Virus record (IMG/VR): IMGVR_UViG_3300012893_000001
Location: 1-60,215 of that record
DNA length: 60,215 bases
Origin: a virus
Lineage: Duplodnaviria; Caudoviricetes
Direction: 5' to 3' (one strand)
Position numbers and translations under genes: made by a program. Positions 1-60,215 of this stretch are shown here, piece by piece (the first letter of the stretch is position 1; every line of letters starts with the position of its first letter). The notes under the pieces were generated by a model that had not been told where the DNA came from, ran no database searches, and was given only the letters and a program-made list of their open reading frames with translations.

Positions 1-132
1 AACCCGCTGGAGCATACCGCCATCAAATATATTGCACGTCGTAAACCGGAAAGCCGCATTCAGGATCTGGAAAAGGCTATCCACACTATCCAGCTGTTAA
101 TTGAATGGGAAAAAGAAAATGTCAAAGACTAA
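1..132 (+). CDS. C-terminal part of DUF3310 (T7 gp1.7-like) protein, 5' truncated
   Basis: Frame 1 reads NPLEHTAIKYIARRKPESRIQDLEKAIHTIQLLIEWEKENVKD*; the IKY..R...DLEKA motif is typical of the family. Confidence 0.7.
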   Translation, partial: NPLEHTAIKYIARRKPESRIQDLEKAIHTIQLLIEWEKENVKD

Positions 133-514
133 ATACTTTGATTTACCGGAAGGGGTAACACCTGCTGATATCGCTGCCGCTGCCGACTTACCCCTCGTAG
201 ACCGCCGGGCGGAGCGAGCGGCGGCGCTCACGGAGTTGACAGGATTATCCGGGCCTCGTGAGTCGGCAAACTACGGTGATGGACTGGTGCCGTTCACAGG
301 GAACGCTACGCAGTTTTTCAGGAAACTGATTGCGGCATACCCGACCCGAAGGACAACGGAGCCGTACCGCACGCCGGACGGGGTTACCACTCAGGTGATG
401 ACGGACACGTCCAACGGAAGGAATACCGTGGTGGCGATGTGGCAACGGGCTAAAGGTTACGCCGAAGGCGTCTATTTTTTAAGAGAAAAGGATATGTGGA
501 ATGCCAAAGACTAA
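119..514 (+). CDS. hypothetical protein
   Basis: ATG at 119 (MSKTKY) overlaps the upstream gene end; coupled to rdgC. Confidence 0.65.
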   Translation: MSKTKYFDLPEGVTPADIAAAADLPLVDRRAERAAALTELTGLSGPRESANYGDGLVPFTGNATQFFRKLIAAYPTRRTTEPYRTPDGVTTQVMTDTSNGRNTVVAMWQRAKGYAEGVYFLREKDMWNAKD

Positions 515-1412
515 CGTCACCGTGCTAAAGCTGCACGACGAGTACGAAGCTGATCGTTTCCTGTCTGGGATTCAGGCAAAACTGGAAGCGTGCCAGTATA
601 CGCCGTGCGCTGCCGGGAATGAACACGCCACAGGATTCATTGAGCCGGATATAGAAAAGCCGGACGTGTTCACCCGCGTGCATAACGACATCATCTACGC
701 CCGCATCATGGTGGAAACACGCAAGGTGCCCGATAAGGTTGCCAATGCCATGGCCGCTAAACGCATCGCTAAGATTGAGCTTGACGGGCGGAAGGTCAGC
801 GTTGACCAGCAGTTGCAGATCATGGCGCAGGTCAAAGCCGAACTGTGGGAAAACATCAGCCCGGAATACACCCAGTACTGGGTGGCAATCGACGCGGCCA
901 ATCGCCTGACATACTACTTTGCGCCGGGCGCTAAGTCAGAAGACATCAGCGGGCTGTTGCGCAAGGCGTTCGAATCATGGCCGGTAGAAACGCCATGGGA
1001 CGCAATCGGTCTGAATGAAGCCGTGGGCAAGTATATCAACGGCGTAGATATCGGCTTTTACATTGACCTGATCGACACGCTGGATATTGGGCGCGGCAAG
1101 AAGACAGCCAAGTTCCGGGGGTGTGAAGACCTGCGGTCAGTCGCCATCCAGAAAAGCTGGGTAGACATGCCGCAGATGCAGAAGGTCGGCATCTTCTTCC
1201 CGGATCTGGAGCTGGACGCCGACGTAACGTTACATGGTCACTTCCAGTTCGAACGTGAGTTTAAAGAAGACGACGAAGAACTGTATGACTCACACGGGGC
1301 TTTTGCTGACGTCATTCTCGGTCAGGACACCACGTCTAAGATGTTCGGCCTAATCCGCCGTATCGCGGCCAAGCACGTCCCAGCCGGGACAACTAAGAAG
1401 GTGACACGCTGA
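501..1412 (+). CDS. rdgC: recombination-associated protein RdgC
   Basis: 303 aa; TGFIEP...ETRKVP...VKAEL...WVAID pattern and size match RdgC. Confidence 0.8.
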   Translation: MPKTNVTVLKLHDEYEADRFLSGIQAKLEACQYTPCAAGNEHATGFIEPDIEKPDVFTRVHNDIIYARIMVETRKVPDKVANAMAAKRIAKIELDGRKVSVDQQLQIMAQVKAELWENISPEYTQYWVAIDAANRLTYYFAPGAKSEDISGLLRKAFESWPVETPWDAIGLNEAVGKYINGVDIGFYIDLIDTLDIGRGKKTAKFRGCEDLRSVAIQKSWVDMPQMQKVGIFFPDLELDADVTLHGHFQFEREFKEDDEELYDSHGAFADVILGQDTTSKMFGLIRRIAAKHVPAGTTKKVTR

Positions 1413-1942
1413 TGCAAACTATCGACCAGATCATTGACGGTATCCTCAAAGCCGAAGGGGGCTACGTCAACAATCCGAATGACAACGGTGGACCGACCAA
1501 CTTCGGGATAACCGCAGCCACATACGCGGCGAACGGATTCCGGGATAACGTGCGGGATATGACCGAAATACAGGCGTATGAAATTTACCGTAAACAGTAC
1601 GTTATCGCGCCGGGCTTCGATAAGGTCATCACGTACTCATCGCCTATCGCGGCGGAGCTGGTGGATACCGGCGTGAATATGGGCACCGGCACGGCGGGTA
1701 AATTCCTCCAGCGTTCACTCAACGCGCTGACCGGAGCAGGGCTTGTGGTGGACGGCAAGGTCGGCCCCACGACACTGAACGTATTAAAAAGTTTCCTCAA
1801 TGCGCGCAATGGCACCGGGGAACAGGTGTTACTTAAAGCGCTGAATTCACTGCAATGCGCCCGCTACATTGAGTTGGTGGAGCAGAATGCAAAACAACGA
1901 TCCTTTATATATGGCTGGATTGCGAACCGGGTGGTGATATAA
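1412..1942 (+). CDS. endolysin, glycoside hydrolase family 108 with peptidoglycan-binding domain
   Basis: EGGYVNNPNDNGGPTNFGIT, DTGVNMG, LVVDGKVGPTT, FIYGWIANRV. Confidence 0.92.
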   Translation: MQTIDQIIDGILKAEGGYVNNPNDNGGPTNFGITAATYAANGFRDNVRDMTEIQAYEIYRKQYVIAPGFDKVITYSSPIAAELVDTGVNMGTGTAGKFLQRSLNALTGAGLVVDGKVGPTTLNVLKSFLNARNGTGEQVLLKALNSLQCARYIELVEQNAKQRSFIYGWIANRVVI

Positions 1943-2007
1943 TGCGCTTCTGGGATTACGTAGTTTTAGCGGTAGTCCTCCTCATCGTGTGGATTCTACT
2001 CAGATAA
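1942..2007 (+). CDS. 21-aa single-TM micropeptide
   Basis: TAATG coupling to the endolysin; MRFWDYVVLAVVLLIVWILLR*. Confidence 0.5.
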   Translation: MRFWDYVVLAVVLLIVWILLR

Positions 2008-2018
2008 AGGAACATAGC

Positions 2019-2279
2019 ATGGTAGCGAAAAAGCACATCGGAAGTGCCGTTGTAGTCACGTTGGGTACGGTAGGTGCCATGTTCCAATTCTTCCCGGACG
2101 CCGTACTGGGGGCATGGCACATGATGCCTGACGATTTAAAAGCCTCACTGCCGCCTATCGCCGTGAAGTGGATCAGCTACGCGCTGTTCTTCCTGAGCGT
2201 TGTCGGGCGACTGTGGCCTCGTAAGGTACAGACCGATGGTAAAAGTGATAGTGGATCAGGTGGCGCGGGACATGATTAA
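2019..2279 (+). CDS. holin (2 TM)
   Basis: AAGGA RBS; two hydrophobic segments; W..MP.DLK..LP pattern; lies between endolysin and spanins. Confidence 0.7.
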   Translation: MVAKKHIGSAVVVTLGTVGAMFQFFPDAVLGAWHMMPDDLKASLPPIAVKWISYALFFLSVVGRLWPRKVQTDGKSDSGSGGAGHD

Positions 2280-2364
2280 ATTCCTGTGCATGTTGGCAGC
2301 GATAGCCTTTTTCTGTGGCGTCGCGGTAGCAGTGGGCTTTACCGTGGCGGTGTGCTATGCGTAG
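2272..2364 (+). CDS. 30-aa hydrophobic micropeptide
   Basis: MIKFLCMLAAIAFFCGVAVAVGFTVAVCYA*; overlaps the holin stop; GGGA upstream. Confidence 0.45.
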   Translation: MIKFLCMLAAIAFFCGVAVAVGFTVAVCYA

Positions 2365-2455
2365 CGCTATCCTTCAGATTATGGCTGGCGCTGCGATATA
2401 CTCCGTCGTTTTCTTCGTGACAATGGTGGTACTCAATGCTATCGACAATTTATAA
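2357..2455 (+). CDS. 32-aa hydrophobic micropeptide
   Basis: MRSAILQIMAGAAIYSVVFFVTMVVLNAIDNL*; overlaps both neighbours. Confidence 0.45.
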   Translation: MRSAILQIMAGAAIYSVVFFVTMVVLNAIDNL

Positions 2456-2732
2456 ATGGCTGGCGATTGCCGCCGCCGCCGCAGTAGGCATCTTCGGTAT
2501 CTGGGCAGCTGGCCGCTCCAATGGCAAAGCGACGGAAACGGTAGAGGCCACCAAGGAACAGATGACCGAGGTAGCACAGGACGCTGCCGCATCCGTGGAC
2601 GCCCAGCAAAAGGCGACTACAATACAGGTGTCAACCATTAAGGTGGCTAATGATGTTGCTACGAAAGTTAATGCTGGTGCTCCCGGTGCTGCTGCTGATG
2701 AGCTGCGGAACAAATGGAGTCGGGATAAGTAA
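2436..2732 (+). CDS. inner-membrane spanin (Rz-like)
   Basis: N-terminal TM followed by an Ala-rich helical periplasmic domain; overlaps a lipoprotein gene. Confidence 0.75.
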   Translation: MLSTIYKWLAIAAAAAVGIFGIWAAGRSNGKATETVEATKEQMTEVAQDAAASVDAQQKATTIQVSTIKVANDVATKVNAGAPGAAADELRNKWSRDK

Positions 2733-2907
2733 ACCGCCTGTCGTGAAGGTCATAGACACGGCGTGCAGCTGGACGAATTATATCTACATCAGCAAAGACG
2801 ACGTGTTGACCGACGGGACTGCCCGGCAGATCCTAGCCTATAACGAAACCCGACAGGAGAATTGTGATGGGAAAGGGACTGGGGCTGACCCGGCGAACGG
2901 GGGATAG
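2650..2907 (+). CDS. outer-membrane spanin lipoprotein (Rz1-like)
   Basis: Lipobox LLMSC; DTAC.W...I...D.LT..TARQI..HN/YN..C pattern; overlaps the i-spanin 3' end. Confidence 0.8.
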   Translation: MMLLRKLMLVLPVLLLMSCGTNGVGISKPPVVKVIDTACSWTNYIYISKDDVLTDGTARQILAYNETRQENCDGKGTGADPANGG

Positions 2908-3067
2908 CGTGTACATCGGTGAGGACATCGTGGTGACGGTGGACTCAGTGAGCGGGGGTGAGGTGAAGCTGACAATCAAAGCGCCCCCGGATGTGGCTAT
3001 CAATCGTGACGCGGCATACGTTGGCTTGAAAATCGCAGCCAGCAGGAAGAAAACTAAAGGGGCTTAG
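2867..3067 (+). CDS. csrA: carbon storage regulator CsrA/RsmA homologue
   Basis: LGLTRRTGDSVYIGEDIVVTV...EVKLTIKAPPDVAINRD aligns with [21 protein letters not shown]...VRIGVNAPKEVSVHREE. Confidence 0.85.
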   Translation: MGKGLGLTRRTGDSVYIGEDIVVTVDSVSGGEVKLTIKAPPDVAINRDAAYVGLKIAASRKKTKGA

Positions 3068-3080
3068 TGCCCCTTTTTTA
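3056..3080. terminator. bidirectional terminator at a convergence point
   Basis: AAAGGGGC-TTAGT-GCCCCTTT followed by a T-run, with A-rich sequence on the other side. Confidence 0.7.
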
Positions 3081-3300
3081 ATTGCTCAATTTCCAGTTTC
3101 AGGTACTGGATTTCTTTCAGCGCAGCGGCCAAGTCGGAAGCCAGCTGAATGAGGCGCTCATTGTCCAGACGTTCGTCCTTCTCTTTCTTGCGCTCATGGT
3201 ATTGGTTCAGTGCGTGACGCACGAGGTTATACAGACACGCCAGTGCCAGCAGCGTGATAGACGGGTTGCCACCTTTGAATAACTCCGAAATCTCAAGCAT
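3064..3300 (-). CDS. small membrane-anchored coiled-coil protein
   Basis: MLEISELF...ITLLALACLYNLV then a charged helical tail; start overlaps the upstream gene. Confidence 0.6.
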   Translation of the reverse strand: MLEISELFKGGNPSITLLALACLYNLVRHALNQYHERKKEKDERLDNERLIQLASDLAAALKEIQYLKLEIEQLKKGH

Positions 3301-3658
3301 GAGCCAAGTCCCACCATGTAGCCGCAGCACACAACCAGTAAATCGCGATTGTGATAGGCGAGTGGCTGAAATGATAGACCGTGGTGGCGAGGTACATCCA
3401 GAAAACCGCCGAGCCAAACGCAACGATCCAGTGAAGTGTGGTGTTGATAAAAAGCTTGGGACTGCGGGAGATTACGATTTGTGCCGAGCCTAACCCGAAT
3501 GCAGCGACAATCCATACTTGCGTCGGTGCCATCGTGGCAAGCTGTTCGGCCAGTGGCTGTTTAAATAGAATCATCATGACCGCCCATACAATGGCAATCA
3601 TGCCTACGACATTCTCAATCCGTGTGAGTCGTAACATCGTTTTATCGTCCGTAAGCAT
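3293..3658 (-). CDS. membrane protein, about 4 TM
   Basis: Four hydrophobic segments; GAGG RBS. Confidence 0.65.
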   Translation of the reverse strand: MLTDDKTMLRLTRIENVVGMIAIVWAVMMILFKQPLAEQLATMAPTQVWIVAAFGLGSAQIVISRSPKLFINTTLHWIVAFGSAVFWMYLATTVYHFSHSPITIAIYWLCAAATWWDLAHA

Positions 3659-3675
3659 TAGATACCCTCATGTTA

Positions 3676-4302
3676 TCAGGCGCGCAATGATTGGTCAAAA
3701 GCTGACGTAATAATGGCCGCTGTCCCTGCTGTTCTGCGCACCGCGAAAAACCATCCTATCGGTAGCATAGCAGCCAGCTGCCCCCTGTCTATTGAGGCTA
3801 GTCCTATTGTGAGCGCGATACCGGTCAGGCCGGAGCGCCACGTAGCGATGGCAAACCCTGACCCCGTGGCTACCGCAGCCGTCGGCCCTATCCATAATTC
3901 CATGGTGTCGGTCTGCGCGCTCGCGACGGTGACGGTGTAAGTGGCCTCGACCATGACCGAGATAAATGCGGGCTTGGTGGTAGATGTGGCTTGATATGCG
4001 GTAGCCAGCGCGAGTGAGCGTGCGGTAGGGGCTTGCGGGTTGATTGCCCGGGCGTCGGTGTACGTGTTGGCTGCGGCCAGTGTCGCAGTGTCACCGTTTG
4101 CCCGGGCTGTCGCTTCGGCGGTATCGGCAGCGCCCCGTGTCGCCGCCTCTGCGTTCACCAGCGACGTGGCGTTTGCGTTGGCTGACGATAGGGTTGACGC
4201 GTCCCCCGCAATGCGTGCGGCAATCTCTGCGTTGAGGTCGGCAGCAGATGCGCTCCCGGTTCCGTTGCGCAGGTTGATACTGGATTGGAATTTGGTGCTC
4301 AT
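3676..4302 (-). CDS. short fibre-like virion protein
   Basis: E..AR..(G/A)D coiled-coil stalk repeats and AN.YTD motif, then a beta-rich head. Confidence 0.55.
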   Translation of the reverse strand: MSTKFQSSINLRNGTGSASAADLNAEIAARIAGDASTLSSANANATSLVNAEAATRGAADTAEATARANGDTATLAAANTYTDARAINPQAPTARSLALATAYQATSTTKPAFISVMVEATYTVTVASAQTDTMELWIGPTAAVATGSGFAIATWRSGLTGIALTIGLASIDRGQLAAMLPIGWFFAVRRTAGTAAIITSAFDQSLRA

Positions 4303-4670
4303 CAGCTCACCCCCAACACGGTCAGGCGCATCTGGATATCCGCCGTCGCCATAATGTGGACAGAAGTTTGCCGGGATATTAGCCCGTAGATGTCCCGGAT
4401 AAATGCGAGGTCGCCAGTCGTTGCCGGGATTTCCACAGGGTCGCCCAGACCAAACCAGTTATCTGATCCGGTAGCGGCAGTGGTCAGCGTAGGGAATATA
4501 TTCACGGTAGTGCCAGCGTGCGCGGGCGTCACGGATGGGAATAGAAATTCAAATTCGAAATCTTCATACGCGGCCACAAGGGTCGGGGGCACGACAATGA
4601 TCTGCGGAGAACCGGCAGGGATTGTGACAAAGGTGTTTGCATCGGGGTACGAAAATATAGTGAAAGCCAT
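4302..4670 (-). CDS. hypothetical, probably structural, protein
   Basis: 122-aa beta-rich ORF; TGATG coupling to the next gene. Confidence 0.6.
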   Translation of the reverse strand: MAFTIFSYPDANTFVTIPAGSPQIIVVPPTLVAAYEDFEFEFLFPSVTPAHAGTTVNIFPTLTTAATGSDNWFGLGDPVEIPATTGDLAFIRDIYGLISRQTSVHIMATADIQMRLTVLGVS

Positions 4671-4724
4671 GACACACCATCCATTGATGTAGAGCGATCC
4701 ATTCGCACATATAGGCTATCTCAT

Positions 4725-4750
4725 AAAAACGCCCCGGTAAAGGGGCGCTC
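4725..4750 (-). terminator. rho-independent terminator
   Basis: On the - strand CGCCCC-TTTACC-GGGGCG-TTTTT right after the stop of the 2263-aa gene. Confidence 0.75.
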
Positions 4751-4753
4751 CTG

Positions 4754-7700
4754 TTACTTTTTGAGTTCTCGCCAATATTTGTCATTGACAGTCTTGGCAA
4801 TCTCATTTTTCTTCACGGTAATGGCGTCCAGCTGCGTGCGTTTTTCCTCCGCCGTTAACGTCGAGTCAGCCAGAATATCTTTAGACTGGCGGGATAAATC
4901 ACTGAGACGTTTCGCGGCTTTCTCAATGCCTTTGCTCGCGCCAATTTCGTCAGCGTATTTATCCCGGGCAGCTTCCACCCCATCATAATCGTGACGCTCT
5001 TTGTACGTTTTGATGGTGGCATTCGCTTTGCGGGTCATCTGCTGCATATCGTAAACCCGGGACACGTATTTGCTGGACTTGTTATCCGGCTTGCGGAAGA
5101 TATCCGCCACCGGGTAGTCCCCTTCCGGGCGAGCCGGAGACACGTTGTCAGAGACTCCCATGCGGTACATGCTGTCAGCGGAGGCCAGCACATATTGCCC
5201 CACGCTGCCTGTGTATCCTTCCAGCAGATGCTGCAAACGCACTGGGCTGCGCAGGAAGTCCGGGAAGGACTCTGGCAGTTTCTTGGCGAGGTCGGCCAGC
5301 AGCTGCGGTGTGTACGCATCGGCTTGGTCAGGTGCTTCCTGATACTTCATGCCTTCGCTGACGATAGGTCTATCCATGAAGAAATCTTTGTTAAAGACAT
5401 CCTGCACGATAGGGCTGATCGCCTGCGGGATAGGGTTCATGGCAAAGGTATTCAGCGCCAGATCCTGCATGGAGTTCCAGAATACTTTATCGTCCCGCGT
5501 GGCCGCTTCATACCCACGTTCCAGAACGGTTCCGAACAGGGTGCCCACTTCGAACGGTTTAGGGATCTGCACGAAACCGCCCTGCGTTGGAATAATCCAG
5601 TAGTTGTTGCGCACCTGCTCATTGAGCGCCCAGTAGCGTTCGTCATCACGGTTCATCGCCATCAGCGCCATAGTACCGGCAGCAATCAGTGCGCCTTTCA
5701 ACATGAAGCTGCGGGAGTCATCTTTAGCACCACGCACCAGACGGTCAAAGCCCTGAATACGGGCGTTCATGAATGGCACGGTATTCAGGAAGAAACTTAG
5801 CACCTGACTGTCACCCCGGCGTGAAAAGTTCATCACGTCATTGGCTTGGTACGCGGCTTCCGTCACGCTGCCTGTCTTTTTCAGCACGTCATTATATACG
5901 GCCATGCGGGTGCCCATCTCGCCCGCTTCCAGTCCCTTCTCAAACCCGCCGACTAATTTATGTACGGATTTTTTCAGGAAATTTTCTTTGGTCATGCCGC
6001 GCAACTGTTTTGCCAGTGCGTCCGGGCGTGCCCCATCATACCCGCCAGAGAAGCCGCCGGACTGGCGGTAGGCGTGGACGTTGCCTGACTCCCGGATAGT
6101 GTCAATGGAACCTTTCAGTGCGGTGATGATCGGGCGCATGGTCAGGCTATCCGCAATAATCTGCCCTACGCCACGACGTCCCGCCGCCTGCGTCTGGGTC
6201 ACGTAGTTGCCCAGAATGTCACGGGTAATGTTACGCAGCACAAAGCCCGGCGTTGCGGTGACGGTGCGGGTCAGCAGCTGTTTAGGCCAGCCCAGTACAC
6301 GCATGATGGTATTCACCGTGCGCGGACCTACCTGATTGATGGCGCGCATCAGTGACGGGTCAGTCACCCGGTAATACTGGCGCTTGCCGTCGAACATGAC
6401 CGACACGATATCCTTGCCCACTGGCGGCGCAGTGGTGAACATTTTGCTGTACTCCTCTGACATGGTTTTATCCATGCCGTTGATGGAGATACCCAGCTCG
6501 TTCATTGCCTTTTTCATCTCGGCGTTTTTGATGTCAACCGGCTTAAACTGCACAGGGACTTTTTCCATCCCGATGCCTTCCGCCAGATCCACAACCATCT
6601 GGCCGACCCGGTTGTTGTAGGAGGACTGGATCATGTGGCTGGCGTTGCGCAGGATATTGTTGATGATGTCAACTTTACCCGTGCCGCCTTTCAGCGTCTT
6701 GATGCCGGTGGACTGGTTCGTGAAACTGCGGCCAGCCCCGCCCGGCGCTGTGGTACGGTCAAGCTCGTCGGCCACACGGTACAATGGCACATAGTCATCC
6801 TTGTCCCAAATTTTACGGGCAGCAGGGTCTAGCGTGCCTGACTGCTCGGCAAAGTCCAGCAGCTCTGTTTTGAATTGCTGGTACTCTTTGTGTGCCTCAT
6901 TGAACGCCTTGCGCAACTCCGGCTTGCTGTTCACATAGCTGGTCACTTTGTCAACGTCTTCCTGCGTGTACAGATTTTCGCGCCCTTCTTTCAGCAGGCG
7001 GTTAGCACGGACGGCACCCGCCCAGTACTCCCACAGTGCCAGCTGATTGCCCTTCATTTTGGCGATAGGTTCGAAGATCTGCATCAGGCCTTTTGTGCCC
7101 GGGCGTGTCACGATATCCCCTTTCGGACTCCACATCGGCGTGCCGACATTCATCGCACTGGCAATGATTGAGTTAATCTGGCGGCTATTGGTCGCCATCT
7201 TATACGCGGACTCTGCGCCCACATTCAGGTCACCGCCGGTCTTCATGCGCTCATACTGAGCGATAGGGGACAAGTCATCCACCATGCTTTGATACGCGTT
7301 GTGCGCGGCTTCCTTGCGCACGTTGTTGTCCATGATGGCGTTGATGGTGGATGTAAGCGAGCCTTCTTCCACGTGCAGGACTTTGCGCATCCCCTCTTTG
7401 ATATCATCCGGCGCGACGGCATCCTCCACGCGACGGTCTTTGCGCAGGGAAGGCGACATATCATTCGGCGTCTCAAAGCGCATCGGGGCAATGCTTCGGC
7501 GCACATCGTCCGGGTCGATAGTCGTTTTACGCAGGTATTCGGTATTCGCCTTAACCAGATCGGCCACGTCTTGATACGTCGCACGGTCAGTCAACAGCCC
7601 GGCTTTTACCAGCATCTTGCGGATGGCTTCCAGAACCTGACGCACAACGCCAATCTTCTGCGCTTCCGCCGGGTTCTCCGCGACTGCCGCCACGACTTCC

Positions 7701-10700
7701 TCGGCAATCATGCGCTGGCCGTCCGGGGAATTCTGGTCATAGACGTCCGCATAGTTTTCGCGTACCTGTTTGAAGTACGGATCCAGACGTTTGTCTTTAC
7801 CTTCGGCTGCGGTGATCCTGTCCATCTGCGCATCGTACTGCTCTTTGGACAGGCGGGCGCGCAGGCCATAGTGCGCAATGATTTCGTGACGGAACTGCGC
7901 GTGTGCTTCTTCCTCACTGTGCAGGTTCTCGGCCACGGCAATGACTTCCACGCCGCCCGGGTTATAGAATGCCATGTATGTGCTGCCGTCGTCAGGCAAG
8001 CCCAGCTCAGACTGCTTTTCCACCACGGTGAATTTCAGATTCTCCGCGCCCTTCATGTCTTTGGTGAAAGACTGGTAGGCTTTGGTCACCTGCGCAGGCG
8101 TCAGGCTTTTCTTGCTCGACGGTGCGGACTTGGTGACTGACGGTATTTTCTTACTTAGGGTAGCGTGGTTTAAATCCTTCACCTGATTGTAAAGGTCGTA
8201 CACGGCTTTCGTCGTCTGGTAGCTCCCGGAGGAATTAGGGTTGTCTTTGATGCCATACGTCCCGTCATTGCGCTGGATAACTTGCCAGTGGTTGGGTGCG
8301 TCAGGTGTAAACCCACTAGCCACGATATCCACAGCGGAGCGCCCTTTCTGGCTGGCGATAGGCTTACGCATAGCCGCGCTTACTTTGGCCTGATCCACAA
8401 GATACTGGGCACGCGGGACGAATGCGTCAGACTCCGCAGCAGGCTTGGCGTCACGCATGGCGATCAGGTGTTTGCCGTACTCGACGCCCGTTTTCCCTAC
8501 GGTGTCCTGACGTAACGCATACGACCCCTGCACTTTTAATTGGTCGTGCCCGAATGGGCCGCGCTCAACTACCGCGCCTTTGTCCACGTACTGCCTGACG
8601 CGCTGCTCAATGTCTGCCGTTCCATCCAGACTGAGACTTTCCTTACTCAAGTGCTTTAACGCGTTAGCCCTAGCGGCGGGTTTCATTCCTTCTGTGAAAG
8701 ATTCCGCCTGACTGTTTTCCGGGGAATACGAGAGCCGAGCAACGACGTCGGCTTTACGTGCGGCAGCGGATTTCTTGCCCCAGTTACGATACGTCTCCAC
8801 ATACGCACGGTTGAATGCGGCAGAGCCTTCTTCGCCCGCGGCTCTTGCTGCGTCGAGTGCTGCGTCGGCGGCTTGGTCTTTCTGGTTGTCAGATAAATCT
8901 TTACGGATATGGCCCGGATTATTCACAAGCTGCGACATGGCCGCATCACTTGTTTTGTCCGTGTTGTTTTCCACCGCGTCTGCGTACTGATCGTAGAGTT
9001 TAGAATCTGGGGTAAGATGCGCGCCATACTTGCTGTGGAATTCATTATCTAACGCTTCGCGGGATTCGAATTCAGACAGGGGCTTACTAAGTGTGTGCGT
9101 AACCGCTTCCCGATAGCCTAACAGCCTTTCCGTTACGGTGTTGTTTACTGTTTCCGCAGGGGTAGCCTCTCTGATGCGCGGGGACTTGGCCGCTTCGGTA
9201 GGCCTGACTTCTTCCAGCGCGGCCACGTTGGCGTTACCGTTTTCATCAACCAGACGGGCAGCACGTCCCTGAATTTTATCCACGGTGTACTGGTTGCCAT
9301 TCCATTCGACTTTGGCACCCGGCGCGACACCACGATCAGCCGCGTCTTTCACCATCTGATTAGTGATCTCTACCGGGTTGCCTTTCTTCTTCGCGGAGAA
9401 CGGCACGGACGGTGCTTTAGGCGTGACAGGGGTTTCCTCCGCAGTCGATACGGATTCGCCCACGGTGGCGTCAGGCAGACGCGCAGCTTTCTGTGCGGCG
9501 GTTTCGCGCCCACGCTGCGCCATAGTCGGCTTCGCTTCTACAGCGGGCGCGACAATAGTGCTATCAGGCGCAGATGGAAGTGGTGGCAGTTTGATTCCAG
9601 CCACGTCTGGGGTTCTGTTGACCACAGGTGACTCGGCAGGCTGTACTTCACTGCCCACGACAGGCGTTTCAGTTGCATTGTTTTTATCCTCTACGACAGG
9701 CGCAACGCTATCGTTAATTGGTTTTGGAAGCGGCGGCAATTTGATTCCAGATACGTCTCCGGTTGCAGCCCGTACATCCGGTGCGGCAGTTTGTGCAACA
9801 GGTAATTCACGGCTAAAGACAGGCGTTTCAGTTGCATTTTTTTCACCCGGGAGTGGTGCGAGGTTAGAGAAGTCTGACGGTGGTTTGACGCCACGGGAAG
9901 CCATTGACGGGGCGCGTTCATCCACCGGGCTATTAATCTGAGTACGGTTAGTCATGTCAACCGGCGGCGCGATTTCGCCCGGCATTGCGATGACCGACGT
10001 TTTACCCGGGGCAGGGAGTCCCAGTGTTTCGCCCGGAGTGGGGCCGACGTCACCCTGTGCAAGCTGATCTTCCACGAGTTGCTGCGGAGTCTTTGAGTTC
10101 TCGCCACGCAATGCTGCGGCTACATCATCCGGCTGCTGGCGCAGATATGCCGGGATCTGCATCTGGTCAAGCCCATACCCCAGTGCCTTGGCCGCATCAC
10201 GCGGTTGCATGACCTGAGAGGCCAGCTGGCTAAGTGCGTCACCTTCGGCACCCGGTTGTGCCACCTGCTGCTTTAACGCATCCAGTGCGTCACGAGGCGC
10301 GGCACCGGCTTGGCGTTGCGCCTGATACGCTGCGAACTGGTCAGGCGTCACTTCTGGTTTAGGCGCGGCAGGAGGGGGCACCGTGCCCGCTTCCGCAGCC
10401 ATGGCATCATATTCGCCCTCCGGCACCGGCACGGTTTGGCCGGGCGCATTCTGGTTAACTGTGTCAGCCACCGTCTCACCAGACTTACCTGACAGCATAC
10501 CCGGGGCGTGGATAGTGCCGTGGATTGCGCCACCCGCACCTGCACCGACAATTCCGTTATACGCCACGTCTTTCAGAAATTCGCCTACGGTCATCTTGTC
10601 ATTAAGCACGCCGATGTCGTACCCGTTCTGCAACGCCTGCGTCACAGCTTCCTGCGCGCCTTCCGCGATAGCCGACTTGCCAAGGTCAGACAGCGCGTTC

Positions 10701-11545
10701 GCGCCCTTCTTCATGATCAGCCCGAGCGGGACGGCTTCGGTCAATGGCTCCATCGCAGCAAATACCGTGGCGCGGTCTTGAGCCTGCACAGGGTTCAAGC
10801 CTTTGTCGATACTATCCTGATAGTACTGACCGTAGGCCTGACCGGTCATTGTGCCCAGACCGACAGCCGGGGACCGCGTCAGCATAGCCAGACCGATAGG
10901 GCCAGCCATGTCCGCCGTCGCGCCGGTGATTGCGCTCACGATACCTTTAGCGGACCATTCGTCAGTGTGCGGGGTGTTGGCGGCAATCTCACCGGAGAGT
11001 TTCAGGGCTTTGTCCCGGGAGGCCACGAAGTCAGGATCCTGCTGCAAATTGGCGACTTTCATTTTGTCAATCATTGCGTAGAGCGCTTTATTTTTAGCGA
11101 GCTTTGTCTCATACGAATCATTGTCATTCGGCAGCACTTGGTCAGGCGTCACACCCAGCTGCGCCATCTGCGCGGTTGCACCTTCCACGCCTGCCTGTGC
11201 AGCTTTGGCGAGGTTCTGCGCGGTCATACCCGTCACGCCCTGCGCGGTATTCTGCGCCTGTACCGCGATACCCTGCTTAATACCTTCCCATGCGCGCTGT
11301 GCGCGGGTAGGCATATTGGAGAGGGATTTGGTTACGACGTTATACCACGACGCTTCTGGCGCGTCACCGGAGGTGTCTGCGGGCGCGGTAGGCAGCGGAG
11401 GAAGCTTTAAGGATTTGAGGTCAGGCAGCTTGATACCAGACGTTGCCGCAGGCGTAGCCGGGGTCTGATTGGTGTCGTCCTGTGTGGCCGATGGCAGCGG
11501 AGGAAGGTTCAGGCTGGCAATCGGTGGCAATTTGATTTCTGGCAT
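4754..11545 (-). CDS. large polyvalent internal virion/ejection protein (zincin-like HExxxH domain, C-terminal LPD38-like domain)
   Basis: 2263 aa; HEIIAHYGLR near 7871-7888; C-terminal YWIIP...IPKPFE.G.LF...ER..E and DFF..RPIV motifs; last gene of the ejection cluster. Confidence 0.75.
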   Translation of the reverse strand: MPEIKLPPIASLNLPPLPSATQDDTNQTPATPAATSGIKLPDLKSLKLPPLPTAPADTSGDAPEASWYNVVTKSLSNMPTRAQRAWEGIKQGIAVQAQNTAQGVTGMTAQNLAKAAQAGVEGATAQMAQLGVTPDQVLPNDNDSYETKLAKNKALYAMIDKMKVANLQQDPDFVASRDKALKLSGEIAANTPHTDEWSAKGIVSAITGATADMAGPIGLAMLTRSPAVGLGTMTGQAYGQYYQDSIDKGLNPVQAQDRATVFAAMEPLTEAVPLGLIMKKGANALSDLGKSAIAEGAQEAVTQALQNGYDIGVLNDKMTVGEFLKDVAYNGIVGAGAGGAIHGTIHAPGMLSGKSGETVADTVNQNAPGQTVPVPEGEYDAMAAEAGTVPPPAAPKPEVTPDQFAAYQAQRQAGAAPRDALDALKQQVAQPGAEGDALSQLASQVMQPRDAAKALGYGLDQMQIPAYLRQQPDDVAAALRGENSKTPQQLVEDQLAQGDVGPTPGETLGLPAPGKTSVIAMPGEIAPPVDMTNRTQINSPVDERAPSMASRGVKPPSDFSNLAPLPGEKNATETPVFSRELPVAQTAAPDVRAATGDVSGIKLPPLPKPINDSVAPVVEDKNNATETPVVGSEVQPAESPVVNRTPDVAGIKLPPLPSAPDSTIVAPAVEAKPTMAQRGRETAAQKAARLPDATVGESVSTAEETPVTPKAPSVPFSAKKKGNPVEITNQMVKDAADRGVAPGAKVEWNGNQYTVDKIQGRAARLVDENGNANVAALEEVRPTEAAKSPRIREATPAETVNNTVTERLLGYREAVTHTLSKPLSEFESREALDNEFHSKYGAHLTPDSKLYDQYADAVENNTDKTSDAAMSQLVNNPGHIRKDLSDNQKDQAADAALDAARAAGEEGSAAFNRAYVETYRNWGKKSAAARKADVVARLSYSPENSQAESFTEGMKPAARANALKHLSKESLSLDGTADIEQRVRQYVDKGAVVERGPFGHDQLKVQGSYALRQDTVGKTGVEYGKHLIAMRDAKPAAESDAFVPRAQYLVDQAKVSAAMRKPIASQKGRSAVDIVASGFTPDAPNHWQVIQRNDGTYGIKDNPNSSGSYQTTKAVYDLYNQVKDLNHATLSKKIPSVTKSAPSSKKSLTPAQVTKAYQSFTKDMKGAENLKFTVVEKQSELGLPDDGSTYMAFYNPGGVEVIAVAENLHSEEEAHAQFRHEIIAHYGLRARLSKEQYDAQMDRITAAEGKDKRLDPYFKQVRENYADVYDQNSPDGQRMIAEEVVAAVAENPAEAQKIGVVRQVLEAIRKMLVKAGLLTDRATYQDVADLVKANTEYLRKTTIDPDDVRRSIAPMRFETPNDMSPSLRKDRRVEDAVAPDDIKEGMRKVLHVEEGSLTSTINAIMDNNVRKEAAHNAYQSMVDDLSPIAQYERMKTGGDLNVGAESAYKMATNSRQINSIIASAMNVGTPMWSPKGDIVTRPGTKGLMQIFEPIAKMKGNQLALWEYWAGAVRANRLLKEGRENLYTQEDVDKVTSYVNSKPELRKAFNEAHKEYQQFKTELLDFAEQSGTLDPAARKIWDKDDYVPLYRVADELDRTTAPGGAGRSFTNQSTGIKTLKGGTGKVDIINNILRNASHMIQSSYNNRVGQMVVDLAEGIGMEKVPVQFKPVDIKNAEMKKAMNELGISINGMDKTMSEEYSKMFTTAPPVGKDIVSVMFDGKRQYYRVTDPSLMRAINQVGPRTVNTIMRVLGWPKQLLTRTVTATPGFVLRNITRDILGNYVTQTQAAGRRGVGQIIADSLTMRPIITALKGSIDTIRESGNVHAYRQSGGFSGGYDGARPDALAKQLRGMTKENFLKKSVHKLVGGFEKGLEAGEMGTRMAVYNDVLKKTGSVTEAAYQANDVMNFSRRGDSQVLSFFLNTVPFMNARIQGFDRLVRGAKDDSRSFMLKGALIAAGTMALMAMNRDDERYWALNEQVRNNYWIIPTQGGFVQIPKPFEVGTLFGTVLERGYEAATRDDKVFWNSMQDLALNTFAMNPIPQAISPIVQDVFNKDFFMDRPIVSEGMKYQEAPDQADAYTPQLLADLAKKLPESFPDFLRSPVRLQHLLEGYTGSVGQYVLASADSMYRMGVSDNVSPARPEGDYPVADIFRKPDNKSSKYVSRVYDMQQMTRKANATIKTYKERHDYDGVEAARDKYADEIGASKGIEKAAKRLSDLSRQSKDILADSTLTAEEKRTQLDAITVKKNEIAKTVNDKYWRELKK
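9576..9838 (-). repeat. degenerate ~50-aa tandem repeat (NATETPV...GIKLPPLP)
   Basis: 21-bp GACAGGCGTTTCAGTTGCATT at 9659 and 9818; GGAAGyGGyGGCArTTTGATTCCAG at 9576 and 9726. Confidence 0.8.
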
Positions 11546-11622
11546 TTTGTAAGCTCCCCGTTAGCGATATGAAATCATATCACAGCCCCCGGCTATTGTA
11601 AGCCCGGGGGTAAGTTTCGGTG

Positions 11623-11660
11623 AGTCTACACTGGGCTTTTGCGCCCTGCAAGGATTATTT
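11623..11660 (-). promoter_or_regulatory. early-type sigma70 promoter upstream of the polyvalent protein gene
   Basis: AAATAATCC-TTGCAG-17 nt-TAGACT; first 19 nt identical to the promoter at 44417. Confidence 0.7.
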
Positions 11661-11662
11661 CG

Positions 11663-12529
11663 TTATTTAAAGTACGGGGCGTAGTCCGGGTCACTTTTCA
11701 TAGCCTGAATCAGCTGGTCATCCGACACGCCCGGGTTGGCTTGCTTCGCAGCTTGTAGCAACTGCGCTGCCGCCCCAGTCAGACCCGGCGTTGCACCGGC
11801 TTCCGGGATAGCGGTAGTCGGTTTAGCAGATGCAGCCGGAACTGCCGGAGCGCCCCCAGTGCCGTCGTCAGATGCCGGAGCGCCGCCCTGTTGCTTCTGC
11901 TGATTCAGATATTCTTGTTTAAATGCGGCTTTGGCCTGAGTCTTACTTCCGCCATAATCTTTAAACGTCTCTTTATCAGAAGTGAACAGGCTGGACAAAT
12001 CATTCGCTTTGTCGTTGGCGTAAGTGTCCGCAGCTTTGTCCAGATCCTTCTTATCTTTAGGAGACATCTCCGCGCCCGGAACGTCGCTCGGATTGACCAC
12101 CTTCTGCGAACCGTCCCGATAGGTGACCATATACTGTCCAGTCGGATCGCCTGCCTCATTCATAACTTTTACAGGCGCGCCGACCACATCTTTGCTTGGG
12201 TCACGGGCGGCTGCGCGCTCACGGGAGGCTGACGCCCCGATGTTTGCCGCTTGCAAGGTCGTAGCGTTATTGCCCGCCGCGATTTTCTCACGAGAAGCCA
12301 GCTCGGTCGCATTCTGCCCGGCGGTAAATTCGTTCTGGTTTTTCTGCTTATCAACGTCGTAGGCGTTCAGCGTCTTGTCACGATCGGCTTGCAGATTGGA
12401 CTGGAATTTAGCCAGCGCCTGCTCACGCGCCTGTGCGATAGCCTGTTTATTCTGCTCGCGCAAATCTTCGGCGCGGCCACCTGCTGCACCTTCCACCGCG
12501 CCTACCAGCATTGAGTCAAAGAGTCCCAT
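11663..12529 (-). CDS. putative ejection/internal virion protein
   Basis: N-terminal Gly/Ala helix, Q-rich coiled coil, position in the ejection cluster. Confidence 0.6.
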   Translation of the reverse strand: MGLFDSMLVGAVEGAAGGRAEDLREQNKQAIAQAREQALAKFQSNLQADRDKTLNAYDVDKQKNQNEFTAGQNATELASREKIAAGNNATTLQAANIGASASRERAAARDPSKDVVGAPVKVMNEAGDPTGQYMVTYRDGSQKVVNPSDVPGAEMSPKDKKDLDKAADTYANDKANDLSSLFTSDKETFKDYGGSKTQAKAAFKQEYLNQQKQQGGAPASDDGTGGAPAVPAASAKPTTAIPEAGATPGLTGAAAQLLQAAKQANPGVSDDQLIQAMKSDPDYAPYFK

Positions 12530-13233
12530 TATTGTGCCCCCATAGCGCTGGACATCACGCCCTGTTGTTCAGGGATGCCGCCATCGTCAGGACGGTCACC
12601 TTCGTTGTTCGGCTGGTCTGCATCGCCAGCGGTATCCAGCTGTGCCGCGTCACCCGCTTCCTGTTGAGCCAGCTTGGCCGAGTCAGGAGAATTCTGGACG
12701 ATCTGTGTCAGGATGTTCTGGTATTCGGTTTTCTCATCCGGCTGCAAAGAGCTGTCCACGTTTTGCAGGAACATGCCCATACCGATCAACATCCCGGCTT
12801 CGGCGGTAGTATCCGCTTCTTTCGGGGAAACCGTTTTGTTCGCCAGACCGATATCAGTCATTTGATCTGCCAGCTGCCGGGCGCAGTCCACCATTACCAG
12901 CGGTTCCGGCATCTGCTGTTTGCTGCGGTATGCGGCCAGTGCGCCCATCAGGAGCATACTGGTATATGCACCCACGATGGCTGACGGGTCTGAGTCCTGC
13001 TGTAACATCTGGTCATTGATTTTGTCCGCCAGACCTTTCTGCCACAGCTCGCCGCTCAGGAGCATCATGATTTTATCAGACTGTTTCTGATAGTCGCCAC
13101 CGTCGCCAAGGCGTCCATAGGAGTCCGGCGCGGGGGATGGCCCACCTTGTGGCGGCGCACCCGGCGCTTGTGCGTTTGGGTCTTGCTGTGGCGCGGGTGC
13201 TGCCCCGGCGTTCATGGTGTCCATCATCGACAT
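12529..13233 (-). CDS. putative internal virion protein
   Basis: Pro/Gln N-terminus, helical core, acidic tail; coupled ORF. Confidence 0.55.
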   Translation of the reverse strand: MSMMDTMNAGAAPAPQQDPNAQAPGAPPQGGPSPAPDSYGRLGDGGDYQKQSDKIMMLLSGELWQKGLADKINDQMLQQDSDPSAIVGAYTSMLLMGALAAYRSKQQMPEPLVMVDCARQLADQMTDIGLANKTVSPKEADTTAEAGMLIGMGMFLQNVDSSLQPDEKTEYQNILTQIVQNSPDSAKLAQQEAGDAAQLDTAGDADQPNNEGDRPDDGGIPEQQGVMSSAMGAQ

Positions 13234-13235
13234 AA

Positions 13236-13709
13236 TTATTGCCCCTGTTGCTGTGGTTTGTTGAGCATGTTCATGAGGTTCATGCGCACCGAATTGAGGT
13301 CAACCGGCTGGCGCGTAGCCTCCCACGAGGCATTATCCGTAACGCTTGGCTGCGCCTGCGTCGAATTACCGACGCCCATAGCATCGCTCATTGTACCCAT
13401 AGTGGCACCACCGACGCCAGCAGTACCAGAATTGGAATCGTTACGCACGCGGGTATCTCCGCCCACGCGCTTCTGTGTGTCGTCGCCACGTTGGCGGAAA
13501 CTCACGGTCAGGCCAGTAGATCCCTGCGCATTCTTGCCATACGGGTCAGCAGCGATTTCAGCGTTGGATACCGTACCGCTGTTATTAGTCACGCCCAGAT
13601 CACCCGTCTGCACAATAGTGCCCGGGGCTGCGGCGGCAGACGCGGATGCCGTTGTGCCTTCCTTCGCTGCCTTTTCTTTGTTGGTTGGATAGTAAGTATT
13701 GCTGCCCAT
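13236..13709 (-). CDS. putative internal virion protein (low complexity)
   Basis: G/T/S/N-rich; coupled in the operon. Confidence 0.55.
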   Translation of the reverse strand: MGSNTYYPTNKEKAAKEGTTASASAAAAPGTIVQTGDLGVTNNSGTVSNAEIAADPYGKNAQGSTGLTVSFRQRGDDTQKRVGGDTRVRNDSNSGTAGVGGATMGTMSDAMGVGNSTQAQPSVTDNASWEATRQPVDLNSVRMNLMNMLNKPQQQGQ

Positions 13710-14629
13710 TAGATGAGTCCCCCAAAGTTTTTATAGGCGTCTGAGAAATCACTGGCGTGCTCAAAAGATGTCGGCGCGGTCATGGCGGAGGACATCGGAG
13801 ATGTGTCCACGGCGTACCCGCTGTTATTGGCGTTGCCCGTTGCCCCCTGCACGCTTCCGGTGACCGGCCCGCTGAATGACTGTTTAGTGGTGCCTTCGAA
13901 TGCTGTTGGGTTGGCCGCTCGCTGCATCGCGTAGGACGTGCCGCCGGTGATCATGCTCGCCAGTGCTGCGCCGATAGGGCCGAGGGCCAGACCCGCCGCA
14001 GCGGAAGCCAGACCACGGGTCGTACCAGAGAGGCCAGCGTCAGTGGATCCGGTTACGCCAGAATTGTACGCGGCGGCAGTGTCCGGGTTACGGGCTGATG
14101 GGCTGCTCATAGTCCGCGCCACACCTTCCCCGACCAGACTACCGACACCCGGAACCGCACCGAATGCGGTACGTGCCATGCCCTGATTAGTGTTGTCCGC
14201 GTAACCTGCTTGGTACGCCGACCGTTGCGCCGGGGTTTGGTTCGGGGCGCGGGTGCCTTCGTTCGGTGCCGCAGACTTAGCTGTGCCGAATGCTGAATTT
14301 ACCGCGTTCTGAATGCCCGCCTGAATGCCGGACGGTGCGGACGTGGTGCCACGCGCTGCCGCAGTCGCCGCCTGCAATCCACCCATGACGCTGTTGCCAG
14401 CCAGCTGTCCCTTATTGCTGTCCGCACTCGCAGCCGTGCCTGTAGTCGCGGCGCTCATGGATGACGTCATATTTCCCGCAGGTGCGGAGGAATTCCCGGA
14501 AGAAGCGTTGTTCCCGCCGCCATTACCGGAGGGGCCAGACGCTTTGCCTGACCCGCTGTTGATGCCGCTGCCGATGGACCCCATGTTGCTGCTGCTGGAC
14601 ATGGACCCGTTATTGTTCGCCATTGCCAT
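13709..14629 (-). CDS. putative ejection protein with Gly-zipper membrane helices
   Basis: S/G/N-rich N-terminus; GAVPGVGSLVG and AAAGLALGPIGAALASMITGG. Confidence 0.6.
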   Translation of the reverse strand: MAMANNNGSMSSSSNMGSIGSGINSGSGKASGPSGNGGGNNASSGNSSAPAGNMTSSMSAATTGTAASADSNKGQLAGNSVMGGLQAATAAARGTTSAPSGIQAGIQNAVNSAFGTAKSAAPNEGTRAPNQTPAQRSAYQAGYADNTNQGMARTAFGAVPGVGSLVGEGVARTMSSPSARNPDTAAAYNSGVTGSTDAGLSGTTRGLASAAAGLALGPIGAALASMITGGTSYAMQRAANPTAFEGTTKQSFSGPVTGSVQGATGNANNSGYAVDTSPMSSAMTAPTSFEHASDFSDAYKNFGGLI

Positions 14630-14922
14630 TATTTGACCCCCATCGTGTTCGCCATGTTGCCGTTAAGCAGCACCCCCGGCTTGAACGTGGATAGGCCAGT
14701 GGTGAAGTCTCCGGCATTGTACGCGCTCGGTGCGACCTTGCGGTCTTGGGAGTCAGCGAACTGCTGTTTCAGCAAGTCGTACTGCTGCCCCTGCTGTTTG
14801 TATTGCAGGTACGCGCCGTAGCCCTTGGCTGCGCCGGTGATGGCATCCAGTGCCGCCTGATTGTTACTTAACCAATCCAGCCCTTTTGAGGCGGTATCTA
14901 AGAACGAATCGAAAAAGCTCAT
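14629..14922 (-). CDS. putative small ejection protein
   Basis: Amphipathic N-terminus; coupled ORF. Confidence 0.55.
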   Translation of the reverse strand: MSFFDSFLDTASKGLDWLSNNQAALDAITGAAKGYGAYLQYKQQGQQYDLLKQQFADSQDRKVAPSAYNAGDFTTGLSTFKPGVLLNGNMANTMGVK

Positions 14923-14931
14923 GATGTCCCC

Positions 14932-15840
14932 TTAAAGGCTGTCAGCCCAACTGGTAGTCGCGCCGTAAATCTGTTGCAGCGCGGCGAGGTTAGTGTTGCG
15001 GTTAGAGATTTCCTGAGCGACCAGTTTATCTTTGTCCGCCTGTTTCAGGTTGGCGTTGGATGCAATGTTGTTCAGGTTGACGGAGCTGTTGTTAAGCAGC
15101 GTGTTGGCCGCGTCAGTGTACGCCCCGCGTGAGTTGGCCTGAATAGACTGGGCGAACTGTGCGGATTGTTTAGCTGAGTCAGCCTGCGTCTGCGCCAGAG
15201 ACTGCTGGAACTGATTAGCCTGATTGCTGATCTGCTGCTGATTCTGCTGCGCCGTCGTCTGGAACTGGCTATTTTGGTTATTAATCTGCTGCTGATTTTG
15301 CCCGGCAGTCACGCCAAACTGGGCGTTCTGGTTATTGATCTGTTGCTGATTCTGCCCGGCAGTTGTATTGAACTGGTTTTGGTTCTGCGCCAGTGACTGG
15401 CCGAACTGCGTGTTCTGGTTAGTGATCTGCTGCTGATTCTGCCCGGCAGTTGTATTGAACTGGTTTTGGTTCTGCGCCAGTGACTGACCGAACTGTGAGT
15501 TCTGATTGTTGATCTGCTGCTGACTCAGGTTTGCGCCCACGTCCGTTCCGTAGATGCTGGTAGCCTGATCGGCTGCGGACTGTGCCAGAGGTAACGCGGC
15601 TTGCGCCTGCGCTCCTTGCGCTGCGCCCACCGCCATTGAGCTATTCATGAGGCCACGTGCTGCCGCCTGACGGTTGGCCTGCGCCGCTGCCTGCTGCATT
15701 AACGGGCTGTTAGTGGCTGTCAGTCCTGAATAGATATCAGTGACCGATTGCGGGCGCTGGATAGAAGAAGACCCCACCGCAGTCGCAGACGACGATGGTG
15801 TTGCGGTTACTGTTTGATCTGCTGTCTGAGTGGTAGCCAT
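14932..15840 (-). CDS. Q/N-rich DNA transfer (pilot-like) protein
   Basis: AARGLMNSSMAVGA motif of podoviral ejection proteins; Q/N repeats. Confidence 0.65.
   Translation of the reverse strand: MATTQTADQTVTATPSSSATAVGSSSIQRPQSVTDIYSGLTATNSPLMQQAAAQANRQAAARGLMNSSMAVGAAQGAQAQAALPLAQSAADQATSIYGTDVGANLSQQQINNQNSQFGQSLAQNQNQFNTTAGQNQQQITNQNTQFGQSLAQNQNQFNTTAGQNQQQINNQNAQFGVTAGQNQQQINNQNSQFQTTAQQNQQQISNQANQFQQSLAQTQADSAKQSAQFAQSIQANSRGAYTDAANTLLNNSSVNLNNIASNANLKQADKDKLVAQEISNRNTNLAALQQIYGATTSWADSL
15200..15522 (-). repeat. 87-nt and 54-nt tandem coding repeats
   Basis: AGTTGTATTGAACTGGTTTTGGTTCTGCGCCAGTGACTG at 15361 and 15448 (period 87 nt = 29 aa). Confidence 0.85.
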
Positions 15841-15869
15841 TCTTACTCTCCCTGTTTGATCTGCCTATT

Positions 15870-16703
15870 TTAACCGACTCGCACCCAGATAGAAACAGAT
15901 AACACGCGGGTGGCTAAGTTGCCGTTGGTCGGCGTCGTTACCGCGTTGATGGGTGCCCATACCCCGCCAGAGAATTGGGGTGACCCCGGTTCCCCCGCAG
16001 CGTTACACGCGATAAGGTTCATGTTACTACCCAGAGGCACCCCGACACCCCGGGGGAATAGCGCCGGTGGTGTACCAACGATGTTGTAGCGTAACGAGGC
16101 CATTAGCATCGAACCAATTGGAGGAGATACTGGCGCATTTGGAACCGGTACGTGTGTCAGGCGGAAATTGTTAAACCTGCTTACCACGGAATCGGTAGCG
16201 ATAGCTCCATTCAGAACCTGCGCCACGTTGCCTCCCAGAAGTGGGCCGACGCCCGGGGCGATGATTGCAGAATACACGACGCCCGCCTTAAATGTACCCA
16301 CCGGATACGGCTGCAAATTGGCATCCAACATGCTGATGATGGCGAACAGCTTGGCGGTAGGGTCGTTGATGTCCACTTTATCTGATACGAAAATAGACGC
16401 CTGACCACCTACGTTATCCGCCGGGAGTGTGAAAGAAAAGGTCAGGCCTGTCGGTGCCGGGGTGCCGGTAAGCGCGTTACCCGGAAATGACGGGATTGTA
16501 AAAACATATTGGTCAGGGTATGGAACACCTGACGGATCCAGCGCGGAGGTCAGTTCTTTGAAATAGGTCAACCCCAGAGCGATGTCCGGCTGGATTTGGT
16601 CAAAGCCCCGTTCCACATGATCCAGTTCCCGGTTATACGGGCGTGGGTCGAGTGTGGAGAAGGGCACAGCTTTCTCAGACAGGTTGTAGTATGAGTTAGC
16701 CAT
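15870..16703 (-). CDS. tail appendage protein (paralogue 2)
   Basis: Likely start MANSYYNL at 16703; N-terminus resembles the neighbour (N.EL..V..GFD). Confidence 0.65.
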   Translation of the reverse strand: MANSYYNLSEKAVPFSTLDPRPYNRELDHVERGFDQIQPDIALGLTYFKELTSALDPSGVPYPDQYVFTIPSFPGNALTGTPAPTGLTFSFTLPADNVGGQASIFVSDKVDINDPTAKLFAIISMLDANLQPYPVGTFKAGVVYSAIIAPGVGPLLGGNVAQVLNGAIATDSVVSRFNNFRLTHVPVPNAPVSPPIGSMLMASLRYNIVGTPPALFPRGVGVPLGSNMNLIACNAAGEPGSPQFSGGVWAPINAVTTPTNGNLATRVLSVSIWVRVG

Positions 16704-17392
16704 TATGTAACCCTCGTGAACTGCGTGACGCGTGACGCGGAAGCGGTGGCGCTGCCGGTGCATGAGCCAGAGGCTTGCCACGTGCTGCCTACCGGGATAG
16801 TGCCAGCCGTTACTGTGCCCGCAAAATTAGCGAACGCCAGTTGCGCCGCCGGGACAATCGTACCGGAAAGAACCGTCTGCGCTGTCGTAACGGCCAGTAG
16901 GCAGATCCCGCCGACAGTTGTCGCCCCGAAGTCTGTGCGGTATACGGTGCCCGCTGTCTGTAACGTAACAGCCGATGCGACGATATTGGTAACCTGAAAA
17001 TACGTGCCGTCATAGCGCAAGTCATAGATGACACCCGGCACCAAATCGTTAGCCATCAGCGCGGTCATCTGAGGGGATCGAATTTCTTTCAGCCCCATCC
17101 CGTTGACGTTAATCTGCGCCGCGCCCGTGTTCGCCACCGGGAACTGCACCAGTACGCCAAGCCCCACGGAATACTCCAGTACCGATGTGGTGGCGGGTAA
17201 TGCCAGCGCGAAGGAGTTAGTCGTCACAACCGTGGCCGCGCCATATCTCCCGTTGTCATAAAATAGCTGGGTCGGAGTAGGCAGCTTATCAAAGCCCGCT
17301 TGCACCGCCAGCATCGTGTTGTTGAACTGGGCGGAGGCGACCTTGGTGCCGGATTGCGCCGGGTCATCGTAGTTAAAATATGAGTTAGTCAT
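16703..17392 (-). CDS. tail appendage protein (paralogue 1)
   Basis: MTNSYFNY...AVQAGFDKLP; ANTGAAQINVNG.G...YDGTYFQ is a tail-fibre-type motif. Confidence 0.7.
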   Translation of the reverse strand: MTNSYFNYDDPAQSGTKVASAQFNNTMLAVQAGFDKLPTPTQLFYDNGRYGAATVVTTNSFALALPATTSVLEYSVGLGVLVQFPVANTGAAQINVNGMGLKEIRSPQMTALMANDLVPGVIYDLRYDGTYFQVTNIVASAVTLQTAGTVYRTDFGATTVGGICLLAVTTAQTVLSGTIVPAAQLAFANFAGTVTAGTIPVGSTWQASGSCTGSATASASRVTQFTRVT

Positions 17393-19761
17393 CAGCGCAC
17401 CTTGCGTCTCGGCTCGTATTCAAAAGTGACGTCTTCCAGAATGTGGATCAACGCCGCCCGGGATGTCTGGTAAACAATCATGCTCACGTCAGACCCCACA
17501 CCGTCCATGTCCTTACGGATTTCTTCCACGTCAGGCCCGTCCCAGTACACCCTGTCCCAATCATTCAACGCCCAGCGGCCACCTGCACCCATAAGCGTGT
17601 CTTTAATGAAACTGTTAGGCGTTACGGAACGGCCTTTGTCAAAGGTGAATGATACCACCATTTCCCGGAAAATAGAGCCGGAGACGGACACAGCAGCCCG
17701 GCGGAATCTTTTTCGGGTGTCCGGGTCGCCTTGGTTTGAGTACGACGTGCGGACGTATACAGCGCGTTCCTCCCCGTCATTGTTGCCGCCTACATCCGAC
17801 TGGTATACATACCCGGTGTCTGAGCAGAAGAAAAATCTACCCTGCGGGTTGCTGACCTGTCGCACCGGAATGCCATAACTGAATGTCGTGATCCCTTTCA
17901 GCTCGCCCTGATAAATGGTGAATACCAGATTCAGGCTATCAGTCCCGTATAGGCGGTATTGGCTTTTCGTTTTGTCCGCGACACCCAGACCCCACAGGTC
18001 GTAGCGAGGGGCAATCAGGTCGCGGATTTTGTCAGAGATCACCGAGTCGGCAAAGTTACCGAACGTATCCACCCGGTCAATCGCCATAAGCCCCGGGCGC
18101 GCTGCGACGTAAGACATCGACTGGTACTGCCCGGTGAATTTCTTCACGCCGGTATGCGATGTGATGATGTCCTTTGTCCACGTGTCCACACCGGTGCCCA
18201 GCAGCGTCTGCACGTCTTTTTCCGTACAGATGATGAGGGATTTAGGCGTGATAATCAGGTCAGTGATTTCTGCGCCGATACCCAATTCCAGCGCGCCGGT
18301 ACTGCCTGACCAATCCAACGGATTGCCCACGACGCTGTGCTGTAGCGAGCCGTGCTCAAACGCATAGAAAAGATGGTCGTAGTGTACCTTCACCTCGAAC
18401 GGTTTGTTCGTGGCCGGTGGGAGGCCAGTCTGGACAAACGAGAAATTGCCGCCGTCAAATACCCAGCCCGCGCCCACGCCGTTCACGCCGAATAGCCAGT
18501 AGGTGTTTGTGCCCGCGTAGAAATTATGCTCAAAGAAACGGTACGTACCACCGGCGGGCAGTACGTTTGCCGTAGCCACGCCATTCACCAATCCCACGTT
18601 AGTGACCGGTGCCGCGCCTACCGTCAGCGTCTCGTTATCCTGAAACGTACCGGTGATGTTTTGCATGGTGACGAATCCGGCGCTATGGTCAGGCGTGGTG
18701 TACCCGACGAAACCGACGGTCGCTTGTGCGTTAGACGTAGCCCCTCGGAGAATAGCCCCTTTCACCAGATACGTGTCATCAATGGTGGACGGACGGTTGT
18801 CCCAGTTCAGCGTGAAGCCCAGCGGGACGTTAACCCAGCCGTTGGCTGATGACCGGTACAGGCGCGCTGTGGTAGTGTCAAAGTCGCGGATGGCGTACAC
18901 GTCGTCCTGATTGCTGCCCGGCGGGACGTAGTTAGCCACGCCTCGCACAGGCGTGCCCGCCAAACCCGGTACTTCGCGGATGTTGCTGCGGAAATATTCT
19001 TGTACGGCGTACAGCGCACCCTGCGGGGTGGATGGGTCTTGCAAATACTCCTCAAGATCCCCGGCAGAAATAGCTGTGAATGTGTCCGTCGCCCCGGAGA
19101 AAGTCAGCACCATGCCCGGCGCAAAGCGGCCAGATGTCAGGGAGATATAGAACAGGCTGGCTAAGAATAGGTTGGCGTCGTTTGGGTTAAGGCGAAGCGC
19201 CCTGACGACACCCGTCGCCACGTTCGCCCCGGCGGTCCCGGTGATCGTTGCGCCTACCACCGGGGAGGTCCCCGCAGTGGATAAGTTTGTGCCTTTAACT
19301 AAAAAGCCGTCAGGGTAGGTGATACCGACGGTGTTGTTCGCATCCACTAGTACTTGCGAGATATCGGCAATGACATAGCTTCCCCCGGCCGCAGGGGCGA
19401 ACGTATCCCCTATTTTAGGAAGACCCGACTGCCCGCTGGACATCCACGCGGTAGATGGGGACACCCGCTGGACAAAGCCCAGAACAGGGGACGACCCCGG
19501 CGGGATAGGCTGGATAGTCCACGCACCTAAATACGTGGTGTCAACGTCGGCGATGGGAGTAGTAAAGGTCAACTCATAAAGCACAATGCCGCTCGGCTGA
19601 CGTCTACCGTCGTAACGCTCATAGCCGCCCATGACGCGGTATCCGCCGTCAGTGTCGCATTCGTAATTGAGGGATTGCAGCAAGGTACCCGGCGTGCGGG
19701 AGACATACGGGGTGCTCAGGTCGAGGCCACCTTGCATCGGGAAACGATCATACTGGGACAT
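17392..19761 (-). CDS. tail nozzle / tail tubular protein B-like (P22 gp10-like)
   Basis: 789 aa, beta-propeller-like; GGLD start; HLFYAF...S.VG.P.DW; follows the adaptor gene. Confidence 0.7.
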   Translation of the reverse strand: MSQYDRFPMQGGLDLSTPYVSRTPGTLLQSLNYECDTDGGYRVMGGYERYDGRRQPSGIVLYELTFTTPIADVDTTYLGAWTIQPIPPGSSPVLGFVQRVSPSTAWMSSGQSGLPKIGDTFAPAAGGSYVIADISQVLVDANNTVGITYPDGFLVKGTNLSTAGTSPVVGATITGTAGANVATGVVRALRLNPNDANLFLASLFYISLTSGRFAPGMVLTFSGATDTFTAISAGDLEEYLQDPSTPQGALYAVQEYFRSNIREVPGLAGTPVRGVANYVPPGSNQDDVYAIRDFDTTTARLYRSSANGWVNVPLGFTLNWDNRPSTIDDTYLVKGAILRGATSNAQATVGFVGYTTPDHSAGFVTMQNITGTFQDNETLTVGAAPVTNVGLVNGVATANVLPAGGTYRFFEHNFYAGTNTYWLFGVNGVGAGWVFDGGNFSFVQTGLPPATNKPFEVKVHYDHLFYAFEHGSLQHSVVGNPLDWSGSTGALELGIGAEITDLIITPKSLIICTEKDVQTLLGTGVDTWTKDIITSHTGVKKFTGQYQSMSYVAARPGLMAIDRVDTFGNFADSVISDKIRDLIAPRYDLWGLGVADKTKSQYRLYGTDSLNLVFTIYQGELKGITTFSYGIPVRQVSNPQGRFFFCSDTGYVYQSDVGGNNDGEERAVYVRTSYSNQGDPDTRKRFRRAAVSVSGSIFREMVVSFTFDKGRSVTPNSFIKDTLMGAGGRWALNDWDRVYWDGPDVEEIRKDMDGVGSDVSMIVYQTSRAALIHILEDVTFEYEPRRKVR

Positions 19762-19771
19762 GCGAGCACCT

Positions 19772-20449
19772 CTATCGGGAGTACATGGTCACGTTGTCGC
19801 CATACGAGGTGTTGTGAATCGTACCACCCGGGCGCTGGTCATTCTCCAGCATTTGCAGCAGCATCGTATAGGACTCTTGAGCTTCGGTTTTTAGTTCCTG
19901 CGCGTTGTCATAGTTGGCATACCGGCGCAGTGCTTCCGCCTCAATGATCGGACAGAACATCTGCGGGATATTTGGCACATCCGTGTTGTTTACCAGAAGC
20001 ATAGGGCGCTTATAGTAATCCCCGGTGAAGGCATACGGGCCATCCGGCACGCTAATGAATTGCAGGGAATTGTCTGGGCGGATAACCACAGACACCGGGC
20101 GTCCTTCGTACAGATCGCCTTGTGTGATTGGCCGCTCATGGTACTCAAAGACGTTGCAGCGCGGGATGATTTCACCGTCAATGTACAGCGCGTCTTTGTT
20201 CCAGCGGTACAGGCTATACGCAGATGGCACTGAGTATGTGCTCAAGCCTTCTGTCAGCGTGATCGGCAGTGCGCCGCCATACAAAAATTTCCAGTCGCCC
20301 CAGAGAGTTTCGACGTAGGTACACGCCTCCCGGACGAGTCGAGTAATTCGGTTAAGGTCGCCCGTCTGCCCTGTGACACCGCTGATCTGTCCGGATAAAC
20401 CGGCCATCTGAGCAACGTTACTGCACATAGTGAGATAGTCAAAAGTCAT
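19772..20449 (-). CDS. head-tail adaptor / tail tubular protein A-like
   Basis: YL..C..V...G, W.FL, G.P, D.P.IP..F...I...A pattern; position. Confidence 0.7.
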   Translation of the reverse strand: MTFDYLTMCSNVAQMAGLSGQISGVTGQTGDLNRITRLVREACTYVETLWGDWKFLYGGALPITLTEGLSTYSVPSAYSLYRWNKDALYIDGEIIPRCNVFEYHERPITQGDLYEGRPVSVVIRPDNSLQFISVPDGPYAFTGDYYKRPMLLVNNTDVPNIPQMFCPIIEAEALRRYANYDNAQELKTEAQESYTMLLQMLENDQRPGGTIHNTSYGDNVTMYSR

Positions 20450-20463
20450 GACGGGCGTTCCTT

Positions 20464-20793
20464 TTAGTCAGGCAGCTTAGGCAGTGCCGGGGCTTTCTTG
20501 CCCGCTGGCTTATCTTCCACCACAGGGGCGTCTTCTACCGCCGGGGCTTCGACGGGTTTAGCGTCGATAACAGACTGCACTACCGGCGGCACTACCGGCG
20601 CGACAGGTGCCGGGGCTAACGCGGCCAGTTCCTCTTGCAGGCGCGCTGCTTCAATGGCTTTTTCTTCTTCGCTCAGTAACAGATTACCTTTCGCGTCGTA
20701 GAATTTCCCATCTTGCGTGTAGCGTGCCAGAGGCTTCAGGTCGTATGTGCCGAAAATATCACCGACAGGGCGGCTATGATCCAGTTTTGACAT
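20464..20793 (-). CDS. hypothetical protein
   Basis: Y.QDG.FYDAKG motif; Pro-rich tail ending ALPKLPD. Confidence 0.65.
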   Translation of the reverse strand: MSKLDHSRPVGDIFGTYDLKPLARYTQDGKFYDAKGNLLLSEEEKAIEAARLQEELAALAPAPVAPVVPPVVQSVIDAKPVEAPAVEDAPVVEDKPAGKKAPALPKLPD

Positions 20794-21110
20794 TACCATT
20801 TCCTTCCGTAATTTTTGCCAGATGTTTGGGAGTCGTACATTGAGTCGGTGTAACTTACACCATCATCAGCGCTTTCACCCGTGCCATTGAACGCCTTCAA
20901 TCCTTTGGCATCCAGAGCCGCCCTGCGCCACTCATTATCTGCGCGAACGCAGTCAGGCAAAGAGTCGCACACGTCGTCGCTGGAGAGTTCAATTAAATCT
21001 CCCATACGCGCTTTTTCTGCGGCGCGGATCTGGTTGTCTACGTCACACTCTGTGCGCTGACCCCAGCTGTCTTCGTCGCAGTAGTCATCACTTCCGTAGA
21101 GTCGTCCCAT
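20793..21110 (-). CDS. hypothetical acidic protein
   Basis: Start MGRLYG after an AGGAGG RBS. Confidence 0.65.
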   Translation of the reverse strand: MGRLYGSDDYCDEDSWGQRTECDVDNQIRAAEKARMGDLIELSSDDVCDSLPDCVRADNEWRRAALDAKGLKAFNGTGESADDGVSYTDSMYDSQTSGKNYGRKW

Positions 21111-21145
21111 GATAAACCTCCTTCGTCCATCGGGGTAGTATACAT

Positions 21146-21177
21146 AAAAAATAAGGGCGGCAAAAGCCACCCCTATT
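21146..21177 (-). terminator. rho-independent terminator
   Basis: On the - strand GGGTGGC-TTTT-GCCGCCC-TTATTTTT. Confidence 0.65.
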
Positions 21178-21197
21178 GTCGTCAGAGCTGCCCGGAC

Positions 21198-21593
21198 TTA
21201 GAAGTAACCGGTAATCACGTTCAGCTGGTTAATAACCGCAGTGCCGGAGAAGGTCAGCACAAAGGCGTTTGGAACGGCCACGCCAATGTTACTCATGCCC
21301 ATGCGGGTGCCTTCTTCGGTCAGTGTCAACGTACCGGTCAGTGATTGGCCTGCGGTAAGCCCCGCCGTTGCTACGAAAGTACCGTAGCGCGCGGCAGTCG
21401 TGCCGTCGCCAATGCTGATGGTCGCCGTACCCGCCGTGCCGATAACGCCAGCCACGCCCTGAATCGCTGCTGTCTCCAGCGTGCGGTTACGGGTCGCGGT
21501 CATTTTGTTTGGCAGGGCTACTGCTGCCTGCGAAGCAAAGTTGGCCGCTGCGATAGTCAGCGTGAAATTCAACGTTCCGTCATAGAAGTACAT
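21198..21593 (-). CDS. capsid decoration/cement protein candidate
   Basis: Small beta-rich protein with an ISIGDGT.AARY motif, downstream of the capsid gene. Confidence 0.55.
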   Translation of the reverse strand: MYFYDGTLNFTLTIAAANFASQAAVALPNKMTATRNRTLETAAIQGVAGVIGTAGTATISIGDGTTAARYGTFVATAGLTAGQSLTGTLTLTEEGTRMGMSNIGVAVPNAFVLTFSGTAVINQLNVITGYF

Positions 21594-21603
21594 GGCAATC
21601 CCC

Positions 21604-21801
21604 TTATTGGGTCAGTTTAAAACCGCCCGGCAGGGATTGGTTACGTTCGCCAGCAGCGAAACGTGCCTGATCACCGGTGTGGTTATTGGTAACGTTCAGG
21701 GTTGACATCTCAGACAGACCGTCCTGCGCGGAGTTGCTGTCTTTGGTGTGCGGAGCTGGTGCGCCGTCGCGGTCTGGCATACCGTAGTTTTTGCTATCCA
21801 T
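21604..21801 (-). CDS. hypothetical protein
   Basis: AAGGA RBS; 65 aa. Confidence 0.6.
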   Translation of the reverse strand: MDSKNYGMPDRDGAPAPHTKDSNSAQDGLSEMSTLNVTNNHTGDQARFAAGERNQSLPGGFKLTQ

Positions 21802-21857
21802 GTCATATTCCTTTTAGTTGAGGAAGGAAGGGCACCGAAGCGCCCGGCCTTGATCAG

Positions 21858-22829
21858 TTAGCTGGCAGATGACCAGCGGATAATACGGTTCTGCAACGCG
21901 TTAGGGTCAGTAGCAACTGGCTGGTTCTGGACGATACCGAAACCACCCATGTAGTACCACATAACCGCACGCGAACGACCGAAGTCACTCGGCAGTTTAC
22001 CGCGAATGTGCTCAGGGTCAACCACAGCCTCTGCCACGGTGTCGCCACCGAAGAAGAATGCTTCATCAGACAGACCGTTTGTCCAGCCTTTAGCGGCCAC
22101 GTTGGTCTGCTCAATGAAGCGCATACCTTCGTATTTGCCGATTTCGCCCAGACGCAGCTCGCGCCAGCCTGACTCAACGTACTGTTTGATGGTTTCCAGC
22201 TGGTCACGGATCGGACGGTAAGTACGGGTACGTGCCACAGAGAAGTAGTCATCACCGTCATAGCCCGGGATGTTACGTTCTTTCATGGAGTCCACGATTT
22301 GCTTAACGTGAGCCAGAGACAGCGCGGCGTTGTTCACAGTCGCAGGCAGGTCGCCCGGGTTGGTCACAGCCTGAATGGTTACCGACGTGGCGGAGTTACC
22401 ACCAGTAGGGAACGCTACCAGACGAGTGGCCGCGAACTGTGAGTAGGCAGCGAAGTCCAGAGCTTTGGCGCAGTCATCTTTCAATGCAGACTTGATGATG
22501 TCACGCACAGGCGCTTTGGACAGGTTGTCCAGTTTCTTGGTGTAAGGCACAGCTTGACCGTATTCGGTAATGGTCAGGTTGGCTTTACGCACAAGGAAGT
22601 TGGTTTCAGGAACAGCCTGAGTTTCTGACAGCTGACCACCTTGGTTCTGGACGTTGGTCACGATATCCCACTGGTACATGTCGCCATTACCGTAGGCAAT
22701 CGCATCCTTAGTCGAACAGAACTGACGGAAGCGCATCATTGGCTGTGTTTCTTTTCGCAGGTACTTTGACAGCTGATCGGAATACAGGAAACCGCCTTGC
22801 TCGTCAACACCCCATACTTGTCCACCCAT
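21858..22829 (-). CDS. major capsid protein (N4-gp56-like)
   Basis: RFRQF, LSE....PE, EYG..V.YT, GEIG.YEG.RF, DFGR...V.W; strongly biased codons; AGGAG RBS; TTCG hairpin after the stop. Confidence 0.85.
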   Translation of the reverse strand: MGGQVWGVDEQGGFLYSDQLSKYLRKETQPMMRFRQFCSTKDAIAYGNGDMYQWDIVTNVQNQGGQLSETQAVPETNFLVRKANLTITEYGQAVPYTKKLDNLSKAPVRDIIKSALKDDCAKALDFAAYSQFAATRLVAFPTGGNSATSVTIQAVTNPGDLPATVNNAALSLAHVKQIVDSMKERNIPGYDGDDYFSVARTRTYRPIRDQLETIKQYVESGWRELRLGEIGKYEGMRFIEQTNVAAKGWTNGLSDEAFFFGGDTVAEAVVDPEHIRGKLPSDFGRSRAVMWYYMGGFGIVQNQPVATDPNALQNRIIRWSSAS

Positions 22830-22858
22830 GGCAAAACTCCTTTTGCATTACGTTGCTG

Positions 22859-24127
22859 TTAATGCTCTTTCTTGAGAGCCTTTAACTCTTTTAAAGCAGC
22901 TTGACGCTGCTGTGCGGGAGACGGGCCACCGTCTGGCGTCGGGGTAGGTACGTGCTGACGTTGCTGCACTGTTCCCTGTGATCCCTGCGACAAAGCGGTA
23001 TTCCCTACCTGTTGCTTACGTTGCGCCCTCACATCTGGCTGAGGCGCTGGTGCAGCGAATGCACTGCGGATGTTCTGAGCGGCCAGCTTCATGACTTCTT
23101 TCGGGTGGATGCCTTTGTTAAAAGCGTCCATGTCCTTCACAAGTCTGCCTGCTTCGGCTGCTACAGCACCCCACGTCACATTGCTTTTGGCAAGGTCGGC
23201 GTATTCGGGGTCAGCCAGTAACTCGGCTTCACTCGTACTCACCTGTTTGCCCCAATCAGCGACACGTTGCTCATGAGAGATTTGCGCCAACTGTGCTCTG
23301 ACGTCTACTGCCGGGGTGGCGTAAGCTTTCACTTTCGCGTCCATCAGCTGACTATCAATGCCGGTCAGTCGGTCTACGGCGGATTCATCGCCGTTGTACA
23401 AATCCATCAGCGCTTGGCGTCGCTGAGATTCCAGCTCTTTAACGGCAACGCTCGCAACGTCCTGCGTGGATGGTTGGGCAGTTGACTGTTGTTGCTGTTG
23501 AGCAAGTAACGCTTGCTCTCTCCGGTTTAATTCTTCGGTTCTGGCGGCTGCTTCCCGCAACTTCTGGTCACCCGCAGTTTCCTTCTGCAAAGTTGCCAGC
23601 ACCGTGGCCTCGGGCAGAGTGACCCGTTGGCCATTCACAATCATTGCAACCATACGGTTACCCTGATCGTCAATATAGAAACCACGCACATCGTCATTTG
23701 GAGCCTGAGCAGCTTGCGCAGGTGCCTGTCCGTTTGGCTGCGTGGTTTCAGAAACATCCTGTCCCACTGTAGAGTTTACAGTATCGTCGTCATCTTCGTC
23801 AACGCTATCCGGCGTTTCGAAGTCTTTGCGGATCAGGGCGCGTTTACGCTGTGCGATACGCTCCAGATCATTGAGCTGTTTTTCGTGTGGCTTGAGGGGA
23901 CGGGTTGAGCCGTCGGTAGCCATCTGGGTAGTTTCGATGAGGTCAACGTCGTTGGTATCGTCGTCTTCCACAAAACCCTGAGCTGCATTGGCTGAATTGG
24001 CATCCGCTTGCTGCTCACGAAGGTGCTGCGGGGATGTATCCAGTTCGCCCACTTCGGCGCGCATAGCGGCCAGTTGCTCAGGGGTCACAGAATCCACGCC
24101 CGGTTGGGTAGTGTTTTCTTTAGGCAT
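22859..24127 (-). CDS. capsid scaffolding protein
   Basis: Acidic N-terminus, IVNG..V motif, coiled coil; directly upstream of the capsid gene. Confidence 0.7.
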   Translation of the reverse strand: MPKENTTQPGVDSVTPEQLAAMRAEVGELDTSPQHLREQQADANSANAAQGFVEDDDTNDVDLIETTQMATDGSTRPLKPHEKQLNDLERIAQRKRALIRKDFETPDSVDEDDDDTVNSTVGQDVSETTQPNGQAPAQAAQAPNDDVRGFYIDDQGNRMVAMIVNGQRVTLPEATVLATLQKETAGDQKLREAAARTEELNRREQALLAQQQQQSTAQPSTQDVASVAVKELESQRRQALMDLYNGDESAVDRLTGIDSQLMDAKVKAYATPAVDVRAQLAQISHEQRVADWGKQVSTSEAELLADPEYADLAKSNVTWGAVAAEAGRLVKDMDAFNKGIHPKEVMKLAAQNIRSAFAAPAPQPDVRAQRKQQVGNTALSQGSQGTVQQRQHVPTPTPDGGPSPAQQRQAALKELKALKKEH

Positions 24128-24500
24128 TAGTTAAGTCCTCACCGTCTTTTGAAATTTTCATTTGCGTCCGTGCCTTCTCCGCGTCCGTCATGATTTCGTC
24201 TAACATGCTCATGATTTTCAGCGCTGCCCGGGCGTTAACCTGAGCGTCCAGAAATGCTCCTGCATCGGATGGGTTACATTCTATCAGTGCTGCGCTACAT
24301 AAAACAAACATTTCGCGGGTGCGGCGTTCCAGTGCCGCAATCAGCGTGTCATTTTGTAGCGCGTGGGTCAGCTCGGCACCGACCAGAATCTGATGGTAAA
24401 ACGCCTCCTCTGCGAGGCTTGGCGTTTCGTCCATGTTGGCGTAATAGTCGCTTGATGAAAAGTTTCTTTCATACTTAGCGCGGTGTGGATTTTTGCTCAT
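24120..24500 (-). CDS. hypothetical head-module protein
   Basis: Helical 126-aa ORF between portal and scaffold. Confidence 0.65.
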   Translation of the reverse strand: MSKNPHRAKYERNFSSSDYYANMDETPSLAEEAFYHQILVGAELTHALQNDTLIAALERRTREMFVLCSAALIECNPSDAGAFLDAQVNARAALKIMSMLDEIMTDAEKARTQMKISKDGEDLTNA

Positions 24501-26913
24501 CGTTCAGCTGCTCCTGTGGCGAGGTCTGCTGTTGCGCGATTTGTGCGGTCGCGTTAATGGCTTCCTGCCGCAAGCTGCTCCCCTGTTGGACTGCTACTGT
24601 ATCACGTTTGGTCTGGTCTGTGGCACTGGCAATTTGCAGTTTCGTTTCGTTTTCAAGCAGTTTCCACCACGTCGTCGCTTCGATATCTTTGCCAGCCATT
24701 TCGCTTTCCAGCGCCATCTGCATCATCTTGATGCGGTTGTCGCTTTCCAGTTTCATCTGCATGGTCATGCGCTGCATTTCCAGATCCTGCTGATGGCGTG
24801 CGTTCTCGCCTTCCTGCTTGATCTGCTCCTGCTGCATACGCCCTTTGGCTTCTTCCTGCGCGGCCAGTACCAATGGGTCTGGCGCTGGCGGCTGTGCCGG
24901 AGGTGCTTGGTAGTTCTTCGCCAGATTCGGGAAGAATTGCGAGCCGTCCATGCCAATCATTGCAAAGATTCTTTTAGCTACCGCAGGGCCGTCCATTGTT
25001 CCTTCCATGCCCGGCAATTGCGCGGCCTGTCCCACACCCATCAGCAAGGTATTAACACGCTGCTGCGGGTTGGTAGCACCGAGGCCAACGTCAACGGTCA
25101 GCATGAGCTGCTTGGTCAGCAGGTCGTCAGTCAGGTCTTCCGGCTTGAGACGCGGGAACACGTCAGACTGGCCTACCGCCTTCGCCATGATCAGCTCGTC
25201 ATCCTCATAGTACTGGATGTTAAGCATGTACAGCGTCAGGGTAGGCTCTACCCACGTATTCACAAACGTGCGGATGTCATAGTCAACCACTTTCGTGGCC
25301 GCGCTGGACAGCATTTCCATGCCGCCGACTGTCTCGTTCATGTCGCGGTTGTTAGCCACTGCCTGTGCGCTGAATGTGCCGGTCAGCTCGTTCATCTCAG
25401 TGGTGAGCTGCTCAGTCTCCTGATAGCTGCCCTGTGTGACGTCTGAGATGTCCATAGGCTGCACGTCTTTAGTAGGGTCACCGGTGAGCACCACGCCGCC
25501 CGGCACGGAACGCGTCAGGCTCTTGATGTCCACGGTGGCACCACGGCGCACCAGCACGCGTTTATTCATGCCCAGTTTGACGTTATCGACACGGTTGTTT
25601 GAGATTTCGTTAATGGCGCTTTGCAGCGAGCTGGAAATCTGCGTCTTTGAATCTGGCATCACGTTGTGTGATTCAATCATCGCCGTGCCGAGCGTGAACG
25701 GGCGGCGGCCATGGGCGTAACGCACTTCCAGCGGCACCGGGTCAGACAGCAGGAACGAATAGCCGAGCATGTCGTATACGTAGTCCAGCCCGTTGCGGCG
25801 GACGATGACTTCCAGAATCATCACTGATTCGTATGCCCGGTCACCAGAATCATTGTCGTTAGGATCCGGCTTGCCTTCCCCGCGTTTAGCCCGGTTGACA
25901 GCATCGTCTTCCAGTGCCCAGCGAGTGGATAGGATTTGCTGGTCGTTATATTCCTGCCACTCCTCGTTCGCCATCATCTGTTTCACGGCGTCCACAGACA
26001 TCTGGCGGCGATACACCACATAGCCCGCTGAGTTGATCGGGTCCACCCAGTCAGCCGTCGGGTCAATGAGCAGGTTCTCAGGGAGGATCAGGTCAATGGT
26101 CGGCTCGTTAACCGTGCGGCGCGTGGTGAATGTGGTAGTCATACCCATCACCGCGTCCGGGTTCATCGGGTCAACAATTGGCTGTTGGGAAGGGATTTGC
26201 GCAATCTCTTGCTTCCAGTAGACCTTTGAGCACACCGGCCCGTTGATAAACGTATCCTGAGCCGCGCCCATACAGATTTTGTACCAGTTCTTTTTCAGAC
26301 GCAGGTTCATCATCTCCATGACGACGGACGCAGACAATGAGGCCTGCTCATCGTTCTGGTCTTCGTTGGATACGTTCATGTAATCGTTGTTCATAAACAG
26401 CGCGCTGGCTACATCCGCCTCCCAGCTACGCGCAGCCATACGTGTCTGCGGTCGGAAGATTTTGGAGCGGTTGCCATAATGCTGGTCACAGTATTTCGAC
26501 CCGGGCGCGTGCTGAGATTTGAACTGGTAGCTGTTGTCAATGTGCTGTGACTGATATCCCGTCTCATAGAACGTGCGGCCGGACTCATAGCAGCGACGGC
26601 CTAAGTCAATCCACGACTGTTTAGCCATGCCCAGAATTTCGACCGGCTGATCGTAGTCTTCCTGTCCCTGCACCACGATAATACCATCGTCGTCATAGTC
26701 ATCGTCGCCCAGCATCATGGATGCCTGCGCCAGACCGTCAGCAAAACCCACGCCGTCCGGCATCTTATCGGTGCCCGGGATACGGGAGTTCGCTACATAT
26801 GGGCTATCAGAAATTTGGAGTACACCCATCTGGCCGCTCGGTGCGACGCCGTTGTCATCTGGTGGGCCTCCGACGATGGAGAATCCGGCTGTTGCGTCTA
26901 CCTTGCGAACCAT
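24475..26913 (-). CDS. portal protein
   Basis: RSKIFRP.TR, G....KVYW, N..IDP.A, LQ..IN...N.R.DN, ET..G; Q-rich C-terminal barrel. Confidence 0.85.
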   Translation of the reverse strand: MVRKVDATAGFSIVGGPPDDNGVAPSGQMGVLQISDSPYVANSRIPGTDKMPDGVGFADGLAQASMMLGDDDYDDDGIIVVQGQEDYDQPVEILGMAKQSWIDLGRRCYESGRTFYETGYQSQHIDNSYQFKSQHAPGSKYCDQHYGNRSKIFRPQTRMAARSWEADVASALFMNNDYMNVSNEDQNDEQASLSASVVMEMMNLRLKKNWYKICMGAAQDTFINGPVCSKVYWKQEIAQIPSQQPIVDPMNPDAVMGMTTTFTTRRTVNEPTIDLILPENLLIDPTADWVDPINSAGYVVYRRQMSVDAVKQMMANEEWQEYNDQQILSTRWALEDDAVNRAKRGEGKPDPNDNDSGDRAYESVMILEVIVRRNGLDYVYDMLGYSFLLSDPVPLEVRYAHGRRPFTLGTAMIESHNVMPDSKTQISSSLQSAINEISNNRVDNVKLGMNKRVLVRRGATVDIKSLTRSVPGGVVLTGDPTKDVQPMDISDVTQGSYQETEQLTTEMNELTGTFSAQAVANNRDMNETVGGMEMLSSAATKVVDYDIRTFVNTWVEPTLTLYMLNIQYYEDDELIMAKAVGQSDVFPRLKPEDLTDDLLTKQLMLTVDVGLGATNPQQRVNTLLMGVGQAAQLPGMEGTMDGPAVAKRIFAMIGMDGSQFFPNLAKNYQAPPAQPPAPDPLVLAAQEEAKGRMQQEQIKQEGENARHQQDLEMQRMTMQMKLESDNRIKMMQMALESEMAGKDIEATTWWKLLENETKLQIASATDQTKRDTVAVQQGSSLRQEAINATAQIAQQQTSPQEQLNDEQKSTPR

Positions 26914-26915
26914 AA

Positions 26916-27269
26916 TTAATTCTCCGTTCTGATGTTGCCCAGAATATCGCGTTTAGCGGTCAGTACTTCGTCCGCGATTAAGCGGCCACGGCTCAGTCCA
27001 CCACGTTCCAGTACTTCACCGCCAGCCTTCATCATCGCCTGTGCCACTTCCTGCAAGCTCCAGTCAAACGGCACGACGGTGTAGCAGTGCTTTGTGCTTA
27101 CTTCCGGGTTGATGACGTTTACCACGCCGCCCCGGATGTCCGCATTAATCTGCCAGAAGTGCCCCGGGTAAAACTTCTGCAACATGGCGACGCACACCTT
27201 AGACATCTCGATGTTTGACGCCTCATGTTCGATGTCGTCGGTGCCTTGGTGGAATGTGATGTTACTCAT
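26916..27269 (-). CDS. hypothetical protein
   Basis: YPG..W and AGGE.LER.GL.R motifs; upstream of the portal. Confidence 0.65.
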   Translation of the reverse strand: MSNITFHQGTDDIEHEASNIEMSKVCVAMLQKFYPGHFWQINADIRGGVVNVINPEVSTKHCYTVVPFDWSLQEVAQAMMKAGGEVLERGGLSRGRLIADEVLTAKRDILGNIRTEN

Positions 27270-27450
27270 CGTCAGGGATCTCCGGTGCCCACGGGTATTT
27301 TTTACCCGGTTGGTATGGGCGTTCGCTGTTGTGGTAGGGGTTACGAATATCGGGGTAGACCATCTCCGGGCGTGTCAAACGGTCAGGCTCTAACTGATCC
27401 ACTACGGCTTTGATAGAGATGTTTGTATACGTAGGCGTCCGAGTCTTCAT
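27262..27450 (-). CDS. hypothetical protein
   Basis: 62 aa; GGA-containing RBS; overlaps the next gene. Confidence 0.5.
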   Translation of the reverse strand: MKTRTPTYTNISIKAVVDQLEPDRLTRPEMVYPDIRNPYHNSERPYQPGKKYPWAPEIPDDE

Positions 27451-27489
27451 GATGTCCGTCCCTGATGGGTAAGGCTACATGATACCAGA

Positions 27490-27517
27490 TAAAAGAAATG
27501 CCGCACAAGGCGGCATG
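27490..27517 (-). terminator. terminator after the fibre gene
   Basis: On the - strand ATGCCGC-CTTGT-GCGGCAT-TTCTTTT. Confidence 0.7.
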
Positions 27518-27550
27518 AAATCACACAAAGTAACGGGCAGTGCTAGTCTA

Positions 27551-29020
27551 TCACTTGTCCCGCAGGCGCTGCAACTCACGGCGAGTGAGCGCGGCTTCCA
27601 GTGCAAGCGCCTCCTCGTAGCGGATTGAATACCGGTTACCCGCAGTCACTGCCGGAACACCCGGGATCAGTTGATCTGCTCGTGCCGGTACGATGACGTC
27701 AGGTTCCGCCGGTACTTCGATATCAGGCGTTGCTTCCTGCACGATGTTGCCGTCTTCGTCTTTCAGTTCTTCCAGTCCCGGCACGATGTAACCCGGTTTC
27801 CCTGCGACGATGTACTCCTCATTGCCGGGGATCAGGATATCCGGGACGCCTTCTTCCGCTTCCCATTCGTCATAGCACAGTAGCGCCAGTTCGAACGGGT
27901 CGAGGCCAGCTGCTTCGAATGCTTCTTTCACACGCTGCGCGATAACCCCGATATGGGTACGCACCCCGCCGTCAAGAAACTTAAAGCTGACCCACTCAAC
28001 GGTTGCCCACGCATCCAGAATTTTATCCGTGAGGCTTTGAGCTGGCGTTTTGAGGCGCTCATCCGATGGCGTGATGGTAGCAGACTGTGCAAATACCGCC
28101 GTCCACCCCTGCGCAGCCGAGCCACAACTGACCGCATTGTTAGCGCTCGGACGAACACCCACGCCACCCGCGCCGCCGGTGATGAGCGCCCCGCCCGATG
28201 TTGACACGCCGCCAGTGTTCAGCGTCAGAAGTGGAGTAAATGCCGCTGAGTAGATAGATAACGAGGTCTGCGTGGTGTTGACCGTTGACTGGCCCGCCGC
28301 CGCTGTCAGCGTGATGTCACCGTTAGCCGCCAAGTTTTCCACGGTGAGCACTGATGTTGCAGTGGTCCCCTTGTATTTCAGTGTATCCGTGGCTACTACC
28401 TGCGTCCCCGGGATGCCGATAGCACTGGCCGCTGCTGCCGTTGATGCTGCCGTTAGCACTGCGCTGCCCACAGTCGTTGCGCCGATGGCCGTTTGTGCAG
28501 CTGCCGGAGTTGCAGCCGCGAACACTGATGACCCGGTAGCGCCAGCGCCCAGTGTGGTACGTGCAGCGGCAGCAGTTGCAGCGGTGAATAGCGCATCACC
28601 TGTGGCACCAGATCCCAATGTGGTACGTGCCGCCGCCGGAGTTGCCGCAGTGATAAGAGAGCGCCCGGTTGCGGTGGAGTCGCTGATCTGGCTTGCGGTA
28701 ATCGTGCCGCCAGACCCCGCTGCCGGTACACCCTTGGTCATGACTTGCACGTACTGGTTACCGCGCATGACCGTACCGCCAAGAGGAGCAAACCCCGCAG
28801 TAAGCTGTACGTTTACGGCGGTTGCCATGCGCACAGAGTCAGGAGCAGTCACGACGATAGCGCCGCCCGCCGCCGATGCGGTGCCCGTAGCCACCGGGAC
28901 ATACCACGTTCCCGCGTACACGTTGACCGTGCCGAATGGTAGCAGGTTGCTGTTGATGGCCGCTGTGAGTTTAGCGATGAGTTCCCCGTCAGTACGGGCT
29001 TCAATCAGTTGATAAGGCAT
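27551..29020 (-). CDS. fibre protein with C-terminal Peptidase S74 intramolecular chaperone
   Basis: SDERLK...HIGVIAQ.V..AF...GLD...LC.D.W...Y.IRYEE; four 22-aa Ala/Thr repeats. Confidence 0.85.
   Translation of the reverse strand: MPYQLIEARTDGELIAKLTAAINSNLLPFGTVNVYAGTWYVPVATGTASAAGGAIVVTAPDSVRMATAVNVQLTAGFAPLGGTVMRGNQYVQVMTKGVPAAGSGGTITASQISDSTATGRSLITAATPAAARTTLGSGATGDALFTAATAAAARTTLGAGATGSSVFAAATPAAAQTAIGATTVGSAVLTAASTAAAASAIGIPGTQVVATDTLKYKGTTATSVLTVENLAANGDITLTAAAGQSTVNTTQTSLSIYSAAFTPLLTLNTGGVSTSGGALITGGAGGVGVRPSANNAVSCGSAAQGWTAVFAQSATITPSDERLKTPAQSLTDKILDAWATVEWVSFKFLDGGVRTHIGVIAQRVKEAFEAAGLDPFELALLCYDEWEAEEGVPDILIPGNEEYIVAGKPGYIVPGLEELKDEDGNIVQEATPDIEVPAEPDVIVPARADQLIPGVPAVTAGNRYSIRYEEALALEAALTRRELQRLRDK
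28409..28672 (-). repeat. 4 x 22-aa repeat (ATG..L.TAAT.AAARTTLG.G)
   Basis: Visible in the translation, with 66-nt periodicity. Confidence 0.85.
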
Positions 29021-29022
29021 GT

Positions 29023-30657
29023 TTAGTACTCCGGTTCAAAGTAACCCTGATTGTTACCGCCAGCCTGTACAGGGAAGCGGAACGTTAACGCCAAGGCGTC
29101 GCCGATATCCGGTGAGCGCTTGATGCGTTTCTTAATGTCATCTTTCGATTCCAACACAATCATATCACGCAAATACTTATAGTGGGGAGCACACAGATCC
29201 CTGCCCCATTCCACGTTATCCAACAGCGAGACGCCGCCCGGCTGATTAAGCCACTCACGGATACCCCACCACATTTCGGTGCGGATGTTGCTGTAGCGTT
29301 CCGGTTCCTGTGCAGACTCGGAGAAGTGGACGCACGTCAGGTGATCGGCGCGGCCACGGTCTACCAGTACGTCATACACTGCCGTGCCGTAACCGCCGGT
29401 GCCGTCGATAAACGTGTGCTCTACGCCGTATTCGTTTTGTAGCGAGGTGAGCTTTGACGCTACAACGTTAGCGGGCTGCTTCACCATGCGGAACGTGTGC
29501 AGAACTACGCGCCCCTGACGGATAACGAAGCACGTTGCATCGTCGCCCATACGCGCTACGTCTACGCCCATAACCACCGCGCCGATAGGGTGATGACGCT
29601 GCTCTCTGGCGTTGGCGCGTGCTGCCTGTACCATATCGCCCGTGATGAGAATGTTATCCCCTGAGCTGTTGAATGCTTCCTCGGCGGTTGCCGGGTAGTC
29701 ACGCATGAAGCGGTTAGGGTCGTTGTCCATCTCACGGATCTTTAAGCGCCTCCATTGCATCTGTTCATCCGATAGCCGATTCAGATACTTGTAGTGCTTC
29801 TCCTCCTCGGTCAGCGTGAAGTTAGCCGGAACCTCTGACTGATACGCCGTCTCCCAGAACCACGGAATGAACACCTGAATGTACCCGTTGCCAATGCCCA
29901 GCGTATTCTCGCCCGGCGGTTCTGCACCTTGCCACTGCTCGTGGAAGTAGTTACCGATGCCGTCCGCTGTGCTCTCCATGTACACCTCGGTTTCTGGCGC
30001 TGCGCGGACGGTCTGCAAGATACCGGAAGCATGTTCCGCAGCGTTAGGCCAGAACGCTACTTCGGAACCGTGGAAATAGTGAGACGTAGCGGAACGCCCT
30101 GTGCCTGATGATCCGGCAGTCGCTACGGTGTACTGACTATCCAGTTCCGTGTACACCATCTGCTTGGCGTTGGCTGCGCCGGTCATAGGCTTGAGGTCAG
30201 CCGGACAGTGATCATGATAGCGCTTCGCCATGCCGAACAGGTTAGTCGTGGCCTCCGCAAGGTGCGTCAAGATGGTGACGTTGTAGTTCTCCCGGTGGAT
30301 TGTCTTCCAGTAAGCGCGCCCCTCCAGATACGTCGAGATGCCTTGCTGCCGTCCCTTCACTACAACGATACGCACCATGCCGAACTTGTGGAGCGACCAC
30401 TCGATAATGGTGTGCAGATACCATTGAGCACGGTTGAACACGAGCGGATGGCGTAACGCATCAGCCCCCTTGATGAACAGGCAGCGAGGAGCGAAGAACG
30501 CGAAGTCATCCGCGCACTTGGCATAGAACGCTTCCGTATCCTCCTCGTTCTGTAACGTCTCCATGAAATCCGTGTTCTCTGCACGGTCTGCGAGGAAGTG
30601 AGCCAAGCGCCACACGTCGTTATGCTCGGTGAGTTCCCACACGTTGCTCTTAGTCAT
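29023..30657 (-). CDS. terL: terminase large subunit
   Basis: KGRQQGIST Walker A, HGSEVAFW Walker B, ESTA.G, GVDVAR.GDD and SPD..DAL nuclease motifs. Confidence 0.92.
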   Translation of the reverse strand: MTKSNVWELTEHNDVWRLAHFLADRAENTDFMETLQNEEDTEAFYAKCADDFAFFAPRCLFIKGADALRHPLVFNRAQWYLHTIIEWSLHKFGMVRIVVVKGRQQGISTYLEGRAYWKTIHRENYNVTILTHLAEATTNLFGMAKRYHDHCPADLKPMTGAANAKQMVYTELDSQYTVATAGSSGTGRSATSHYFHGSEVAFWPNAAEHASGILQTVRAAPETEVYMESTADGIGNYFHEQWQGAEPPGENTLGIGNGYIQVFIPWFWETAYQSEVPANFTLTEEEKHYKYLNRLSDEQMQWRRLKIREMDNDPNRFMRDYPATAEEAFNSSGDNILITGDMVQAARANAREQRHHPIGAVVMGVDVARMGDDATCFVIRQGRVVLHTFRMVKQPANVVASKLTSLQNEYGVEHTFIDGTGGYGTAVYDVLVDRGRADHLTCVHFSESAQEPERYSNIRTEMWWGIREWLNQPGGVSLLDNVEWGRDLCAPHYKYLRDMIVLESKDDIKKRIKRSPDIGDALALTFRFPVQAGGNNQGYFEPEY

Positions 30658-31397
30658 TCGGGTTTACTCCGATTCATGTTGATGCGGCGGATACGCTCAA
30701 GGTGTGATTCCTGCGTCGTGTCGGTAGCGTTGCTGTTGTCCCAGCCTTTCAGTTTCATGAGCAGAGCAGCAGCACCGAGCAGTGCTTTCGGGTTGTAGTT
30801 GCATCGCCCGGTGAGTGTCTTGCCGTCAAGGTCGTACTCAACATGCAGCGTCAGTGAACGGTCAATGACCTGATGTAACACCGCCTCAAGATACTGACGC
30901 CCACGAACAGGGGCGAGAAGTCGCTGCCCTTTCATCTCGCGCAGATACTCACCGACGCGGGGATCTTTGAGCAGGCTTCCGGCTTTGCGCATCGCTTCGT
31001 TCTTGTCGAACACTTCGAACACAGCAGCAGCCGCAGCAGTGGAGTTAAAGCCACGCAGCACCATATTGCAGAATTCGATTTCTTTCTCGCTGATGCTGTA
31101 CGACGCCATGCGCTGCGCCGGGCTAAGTAACGCATTCGACTCAATAGGAGAGAGCGCCATATCTTCGGGCATAAGTTGCGCTTCGGCTGCGAGCTTTCGT
31201 ACGGCTACGCTGTGCGCCGTCCCTTGCCCCAACGTTCTCCGCACGAGCGGCATCGGCTTGATGATAGTTCCGCGCCCGGTTTGCACAATGGCATTGAACG
31301 CGACGATTGAGAGATTCCATTTTGCGGCGAGCAGGTCATCAGGAAGTTTCCCTTCCTCGTACTCTGTCGAGAATTCCGCGAACGCTTCGGGGGTCAT
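30654..31397 (-). CDS. terS: terminase small subunit
   Basis: EKE..FC......N.T.AA...A..LL..P.V..Y motif; directly upstream of terL. Confidence 0.75.
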   Translation of the reverse strand: MTPEAFAEFSTEYEEGKLPDDLLAAKWNLSIVAFNAIVQTGRGTIIKPMPLVRRTLGQGTAHSVAVRKLAAEAQLMPEDMALSPIESNALLSPAQRMASYSISEKEIEFCNMVLRGFNSTAAAAAVFEVFDKNEAMRKAGSLLKDPRVGEYLREMKGQRLLAPVRGRQYLEAVLHQVIDRSLTLHVEYDLDGKTLTGRCNYNPKALLGAAALLMKLKGWDNSNATDTTQESHLERIRRINMNRSKPE

Positions 31398-31433
31398 TGT
31401 GCATCATCCTGATCAGGGGATTCCATGCGGTAC

Positions 31434-31463
31434 ATTATAGAGGCATTCAGAAACCGGCGTCTA
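31434..31463 (-). promoter_or_regulatory. putative promoter of the morphogenesis operon
   Basis: TAGACG-18 nt-TATAAT about 37 nt upstream of terS. Confidence 0.45.
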
Positions 31464-31837
31464 TTGATGCTTTTTGGCGCGGCCAACGGGCTGATCGGTG
31501 CGCGTAGGTGAATTCTGCGTAACTCGTGCGCATGATTGCGCGTAGAAGATAGAGGATTTACGCCCGGGGATTTTGCTGCTAACTCATCGGCCACGTTCAG
31601 AGATAGCCGTTTTCCGCTATCTCTACGTACAGATCCGTAGCGCTACGTGAAATCTGAGCAACTCGCGGGGGAGATAATGCGTAGAAGATACAGAAAACCC
31701 GCCCTTACATATCTACGCTTTCCTTCGATATCTACAGCGCGAAGAAATATTTAAGGCTTCAAGAGCGTAACGAACGCCCGCCCAGCTCCTCTATCTGCAC
31801 CTTTCAGCGGCCAAGGGCTATAGCAAAGTTCCTGTAC

Positions 31838-31989
31838 TTGTATCTGTGAGATCCCGATAGAGGTTCTACATAGTTACTTCATTTTGTATATCTATTATTG
31901 TCGCGCAAGAAATAAAAGGATAAAATAAGAACGTAGATTTAACTGACAAGTAACTATGTAGAACCTCTATTCAGACCTCACAGATACAA
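31838..31989. repeat. long inverted repeat
   Basis: Perfect 23-bp arms 31857-31879 / 31948-31970 plus perfect 13-bp outer arms 31838-31850 / 31977-31989, around a 68-nt AT-rich spacer. Confidence 0.9.
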
Positions 31990-32003
31990 AACAAGGAAAT
32001 TCT

Positions 32004-32816
32004 ATGTTTCACTACACAAGACGCGAAGCAGCAATAGAACATTTCACAACGTACACGCGTTGCAAGGCGTGCCCGTACTGCAACACATCTGAGCGCTACG
32101 TTTCTAACTCGGCGTGCGTGTGCTGCGCTAACCGCGAGGTGCAGCGACCGGGGAGCAAAGGGCGCGGCGACCAGTCCCGGAAGATGAACGCGGAGGCCAG
32201 ACGCCAAGCATTCGAATCCGGCGTAACGACATACAACCGGGAAAGCGGCTGTCCGAAGTGCAACACGTATTTGCGCTACACATCTAACGGTTCGTGCGTG
32301 GAGTGCATAAAAAGAAAGTCCGACGCAAGATACCGGGAGCGCGCCGGATTCGTGAATCCTAATCAGTTGCCTATCGTGCCCGCTCATACAAAATGCAGCC
32401 ACGGCGCGTTGATACAGCAATTCATGCCTGAGCTGGGCGGGAAGTCGCTGATGCTGGTCAAGCATACGTGGGGTTCTGAGATGGTGGGCGAACCGGCGCA
32501 TTACGGCAAGTGCGCATTGTGTCAGCCGAGCCGAACCATTCAGCTTTACAATAAACTCTCTGCTGAAAAGATAATGCCACCGGGTCTGGACATGGCTGGC
32601 TACTATCTCACGCAGTTAGCAACGCCGCGCCCGGACTACCCACACGGGATTCTGGGCTACTGCATGGCGGAGAAGCAGAACAGCAGGCAAAGCCGGGACA
32701 GCATCAGGGTAGGCGATCAGCCCGCGCAAGTCCGGGATCTGCCACCATTGCCGCCACTCTCCAGTAAGGCTCTGGCGTACGTCGCCAACCTTAACCGCAT
32801 ATATGATGAGGACTAG
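32004..32816 (+). CDS. Cys-rich zinc-ribbon repeat protein
   Basis: Repeated C..C....RY.SN..CV.C units, plus a third degenerate C..GH...C..C unit. Confidence 0.7.
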   Translation: MFHYTRREAAIEHFTTYTRCKACPYCNTSERYVSNSACVCCANREVQRPGSKGRGDQSRKMNAEARRQAFESGVTTYNRESGCPKCNTYLRYTSNGSCVECIKRKSDARYRERAGFVNPNQLPIVPAHTKCSHGALIQQFMPELGGKSLMLVKHTWGSEMVGEPAHYGKCALCQPSRTIQLYNKLSAEKIMPPGLDMAGYYLTQLATPRPDYPHGILGYCMAEKQNSRQSRDSIRVGDQPAQVRDLPPLPPLSSKALAYVANLNRIYDED

Positions 32817-32818
32817 CC

Positions 32819-33157
32819 ATGATTAGAGCATCACATACCAGCTTTTACCTGATGCCCAGCGGAGAGACGCACGCCATAGATGGCCGCGCCCCGGTGACTC
32901 ACGTAATCGTGCGCAGACTCAGGAAGCCCAAGCCAGAGCCGCAGTTATTTCGGGAGGGGGCAAAATTGCGGCACCCGGCGAATCAGCTCATTTACCCCAC
33001 GTATGAGGAGTGGATAGCGTACCTACAAGAGAAGTCTGTGCGCTGGGAATTCTATTCGAAGCACACGAGCGCGGAGCAGGCAGCGAAAGCCCCGCAGCCC
33101 TACGCGTACCACTATGAATACGTCATCATTCCGACGGTGTATTACGGTAAATCGTGA
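32819..33157 (+). CDS. hypothetical protein
   Basis: GAGGA RBS; 112 aa. Confidence 0.65.
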   Translation: MIRASHTSFYLMPSGETHAIDGRAPVTHVIVRRLRKPKPEPQLFREGAKLRHPANQLIYPTYEEWIAYLQEKSVRWEFYSKHTSAEQAAKAPQPYAYHYEYVIIPTVYYGKS

Positions 33158-33171
33158 CGCGCTTCACAAAA
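33150..33171. promoter_or_regulatory. CRP-like binding site
   Basis: aat-CGTGA-cgcgct-TCACA-aaa versus consensus TGTGA-N6-TCACA. Confidence 0.55.
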
Positions 33172-33177
33172 TAATAC

Positions 33178-33214
33178 AAATAAAGCTTGCAGGGCAGAAA
33201 CGCCCTGTTATACT
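33178..33214 (+). promoter_or_regulatory. early promoter 1
   Basis: AAATAAAGC-TTGCAG-16 nt-TATACT with TGn extension. Confidence 0.75.
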
Positions 33215-33252
33215 GATTGGACAGGACACACAATCAGATAACGGGGCACCAC

Positions 33253-34095
33253 ATGAAAACTACATTCTACGGCGTATATTTTGTTGACGCACAGACCGGC
33301 GATAAAACCCTTTGCGAAGTTGACGGCGGCGTGTGCTACATGGCATACCGTGACCTTTCCAAAGCAGAGGCCATTGCGGCATCTTGCAATGAATCCGCAG
33401 AGGCTCACGGCTGGGATTCTCGATACACCGTTTCCCCTATCCCTGCGGGCGTGTTGGTTTGGGACGACTTCACCGCGTCAAAAGTAGTCACCGAAGACGA
33501 CGGCGTTATCAATATCTCTGACCTGCCGAGCATGGATCATGAACGCGCTGAGTGGCTTAAAAACCGCTGGACTATGTTCTGGGGTGCATATGACGACGCA
33601 ACCCGCGCCAGCATGACCGACGCCGCACACAACGAAGCGCTGTACCTTGAAGCGGAGCGCATCGCGAGAGCAGAGGAGGCCATCGCACCGGCTCGCGCTC
33701 AGGCTGTACTGATGAATAGTCATATGGATTTGCTGCCAGTCGATCAGGTGGTGGCTATCTTCGCACAGAATCCAACGCTGCAAGCCCATATCAAATGCCG
33801 CCAGATAGCCGCGCTCATACAGGGGGCACTGGAATCTACACATCTGCAATGCACCGGCCAGTCTATACCAGCGCGTGCCGCCTTGTACCGTGCCGAGGGG
33901 CTGGAGATGGGATTCTCTTACAATTTCCTGCTGGAGCACGCACGCAAAGCCTCATTCGCTTTCGCCACGGCTACCCGCCAGCTGCGAGCCATCCGCAGCG
34001 ACGCGGCAATTCTCAACGCGCACATCGAATCATTCTTGCCGAACGCACCAGAGCGCAAGGTGCTGACCGCATACGCAACCAACGCCAAAGACTAA
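33253..34095 (+). CDS. early hypothetical protein
   Basis: ATG at 33253 (MKTTFYG) downstream of promoter 1. Confidence 0.7.
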   Translation: MKTTFYGVYFVDAQTGDKTLCEVDGGVCYMAYRDLSKAEAIAASCNESAEAHGWDSRYTVSPIPAGVLVWDDFTASKVVTEDDGVINISDLPSMDHERAEWLKNRWTMFWGAYDDATRASMTDAAHNEALYLEAERIARAEEAIAPARAQAVLMNSHMDLLPVDQVVAIFAQNPTLQAHIKCRQIAALIQGALESTHLQCTGQSIPARAALYRAEGLEMGFSYNFLLEHARKASFAFATATRQLRAIRSDAAILNAHIESFLPNAPERKVLTAYATNAKD

Positions 34096-34138
34096 CCCAC
34101 ATACCCCGCAGACGCGGGGCATACATAGAGGCTAGACC

Positions 34139-34333
34139 ATGAACACCACCGAATCACAGGTACATATCTCAGACATCCGCGCAGGCGATACGGTCATGCA
34201 CCACGGCGTTATGCGCACAGTGTGCCGGAGCGATATTACCCACAGTAAATTCATGGGCGTTGCGCTGTTCGGTGACACCTACCGCCTCGGGCAGCAGACC
34301 GTGACCCGGGTTAACATCATTAAAGCTAAATAA
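34139..34333 (+). CDS. small conserved-type phage protein
   Basis: HISDIR.GDTV.H.G..RTVC..DI....FMG..LFGD.Y.LG motif; GAGG RBS. Confidence 0.7.
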   Translation: MNTTESQVHISDIRAGDTVMHHGVMRTVCRSDITHSKFMGVALFGDTYRLGQQTVTRVNIIKAK

Positions 34334-34365
34334 TTCTTGCAGGGCATAACCACATACGCTAGATT
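34328..34365 (+). promoter_or_regulatory. early promoter 2
   Basis: AAATAATTC-TTGCAG-17 nt-TAGATT. Confidence 0.75.
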
Positions 34366-34371
34366 TAAAGG

Positions 34372-34560
34372 GCACAACATTACTGAGAGGGTAGAAACGG
34401 ACAGGGCGTTTTATCAGCTTCGGCAATGACGGGACGCCCAGACCACGAACGGCAAACTTGAAGGGGGAGCCACGGGCACGTAACCAAGGGGGAAAAGTAT
34501 GTAGCGGACTTATACGCTGCGTCTTCCGGCTCGACACGGCAGGCGCAGCAATAAGACCAC
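34372..34560 (+). ncRNA. candidate structured small RNA or long leader
   Basis: About 200 nt without a credible ORF after promoter 2; several hairpins, one with a cTTCGg loop; multiple GGA. Confidence 0.45.
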
Positions 34561-34580
34561 TAACACCCGGAGTAAGCACC

Positions 34581-34757
34581 ATGAAAGCAATCAGCGGCTA
34601 TGAAGTTGTAGAAGTCCAGACCAACGGCGAACGCATTGTACGCGGTAAGTTCCCACCAAAGCTGGAGCAATCGGCGCGTGACCTGTGTGCATCCATGAAT
34701 GACCAATGGAACCATGCAGGCGTCGAGTTCTTTGTCAAAGAGCTGAGGCACGCATAA
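34581..34757 (+). CDS. hypothetical protein
   Basis: GGAG RBS; MKAISGY. Confidence 0.65.
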   Translation: MKAISGYEVVEVQTNGERIVRGKFPPKLEQSARDLCASMNDQWNHAGVEFFVKELRHA

Positions 34758-34966
34758 TGGCAGTCACATTCATCATCTTGGGTTACTGCTTTATCTTTGC
34801 AGTTATCCGCCGCGACGTTCAGAAGGTTTTGAAGCGTCACCGTTTAGAGTACCGCTATTCACACGGCTACCGCACAATGTACCTGCGCAGCCGCAAGACT
34901 GGCCGCTTAATTGGCTGCTCTAACAATCCATTCACTTTAATATTGCAAGGCGAGGCCGCAGCATGA
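34757..34966 (+). CDS. hypothetical protein with N-terminal TM
   Basis: TAATG coupling; MAVTFIILGYCFIFAVI. Confidence 0.6.
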   Translation: MAVTFIILGYCFIFAVIRRDVQKVLKRHRLEYRYSHGYRTMYLRSRKTGRLIGCSNNPFTLILQGEAAA

Positions 34967-35532
34967 ACACAATTACACTCAGCACCCACACCGTGAAACA
35001 TATCCGGTCAGCGTTTAGCACAGCCCGCATCCATTACGCGAAACACAAGCAGCTGGTCAAAGTAAAACAGTATCTTAACGCTCAGGAGGAGGTCATCAGC
35101 GAAGGCCTGACCCATGAGGAAGCCGGTCAGGTGCGTTACCTGTTTTCACTGGGTCGTCCGGGGCGCACACATAAAGATGCCGACGCCTTTTTACACTACG
35201 GTGCGCAACGCTGCAATGATGTATTGAACGCCCGCAAGCCGTCGGTAGGCCTCCCGGTACTGTCCTCTGACGTTGACCCTAAGCAAGCCGCCGGGCGTGC
35301 TGAACGTAGTCCCGACCTGATGCCCGCGTATGAGGCGTGGATCAAACGTTGCGTAGCACACAGTGTGCCCCTCATCCCGTACAAGTGCCCTGAATGCCAG
35401 TACCCACTATTCACACGCCACGCCCCGCAGTTTGACCGCTGGGACAGCACAGCAATGTGCCCACAGTGCCATAAGCTGTACGTCAAGATAACCGAGGGTG
35501 ATACAGTCACCGTACTGAGAATGCCATCATGA
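34963..35532 (+). CDS. zinc-ribbon protein
   Basis: CPEC...WDS...CPQC; ATGA overlap. Confidence 0.65.
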   Translation: MNTITLSTHTVKHIRSAFSTARIHYAKHKQLVKVKQYLNAQEEVISEGLTHEEAGQVRYLFSLGRPGRTHKDADAFLHYGAQRCNDVLNARKPSVGLPVLSSDVDPKQAAGRAERSPDLMPAYEAWIKRCVAHSVPLIPYKCPECQYPLFTRHAPQFDRWDSTAMCPQCHKLYVKITEGDTVTVLRMPS

Positions 35533-35712
35533 AAGACGGCCAAGTCTGGAAGTCCACGCGGCGGGAGTTATTTCATCGTAGGCATACGTAGCGTGTTTGG
35601 GGTTGCATTGTACAACCTGCACGGAAGCCTTGAGTTTCATGCCCCGCTGGAATATTTCAACAACGGCGCGCTAACCCTTATTGCCAACAATTACCGGAAA
35701 CTTAAACCATGA
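35529..35712 (+). pseudogene. frameshifted small gene
   Basis: MKDGQVWKS... stops after 20 aa; the +1 frame continues RGGSYFIVG...LIANNYRKLKP* with ATGA overlap into the next gene. Confidence 0.45.
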
Positions 35713-36116
35713 GAAAAGCCGAATTTTTATCTAAGCTGGAGAAGGAAGCGAAAAGCGCGCCTAATCCACGGGATGCGCACATTGAGGTACACCGCGATAG
35801 CTATGTGTATTTAGCGTATACGTATCAGCATAACCCGGAAGCCTCTATTAAGCCCTTTAAAATGCTGCTGACCGAGCACCGCACCGCAGCCGGGGCGCAC
35901 GAAAAAGCCGCACAGTTATCCCGCTGGCTTGACGAGCAGGAAATTATCCCGGTACAAGTGAATAAGGACGCGCTGATCCGCAAACTCTACGTATCGCTTG
36001 AATACGAAATTGGGGTATTGGGGATCTCCACCGAGTTCACTCCTAACCAGATTAAGCAAATGGAAGCCATCGCACAGCGCCAGACGTGCGGCACGGTTAA
36101 GGTAGGCCGGTCATGA
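35709..36116 (+). CDS. hypothetical protein
   Basis: 135 aa in a coupled operon. Confidence 0.65.
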   Translation: MRKAEFLSKLEKEAKSAPNPRDAHIEVHRDSYVYLAYTYQHNPEASIKPFKMLLTEHRTAAGAHEKAAQLSRWLDEQEIIPVQVNKDALIRKLYVSLEYEIGVLGISTEFTPNQIKQMEAIAQRQTCGTVKVGRS

Positions 36117-36310
36117 GCTGGCTACCGTTGATCTATGTTGTGGGCGTTATCGTGTGCGGCTGGCTCCTCATTAACGACGAGCGCCACGCGTTGCCCGCTG
36201 ACCGTATCCCGGCATCCATGGCGGCGCTAGTTATTCTTGCGTGGCCGGTAACCGTCATAACAATGGTGTGGTGTCTGGTAGAGGAGTGGATATTCCATGA
36301 CGAACGATAA
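36113..36310 (+). CDS. small membrane protein (2 TM)
   Basis: Hydrophobic; IY..G and WP motifs. Confidence 0.6.
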   Translation: MSWLPLIYVVGVIVCGWLLINDERHALPADRIPASMAALVILAWPVTVITMVWCLVEEWIFHDER

Positions 36311-36512
36311 ACCGCGCTGGCGGTATGTGCTCACCGATTCGCTCAATATCGGCGATGTTGTATATACAATGGGGGTAACGTGGAAGGTTGTGAGTATATG
36401 CTCCCGTAATTCCTATAGGCATTTCTGCCTGACAACACAAGACGGTAGTAGAGCGAGTATATCTTGGTTTAACGGTACTCAACGGTGGCGGAGGATATAC
36501 GCAAATGATTAA
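36297..36512 (+). CDS. hypothetical protein
   Basis: GAGGAG RBS; L.IGDVV (KOW-like). Confidence 0.6.
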   Translation: MTNDKPRWRYVLTDSLNIGDVVYTMGVTWKVVSICSRNSYRHFCLTTQDGSRASISWFNGTQRWRRIYAND

Positions 36513-36693
36513 AGCCCGATTTACGAAAGCGCCGGGCGGCATAGTCCGCACCGGCATCTATTACAACGTCAATTATCACACCAGCCGCAACAACCTCATA
36601 GAGCTGGAAGCCAAGGGGCATGGCGTTTTGTTGTATGACCGCGCCACATGGGACGCCGCCCACGAACGGGGCGAGATAATTATTTTAAAATAA
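36505..36693 (+). CDS. hypothetical protein
   Basis: GGAGG RBS. Confidence 0.6.
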   Translation: MIKARFTKAPGGIVRTGIYYNVNYHTSRNNLIELEAKGHGVLLYDRATWDAAHERGEIIILK

Positions 36694-36725
36694 AACTTGC
36701 AGGGTGATTCTGCCTAGGCTATATT
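36688..36725 (+). promoter_or_regulatory. early promoter 3
   Basis: AAATAAAAC-TTGCAG-17 nt-TATATT. Confidence 0.75.
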
Positions 36726-36770
36726 TAGTTCAAGGCAGTACTCAACCAATCACCCAGTAAGGAATATCAC

Positions 36771-37193
36771 ATGAAAAACTCAGTCACCCACGTAGCGCAG
36801 AACGGCAACAAATTTCTTTTCTCTTATGGTGAACTGGTCGCCGCTTTCATCTCAGGCCGTGGCGTATTGAAATCCGATGCTTTCCACTCCCGCACCACTG
36901 CAAACCACATCTCGGCTTTCGTGAAGGCGACCGGCTGCAACGTGACCGTAACCCCTGACGACGAGCTGCAAGCCCTGTGTGATGTTCATTGCGTGTTCGC
37001 GGCCAACTGGCTGCAATCAAACGGCAGCGGCGGTACCGAGCCGGCAGACGGATGCAACCGCAAACGTAAGCTTATTGGTCACTTTGATACATATCTGGAA
37101 GCGAAAACCGCCGCGCTGGCATGGAACTACGTCAACGAGCCGGGCAAACTGTCCCGCAAAGCAGAGGTTATGAAAGGCGCATACCGTTACTAA
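36771..37193 (+). CDS. early phage protein
   Basis: LFSY...VAA.....S.TT..HI motif common in phage early proteins; TAAGGA RBS. Confidence 0.7.
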   Translation: MKNSVTHVAQNGNKFLFSYGELVAAFISGRGVLKSDAFHSRTTANHISAFVKATGCNVTVTPDDELQALCDVHCVFAANWLQSNGSGGTEPADGCNRKRKLIGHFDTYLEAKTAALAWNYVNEPGKLSRKAEVMKGAYRY

Positions 37194-37261
37194 GTGAATT
37201 TATACGCAGCGCCTCACCCGGGGCGCTTCAATAAGTTCGCCACTAACACAGAGAGCACACC

Positions 37262-37600
37262 ATGACACGCACACAGGTTCACGTTAATTTCAAAAGCAGC
37301 CCGCTGCACAACTACGTCACCAGCGTAGCGGACACCATGACCGACGAAGCGATCCGCACATACTTTGTCAATACCCGTTTTTGCGTAGGGTACAACAACG
37401 GCGTAGAAGATTTTGCAGTCTGCACCGATGTAGAAGTCACCCGCCAGCCCGCGCCGGATACAATTGACACCGGCATGGACGCGGCCACCGATGCGCTGTT
37501 TAAGGATTTGATGGGGATCCCACTCGTAACCCGCGAACTTGCCGGGCGCGACATACTCACCATTGCGGGAACACTGGCCGCTAAAGGATATCGTAAATGA
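37262..37600 (+). CDS. hypothetical protein
   Basis: 112 aa; C-terminal L.AKGYRK. Confidence 0.65.
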   Translation: MTRTQVHVNFKSSPLHNYVTSVADTMTDEAIRTYFVNTRFCVGYNNGVEDFAVCTDVEVTRQPAPDTIDTGMDAATDALFKDLMGIPLVTRELAGRDILTIAGTLAAKGYRK

Positions 37601-37878
37601 AACGCACGCCGGAGCAGGAACGGGCACGACAGGAACGCCGCCGCAGGGAAGCGGGGTTTGTGAAGTGCGACGTGTGCGGCAACACTGCGGGCGTAGGCCA
37701 AACACGATGCATCGCACACCGGGAATCGCCATATCTCGGGGTGGCTGTTAGTTTCTGGGATGCCAGCGAGTTAACCAAAGACATACAGAATTTTGTAGCA
37801 CAGATCGGCGGAGACGCAGACAGTAAAGAGTTGCGCAACTTAGCCAACTATTTAACCAGTAAAGGGTGGAAGAAATGA
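37597..37878 (+). CDS. hypothetical Zn-finger protein
   Basis: C..C.......C..H; C-terminal L.SKGWKK; ATGA overlap. Confidence 0.6.
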   Translation: MKRTPEQERARQERRRREAGFVKCDVCGNTAGVGQTRCIAHRESPYLGVAVSFWDASELTKDIQNFVAQIGGDADSKELRNLANYLTSKGWKK

Positions 37879-38099
37879 GCAAAGTATTTATTAAGCAGCT
37901 GCGGGATCCTGAATACCGCAAACAGCAGGCATTCACCAATTACGCCGAGTCAGCGCCGTTAATCCTCGCATTCTTCGCGGGGCACAACGCGGCCAAGGCT
38001 GGGCACAATTACATCGACACTAAAGCCCCGTTCGTAAACGACGCTGATAATCTGGAAGCGTTCAATGTGGGCTGGGATGAAGGGAGTAAGGCACGATGA
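37875..38099 (+). CDS. hypothetical protein
   Basis: ATGA overlaps at both ends. Confidence 0.6.
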   Translation: MSKVFIKQLRDPEYRKQQAFTNYAESAPLILAFFAGHNAAKAGHNYIDTKAPFVNDADNLEAFNVGWDEGSKAR

Positions 38100-38680
38100 A
38101 AGCCCTGTCTGTATTACTCGCCGCCGCCCTGCTGTCAGGGTGTGCATTCAGCGCGGGAGACTATGAGTATGAGCCGAAGGCTAAAGACAGCACAGATTTT
38201 ACTTTTGTTGGCGTGCCTATGGTGGCTGCTTTCCAAGGTAGCAGCGTACCAATTACGCCGACACTCAGCCTTACGGCGCTGCACGTGGCGGAGCTGATGC
38301 CGTGGCGCATTGTCGCGGTTCATGGTCAGTGTGACCTTGCGCTCATCCGCAACGACAACCGGGGTAAGGTGCTGCCGGTGTTAGAGGATGTGGCAAAGGG
38401 TCAGGCGGTCACCACGAACGGCTACAGCGGGCGCACAATGCTTCCTGTCCGTGGGTATGGTGTCGTTACCGGCACGGAGAAGGATGACCGCTCAGGGTAC
38501 ACCGCGTGCAGTCTGGACACCACCGGCGCTGGCGCTGTGCAAGGTATGTCGGGCGGCGCAATCCTCGCCGCTGATGGCGGCCTCGCCGGTATCCTGATCG
38601 GCATTGATTACACTCCGTCACGCACGTTTTACGTGCCGGCTCGCACAATCCGCCCTTGGTTACTGGAGCATATCCAATGA
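38096..38680 (+). CDS. lipoprotein with trypsin-like serine protease domain
   Basis: Lipobox LSGC; catalytic motifs TALHV, DLALI, GMSGG. Confidence 0.8.
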   Translation: MKALSVLLAAALLSGCAFSAGDYEYEPKAKDSTDFTFVGVPMVAAFQGSSVPITPTLSLTALHVAELMPWRIVAVHGQCDLALIRNDNRGKVLPVLEDVAKGQAVTTNGYSGRTMLPVRGYGVVTGTEKDDRSGYTACSLDTTGAGAVQGMSGGAILAADGGLAGILIGIDYTPSRTFYVPARTIRPWLLEHIQ

Positions 38681-38862
38681 CCGGCGAGATATGCGGGTGC
38701 CGTCGGGGGTATAAGAGCTGGCACGATGGGCTGTGCGGACACTGCCGCACCCGCAAGGATAAGGAAAAGCTCGCAAAGTATTTCCGCGAGATTGACGCAC
38801 TACAGCCCGCTGTACAAATCATGGGTATGCACACACTAAGAGCGAGGTATTTTGGAAAATGA
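38677..38862 (+). CDS. small Zn-finger protein
   Basis: C.C.........DG.CGHCR. Confidence 0.6.
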   Translation: MTGEICGCRRGYKSWHDGLCGHCRTRKDKEKLAKYFREIDALQPAVQIMGMHTLRARYFGK

Positions 38863-39617
38863 GTATCGAAATCCTACGGGAAGTACTGGCGGCAGCGCCG
38901 AACAATCACTACGTGGTTCAAACCACCGTTCGTTACTCCACGATACGCGACGCACTGGCCGATCATGAAGCGATGCGCGAAGAAGCACAGCGCCAGACAG
39001 ACCGCGCCGACGCTGCCGAGGCCAAGCTCAAATCAATGGGCGTGAAGCCGTGCCCGTGCTTAGGGATCAGCTGTCTTGGTTGCCCGGACTGCGGCGCGGT
39101 GATGGGCGACGCTACTTATCGGGAAATGTTTGGGGACATGTCAATGCCCGTAACTAACCCGGTGCAACGCTGGGATTCGCTATACCACGCGCCCATTGCT
39201 GATGAGATGCGCGAAGCCTTAAACAATTTGGTACGTGATGGCGCGAGTATGTTGTACGGTGGCCGCATGGTAGGAAAGTCTCGGCTGTACCATGAGTTCG
39301 TCGGCTATGATATGGCAAAACCCGGCTCGGATAAAACCGTGACGTGGGAGTACATGACCGAGACGGAAGCCGTGGAACGCGCCCGGGCGCACAGCGCCTC
39401 GTACCATATCGTTATCGCCAGTCATTACCAGCCGGTTATCGTATGTAAATTTGCGAAGGGGGATAAGGTGCGCCGCGAAGGAAGCCCGCATACTTACAAC
39501 TTCAAAACGCTGTTGCCCGATGGCTTATGTAAAATCGGGCGGCAGGTACACGTAGGATACGCCCGCGTGTGGATCGTTCCTGTCTCGGAGATTCGACACA
39601 ATGATCAGGGGGCGTGA
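38859..39617 (+). CDS. mosaic hypothetical protein
   Basis: RADAAEA coil, Cys cluster, C-terminal KOW-like F.KGDKVR. Confidence 0.65.
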   Translation: MSIEILREVLAAAPNNHYVVQTTVRYSTIRDALADHEAMREEAQRQTDRADAAEAKLKSMGVKPCPCLGISCLGCPDCGAVMGDATYREMFGDMSMPVTNPVQRWDSLYHAPIADEMREALNNLVRDGASMLYGGRMVGKSRLYHEFVGYDMAKPGSDKTVTWEYMTETEAVERARAHSASYHIVIASHYQPVIVCKFAKGDKVRREGSPHTYNFKTLLPDGLCKIGRQVHVGYARVWIVPVSEIRHNDQGA

Positions 39618-39849
39618 CCTTAAAAAGAAAGTGGCCGGGCTTAACGTCCGGCACAACGTAGACCCCGGGCACATCACGTATATGGATTGCGAGCAGTGGC
39701 GCAAGCCTGACGGGCACAGTGTATGGCGCGTAAGGATGTGGTCAGCCCGGGGGTTCATTTACGTGACGTCGTGGATGTCTGCGGCGCTCAACGTCACCGA
39801 GTTGGACGGCAAAGACTGGCGGCATCTTTTAAAGATTGCGAAATTATGA
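39601..39849 (+). CDS. hypothetical protein
   Basis: 82 aa; GGAG upstream. Confidence 0.55.
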   Translation: MIRGRDLKKKVAGLNVRHNVDPGHITYMDCEQWRKPDGHSVWRVRMWSARGFIYVTSWMSAALNVTELDGKDWRHLLKIAKL

Positions 39850-39886
39850 AATAAAACTTGCAGGGCATTTCTGACTGCGCTACATT
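39849..39886 (+). promoter_or_regulatory. early promoter 4
   Basis: AAATAAAAC-TTGCAG-17 nt-TACATT. Confidence 0.75.
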
Positions 39887-39919
39887 TGAATCACACCACA
39901 CAACAGAAGGTAAACAGTA

Positions 39920-40570
39920 ATGAGAATGACAGCATATATTCGCGGCCAGATGGTAGAAAAAGCTCTTGAAACATCTGGGTATGCCGAAAGGCACCGGGCG
40001 CTCGTGGAAACTACCGCTCTTTATGCGGAGAAAGTACGGCAGGTTATCTTAGCGGCGGAAGGCACTAACGATTCTAAGTTAGACGACCGCTACGCGACGC
40101 TGCACGACGTGAACAAATCGGCATTTCTGCATGTGAGTACGTCCCGTACCTACCATGACACACCCCATTACAATGTGAACATCGGCGGCCTGGACGTATA
40201 CCTGTATCTGGACGGGCAAAGCCATAGCCAAACGGGGAGTACCCACCTCACCGAAGCATTCAAAGAAGGGCAGAAATCTGGTAAACGTTGCTGGGTCCCA
40301 CGTTCTCGTCGCAACGTGGATAGCGAAGAATTAAAGCAGGAGTTTATGGATATTGAATCCGACTGGGTAGTTGTTGCTAAACTTAAAACTGACGTAACCG
40401 AATCGGTAAAAGCAGCCGTGTCGCAGTATTCCACTGTGGAAAAGATGATAGCCGCGTGGCCGGAAGCCAAAGAGCTGTTGCCTAAAGACCTGACCGAGCC
40501 AAAAGGCACCGCCATAGCCTTAGATATTAAAACGCTCAATGCTATCTGCGGCGTCCCGACAGGGGAATAA
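39920..40570 (+). CDS. Nmad5-family protein
   Basis: R.T..IR..M...AL N-terminus and TV.K....WPEA..LLP...LN...G.P C-terminus. Confidence 0.7.
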   Translation: MRMTAYIRGQMVEKALETSGYAERHRALVETTALYAEKVRQVILAAEGTNDSKLDDRYATLHDVNKSAFLHVSTSRTYHDTPHYNVNIGGLDVYLYLDGQSHSQTGSTHLTEAFKEGQKSGKRCWVPRSRRNVDSEELKQEFMDIESDWVVVAKLKTDVTESVKAAVSQYSTVEKMIAAWPEAKELLPKDLTEPKGTAIALDIKTLNAICGVPTGE

Positions 40571-40572
40571 AG

Positions 40573-41103
40573 ATGTTTGGAGAGCACAGAGATTACGAAG
40601 CCGAAGACGCGTATCATCGGCAGCAAGATGAAATCCGACGCGGTAGAGTATGCCACGACACCAATCAACCGCCCGACATGGGCGTACTACCAGAGGTAAA
40701 AGTTATGGCTAAAGACCCGAACTACCAAATCCCAGTCCCAGATTACTGCGCGACATCATCAGCGCCACCGGTACCTCCAATTCCGCCCGCGGTAGGTTAC
40801 ATCTACACGTTCGTGTCGAAGTCCGGCGCTGTGATTAATGGCAAGCTGACCGCCTCCGGGTTGAAAAACTATTTGGTCATCAATCTGGTAACCGGCGCAG
40901 AGATCATGTTGGACAAACACGGCATCGTGGACGTCTCGCCTACTGTCAAGCACGAAGCGGTGACCGCTGCGGCACTCACGAATGCGATTGATTCTTTCCG
41001 CGAATATCAGGAAGAAGACGGGGGAATCAGCGTGGGCGAGTACCTGCTGGGCGTCATCCGCGACGGCAACATTCACTTAGTTTTCTGGGAGCCAAAGCCA
41101 TGA
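40573..41103 (+). CDS. hypothetical protein
   Basis: 176 aa; GGGGA RBS. Confidence 0.6.
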   Translation: MFGEHRDYEAEDAYHRQQDEIRRGRVCHDTNQPPDMGVLPEVKVMAKDPNYQIPVPDYCATSSAPPVPPIPPAVGYIYTFVSKSGAVINGKLTASGLKNYLVINLVTGAEIMLDKHGIVDVSPTVKHEAVTAAALTNAIDSFREYQEEDGGISVGEYLLGVIRDGNIHLVFWEPKP

Positions 41104-41360
41104 AGCACTATCAGGCAATTCTATTCTTTACCGGCTTTGCCCTACTGGCCTCGTGCAACTACAGCGACGCGGCCACGGTTGAGATGTATCTCGACAGCAC
41201 CGCAGCAGGCTGTAACATCACGCTGGACGACACCGGGATCAGCACCACCGGCGCGACCTGTCAGCAGCTGTACCCGCTATTGGATGACGCAGCCGCGCAG
41301 GTATTCCCTGACGATGTGGTCGTGGTCACCATTGACGGCACGGAGTACCAGCGGCTATGA
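41100..41360 (+). CDS. secreted protein or lipoprotein
   Basis: Signal peptide with LASC; two further Cys. Confidence 0.6.
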   Translation: MKHYQAILFFTGFALLASCNYSDAATVEMYLDSTAAGCNITLDDTGISTTGATCQQLYPLLDDAAAQVFPDDVVVVTIDGTEYQRL

Positions 41361-41893
41361 GTAAACGTTTCGGGCGTAACCAAAAGCGCGCATTTCGCGC
41401 AGAGCTGGCGGAAACTAACGCAACCAATCAGCACCTGATTAACGAGCTGGGGCGTGAGCGCAATCTTAACCGTGATTGCAAGGATATTCTGGTCAGTCAG
41501 GGCGAAGCCATCCGCATGACGCGGGAGGTGCTGGGGCGGTACTTCCCGACGCTGCCGGTCATTGAAGTGTATGCAGAGTGTGCGCCGGATCAGCCGTATG
41601 TTGTAGCCCGTGAGCCTCGGGTATCGTGGCGTAACTCGGCGTATGAGCCGATGGCAGAAGTGAATGATCTGATGTTCCGCACTGAACAACTCTACGCGTT
41701 AGAGGGTCACGTGGAGCTTAATAAATTGCAGCGTTGCATGACGGTGCGTAGCTGGTACAGAAATGAGGGGGTGTCCTACCGAATCAGTGAGCAAGCCTTG
41801 CAGCACATGCCGCAGGGTGTTTTAGAAGGTCTGTTAATCCGTGATTTTATCCCGCACTTAGTGCAAAAACTGAAAGGTAAATACAATGGCTAA
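41357..41893 (+). CDS. hypothetical protein
   Basis: MSKRFGRNQKR start; ATGA overlap. Confidence 0.7.
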   Translation: MSKRFGRNQKRAFRAELAETNATNQHLINELGRERNLNRDCKDILVSQGEAIRMTREVLGRYFPTLPVIEVYAECAPDQPYVVAREPRVSWRNSAYEPMAEVNDLMFRTEQLYALEGHVELNKLQRCMTVRSWYRNEGVSYRISEQALQHMPQGVLEGLLIRDFIPHLVQKLKGKYNG

Positions 41894-42101
41894 TCGTGTA
41901 ACTTATGCAAACGTAGTTCGTGCTATGGCAGTTGTAGCGTCCGCAAGCATCACCCAGCGCAGCAACGATAAGAAAGTTATCGCGGCACAGAAAGCCTGTG
42001 ACGAATACAAGTCACGCGGCCACGGTGGCAAGAAAGCCCACAAGCCAACGGGCATCGCAAAGGCGCGCCGTGCTGCGCGTAAGGAACGCAATCGTGGCTA
42101 A
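41886..42101 (+). CDS. small basic protein
   Basis: TGIAKARRAARK motif. Confidence 0.65.
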   Translation: MANRVTYANVVRAMAVVASASITQRSNDKKVIAAQKACDEYKSRGHGGKKAHKPTGIAKARRAARKERNRG

Positions 42102-42300
42102 TAAATTATGGGCGTTACTATTCGGCGCAATATGCGCGGTTATGTCCTTCCTCGCCGTATCACTACTCATCGGTGTGCTGGTGCTACGCCCGGATGACTG
42201 GGCGGTCAGTGTCACCGTGACCGTGTTCGATGGGTTGATAGCCGCCGTGTGCTTCGTCAAGTGCCGCAAAGAATGGAAAGCTGCTCATGGCAATGCCTGA
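42094..42300 (+). CDS. small membrane protein (2 TM)
   Basis: GTG start after TAAGGA; two hydrophobic helices. Confidence 0.55.
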   Translation: MANKLWALLFGAICAVMSFLAVSLLIGVLVLRPDDWAVSVTVTVFDGLIAAVCFVKCRKEWKAAHGNA

Positions 42301-42862
42301 TCTCTTTATCGACGTTGAAACCGCAGGTAAGTCTGACCGGGCGGCGATTATCAGTATCGGTATGCAATTTTGCAACATACGAACCGGCGAGAAGGGGCCG
42401 ACATTCTACGCGCAGATAAGCCCAATCTCTGCGTTGCAGTATGGTGAGAAAGACGAGTCAACTATGGCGTTCTGGAATTCCAGCAAGACGACGCCAGAAG
42501 CCCGGCGGGAGGCGTTTGGTGGCACCAAGACCGCGCCGCAGGTCGGGGCGGAAGTGATATCGTTTGTCAAGACGCAACCCTACATTAAGCCGTGGGGTAA
42601 CGGATCGATATTCGATGTCACTATCATGCAGCACTGGTTCCGTATGCTGGGGATAGAAATCCCGTGGAACTTTTGGGACGCCCGGGATTTGCGGACGCTT
42701 CTGGATATCGCCGGGATGAATAAAAAGTCTGTCCCGTTCGAAGGAACGGAGCACGTCGCTATCGATGACGTCATGCACGAGGTTGAATTAGCCTGTGCGG
42801 CGTATGCTAAAATGTTCAAGCCAGAAGGGGATGACCCGGAACTGGTGATAGGGGCGATGTAA
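42287..42862 (+). CDS. DEDDh 3'-5' exonuclease
   Basis: IDVET, WGNG..FD, RDLRT, H.A.DD. Confidence 0.85.
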   Translation: MAMPDLFIDVETAGKSDRAAIISIGMQFCNIRTGEKGPTFYAQISPISALQYGEKDESTMAFWNSSKTTPEARREAFGGTKTAPQVGAEVISFVKTQPYIKPWGNGSIFDVTIMQHWFRMLGIEIPWNFWDARDLRTLLDIAGMNKKSVPFEGTEHVAIDDVMHEVELACAAYAKMFKPEGDDPELVIGAM

Positions 42863-42880
42863 TAACCGAGGGGGTACGTT

Positions 42881-43096
42881 ATGCCACGATTCAACACGCA
42901 GCAATCAGGATTTATTCGGGCACTGGACGACGGCGACAAGTCACTCGTAGAAGACCGGCTTAACCGGTTGCTGCTGTGGGGGATGAATAACGTACCCGCT
43001 TTCAAAGAACCGTGCCGCCTCGCATTACTTGGCCGCTTCGGATTCGTCCAATGCCAGCGCCTTGGCTGGTCACTTTTAAGGATCACAAATGAGTAA
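42881..43096 (+). CDS. hypothetical protein
   Basis: GAGGGG RBS. Confidence 0.5.
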   Translation: MPRFNTQQSGFIRALDDGDKSLVEDRLNRLLLWGMNNVPAFKEPCRLALLGRFGFVQCQRLGWSLLRITNE

Positions 43097-43484
43097 CATT
43101 TACACCGAAGATTTAGCCCGCTGGTATCTGGCGGAACTGGCATCCGCAGACCCGGAGACGGTAACGGGCGATGTGTTTGAAGTTATCGGCGAGTCGGATT
43201 GTTCCATTGACGTGAGCATCATCACGCTGGCGGATAGTGTGCTGGATATCCTCCACCGCCAGACACTGCTGATCCAGAAGTTGCAGGACATGGCTCCTGA
43301 TCTGGATGCGGCCAAGGCTCTGGTATTCTCCGCGTATAGTACCCCGGGCGACCGTTACCCAGATGATCGGGCGTGGTCGTATGACCTTCTCAAGAAAGCG
43401 ACTAAAGCGCACTCCCTGTTGCAGGGCGTAGCAATCCCCGCAGAGGAATCAGCCAATGCAAACACCATCCGCACCGGGCAGTGA
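43089..43484 (+). CDS. hypothetical protein
   Basis: TAAGGA RBS. Confidence 0.6.
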   Translation: MSNIYTEDLARWYLAELASADPETVTGDVFEVIGESDCSIDVSIITLADSVLDILHRQTLLIQKLQDMAPDLDAAKALVFSAYSTPGDRYPDDRAWSYDLLKKATKAHSLLQGVAIPAEESANANTIRTGQ

Positions 43485-43728
43485 CACACTGGAAGACGAC
43501 GAAGACGACATCTTTGATGAGATGTTAGAGCGCTACATGGTGATGGCAGGGGGCGACCCTGACGCGGCCACGCAGATAGCAGCGCAGGTACTCCACATAT
43601 TTATGGTGGAGTCTCAAAACCCTAAAGTAATTGTCCGGGGCACGGAGGGTGACCCCGATATGGTATCAGTGCTGGGCGACGTCGTAGAAAACGATGATGA
43701 AATTCCGGCCGGAACGGTGATCCACTAA
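43456..43728 (+). CDS. acidic hypothetical protein
   Basis: GAGGA RBS; D/E-rich; ends TVIH. Confidence 0.6.
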   Translation: MQTPSAPGSDTLEDDEDDIFDEMLERYMVMAGGDPDAATQIAAQVLHIFMVESQNPKVIVRGTEGDPDMVSVLGDVVENDDEIPAGTVIH

Positions 43729-44180
43729 TGAAAGACGATCAGGAATATATTAACGCGTGCCTGACCATAGCTAAATACATGACGGCGAGGGGAGAGGGCC
43801 GGGTAAGCCAATTTGTCGGGGACATGGGGCGGATCCATATCAGTATAGATGCTGTGGCTAGGCCGAGCAGTAGCGCGAGGTGGATACCCGCAGAGCATGA
43901 TTTTATCCGTACTCATGCGGCCACCGTGTCCCCGATAGAAATGGCTAAGGCATTAGGGCGGTCGGTAGATGCTGTACGTGTGCGTGCGTCTATGCTGGGG
44001 GTCAGGTTAGAGCGTAAAGGGCCGCAGTATGATATGCGTGTAGCGGATAGACTTGCCGGTAAAATACCCGCAAAAGATATCGCGGAACGCATAGGGTGCA
44101 ACGTCAGCACTGTGCAGAAATATATTGTTCAAAATGACCTCCCACGTATGAAAAAAGGTGGTAAGCATGATCGTAAATAA
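43728..44180 (+). CDS. tandem HTH protein
   Basis: W...E..FI.......EMA.ALGRS...V..RA..LG and DIAE.IGC..STV. Confidence 0.7.
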   Translation: MKDDQEYINACLTIAKYMTARGEGRVSQFVGDMGRIHISIDAVARPSSSARWIPAEHDFIRTHAATVSPIEMAKALGRSVDAVRVRASMLGVRLERKGPQYDMRVADRLAGKIPAKDIAERIGCNVSTVQKYIVQNDLPRMKKGGKHDRK

Positions 44181-44418
44181 GACACTCACTTTTGTTTATA
44201 ACCGCGATACGAAGCTGCACGAGTCCGTCGTCACCGGGCGATTGCTAAACTATGTGGGCGGTGCGCCTCCGCACATTTACGCGCTGGTAGACGAAGACGG
44301 ATCAACGCATCACCTGTATCTGGAAAAGCTTGGCCCGGGGGATGTGCTAACGCAGCTCAATTATTCCGATTACCGGGGAAATGCTACGGGGTCCGCAATA
44401 TTTATCAGAGAAAATTAA
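44167..44418 (+). CDS. hypothetical protein
   Basis: Overlaps the previous gene. Confidence 0.55.
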   Translation: MIVNKTLTFVYNRDTKLHESVVTGRLLNYVGGAPPHIYALVDEDGSTHHLYLEKLGPGDVLTQLNYSDYRGNATGSAIFIREN

Positions 44419-44454
44419 ATAATCCTTGCAGGGCGTTTCTGACTGTGCAATATT
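44417..44454 (+). promoter_or_regulatory. early promoter 5
   Basis: AAATAATCC-TTGCAG-17 nt-AATATT; spacer nearly identical to promoter 4. Confidence 0.7.
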
Positions 44455-44488
44455 AACTCCGAACCTAACCAACTCGGAGTTTTTCTTT

Positions 44489-44692
44489 ATGTCACTTATC
44501 GAAATCACACAAGCTGCAATGCGTACCGCCAAAGCCATACCGGGCGCGGATATCACCGTCCATGAGTCAGGCAGCGGACGCAATTTCCGTGTCGAAATAA
44601 AGCTCAATGGCGAGCAATACTTTGAGTCTGGCACCCCTCAGTACCTCCTCGGCTTCCTCCGTGGCTTCACCGCGCGAGGTACGCAATCATGA
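44489..44692 (+). CDS. hypothetical protein
   Basis: GGAG RBS; MSLIEIT. Confidence 0.6.
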   Translation: MSLIEITQAAMRTAKAIPGADITVHESGSGRNFRVEIKLNGEQYFESGTPQYLLGFLRGFTARGTQS

Positions 44693-44952
44693 AAGAATTC
44701 ACCGCAATTATCAGCACTGCCAAAATCGGCACGCCTTCCCGCTTTATCCTGTACCTCATCCACCACAACCATGTGGCAGCTGCGAAGTACCCTGACCAGC
44801 AGCACATGACCTATGAAGAACTGGCCGACTCCACAGGATTAAGCCATGACCGCGTGCGTAAAGCGTGCGCCCCACTCGTTAAAGCTGGCCTCATCACGAT
44901 TGAGTACCGTCGTAACAAAGGCCCGGCGCTGATCAGACTGGTGCAACCATGA
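44689..44952 (+). CDS. winged-helix DNA-binding protein
   Basis: TYEELADSTGLS...VRKA...LVKAGLI. Confidence 0.75.
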   Translation: MKEFTAIISTAKIGTPSRFILYLIHHNHVAAAKYPDQQHMTYEELADSTGLSHDRVRKACAPLVKAGLITIEYRRNKGPALIRLVQP

Positions 44953-45416
44953 AAGCGTATTTCTTTGACGGCCCGCTCGCCGGTAACGCCTCCGAGATGT
45001 CGGTGATAGAGCAACAGTCCATGACTATCATGGTTAACTACCTGTGGGCGGGCCTCCACCAACACACCGCCCAGTATTTCCCGCTGTATGAGGGGACGCT
45101 GGCCGGGCTTCCGGTCTGTGTGATGACCACACGCACGGACATTGCAGAACGCGACCTGATCAATCTGATTGACGAGGCCATGGCAATACAGCTCACCGCG
45201 CCCGATGAGGAGGCGCTGGCAGATCGTACGTCATTACAGCTTGACTCCGGCATACTGGACACCCTGTCCATGAATTATATCCGGCGGATGGCGCTCCTGA
45301 ATAAACGCCTGCTGGAGATTCAAAATGAAAGTGTCCATAGCGATAAACGACGTGATGCTGAAAGAAGTGATAAGCGCATTGGTGGCCGCAGCGGTCAGCC
45401 CGACGGCGCTCAATAA
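44949..45416 (+). CDS. hypothetical protein
   Basis: FFDGPLAG start motif; ATGA overlap. Confidence 0.6.
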   Translation: MKAYFFDGPLAGNASEMSVIEQQSMTIMVNYLWAGLHQHTAQYFPLYEGTLAGLPVCVMTTRTDIAERDLINLIDEAMAIQLTAPDEEALADRTSLQLDSGILDTLSMNYIRRMALLNKRLLEIQNESVHSDKRRDAERSDKRIGGRSGQPDGAQ

Positions 45417-45561
45417 CGACGCGTACCGGATGTATGCCACCATCGGTAATATCGGCGGCTACGCAATCAACCTATCCCTGATTGACGAAGGGAGCGAAGG
45501 CGAGACAGCCATCGCCCTGACCGGAGATCTGGAATGTATAAGCGGGGAATTAATTAAATGA
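45325..45561 (+). CDS. hypothetical protein
   Basis: GGAG RBS; overlaps the upstream gene by 92 nt. Confidence 0.55.
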   Translation: MKVSIAINDVMLKEVISALVAAAVSPTALNNDAYRMYATIGNIGGYAINLSLIDEGSEGETAIALTGDLECISGELIK

Positions 45562-46136
45562 CTGATGCAACAGATATCGAGGCGCTGCGCCGCAGATCGA
45601 ACGACTTGCGCACCGCCGACCAGACGGACGCATTCATAGACCTGTTACTGGATAAGCTCGAAGCAGAACGCCAGCGGGCTGTCAAATTGGATGACCGAGC
45701 AAAATGTGCAGAGGCCGAGCGAGATAAAAACATCGCGTGGCACTCGAAGCAATTGAAACGCGCCAATGATTTAGAGGCAGAACTCGCAGCGCTGAAAGGC
45801 GATCAGGTGCTGGTGGCATACACAGATACTCTCTCATTAGAAACCCTGCAAGGCAATGGTATGGCTTGCATGTGGAAGCAAGGAAATGGTGCAGAATGGA
45901 GAGAGCAAATTCCACTATTCACCACCTCGCAAAAGCCGGTCGTGCATCCCGATACAAAACGTATGGATTGGCTCTGTGCCCACTGCGTGGAAGTTCGCGA
46001 CCCTCAGATGTACGGGAGTCACGCAATGTTTCACGCCCAACAGGACAGTGAGGAATGGGATTTGCCTCATCACACAACGTTACGTGAGCAGGTTGACGCA
46101 GCAATCGAGGCCGCTGGCGGCAAGGTGCAATCATGA
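45558..46136 (+). CDS. Ead/Ea22-like mosaic protein
   Basis: LLDKLEAE coil, D..RMDWL and LRE..DAAI motifs. Confidence 0.65.
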   Translation: MTDATDIEALRRRSNDLRTADQTDAFIDLLLDKLEAERQRAVKLDDRAKCAEAERDKNIAWHSKQLKRANDLEAELAALKGDQVLVAYTDTLSLETLQGNGMACMWKQGNGAEWREQIPLFTTSQKPVVHPDTKRMDWLCAHCVEVRDPQMYGSHAMFHAQQDSEEWDLPHHTTLREQVDAAIEAAGGKVQS

Positions 46137-46420
46137 ATGACGAATCAATGTGGCGTGCAGTTCACGCAATGAATGACGCAGCCGAGAAAGCCAATCGTGC
46201 GGCCAATCGGATTGAGGAGGCCACACAACAGCTGCGCGTCCTGTTCGAAGATGGGTACGGTGGCAACGCCCTGAAACTGATCGAACTGCTGGACGACGGC
46301 AAGGTGGAAACACTCGCAGAGTACTGCGCCCAAGCGGCTAAGGTCGTGGAGACATGGCCTCAGTGGAAACAGGACGGCGCTGACGTAACCAAATTCACAT
46401 TCAACGGGGTCAGGCCATGA
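46133..46420 (+). CDS. hypothetical protein
   Basis: ATGA overlaps; A...V.TWP.WK motif. Confidence 0.6.
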   Translation: MNDESMWRAVHAMNDAAEKANRAANRIEEATQQLRVLFEDGYGGNALKLIELLDDGKVETLAEYCAQAAKVVETWPQWKQDGADVTKFTFNGVRP

Positions 46421-46626
46421 GCGCATTGACGGTTAAGCAACTCAAGAAAGCACTGCGCGGCGTGCCTGACGACGCCGAGGTCGTACTGGTAGACCATGAC
46501 CATAGCGAAGATGAGTACAACGGCATCGCTCGTTTTGTCGGGCACGAAGCGTTTGGGGGAGTGCGATACGAAGCTGTCCGCAGCGAAGAAGGCGGTGCCG
46601 CAGATATCTTCTGGATACAGGTATGA
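46417..46626 (+). CDS. hypothetical protein
   Basis: LTVKQL...L...PDDAEV motif. Confidence 0.65.
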   Translation: MSALTVKQLKKALRGVPDDAEVVLVDHDHSEDEYNGIARFVGHEAFGGVRYEAVRSEEGGAADIFWIQV

Positions 46627-46754
46627 GAGAGATATATTTGTGGCGCAGTAATTTTCAGATAATGAAAAACTGGGTGGGGATCATACATGCGTATCAGTGG
46701 GCAAAGGATGCCGCAGCAGAAGGCAGATACATGGGAAATAAAAAGGGGCTTTAA
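46623..46754 (+). CDS. small hypothetical protein (43 aa)
   Basis: ATGA overlap; MREIYLW...NKKGL*. Confidence 0.45.
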   Translation: MREIYLWRSNFQIMKNWVGIIHAYQWAKDAAAEGRYMGNKKGL

Positions 46755-46768
46755 GCCCCTTCTTTTTT
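46740..46768. terminator. bidirectional terminator
   Basis: AAGGGGCT-TTA-AGCCCCTT flanked by an A-run and a T-run, between convergent blocks. Confidence 0.8.
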
Positions 46769-46939
46769 GTGCGCAACATTCAGCAACTCAATGCCATCCT
46801 CGGCGTGTCCCACATACCATTTAGTTTTCGATGTGCGCAGGATCTGGCCGAGTCTTTGCTGGGATACGCCAAGCTCCGCAGCTGCCTTTACGACAGACGG
46901 ATACTGCATCACCCACGCTTTCAACTCAGTCATTTTCAT
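46751..46939 (-). CDS. small Cro-like HTH protein
   Basis: SVVKAAAELGVSQQRLGQIL. Confidence 0.7.
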   Translation of the reverse strand: MKMTELKAWVMQYPSVVKAAAELGVSQQRLGQILRTSKTKWYVGHAEDGIELLNVAHKKEGA

Positions 46940-47469
46940 TCGTCGTTAGTCTCTTTAAGAAAGGAATGTTTATTGTAGTCCCTCGCGTCGAAATGTTCAA
47001 TCTCCTGATACCCCATCGTGCCGCGCTCAAAAGTGAATATCGTCTGACCAAGGTTGTTATCTTTGACCGGCTTGCCCGTGACAGGGTGCAGGAACCCAAC
47101 GCGGCCACGGCTGTACTGTATTGAACTGGCCGCGTCCAGTGCTTTGTGATACCAGTACGCACCGGTCTGGCTGTTCACGATGGCAACCACATTACGCCCG
47201 GCCAGCCCCGCCTCAATCCATTTATCGACCCACGGATCCACACTGCTGAATGGCGGGTTACACCACAGCCCGGCGTCAGGTGCGCAGAAGTCCGCCCATC
47301 GCAGCGCCAGCGCATCGTTAAACCAAATCGGCAGCTTTGAGTTACCCTCACAAGCCGCCGTGTCGATGGTCAAATTGTAGCGTTCCCGCAGACCTGTGAA
47401 GATACAGTCCGGTGTCCCCCAGAAATCTCTCAACTCTTTCGGGGTCTTGCTGGCATAGAAAGGCCTCAT
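46936..47469 (-). CDS. phage DNA N6-adenine methyltransferase (Dam-type)
   Basis: D.W.TP, D.AA...N, WCNPPFS, GRV.F. Confidence 0.85.
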   Translation of the reverse strand: MRPFYASKTPKELRDFWGTPDCIFTGLRERYNLTIDTAACEGNSKLPIWFNDALALRWADFCAPDAGLWCNPPFSSVDPWVDKWIEAGLAGRNVVAIVNSQTGAYWYHKALDAASSIQYSRGRVGFLHPVTGKPVKDNNLGQTIFTFERGTMGYQEIEHFDARDYNKHSFLKETNDE

Positions 47470-47693
47470 GCTTTAGGCCTTTGGTAGTGCCCGGCATAAT
47501 GCGGGAATCGTTTCAGGAATCTGGTCGCGGACAATTTCTTAGGGCTGCGTGACCCCCACGGGCGGTACAGCACGTACACCACTTTGTTGAGAACTTGCAG
47601 AGAGCACACCGTCACCGACGTGGCGGTTGCCCCGTCCCGCGTCGGACGGAAAATCCCGTTAAGCATAAACTGGCAATCGGATTCATTGATCAT
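47466..47693 (-). CDS. hypothetical protein
   Basis: ATGA overlaps. Confidence 0.55.
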   Translation of the reverse strand: MINESDCQFMLNGIFRPTRDGATATSVTVCSLQVLNKVVYVLYRPWGSRSPKKLSATRFLKRFPHYAGHYQRPKA

Positions 47694-47872
47694 GGCTTCT
47701 CCACCAAATCTATTAGCACGTTAGCTTGCTGTTTTACGCGGCAGTTTTCACATAACAGCACAGTTTGTGTACGTTGGTTGAAAATATGAGCCTTCTGCCC
47801 GCACCGGGAACTATCACCGTTAGGGTTGAGAAGTACTCCGCAGCCGACTGTATGCTTTTTAAATAACGTCAT
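47690..47872 (-). CDS. small Zn-finger protein
   Basis: CG.....CG.....LCENC; coupled to the primase gene. Confidence 0.55.
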   Translation of the reverse strand: MTLFKKHTVGCGVLLNPNGDSSRCGQKAHIFNQRTQTVLLCENCRVKQQANVLIDLVEKP

Positions 47873-50268
47873 GGTAACTCTCCTAATGGTGGGGCGGTTT
47901 CTTCTACAGCGAAGGCCAGACCTTTGAAGCCGGTTTGACTCCCGCGCTGTATGCGTTCGACGCCGGTTACGGCTGACTCAATGCCACGCATGAGCTGATC
48001 ACGTGACATCTTGAATCCACCGAACAGGTTAACCCATCCGCCGTAACGGTGATAAATCTGCAAGTCAGTCAGGAAGCCATTAGGATCCGGGCGCAACGTC
48101 TCTGATACGAATGACAGCGACGGAGACAGCGAGCGGCGCAGCAGCTGTTTCTGGAACATAGTGGCTTTCGCGTCGGTAAACTTGCCTTTAGTGCGCAGGT
48201 CGAACAGCCCACGGATAGCCCAGTTAGCGATGCCCGGCAGTTCTTTTAACAGGCGCTCAGTCAGCCCGGCATCTTCCCGCCCGGCGTGTGACTGGGTAAA
48301 TGGGAAGTACAGGATACGGTCAACGATGGAGCCAGACGGATCGTTAAAGTACGGGAATTCGTTTGCGATAAGCATCAGGCGCGTTGACATCGTGCTCGTG
48401 GCCGCGCTCAGGTACTTACGGTTAAAGGTGATGGCATCGTTACCTGAGATGCGTTTCAGGTTCTCCATGACCTGTGAACGTGTCGGCCCTTGCACATCCC
48501 CAGCGTCCGAAATGATAGCCAGCAATTTGCCGTCCATCGTCTGCAAGACAGGCGCTTCCGCCAGACCGGCCAGACCCGGAGAGGCCACGTTAAATTGACC
48601 GACCATCTCCGACATTACGCGGGCAATGGTCCCCTTCCCGGAACGTGGCTTACCCACCAGTACCGCGATTTTCTGGTGGCGGTAGTCATGCACCAGAGAG
48701 TACCCGCACCACTGGCGGAAGCATTCAATCATTTCCGGATCAGTACCCCACAGGCCGTTGATAAACTTTTCCCACTCAGGGCACTGCGCGCCCGGGTCGT
48801 AGTTGTATGTCAGGATATTCTGGGTCAGCAGATTGATATCGTGCTCAGGTTTGAAAGTATTCTCCCCTAAATTCAGAATGCCATTCTGGAAAACGATGGT
48901 GCTGTCAACAGGCCTGTCAGGCTCGCCACGCCACGCGGGCATCTTCGGCACACCTTCGGCCATCTTGGTCAGCAGGATGCCAAGGGAGCCGGACACGTCG
49001 GAGTTTGACGGCATTGTGTGTTCCATTGCCACGAGCAATTTATTGCGCAGGATTTCCCGGTCAAGGCATTCAAACACCTTGCCATTGAATTTATAAACTT
49101 CCTCCATGAAAACGAACATCTCACCATTCGGGCTGTACATGCGCATAAACATCTGGGCGTTGTTGGTCTGGTTCTTATTGAACCCGACTCCGTGCATGGC
49201 GATCGCGTCACCTTCCAGCGGATTAATCTTCGGCAACTTCGCCAGCGCGGGCAATTCTATTTCGTGCTGGATCTCTCCCACAGGGTCAGCACTGGCACCC
49301 GGTGGCAATCCGAAAGGCATATCCAGCCAGACCTGCAACGAACGGTTACCCGTGGCATTCTGTCCGTACTTATACGCATTGACGATAGGTTGCCACAGCT
49401 CGGCGTCATCCCACGGCGGGATGTTGTTCTCGTTCCAGTGTTCCAGCATCAGCTCGTGAGTACACGCCTGCGACAGGCCATAGTCGCGGCCAGCGGCGGC
49501 TGTCTTAAATGTGACCTGATTCCCGCCTTGGCCGCTGACCGCAATCTCGGCGCGCTGCGTCAGGTACTCAATATATTTGCCTTGGTTTGCCGGGCTGTCG
49601 TCAAAGTCGCCAATGCCTTGGGCAGATGCACCGCTGCGGGATTGCATCCACGCCACAAGCTCCGCGCCTTTCTCTGCCGTCAGCGGGAATTGCTGCACCA
49701 GTTGAGACAAGTTGTAGCGGTGCGTCGTTTCCGGGCAGTGATGCAGCTGATAAGGCATCGGGTTAGCGAGGTCTTTCTGGTGGTTGTACCCCGGAATGCG
49801 CATCACGCGGTCGGTATTGACCAGCGACTGGTCGGTGCCGAAATACAGCGCCAGTTGCTTCTGTGCCATACGCCATTCATCAGGCGTAGTCTGCCCGTCT
49901 ATAAACCAATAGGCGTGCCAGTGGGTAGGGTCGCGGTACAGGATAGCGTGCGGCGGTGACGGCCATGACGTAGGGAACGCCGCGCCATCGGAGTCAATGA
50001 ACACCGCCCGGAGAATATCCGTATCTTTCTGGTAGCGTCCGCCAGTTGTAGATCCGTTAACGCACATGAACACGCCGCAGCCCTGCGCCTGTTTGGTGCG
50101 CAGCTTTGCATCAGCGGCAAGGTCATATGCACCGTACCAGTGTTCGGCGTATGGGTCATTCCAATCAGACGGCATCTTCGGGTCATAGAAGGTCTGGAAC
50201 GTAACCGCAGGGGATGCCATACCCGTAAGCGCCCGCAGAAAGATGAGCGCCTGATCATAGTGGGTCAT
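47869..50268 (-). CDS. primase-helicase (RepB-type AEP primase plus D5/SF3 helicase)
   Basis: FIDSD, HAYW, RVMRIPG primase motifs; FQNG, G.PRSGKGT, LK.ISG.D helicase motifs. Confidence 0.9.
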   Translation of the reverse strand: MTHYDQALIFLRALTGMASPAVTFQTFYDPKMPSDWNDPYAEHWYGAYDLAADAKLRTKQAQGCGVFMCVNGSTTGGRYQKDTDILRAVFIDSDGAAFPTSWPSPPHAILYRDPTHWHAYWFIDGQTTPDEWRMAQKQLALYFGTDQSLVNTDRVMRIPGYNHQKDLANPMPYQLHHCPETTHRYNLSQLVQQFPLTAEKGAELVAWMQSRSGASAQGIGDFDDSPANQGKYIEYLTQRAEIAVSGQGGNQVTFKTAAAGRDYGLSQACTHELMLEHWNENNIPPWDDAELWQPIVNAYKYGQNATGNRSLQVWLDMPFGLPPGASADPVGEIQHEIELPALAKLPKINPLEGDAIAMHGVGFNKNQTNNAQMFMRMYSPNGEMFVFMEEVYKFNGKVFECLDREILRNKLLVAMEHTMPSNSDVSGSLGILLTKMAEGVPKMPAWRGEPDRPVDSTIVFQNGILNLGENTFKPEHDINLLTQNILTYNYDPGAQCPEWEKFINGLWGTDPEMIECFRQWCGYSLVHDYRHQKIAVLVGKPRSGKGTIARVMSEMVGQFNVASPGLAGLAEAPVLQTMDGKLLAIISDAGDVQGPTRSQVMENLKRISGNDAITFNRKYLSAATSTMSTRLMLIANEFPYFNDPSGSIVDRILYFPFTQSHAGREDAGLTERLLKELPGIANWAIRGLFDLRTKGKFTDAKATMFQKQLLRRSLSPSLSFVSETLRPDPNGFLTDLQIYHRYGGWVNLFGGFKMSRDQLMRGIESAVTGVERIQRGSQTGFKGLAFAVEETAPPLGELP

Positions 50269-50280
50269 GGAGTAGCCCTT

Positions 50281-50475
50281 TTATTTAGTGGCTTTAAGTA
50301 ACTTCTCGGCGATTTCCAGTTTAGCGGCGGGGATGACCGGCCCACTGTTGCGCAGGTACTGCGTGAGGCTTCCGATGGTGTACCCGGTGGCCTCCATAAC
50401 TTTGTCGGTGCCATAATCGGCCACCAAGGAAGTGAGCTGCTGCGTGCGGATGTGTGGGGTTTTATTTTTTACCAT
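50281..50475 (-). CDS. small HTH regulator
   Basis: VMEATGYTIGSLTQYLR; start MVKNK. Confidence 0.6.
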   Translation of the reverse strand: MVKNKTPHIRTQQLTSLVADYGTDKVMEATGYTIGSLTQYLRNSGPVIPAAKLEIAEKLLKATK

Positions 50476-50878
50476 TTTTAAAATTCTCAATGTAGGTTCT
50501 GACTTGCGCGGCGTCGGTAACGAATCCGCAGATGGCACCCAGTTGGGAGTACGCAGACAGGTGCGCAAACTGCGCCACTGCCCGGGCATCACTCTGGGAA
50601 AATTTCCAATCCGGCGCTTTATTCTCCAGATGGAGCGCCACCCCGAACACCCGGCCAACGTGATGAGGCTGTATCACAATCGGTACAACGCCTACACCAT
50701 CCGGGGTTTTATAAACTTCATTGAGCTGCTTCGAATCGTTACCCAGACCGAAGCGGATCATTGTATTCGATTTTGCGTCCATGCACGCGCCTGAGTTATT
50801 GCGCAGCAGTGAACCGCCGTATTCATTTTGGATGATTAATCGGGAGTCATCGAACCCGCGTTTCTCTGCTTTACTCAT
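50462..50878 (-). CDS. VRR-NUC-like nuclease
   Basis: L.RNN.G...IRFGL...PD.VG...E.K...Q...G.I.GF. Confidence 0.8.
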   Translation of the reverse strand: MSKAEKRGFDDSRLIIQNEYGGSLLRNNSGACMDAKSNTMIRFGLGNDSKQLNEVYKTPDGVGVVPIVIQPHHVGRVFGVALHLENKAPDWKFSQSDARAVAQFAHLSAYSQLGAICGFVTDAAQVRTYIENFKNGKK

Positions 50879-50914
50879 CGGAATCCTCTCATTAGTTATC
50901 GAAGCATACAGGAT

Positions 50915-50940
50915 AAATAAGACTTTGCAAAATTTTATTT
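50915..50940. promoter_or_regulatory. palindromic operator overlapping a leftward promoter
   Basis: AAATAA-GACT-TTGCAA-AATT-TTATTT; TATGCT 16 nt from TTGCAA on the - strand. Confidence 0.65.
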
Positions 50941-52695
50941 CAGTGTCTTGACGTGCTCAGTAATTTGCACGCTCAACTCGTGGGCTTCTTTTGGTTTCAG
51001 GGTCTGGGCGTTGTATACATCCACCCCGAAACGGCGGCGGAAAATCTCCTGTGCGGCGTGCTTCGGCATGTGCTCATGCAGTGACAGCCATTCGTACATC
51101 GCCGGGCGGAGGATATTATTTTGTGCGGTCTGCCACAGGCGATGTGACGCGGCCACGTTGGCTTTGCCCTGTGCGTACACCGACGACATGGACGCATACT
51201 GTTCTGGCATGATGAGCAGCTTTTGCAAATCCTCGGCGGCTTCCTGTTTGTACAGGATGTGCTGATCGTCCACGTCTTCCACGTTACCACGCAGCGCGGC
51301 CAGTTCCTCGGCGCTCACCATCTGTAACTTGCCTTCTTTGAATAGCGGCTTGCCACGCCCGTCGCTGACCGGTTGTTTCTGGCCGCATTGAGGACAGCAC
51401 GGCTTGGTGATCTGGTACACTTTCCCGCAGGCTACTTCTACCGCCATGCCGAATGCGGTACGGGTCACCTTTGCCCGGCACGTTGTCAGCGGGATATCGT
51501 TTTTATATTCGTCGTCATCAGTGCTGCCTTTCTTGGTGTCAAGCAGCGTCCAGTGATGCACTTTATCCGGCAGTCCGTGCTGCCGCCAGTTGCCTACATG
51601 ATCCAGCAGGAAGGCTTTCCCCTTCCCTTCCAGTGGGCGCAGTATTCGCCCAAAGGCTTGCATGTACCACTGCTTAGACATCGTGCGGCGGAGCATCTGC
51701 GCGCCTTCAATTGCCGGGAGGTCGAACCCTTCCGACACCAGATCCACCGTGTTGAGCACGAGGATTTGACCGGCGCGGAATTTAGTCAGCGTATCCTGCC
51801 GGGTTTTGAAATCGTTGCCACCATGCAGAACTGCCGCCGGAATACCGTGGCTGTTGTACTCATCGTTCACCGTCTGCGCGTGGGTGATGTCACAACAGAA
51901 GGTAACCATACGTTTGCCGTATTGCAGCTCGCGGTAATGCTTCACGATATCCCCGACAATGGTCGGCTTCATCATCTTGGCCGCTTGCTGCTTCGCGTTG
52001 TAGTCACCGCCCGCCGTGACGTTGACGTCGGACATATCAACTTCCTCAATCGGCGGCTCGTAGATGTCGTAATCGCACAGGTTGCCCATCTCTATCAGCG
52101 TGCGCATGGTCGGGCCGAATACCATCGTTTCAAAGATCCCATTAGCGGCCATGCTGCCCAGACCCTGACCGTCAGTCCGGCACGGTGTCGCGGTTACCCC
52201 CATCCATCGGGCGTTAGGCGTCAGGTCATACGCGGTGCCAAAGGTGTTATTTTTCAGGGTGTGGTGCGCTTCATCCGGGACACACAGGCCAACGCCCGCC
52301 AGCGTGAAGGAGAGTTGAGTCGGCTTGTTTTTATTCCACGAGTTGATGGTCGGCACACTGGCAACGAGCACCTTCGCCATATCGTCAACGTAGCTGCGGC
52401 CATGCTCCATAATGTGCAAGTTACCGCAGTGGCGTTTGTCCACATCGTTGGAAATAAACGTGTGGAAGACCTGTTCTTCTGCGAGCGCGGCGCTGATCTG
52501 GTAAATCAATTCTGCCCGGTGAACCTGAATCATTACTTTATAGCCGAGCTTTACGTAGTCCCGGACAATGTGAACGAGCGTGACTGTTTTCCCGGCACCC
52601 GTGGGCATGACAACGAGGACGCAGCGCACGCCCTGTTGCCACACGTTATACACTTCCCGGATGACCTGAGTCTGGTATGGTCTAAGTAATCGCAT
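50935..52695 (-). CDS. SF2 DEAH-box helicase
   Basis: LRPYQ, PTGAGKT, DEAHH, TATP.R.DG, EGFDLP, Q..GR.LR; C-terminal Zn ribbon. Confidence 0.92.
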   Translation of the reverse strand: MRLLRPYQTQVIREVYNVWQQGVRCVLVVMPTGAGKTVTLVHIVRDYVKLGYKVMIQVHRAELIYQISAALAEEQVFHTFISNDVDKRHCGNLHIMEHGRSYVDDMAKVLVASVPTINSWNKNKPTQLSFTLAGVGLCVPDEAHHTLKNNTFGTAYDLTPNARWMGVTATPCRTDGQGLGSMAANGIFETMVFGPTMRTLIEMGNLCDYDIYEPPIEEVDMSDVNVTAGGDYNAKQQAAKMMKPTIVGDIVKHYRELQYGKRMVTFCCDITHAQTVNDEYNSHGIPAAVLHGGNDFKTRQDTLTKFRAGQILVLNTVDLVSEGFDLPAIEGAQMLRRTMSKQWYMQAFGRILRPLEGKGKAFLLDHVGNWRQHGLPDKVHHWTLLDTKKGSTDDDEYKNDIPLTTCRAKVTRTAFGMAVEVACGKVYQITKPCCPQCGQKQPVSDGRGKPLFKEGKLQMVSAEELAALRGNVEDVDDQHILYKQEAAEDLQKLLIMPEQYASMSSVYAQGKANVAASHRLWQTAQNNILRPAMYEWLSLHEHMPKHAAQEIFRRRFGVDVYNAQTLKPKEAHELSVQITEHVKTLK

Positions 52696-53041
52696 TCGCA
52701 CAGTCCCAGTAAGGAAGCCCAGTTTTAATTATGCGTTGGCGCATATCCGAAGTACCCCGACCGCCGGGGAATATCACTGCGTATTCAGGGGCAGGGTCGC
52801 GGACTAGCATGGACTGGTTGCGGATTATCCCCGCACTTTTCCCGTATTTATCCCAATTCGCAGGGCATTTTATTTCAGGCACACCACGCGATACCGCCCA
52901 CATCCCACACAGGGTATCGACGCCCCGGGCACCGCCGTGTATAAGCCCGGACACAGCCCGCAGCCCGTGAAGGTAATCAAGACACCCAAAAATATAGCCG
53001 GTGTTAGTAAAGTCCCGGCCTCCAGTTACCACAATGATCAT
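52682..53041 (-). CDS. SLOG-family (DUF2493/YspA-like) protein
   Basis: VTGGRDF, IHGGARG.D, A.W..YG..AG..RN..M, FPGGRGT..M. Confidence 0.85.
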   Translation of the reverse strand: MIIVVTGGRDFTNTGYIFGCLDYLHGLRAVSGLIHGGARGVDTLCGMWAVSRGVPEIKCPANWDKYGKSAGIIRNQSMLVRDPAPEYAVIFPGGRGTSDMRQRIIKTGLPYWDCANAIT

Positions 53042-53066
53042 AAGACCTCCGCGTTAAGATGAGCCA

Positions 53067-53118
53067 ACAATAAACTTTAAAATAAAAAGTTGCAAAGATT
53101 TATTTTTGGTGTTTTACT
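53067..53118. promoter_or_regulatory. divergent promoter pair with palindromic operator
   Basis: AAATAA-AAAG-TTGCAA-AGAT-TTATTT (53080-53105); TTTACT (+) and TATTGT (-) each 17 nt from the central TTGCAA. Confidence 0.65.
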
Positions 53119-53163
53119 TCACTCCGACGGCAACAGTGGGTTGCTGATTCTGGAGAATAAACG

Positions 53164-53853
53164 ATGGGCGTTTTAGAAGACATTTTGGCAGCACTCAATT
53201 CTATTGACAGTAAGCTGGGCGGGAACAAAGTAAGCGCAGTGGCCGCAGCCGTCGCTGAAAATCTGGCGGACACCGACACCACTACTGTCAATGTAGGCAC
53301 CGCGCCAGACGCGCCGGTAACAGCAACTAATGACGGCACCGTCGAAGTAGACGCCCGCTCATTCCCGTGGGATGCACGTATCCATGCGAGCACTAAATCA
53401 AAAATTAAAGACCTTAGCTGGAAATCTAAGCGCGACGTTGACCCACAGCTTGTACTGGCAGTGGAAAACGAGTACCGTGCGCTCGGATTTGGTGCTCCTG
53501 AAACACCGGTTCCAGATCTGGCTCCTCTCACACCAAGCGCACAGACTGGCACGCCGACATTACCGGGCTTACCGGCTGGCCTGCCGCCTATCCCGGCAGC
53601 GAAAGCACCAGCGGTCACGGTAGAAATGCCGGTCATCGTAGAAGGCCAAGAGATTGACGACAACCTGATCATGCAGGTGGGCGCGGCGATGTACGCTAAA
53701 TACAAAGTCGAATTTATCGACCAGTGTTTCGCGCTGTTACAGATGCCGGAAGGTTCCAGCGTTAAGGACATTGATCCTAATTACCGCTGGCACTTCTACC
53801 TGATGGGCACCAGCGAGCAGTACCAACAGCACTGTGGTCTGGTCGTCGCGTAA
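53164..53853 (+). CDS. replication-module hypothetical protein
   Basis: D....PWD.RIH...K......W..KR.VD motif; Pro-rich linker; GGAG RBS. Confidence 0.7.
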   Translation: MGVLEDILAALNSIDSKLGGNKVSAVAAAVAENLADTDTTTVNVGTAPDAPVTATNDGTVEVDARSFPWDARIHASTKSKIKDLSWKSKRDVDPQLVLAVENEYRALGFGAPETPVPDLAPLTPSAQTGTPTLPGLPAGLPPIPAAKAPAVTVEMPVIVEGQEIDDNLIMQVGAAMYAKYKVEFIDQCFALLQMPEGSSVKDIDPNYRWHFYLMGTSEQYQQHCGLVVA

Positions 53854-55016
53854 TGCAGCACTCACACACAGGGCCGAGTAAAGCGGGTCTGTGGCTCAAC
53901 TGCGAGGCGTTCAGGGAGATGTCTTCCCTAGCGCCTCCAGAAGAAGATAAGCACGCCGCCATTGAAGGGCGTTGCTGTCACGCTGCCGCAGCGCTTTCAA
54001 TTGACGACGGGGTTTTCGATACGCTGCCATACGTCGGCAACGAATACGAAGGCATGATTTTCACCAAGGATTTAGCCGAGGCCACGAACCTGTATCCCGA
54101 CTACATCCGCACACAACGCTTAATCTGTATCGGTCTGGGCGGGGAGTATATCCAGAAGACTGAGCGCCGGGTAGATCTGACGTGGGTACACCCTAAGTTT
54201 TTCGGCACCGCAGACAGTATGTTTATCTTTCTGCAAGGCGTCACCGCCGAAGTTGTGGACTTAAAGATGGGTCGTACTCTGGTGGAACCTGATGACCCAC
54301 AACTGATGTGCTACGCACTGGAAGTTATCCACGAGCACCCGCACATTGAGCGCGTGGCTCTGACAATTGTCCAGCCGCGTCACCCACACGTTGACGGGGA
54401 AATCAGGACACACTGGGTAACACGCGATGAGCTGATGGCGTTTGCGCAGCTGGCCGCTCGGATGCAGGAATTGAATTATCAGAACGGCAGACCGGCAACC
54501 GCAGGCAGTCACTGCTGTTGGTGCCCGGCTTCCGGCAACTGTGACGCGCATCTGCAATACATCATGGCGCTGGTTCCGATTCACAACCTGCGCCCGGATG
54601 TGCTGACCGCTGACCAGATCGACAATCTGTTGCGCCACCAAAAACAGATTGAGGTATTTTTGAAACGTGTTACCGGCTTCGGTCTGGAACTGGCGAAGCG
54701 TGGCGAGACATTCAAAAACCTGAAAGTCGTTATGTCGAAAGGTCGCAGCATGACCACTGACATGCCGGTTGACCAGTTCGCCAAAATGGTACATCGCATC
54801 ACCGGGCAAACTGTGGATCTGGATGCAGTAGCGCCCCGGAAACTGGGGGCGATATCGAAAATACGTGAGGAGTACGGCGACAGTATCGCCAAGCTCATCA
54901 CGAAGGAAGGCAGCGAGACAATGGCGCTCGTTCCTCTTACGGATAAGAACACGGCTATCGCAATTAACCCGATGGCAAATTTATTGGATACACCAATCCC
55001 GGAGTTTAAAAAATAA
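53853..55016 (+). CDS. Cas4-like exonuclease (DUF2800)
   Basis: PS....W..C, EG...H, GTAD, DLK.G, QL..YA, HC.WCPA...C. Confidence 0.85.
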   Translation: MQHSHTGPSKAGLWLNCEAFREMSSLAPPEEDKHAAIEGRCCHAAAALSIDDGVFDTLPYVGNEYEGMIFTKDLAEATNLYPDYIRTQRLICIGLGGEYIQKTERRVDLTWVHPKFFGTADSMFIFLQGVTAEVVDLKMGRTLVEPDDPQLMCYALEVIHEHPHIERVALTIVQPRHPHVDGEIRTHWVTRDELMAFAQLAARMQELNYQNGRPATAGSHCCWCPASGNCDAHLQYIMALVPIHNLRPDVLTADQIDNLLRHQKQIEVFLKRVTGFGLELAKRGETFKNLKVVMSKGRSMTTDMPVDQFAKMVHRITGQTVDLDAVAPRKLGAISKIREEYGDSIAKLITKEGSETMALVPLTDKNTAIAINPMANLLDTPIPEFKK

Positions 55017-56035
55017 TGACACAACCATTTGTTGATACGGTAGACGGCTTCTTAACGGGCGTGGGTCGTTTCGTCAGCGGTGACGCTTACGCTAAACAGA
55101 CCACTAACCACAAAGGCGAGCCAGAGCCTGACGAGTCGAAACATAAATTCTTCATGGGTATTCTGTTCCAAAAGAATCAGGACGCCATCACTAAGTGGCC
55201 TGTCATCGGCGGCATGATCATGCAGGCTGCGGGCACACACCCACAAGCTGCAACATTCGCTGCGCAGAATTGGAACGGTTTCCACTTCAAATACGAAGAT
55301 GGCGACGACCCTAAGTTTGCCGACCGCCCGGATTTCAAAGGCTGCTGGTTCGTCAAGTTCTCCAATGGCTTTGCGCCGAAGTGCTTTGATGAAACGAATG
55401 CCGACGTGACCAACAACCCCGAAGTGATTTACAAAGGCTGCTATGTTCGTGTGCTGGCTAACGCCAAACAAAACAAAGCCACCGGCAATCAGGCGGGTAT
55501 TTTCCTCAACTTCTCTATGGTTCAGCGTTGCGGACATGGGCCGAAGATTGTGGGTGGCCCTGACTACAGTGCAATCTTACCGGGTCAGACGTTCGCACTG
55601 CCGCCGGGCGCGTCACAGATCCCTGTGGCACCTGCGGCAGCTCTGCCGGGCGGGTTACCTGCTGCCGGTGTTCCTGCTGCTACTGGTCTGCCGGGTGGAT
55701 TACCTGCGGGTGGATTACCAACTGGCCTCCCAGCGGCCACGTTGCCGGCAGGTGGCCTGCCTCCAGCTGCGGGCGTTCTGCCGGGCGGCGCACCGACGGC
55801 GCTGCCGGGGGCTGTCCCTGCGTTACCGGGGGCACCCACCGGTGCCGGAATACCTGCTCTACCGGGAGCTGTACCAGCGATCCCAACTGCGCCGCCAGCT
55901 CCGCCGACTCCTCAAAGTCGAATGGTGAATCCAGCGATGGACTACGCGGCGGCTATCGCGCAGGGCTGGACTGAGGAGCTGCTTATCGCTCACGGTCACA
56001 TGCACCCAGCCGGTGCTCATCCATACGCTCAGTAA
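55016..56035 (+). CDS. single-stranded DNA-binding protein (DUF2815-like) with long Pro/Gly/Ala tail
   Basis: DGD, IY.GCY.R, GI.LN...VQ..G.G; about 110-aa low-complexity linker and GWTEE.LI..G end. Confidence 0.75.
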   Translation: MTQPFVDTVDGFLTGVGRFVSGDAYAKQTTNHKGEPEPDESKHKFFMGILFQKNQDAITKWPVIGGMIMQAAGTHPQAATFAAQNWNGFHFKYEDGDDPKFADRPDFKGCWFVKFSNGFAPKCFDETNADVTNNPEVIYKGCYVRVLANAKQNKATGNQAGIFLNFSMVQRCGHGPKIVGGPDYSAILPGQTFALPPGASQIPVAPAAALPGGLPAAGVPAATGLPGGLPAGGLPTGLPAATLPAGGLPPAAGVLPGGAPTALPGAVPALPGAPTGAGIPALPGAVPAIPTAPPAPPTPQSRMVNPAMDYAAAIAQGWTEELLIAHGHMHPAGAHPYAQ

Positions 56036-56080
56036 TCAAATAACCGTGCCAAGGACGGCGCACTTTACCTAGAGGTAAAC

Positions 56081-56380
56081 ATGAAAGAGTCATTCTTAAA
56101 CTGTGAGGCTGCGGCGGAAGACATGGGTCGTGTACAGCGGATAGATTCGTCGTTGTTTGACGCCACAAAAGGCCTGTCCAACGCCGCAGACGACCTGACC
56201 GCTGAGATAGTTAAGCTGGTAGGGTATCCGCCGGAACCCCCGAAGTTACCAACAACCGGGTGCGCAACCGGTTCCGCACCTGCCGCCCCGTCACTGCTGG
56301 ACTCGTTAGAAAACCGGACGCGTAGCATCCGCGAAGTGGCTGACCGTCTGCGGACACTGGCCGCTCATATCCGTAGCTAA
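56081..56380 (+). CDS. hypothetical helical-hairpin protein
   Basis: AGAGGTAAAC RBS; helix-KL.GY-Pro linker-helix. Confidence 0.65.
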   Translation: MKESFLNCEAAAEDMGRVQRIDSSLFDATKGLSNAADDLTAEIVKLVGYPPEPPKLPTTGCATGSAPAAPSLLDSLENRTRSIREVADRLRTLAAHIRS

Positions 56381-56392
56381 GAGGTAAACATT

Positions 56393-56779
56393 ATGCGTAA
56401 TGAAGGTAAATGCTCAGGCTGTACCCCAAGTAGTACATTAGGTAGCGCAGACTCATCCGCATATATGAAAGTACGTGCGGAGATTCAGACATCTGATCCG
56501 GTACGTGGATATGCGGTTGACCACGCCGCTAAGTCTGACCGGTTCGACTCGGTGGACTACGCTCTTAAGGATGCTACCGATCGGCTTGCCCGCAACTACA
56601 CCCAGCTGGAAGAACTGGCGGGTAAACTTTTCGGATATACATATGCTGCGCCGCCTCCAGATGCCACGCCATGTAGCACCGTGCAGCCGTCAGTAGTCGA
56701 GCGTCTGAATAATTCGGTAGAAAGTTTGCAGCACGCTAACTACCGTCTGGAAGAACTGATCAGCGCATTCCAACAATAA
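56393..56779 (+). CDS. hypothetical helical-hairpin protein, likely paralogue of the previous gene
   Basis: Same AGAGGTAAAC RBS and R.DS..., KL.GY, Pro linker, S....L.N layout. Confidence 0.65.
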   Translation: MRNEGKCSGCTPSSTLGSADSSAYMKVRAEIQTSDPVRGYAVDHAAKSDRFDSVDYALKDATDRLARNYTQLEELAGKLFGYTYAAPPPDATPCSTVQPSVVERLNNSVESLQHANYRLEELISAFQQ

Positions 56780-56794
56780 GTAAGGACAGACCCT

Positions 56795-57439
56795 GTGAAA
56801 ATTTCATTCGTATCTGTTATCACCGCAGGGTCTGACCCTACCGCACCAATCGGCGCACTGACCTGTGTCATTGGCGGAAAGACTACCGGCTGGCTCACCA
56901 TGCAGCTGGACGAATTTAAAGAGGCCTGCGAGCCATACGCGGCCATTGCCCCACTCATGACTGAGGAGCGCGTCAGCTGCCTGAGTAAGAAGTGGGGACG
57001 CGAGACACTGGAAGACGCCATCAATGCACTGGCCGCGCTGCACAAAGCCGAAGGTGTTGACACGGTGCTTTGGGACGACGATGTGGTCAGCCGCATCAGC
57101 GCGTTTGCATTCCTCTGGTGCCAGACATCTGACCGCCCGGCGCTGCGTCGCTGTGAAGGCGAGAAGTTTGATTATCAGGCGTCATCCCTGCTGTCCCTGT
57201 CCGCACCTCACGCCCGGCTGAATGTGTTTGCCACGAAAGACCGTTGGGCTAAATGTCAGGGCGCACTCGCCGCCATCCAGTGTGTGATGGCCGGCACCCC
57301 TGCGCCGCAAATTGTTAACCCTATCCTACCGCCGCTACCAACAGCGCCGAAGCCTGAGCCAGTGACTCCGACCTATAACAACTCGTCACTCCCTCCGCTG
57401 CCGGGGCTTTCTAAACTCCCTAAATTACCGGGGCAATAA
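56795..57439 (+). CDS. hypothetical protein with Pro-rich tail
   Basis: GTG start after TAAGGA; coupled to the polymerase gene. Confidence 0.65.
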   Translation: MKISFVSVITAGSDPTAPIGALTCVIGGKTTGWLTMQLDEFKEACEPYAAIAPLMTEERVSCLSKKWGRETLEDAINALAALHKAEGVDTVLWDDDVVSRISAFAFLWCQTSDRPALRRCEGEKFDYQASSLLSLSAPHARLNVFATKDRWAKCQGALAAIQCVMAGTPAPQIVNPILPPLPTAPKPEPVTPTYNNSSLPPLPGLSKLPKLPGQ

Positions 57440-59598
57440 TGGCATACGTCACAACGACATTAATCGACGCCGACTTTGAAACCACGAGTAAGTGTGAGCT
57501 GCTGGACGTTGGCGCGCATCGGTACAGCCGCGACCCGTCCACGGTGTGCTATCAGGCGTGGTTCTCATTCGACGGCATAGAAGTGGAATGGCGGCTCGGC
57601 TGGCCGTTCCCTCCGCAGCTGCAAGACGCCCTGAATCGGGGCTATCAGATTGCTGCCCACAACCGGGAATTCGAAGCATGTATCTGGAACAACCTGATGC
57701 ACCCGGTGTACGGCTGGCCGAAGATCCCTATTGATGGCGGAATCTGTACCGCAGCCGTGGCCGCGACGAATGGCCTGCCGCGTTCTCTGGATGGCGTGGC
57801 GTTTGTGCGTGGATACCCGGTGCAGAAAGACAAGCTCGGCAACGCCAAGATGAAACTGATCATGAAGGGCTACCGCGAGCCACTGGCGACCAACGTCAAT
57901 CTGAAAGCCGAAAAGAAGAAAGAAGCGCCTGTCATGGCGTCGTATAAGAAAGGAACGATCCTGTGGGATGACCCGCAGTTTATGAATGACGTTTCCAGCT
58001 ATTGCCGTGATGACACCCGGGCGGAAAAGCACGTACTGACCGACCCGTGGATGTACCCTATGCGGCCAGAGGAATACCGCCTGTGGCAAAACGATTGCCG
58101 CATTAACTGGCGCGGCGCGTACATTGACATGCCGTCCCTGCAAGGCTGTATCGAAACCTACGAGCTGCTGAAAAAATACTACAATGACCAGCTGGTATAC
58201 CGGACACAGGGGCGTGTGCCTACCGCTGGCGCTGCGTCGTTTCTGGAAGAATCAAAACGGTATGGTGTATCCATGTCCGGGAACACGAAAGAGTCCCGTA
58301 AATTCCATCTGGAATCAGACAGTACCCCGCACGAATTTAAGCAACTGCTGCAACTGGTGAACAGCCTCAAGACTACCAGCTGCTCTAAGCTTTATGCCAT
58401 GCGTGATGCGGTGTGTGAAGACGGGCGCGTGCGTGGGCTGATGGTTTTCTGCGGCGCTGCGCGTACCGGGCGCTGGTCGTCTCGTCTCCTCCAGTTGCAG
58501 AACATGACAGGCAACGCAGACCTTAACGATGAAGTTTATGAAATAATTCTTTCATTCTGTCGCGCCCGCGATTATCTTGGGTTGATTAAGCTGTTCGGCT
58601 GGGACGCCATGAATGCCATCAGCTGGTGCCTGCGTCCGCTGATCTGCGCTGCGCCCGGCAAAGAGATTGTGGACGCAGACTTCTCCGCAATCGAAGCGCG
58701 TGTCATAGCGTGGCTGGCGGGGGAGCAGTGGCGGCTGGACTTCTTTAACTACACGCCGGAGACATGGCCGGAAGGTCAAGAGCTGTATCGCCAACAAGTT
58801 GCCGCCGGGCAGATAGCGCCGGGCACGTGGCCGATTAAAGACGGTAAGCGCTGGAAGCCTGATATCTACATCCAGTCATACAGCATGGCGTTTAAGATGG
58901 GCTATCAGCAAGTCACCAACAAGATGCGCAAGATAGGTAAGATTCAGGAATTGGCGCTCGGTTTTCAGGGCGGCAATGGCGCAATGAAAAACTTTGGTGC
59001 CGACAAGCTGGGGATGTCCGATGAGGAGATCTCCAGCACCGTGAAGGGGTGGCGAGAGGCCAATCCCAACATCAAAAAATTCTGGTTCAAGATGGAGAAG
59101 GCAGTCAAAGACGCCATCAAAAACCCGGGTGTTGAGTTCGATGTTAACGGCAAGATTCAGGCATTCACCGCAGGGCCATACCTGCACCTGCGTCTGCCGT
59201 CCGGGCGGCTCTTGCACTACTACAGCCCGTCAGTTCGCTGGGAGTACAACGAGAACTGGGGCGAGTATCAGGAACAGATTTTCTACTGGGGTCGCAAGTC
59301 AGATGAAGGCGGCAACGAAGAAGCTCGATGGACTGAGTTGAGCACGTACAGCGGGAAGCTGGCGGAGAACGTCACGCAAGCCGTTGCGCGTGATTTGATG
59401 GCGGGCGGTTTACTCCGGGCGGAAGATGCCGGGATGTCTACCATCTTCCATGTGCATGATGAAATGGTGAACGAGGAAGACGAGGGCAAGACTGACCTTA
59501 AGGCGTTCACCGATTTGATGAGTATCGTACCAGACTGGGCACGCGGGTTACCCATCGCCGCCGCAGGCTGGATAGGCAAACGCTTTAAGAAGGATTAA
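57439..59598 (+). CDS. DNA polymerase family A with 3'-5' exonuclease domain
   Basis: DFET and AHN..FE exonuclease motifs; TGRWS...QLQN; motif A DFSAIEAR; motif B RKIGK..ELALGF; motif C HVHDE. Confidence 0.92.
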   Translation: MAYVTTTLIDADFETTSKCELLDVGAHRYSRDPSTVCYQAWFSFDGIEVEWRLGWPFPPQLQDALNRGYQIAAHNREFEACIWNNLMHPVYGWPKIPIDGGICTAAVAATNGLPRSLDGVAFVRGYPVQKDKLGNAKMKLIMKGYREPLATNVNLKAEKKKEAPVMASYKKGTILWDDPQFMNDVSSYCRDDTRAEKHVLTDPWMYPMRPEEYRLWQNDCRINWRGAYIDMPSLQGCIETYELLKKYYNDQLVYRTQGRVPTAGAASFLEESKRYGVSMSGNTKESRKFHLESDSTPHEFKQLLQLVNSLKTTSCSKLYAMRDAVCEDGRVRGLMVFCGAARTGRWSSRLLQLQNMTGNADLNDEVYEIILSFCRARDYLGLIKLFGWDAMNAISWCLRPLICAAPGKEIVDADFSAIEARVIAWLAGEQWRLDFFNYTPETWPEGQELYRQQVAAGQIAPGTWPIKDGKRWKPDIYIQSYSMAFKMGYQQVTNKMRKIGKIQELALGFQGGNGAMKNFGADKLGMSDEEISSTVKGWREANPNIKKFWFKMEKAVKDAIKNPGVEFDVNGKIQAFTAGPYLHLRLPSGRLLHYYSPSVRWEYNENWGEYQEQIFYWGRKSDEGGNEEARWTELSTYSGKLAENVTQAVARDLMAGGLLRAEDAGMSTIFHVHDEMVNEEDEGKTDLKAFTDLMSIVPDWARGLPIAAAGWIGKRFKKD

Positions 59599-59602
59599 CG
59601 AG

Positions 59603-59899
59603 ATGCAGAAATTTGCGAGAGTGGTTGAACATAACGATGTGCAAATCCTGATCACCGCCGAGTGGGACGATGACGCGGTGCCCCTAATTAAGCTTACGTG
59701 GGTTACGACAGACAAGGTTGAGCTGGATTTATGCCTGCGTCAGGTCGATGAAAGTCTGACCGACGAGGCTAAGGATAAATGGCTCGCTGAGACACTGGCC
59801 TCGGACGGAGTGGTGCAGGTGGCGCACGGTGTCGCGGATAAAGTTACCGGACTGGATATGGCGGCCTGCGCTGCGGCACTGACTCAGGGGGACGAGTAA
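59603..59899 (+). CDS. hypothetical protein
   Basis: AAGGA RBS; 98 aa. Confidence 0.6.
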   Translation: MQKFARVVEHNDVQILITAEWDDDAVPLIKLTWVTTDKVELDLCLRQVDESLTDEAKDKWLAETLASDGVVQVAHGVADKVTGLDMAACAAALTQGDE

Positions 59900-60215
59900 T
59901 GTGCAAACACACGGGGATACTTGGCGCGCCATGCCAGCCGTGCGCTCTGGCGGATAAAGAGGCCCATGAGAAAACAGCGTACTGCCCGCGCCACCCTGAC
60001 GTGCTGAAAGCCAAATACCACAACGAATGCGCGGCGTGCGTTAAGTCCCGTGCGAAAGGCGAGGGTATGCCGGGGCTTGCGTGCCTCGACATGGACGCCA
60101 TCCACGCGAATGCCTACCGCGCTGGGCGGTTAATCATGAATTCCACCCCGGAAGATCGGGAAGCGGCCAAGCTCTTGGCTATGTCGCTGGTAGACCCGGA
60201 TGGCACGGCTTTCGG
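59899..60215 (+). CDS. Cys-rich protein, 3' truncated (possibly the N-terminus of the DUF3310 gene at position 1)
   Basis: TAATG coupling; MCKH...C..C...C..H...C..C; open to the window end. Confidence 0.55.
   Translation, partial: MCKHTGILGAPCQPCALADKEAHEKTAYCPRHPDVLKAKYHNECAACVKSRAKGEGMPGLACLDMDAIHANAYRAGRLIMNSTPEDREAAKLLAMSLVDPDGTAF

What the first reader, a model, noticed from the sequence alone, without database searches (positions are those of the whole stretch)
1412..3067. Phage CsrA ends a lysis cassette that follows the replication genes: candidate translational lysis timer
Seen: the lysis genes are not in the - strand morphogenesis operon. They lie on the + strand, coupled behind rdgC in the polymerase/SSB block, and the last gene is an intact CsrA homologue (LTRR strand, Arg kept in INRD) overlapping the o-spanin. 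Established: CsrA binds ANGGA/GGA in 5' leaders and represses translation. Inference: a lysis cassette transcribed with middle genes needs post-transcriptional delay, and the co-encoded CsrA could supply it or rewire the host Csr carbon network. The holin RBS contains AAGGA. This assumes the two window ends are contiguous in the genome.
Basis: partly seen in the sequence, partly recalled or inferred. Interest (0 to 1): 0.75.

Follow-up and report, generated by a model that had tools for sequence, protein, structure and literature searches.

The report
Phage CsrA gene ending lysis cassette
A virulent podophage carries an intact copy of the bacterial RNA-binding regulator CsrA as the last gene of its lysis gene cluster, an arrangement shared by all its known relatives, but whether it times lysis or reprograms the host is still untested.

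Summary
On the + strand lie rdgC (501-1412), a GH108 endolysin (1412-1942), a holin (2019-2279), i- and o-spanins (2436-2732, 2650-2907) and an intact CsrA homologue (2867-3067; Pfam PF02599, E 5.7e-15). The csrA stop codon sits in a bidirectional terminator.

The window is a complete uncultured phage, distantly related to Escherichia phage PTXU04 (Xuquatrovirus).

In 11 of 11 genomes of this lineage, csrA is the last cistron and its start overlaps the preceding lysis gene. It is the second most conserved full-length protein between the window and PTXU04.

The PTXU04 orthologue (gp28) is already published as a csrA homologue whose knockdown shrinks plaques. The gene is therefore a new member of a known kind.

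The lysis-timer idea is only partly supported.
- For: PTXU04-type relatives carry a conserved GGA hairpin next to the holin ribosome-binding site, plus a conserved promoter-like site upstream.
- Against: the window's own holin leader has no such element. Its AAGGA is uninformative, because 60 of 100 called genes have GGA there. More distant phage CsrA genes examined sit among early or recombination genes, not lysis genes.

Odds: about 0.35 for a lysis-mRNA regulator and 0.30 for host Csr takeover.

The parts
501..1412 (+). rdgC-like recombination-associated gene. Its stop overlaps the endolysin start.
   Evidence: PF04381 E 4.7e-14; phrog_724 E 3.6e-24; 28.6% identical to PTXU04 gp31
1412..1942 (+). 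Endolysin: GH108 domain plus a peptidoglycan-binding domain
   Evidence: PF05838 E 4.8e-22, PF09374 E 4e-17; phrog_315; 58% identical to PTXU04 gp30
1942..2007 (+). Candidate 21-aa hydrophobic mini-ORF filling the endolysin-holin spacer. It ends at the holin ribosome-binding site.
   Evidence: Read from the sequence. By eye it resembles the N-terminal membrane helix of the 114-aa holins of csrA-less relatives. MAFFT did not align it. Not shown to be expressed.
2019..2279 (+). Holin (86 aa, DUF7940 type)
   Evidence: PF25612 E 3.6e-11; phrog_13249 E 3.9e-15; homologues in L094 and L095
2436..2732 (+). i-spanin (Rz-like)
   Evidence: phrog_1026 E 5e-15; homologues in L093-L095
2650..2907 (+). 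o-spanin (Rz1-like lipoprotein), overlapping the i-spanin
   Evidence: phrog_1275 E 2.3e-22; LLMSC motif; homologues in L093-L095 and in 32 of the 80 endolysin-homologue loci, which carry no csrA apart from PTXU04's own L009
2867..3067 (+). csrA homologue (66 aa from ATG 2867; GTG 2864 is an alternative start). It is the last cistron and overlaps the o-spanin by 41 nt.
   Evidence: PF02599 55.5 bits, E 5.7e-15; phrog_9500; solved RsmE and CsrA structures; invariant family residues kept; overlap
3056..3076 (.). Bidirectional intrinsic-terminator-like hairpin holding the csrA stop codon in its loop
   Evidence: 8-bp stem with a T run on both strands. The same arrangement is seen in PTXU04, Bas95, Pondi and L093-L095.
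3064..3658 (-). Two convergent conserved membrane-protein genes of unknown function: 78 aa (one membrane helix plus coiled coil, 3064-3300) and 121 aa (about four membrane helices, 3293-3658)
   Evidence: Homologues of PTXU04 gp27 and gp26. One or both were found in 6 of the 7 close metagenome loci; L095 ends before them. No PHROG function.
53054..53083 (+). The only sigma-70-like + strand site upstream of the replication-lysis-csrA unit
   Evidence: TTAAGA-18-TAAAAT, 9 of 12 matches. A consensus match only.

Best explanation
Shown by sequence: 2867-3067 encodes a genuine, intact CsrA-family RNA-binding protein. It is a core gene of a lineage of virulent Xuquatrovirus-like podophages. It is the last cistron of the long + strand unit that runs from the replication genes through rdgC and the lysis cassette. 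Its start lies inside the end of the last lysis gene, so it is probably translationally coupled to that gene. Its stop lies in the terminator.

Inferred mechanism: like other CsrA proteins, it binds GGA motifs in mRNA leaders as a dimer and blocks ribosome entry. I consider its most likely primary target to be the phage's own lysis mRNA, and the holin leader in particular. Because CsrA is made from the same message as the holin, it would feed back on holin (and its own) translation. That would limit the rate of holin accumulation and so set or stretch the time to lysis for a cassette that is transcribed with middle genes. Host CsrA could act on the same sites early in infection.

The target and the effect on timing are inferred, not shown. 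For the window itself no specific binding site can be named.
For: Identity: Pfam, PHROG and PDB matches, with the invariant residues kept.

Linkage: csrA follows the lysis genes and overlaps the preceding one by 1-41 nt in 11 of 11 genomes. These are the window, PTXU04, Bas95, Pondi and L093-L099. This holds whether the preceding gene is the o-spanin (4 genomes) or the holin (7 genomes).

Selection: 62.5% identity to PTXU04 gp28. Among the 39 of 92 PTXU04 proteins that match the window, only the major capsid protein (71.2%) is higher at full length. The large terminase is 51.6% and rdgC 28.6%.

Candidate operator in relatives:
- All 7 PTXU04-type holin leaders carry a 3-4 bp hairpin with an A[A/G]GGA[C/U] hexaloop 8-10 nt before the GGA of the ribosome-binding site.
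- Three pairs are kept in 7 of 7 sequences, and one pair swaps G-C to C-G (4 versus 3). Sliding the pairing register removes it.
- RNAfold places the GGA in the loop in PTXU04 and Bas95.
- In PTXU04, 7 of 92 genes combine a GGA in the ribosome-binding site with a GGA in an upstream hairpin loop of at least 4 bp. Only 3 have that hairpin 20-40 nt before the start, and the holin is one of them.

Promoter in relatives: TTAACA-17-TATATT lies inside the endolysin 3' end of PTXU04 (10 of 12 matches). Both hexamers are invariant in 7 of 7 PTXU04-type sequences, including 4 wobble positions, while 5 of 6 wobble positions in the spacer vary. An early-active promoter there would make translational restraint of the holin useful.

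Precedent: host CsrA sets the delay between colicin E2 synthesis and translation of its lysis gene (PMC5916893, abstract).

Phenotype: knockdown of PTXU04 gp28 reduces plaque size. gp28 is among seven genes whose expression was toxic or interfered with infection (PMC11879866, passages).
Against: - The window's own holin leader lacks the hairpin and the promoter.
- Its GGA count (positions -66, -28 and -11) is ordinary. The strand averages 14.2 GGA per kb, and 14 of 100 called genes have the same two-GGA layout.
- The three window-type leaders (window, L094, L095) differ in length and sequence and share no motif. A conserved protein without a conserved operator in its own sub-lineage is awkward for this model.
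- The whole neighbourhood is syntenic, so conserved position may be inheritance only.
- CsrA is encoded downstream of its supposed target. It cannot pre-exist the holin message; only feedback is possible.
- The hairpin stem is short, and the seven sequences are few lineages.
- The hairpin could serve host CsrA, RNA processing or something else.
- Plaque-size reduction is the generic mild phenotype in that screen (PMC11879866, passages). A guide on the csrA start also sits on the 3' end of the overlapping holin gene (my inference).
- Other phage csrA genes sit in early or recombination regions or in the head module.
Confidence: 0.35

Rival explanations
1. Host takeover. The phage CsrA adds to or replaces host CsrA activity. 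It would bind host GGA leaders or titrate the CsrB/CsrC decoy RNAs, and so hold the infected cell in a CsrA-high state (glycolysis on; storage, biofilm and possibly immune systems off). Its place behind the lysis genes would then be inherited gene order with no functional meaning.
For: - The RNA-binding residues are those of cellular CsrA, so host GGA sites should be bound.
- A temperate Pseudomonas phage CsrA-domain protein (Bci) changes host quorum-sensing gene expression, motility, biofilm and infection curves (PMC7546807, passages).
- The PTXU04 authors cite host manipulation, including of immune systems, as the proposed role (PMC11879866, passages).
- gp28 is among the genes reported as toxic or interfering when expressed in E. 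coli (same passages).
- In other phages csrA sits in early operons beside the repressor and recombination genes: 4 of 5 annotated records. Of 20 immediate neighbours in 9 further loci, 0 are lysis genes and 5 are DNA-metabolism genes.
- No operator is conserved in the window-type lysis leaders.
Against: - It is the last gene of a roughly 10-kb middle unit, not an early gene.
- It is a core gene, conserved more than the terminase and portal proteins across phages whose other proteins have diverged to 23-53%. Host-tuning accessory genes are usually variable (my own knowledge).
- The clade is old and phage-specific. It has an N-terminal M-x-K-G extension and a basic tail.
- No close copy was found among the species-representative bacterial genomes scanned. 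The best match was 58% identity, over the core only.
Confidence: 0.3
2. Regulator of other phage messages. The phage CsrA acts on phage transcripts other than the holin. It might damp translation of replication or middle genes as late genes take over, or protect or destabilise particular phage mRNAs.
For: - GGA-rich stretches exist elsewhere on sense strands. Window 101-500 has 16 GGA in 400 nt, against a mean of 5.6 (sd 2.65); only 10 of 2991 windows reach 16.
- PTXU04 44581-44980 has 17 GGA. There the gp46 leader carries a 7-bp hairpin with an AAUGGA loop plus GGAGGA at the ribosome-binding site.
- CsrA proteins are known to both repress translation and alter mRNA stability (recalled, not from a call).
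Against: - The GGA-rich stretches are not at corresponding places in the two phages.
- The window stretch lies in an ORF with no homologue in the relatives.
- Simple hairpin-GGA sites are fewer than in shuffled sequence: 247 against about 323.
- No target can be named.
Confidence: 0.15
3. Interference with host CsrA through mixed dimers. The phage subunit would pair with host CsrA subunits and change or poison their activity, instead of acting as an independent regulator.
For: CsrA proteins are intertwined dimers (recalled). The core of the phage protein aligns without gaps to the solved proteins. The toxicity or interference on expression would fit.
Against: No evidence bears on mixed dimers. 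All RNA-binding residues are kept, which a pure poison subunit would not need.
Confidence: 0.05

Closest known systems
Escherichia phage PTXU04 gp28 (Xuquatrovirus) and its copies in phages Pondi and HelliStehle/Bas95
   Same: Orthologue at 61-63% identity. Same position after the holin, before the terminator and convergent to the gp27/gp26 homologues. Same M-x-K-G-L N-terminus and basic tail. Published as a csrA homologue, 'Semi-fit', with smaller plaques on knockdown (PMC11879866).
   Different: In those phages csrA directly overlaps the holin and no spanin genes lie between them. Their holin leader has the GGA hairpin and an upstream promoter-like site that the window lacks. There is no nucleotide-level similarity, and only 39 of 92 proteins are shared.
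Host CsrA control of the colicin E2 lysis gene (cel)
   Same: A lysis gene is co-transcribed with earlier genes, and CsrA sets the delay before it is translated (PMC5916893, abstract). This is the working model proposed here.
   Different: There the regulator is the host's and release comes from sequestration of CsrA. Here the regulator is encoded by the phage on the same message. Nothing has been measured.
E. coli CsrA and Pseudomonas RsmE/RsmA (Pfam PF02599)
   Same: Same domain, same size, same first-strand L-x-L-T-R-R motif and the same critical Arg.
   Different: Three extra N-terminal residues. Gly replaces the family's Ile/Val at the third core position. The C-terminal helix region is divergent, and the tail is partly dictated by the terminator stem. 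By my count it shares about 20 of 55 aligned residues with E. coli CsrA in the alignment printed.
Bci, the 123-aa CsrA-domain protein of temperate Pseudomonas phages (AUS531phi, phi297 and F116 groups)
   Same: A phage-borne CsrA domain at 49-53% identity over residues 6-52. Deleting it changes infection curves (PMC7546807, passages).
   Different: A temperate phage. The gene sits in the early region beside the repressor and recombination genes. The protein is longer, with an extra C-terminal part. Its reported effects are on host quorum sensing, motility and biofilm.
Lessievirus (Bcep22-like) CsrA, e.g. phage JC1 gp47
   Same: A phage-borne Pfam CsrA domain (PMC9144972, passages).
   Different: It is encoded between the portal and major capsid genes and may be virion-associated. 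Its authors call it a moron gene.

Membership tests
CsrA/RsmA family (Pfam PF02599) | Match to the family profile above the curated threshold | tested here: met
   55.5 bits against a cutoff of 27, E 5.7e-15, covering profile positions 2-48 of 53
CsrA/RsmA family (Pfam PF02599) | RNA-binding residues of the first strand (L-x-L-x-R-R) and the critical Arg of the fifth strand. The numbering L2, L4, R6, R7 and R44 is recalled from the literature, not from a call. | tested here: met
   L-G-L-T-R-R aligns to L-I-L-T-R-R/K, and the Arg of I-N-R-D aligns to the Arg of V-H-R-E. The four invariant columns of 44 sequences (L5, R9, A39, R47) are kept.
CsrA/RsmA family (Pfam PF02599) | Small single-domain protein of about 55-75 residues | tested here: met
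   66 aa, with one matched stretch
CsrA/RsmA family (Pfam PF02599) | Intertwined homodimer | not testable with these tools
It needs size-exclusion analysis or a solved structure.
CsrA/RsmA family (Pfam PF02599) | Sequence-specific binding of GGA-containing RNA | not testable with these tools
   Needs EMSA, filter binding or CLIP
CsrA-timed lysis gene (ColE2 cel type) | A CsrA site (GGA, ideally in a hairpin loop) at or next to the lysis gene's ribosome-binding site | tested here: inconclusive
   In the window, GGA lies in the ribosome-binding site and at -28, but this layout is common (14 of 100 genes) and there is no hairpin. It is met by sequence in 7 of 7 PTXU04-type relatives.
CsrA-timed lysis gene (ColE2 cel type) | A measured delay of lysis that depends on CsrA | not testable with these tools
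   Needs one-step growth or lysis curves of a csrA mutant
Gram-negative holin-endolysin-spanin lysis cassette | Endolysin, holin, and an i-spanin/o-spanin pair in one cluster | tested here: met
   PHROG lysis families for all four, and Pfam for the endolysin and holin
Genus Xuquatrovirus | Nucleotide-level similarity to PTXU04 across the genome | tested here: not met
   Megablast of 1-4400 against the phage collection found nothing. Only 39 of 92 PTXU04 proteins match, at 23-71% identity. The window is a related but separate lineage with the same gene order.

The most novel reading that the evidence does not exclude
The phage-encoded CsrA and GGA sites in the holin message form a self-contained post-transcriptional lysis clock. 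Holin and CsrA are made from one message, and CsrA feeds back on the holin ribosome-binding site. In this lineage the extrinsic regulator would have taken over the role that an N-terminal membrane helix plays in the three-helix holins of csrA-less relatives. The window would keep that helix as a separate 21-aa peptide. This would be the first virus-encoded Csr-type timer of lysis.
Probability: 0.25. Interest if true: 0.75.

Novelty: new member of a known kind. Interest (0 to 1): 0.5.

Why it matters
Lysis timing decides burst size and phage fitness. Known timers are built into holins and antiholins or set by late transcription. A translational timer run by a virus-encoded copy of a global bacterial regulator would be a new layer of control. 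It would also give a function to a phage gene family that is widespread but whose role is unresolved; the PTXU04 authors state that its role in the phage life cycle had not been tested before their knockdown (PMC11879866).

The lineage has cultivable E. coli members (PTXU04, Pondi, Bas95). The concrete elements found here make the question directly testable: the loop-GGA hairpin, the promoter-like site and the overlapping start. If the protein instead acts on the host Csr network, it is a compact tool by which a virulent phage rewires central carbon and stress regulation.

Tried and rejected
Searches that found little or nothing:
- Megablast of 1-4400 against the phage collection: no match.
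- Pattern search of viral contigs with the single protein: none. With a 4-sequence alignment: only PTXU04's own record.
- Word-index protein search: only the window's own protein.
- Rfam on the whole window at gathering thresholds: no family, so no CsrB- or RsmZ-like decoy RNA by that test.
- Sequencing runs: no RNA holder listed.
- NAR 2026 survey of CsrA variation (PMC13443453): the word 'phage' occurs 0 times.

Complex prediction: a job with two copies of the phage CsrA and a 44-row alignment returned no verdict (score 0.39, mark 0.42). It counts neither for nor against dimerisation.

Motif scans:
- A genome-wide scan for GGA in loops of hairpins of at least 4 bp is not informative: 247 sites in the window and 230 in PTXU04, against about 323 and 313 in mononucleotide shuffles.
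- Leaders of the endolysin, holin and spanin genes in the window, L094 and L095, and of the o-spanin in L093: no shared GGA pattern.
- The three weak + strand promoter-like sites inside the window cassette (2373-2402, 2596-2623, 2753-2781; 9 of 12 matches each) are at the chance level (6 found, 4.3 expected). The last is not kept in L093-L095.

csrA linkage outside the lineage:
- 80 viral loci carry endolysins 47-60% identical to the window's. None of the 79 that are not PTXU04 has a CsrA in the fetched flanks (hmmsearch E<=1 on six-frame ORFs of 35 aa or more). The linkage is therefore not a property of the lysis module.
- The 41 more distant csrA loci (L100-L140) gave no tblastn match at E<=1e-3 to any window or PTXU04 lysis protein. 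In that printout I suppressed only the csrA rows of those loci.
- Scan of species-representative bacterial genomes: 109 relatives, of which 80 were kept. All are ordinary cellular-type CsrA, and none has the clade's N- and C-terminal marks.

Alignment: MAFFT did not align the 21-aa mini-ORF to the N-terminal helix of the long holins. That resemblance rests on inspection only.

Literature: the searches returned no paper whose listed title or abstract proposes a phage CsrA acting on a holin. I saw listings only, and supplements were closed.


Full report
WHAT THE WINDOW IS

The window is an entire virus record of 60,215 bases, classed as linear and rated 100% complete. Its G+C content is 55.3%.

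It has no nucleotide-level relative in the phage collection. At protein level it is a distant relative of Escherichia phage PTXU04, the type phage of Xuquatrovirus:
- 39 of 92 PTXU04 proteins match the window at E<=1e-5, with 23-71% identity.
- Gene order is the same.

PTXU04 and its relatives Pondi and HelliStehle/Bas95 are virulent podophages of E. coli. A recent paper says their biology 'has largely remained enigmatic' (bioRxiv 10.1101/2024.09.12.612763, passages; PMC6563267, passages).

From 501 to 3067 the + strand carries these genes:
- rdgC (501-1412).
- A GH108 endolysin with a peptidoglycan-binding domain (1412-1942).
- A DUF7940-type holin (2019-2279).
- An Rz-like i-spanin (2436-2732) and an Rz1-like o-spanin (2650-2907).
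- A 66-residue CsrA homologue (2867-3067).

Details of the arrangement:
- The rdgC stop and the endolysin start share a base.
- csrA begins 41 nt inside the o-spanin gene.
- The csrA stop codon lies in the loop of a hairpin that scores as an intrinsic terminator on both strands (3056-3076).
- Upstream on the same strand are an exonuclease, a Gp2.5-like single-strand-binding protein and a DNA polymerase.
- The structural genes are on the - strand.

The CsrA assignment is solid:
- Pfam PF02599 at twice the curated threshold.
- PHROG 'CsrA-like regulator'.
- Matches to nine distinct solved CsrA, RsmE and RsmA chain sequences.
- All four columns that are invariant across 44 homologues are retained.

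The ends of the window are nearly contiguous:
- The first 132 bases encode the C-terminal end of a homologue of PTXU04 gp32, the gene before rdgC in that phage.
- The open frame at the far end of the window is Cys-rich, like the gp32 N-terminus.
- The two frames do not join.
- An identical CsrA is on record on a contig 214 nt longer, so a short piece is missing.

HOW GENERAL IS THE ARRANGEMENT?

Close relatives of this CsrA are rare.
- The phage collection holds 56 records with a match. Only PTXU04 (two records), Pondi and Bas95 reach 59-63% identity over 93% or more of the protein.
- A full HMMER scan of 1.84 billion representative proteins gave 2241 hits at E<=1e-3. Only three representatives share the clade's marks, an N-terminal M-x-K-G-L and a basic tail.
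- A pattern scan of metagenome contigs gave 34 loci, seven of them at 55-63% identity over the full length (L093-L099).

In all seven loci, as far as each contig reaches, csrA is preceded by lysis genes. In six of them it is followed, on the other strand, by homologues of two conserved membrane proteins; L095 ends before that point.

Two sub-types exist:
- Window type (window, L093-L095): spanins lie between the holin and csrA.
- PTXU04 type (PTXU04, Pondi, Bas95, L096-L099): csrA directly overlaps the holin.

In 11 of 11 genomes the csrA start overlaps the end of the preceding lysis gene, by 1 to 41 nt.

Between the window and PTXU04, CsrA (62.5%) is more conserved than every other full-length match except the major capsid protein (71.2%). 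The large terminase is 51.6%, the portal-sized gp07 52.6% and rdgC 28.6%. This is a core gene under strong constraint, not a casual passenger.

THE LINKAGE BELONGS TO THIS LINEAGE, NOT TO PHAGE csrA OR TO THE LYSIS MODULE
- Of 80 viral loci with an endolysin 47-60% identical to the window's, none of the 79 that are not PTXU04 encodes a CsrA in the fetched flanks.
- Many of them share the o-spanin (32 loci) or the holin (6 loci).
- In F116, phi297, Providencia phage PSTCR8lys and Bacillus phage Dartukuta, csrA lies in the early region next to the repressor and recombination genes.
- In Vibrio phage 1.232.O, a distant relative of PTXU04, its neighbours have no lysis annotation or PHROG lysis match.
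- Twenty immediate neighbours of csrA in nine loci were scanned. None hit a lysis family, 5 hit DNA-metabolism families (Sak4-like, RecT-like, two exonucleases, thymidylate synthase), 1 hit 'other', 2 hit families of unknown function and 12 hit nothing.
- In Bcep22-like phages the gene lies between the portal and capsid genes (PMC9144972, passages).

One sober reading follows. Phage csrA is usually an early or middle gene kept with replication and recombination genes. In this lineage the lysis cassette happens to lie between rdgC and csrA.

EVIDENCE BEARING ON THE LYSIS-TIMER IDEA

- 60 of 100 window genes called by my heuristic script have GGA at -17..-5, and 14 of 100 also have a second GGA 9-45 nt upstream.
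- The strand carries 14.2 GGA per kb.
- The window's holin leader folds no better than shuffles (z 0.48; 136 of 200 shuffles fold at least as well), and its upstream GGA is not presented in a loop.

The PTXU04-type relatives are different.
- All seven holin leaders contain a short hairpin whose hexaloop reads A[A/G]GGA[C/U], 8-10 nt before the GGA of the ribosome-binding site.
- Three of its four pairs hold in 7 of 7 sequences. One pair changes G-C to C-G on both sides (4 versus 3). The outer pair is U-A or C-G in four sequences and unpaired in three.
- Pairing collapses when the register is slid: 89% of cells are paired, against 18-64%.
- The predicted folds of the PTXU04 and Bas95 leaders show this hairpin, with z -1.34 and -2.78.

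A loop GGA next to a ribosome-binding-site GGA is the classical CsrA target layout (recalled knowledge; the phrase 'GGA-containing hairpin loops' appears in the abstract of PMC13443453 listed). In PTXU04, 7 of 92 annotated genes combine a ribosome-binding-site GGA with an upstream GGA in a hairpin loop of at least 4 bp. Three have it 20-40 nt before the start: gp03, gp46 and the holin.

The PTXU04-type sequences also carry TTAACA-17-TATATT inside the 3' end of the endolysin gene (10 of 12 matches).
- Both hexamers are invariant in 7 of 7 sequences, including four codon third positions.
- Five of six third positions in the spacer vary.
- The window has TGAATT and TACATT at those places.

This suggests a dedicated holin-csrA transcript in that sub-type. 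Such a transcript would need translational restraint if the promoter fires early.

Two published results bear on the model.
- There is a precedent for CsrA as a lysis timer: it sets the delay before the colicin E2 lysis gene is translated (PMC5916893, abstract).
- Knockdown of PTXU04 gp28 gives smaller plaques, and gp28 is among seven genes that were toxic or interfered with infection when expressed (PMC11879866, passages).

That screen treats plaque shrinkage as a generic mild fitness effect. A guide on the csrA start also lies on the end of the overlapping holin gene (my inference).

WEIGHING

The identity of the gene and its conserved, coupled position are shown. That it binds GGA RNA follows from established family knowledge and the retained residues.

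That it acts on the holin message is inference. It is supported by the hairpin and the promoter-like site in one sub-lineage and by the ColE2 precedent. It is weakened by three points:
- No comparable element exists in the window's own sub-lineage.
- The whole region is syntenic, so conserved position may be inheritance only.
- More distant phage csrA genes examined lie outside lysis cassettes.

Because csrA lies downstream of the holin on the same message, the model can only be feedback that slows holin accumulation, not a pre-set block.

I put the lysis-mRNA model at about 0.35, host Csr-network takeover at about 0.30, regulation of other phage messages at about 0.15, and mixed-dimer interference at about 0.05. 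These are not exclusive of one another.

COMPARISON WITH WHAT IS KNOWN

The gene is an orthologue of an already published and phenotyped phage gene (PTXU04 gp28) and belongs to a catalogued phage family (phrog_9500). As an object it is a new member of a known kind.

This analysis adds:
- The strict conservation of the coupled end-of-lysis-cassette position across a wider and more diverged set of genomes.
- The rank of CsrA among the lineage's most conserved proteins.
- The loop-GGA hairpin and promoter-like site before the holin in the PTXU04 type.
- The demonstration that the window itself lacks both elements.

In the searches, no listed title or abstract proposes a phage CsrA acting on a holin.

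Noticed in passing
window 1942-2007 (+): A 21-aa hydrophobic mini-ORF starts on the last base of the endolysin stop and ends at the holin ribosome-binding site. It is in a different frame from the holin. csrA-less relatives (L016, L025, L033, L052, L064) have 114-aa holins with an extra N-terminal membrane helix that looks like this peptide. The window may therefore carry a split holin, or a free antiholin-like helix. MAFFT did not align it.
   Followed up: partly
window 2272-2364 and 2381-2455 (+): Two more tiny hydrophobic ORFs (30 and 24 aa) fill the gap between the holin and the i-spanin. The first overlaps the holin stop and the second overlaps the i-spanin start, so they could chain translational coupling through the cassette. 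No counterpart was seen in L094 or L095.
   Followed up: no
window 101-500 (+), with hairpin 459-471: 16 GGA in 400 nt, against a mean of 5.6 (sd 2.65). Only 10 of 2991 overlapping windows on this strand reach 16, and the GGAs fall in mixed codon phases. The stretch lies inside ORF 119-514, which has no family match and no homologue in the relatives. It ends in a weak terminator-like hairpin plus a T run just before rdgC. It may be chance, an attenuator, or a CsrA-binding stretch.
   Followed up: partly
window 3056-3076; L001 6189-6209; L095 3557-3582; L093 and L094 csrA 3' ends: In all 7 genomes examined, the csrA stop codon lies in the loop of the bidirectional terminator, and the last residues (K-K-G-R/A) are encoded by its 5' stem. 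The conserved basic tail may therefore be constrained by RNA structure as well as by protein function.
   Followed up: partly
window 3064-3300 and 3293-3658 (-): Two membrane proteins end the late strand and converge on csrA: 78 aa (one helix plus coiled coil) and 121 aa (about four helices). They are conserved as PTXU04 gp27 and gp26, and one or both appear in 6 of the 7 close metagenome loci. They have no family match. A role in lysis or superinfection exclusion is possible, especially since PTXU04-type phages show no spanins in the cassette.
   Followed up: no
L001 5618-5646 and 5716-5775 (PTXU04), with the matching parts of L002, L003, L096-L099: A conserved promoter-like site lies inside the endolysin gene. 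The 5' leader has two hairpins, the second showing A[A/G]GGA[C/U] in its loop. The first hairpin (GCGGCC...GGUCGU) is also conserved and is unexplained.
   Followed up: partly
PTXU04 record 44581-44980 (L091): This is the most GGA-dense 400 nt of the + strand (17 GGA). It spans the end of the methyltransferase gene and the gp46 leader, which has a 7-bp hairpin with an AAUGGA loop and GGAGGA at the ribosome-binding site. It is a second candidate CsrA site in that phage.
   Followed up: no
proteins P0002, P0004-P0007, P0010 and others: Many top hits in the representative library carry two or more CsrA domains in tandem (100-310 aa). One is a 6781-aa protein with six matched stretches, and another is 2399 aa with four. 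They may be single-chain 'dimers' or repeats; I did not look further.
   Followed up: no
window 4754-11545 (-): This 2263-aa protein is the homologue of PTXU04 gp25 (44% identity over 1216 residues). gp25 is the 'putative polyvalent protein' that scored as a Fit gene in the published knockdown screen.
   Followed up: no
window 1-132 and 59899-60215: The record is cut inside a gp32-like gene. The two ends are out of frame and lack the conserved middle of that protein. The PTXU04 pyrophosphatase gp33 and DNA polymerase gp35 gave no match in the window at E<=1e-5, although a polymerase of another PHROG match is present.
   Followed up: partly
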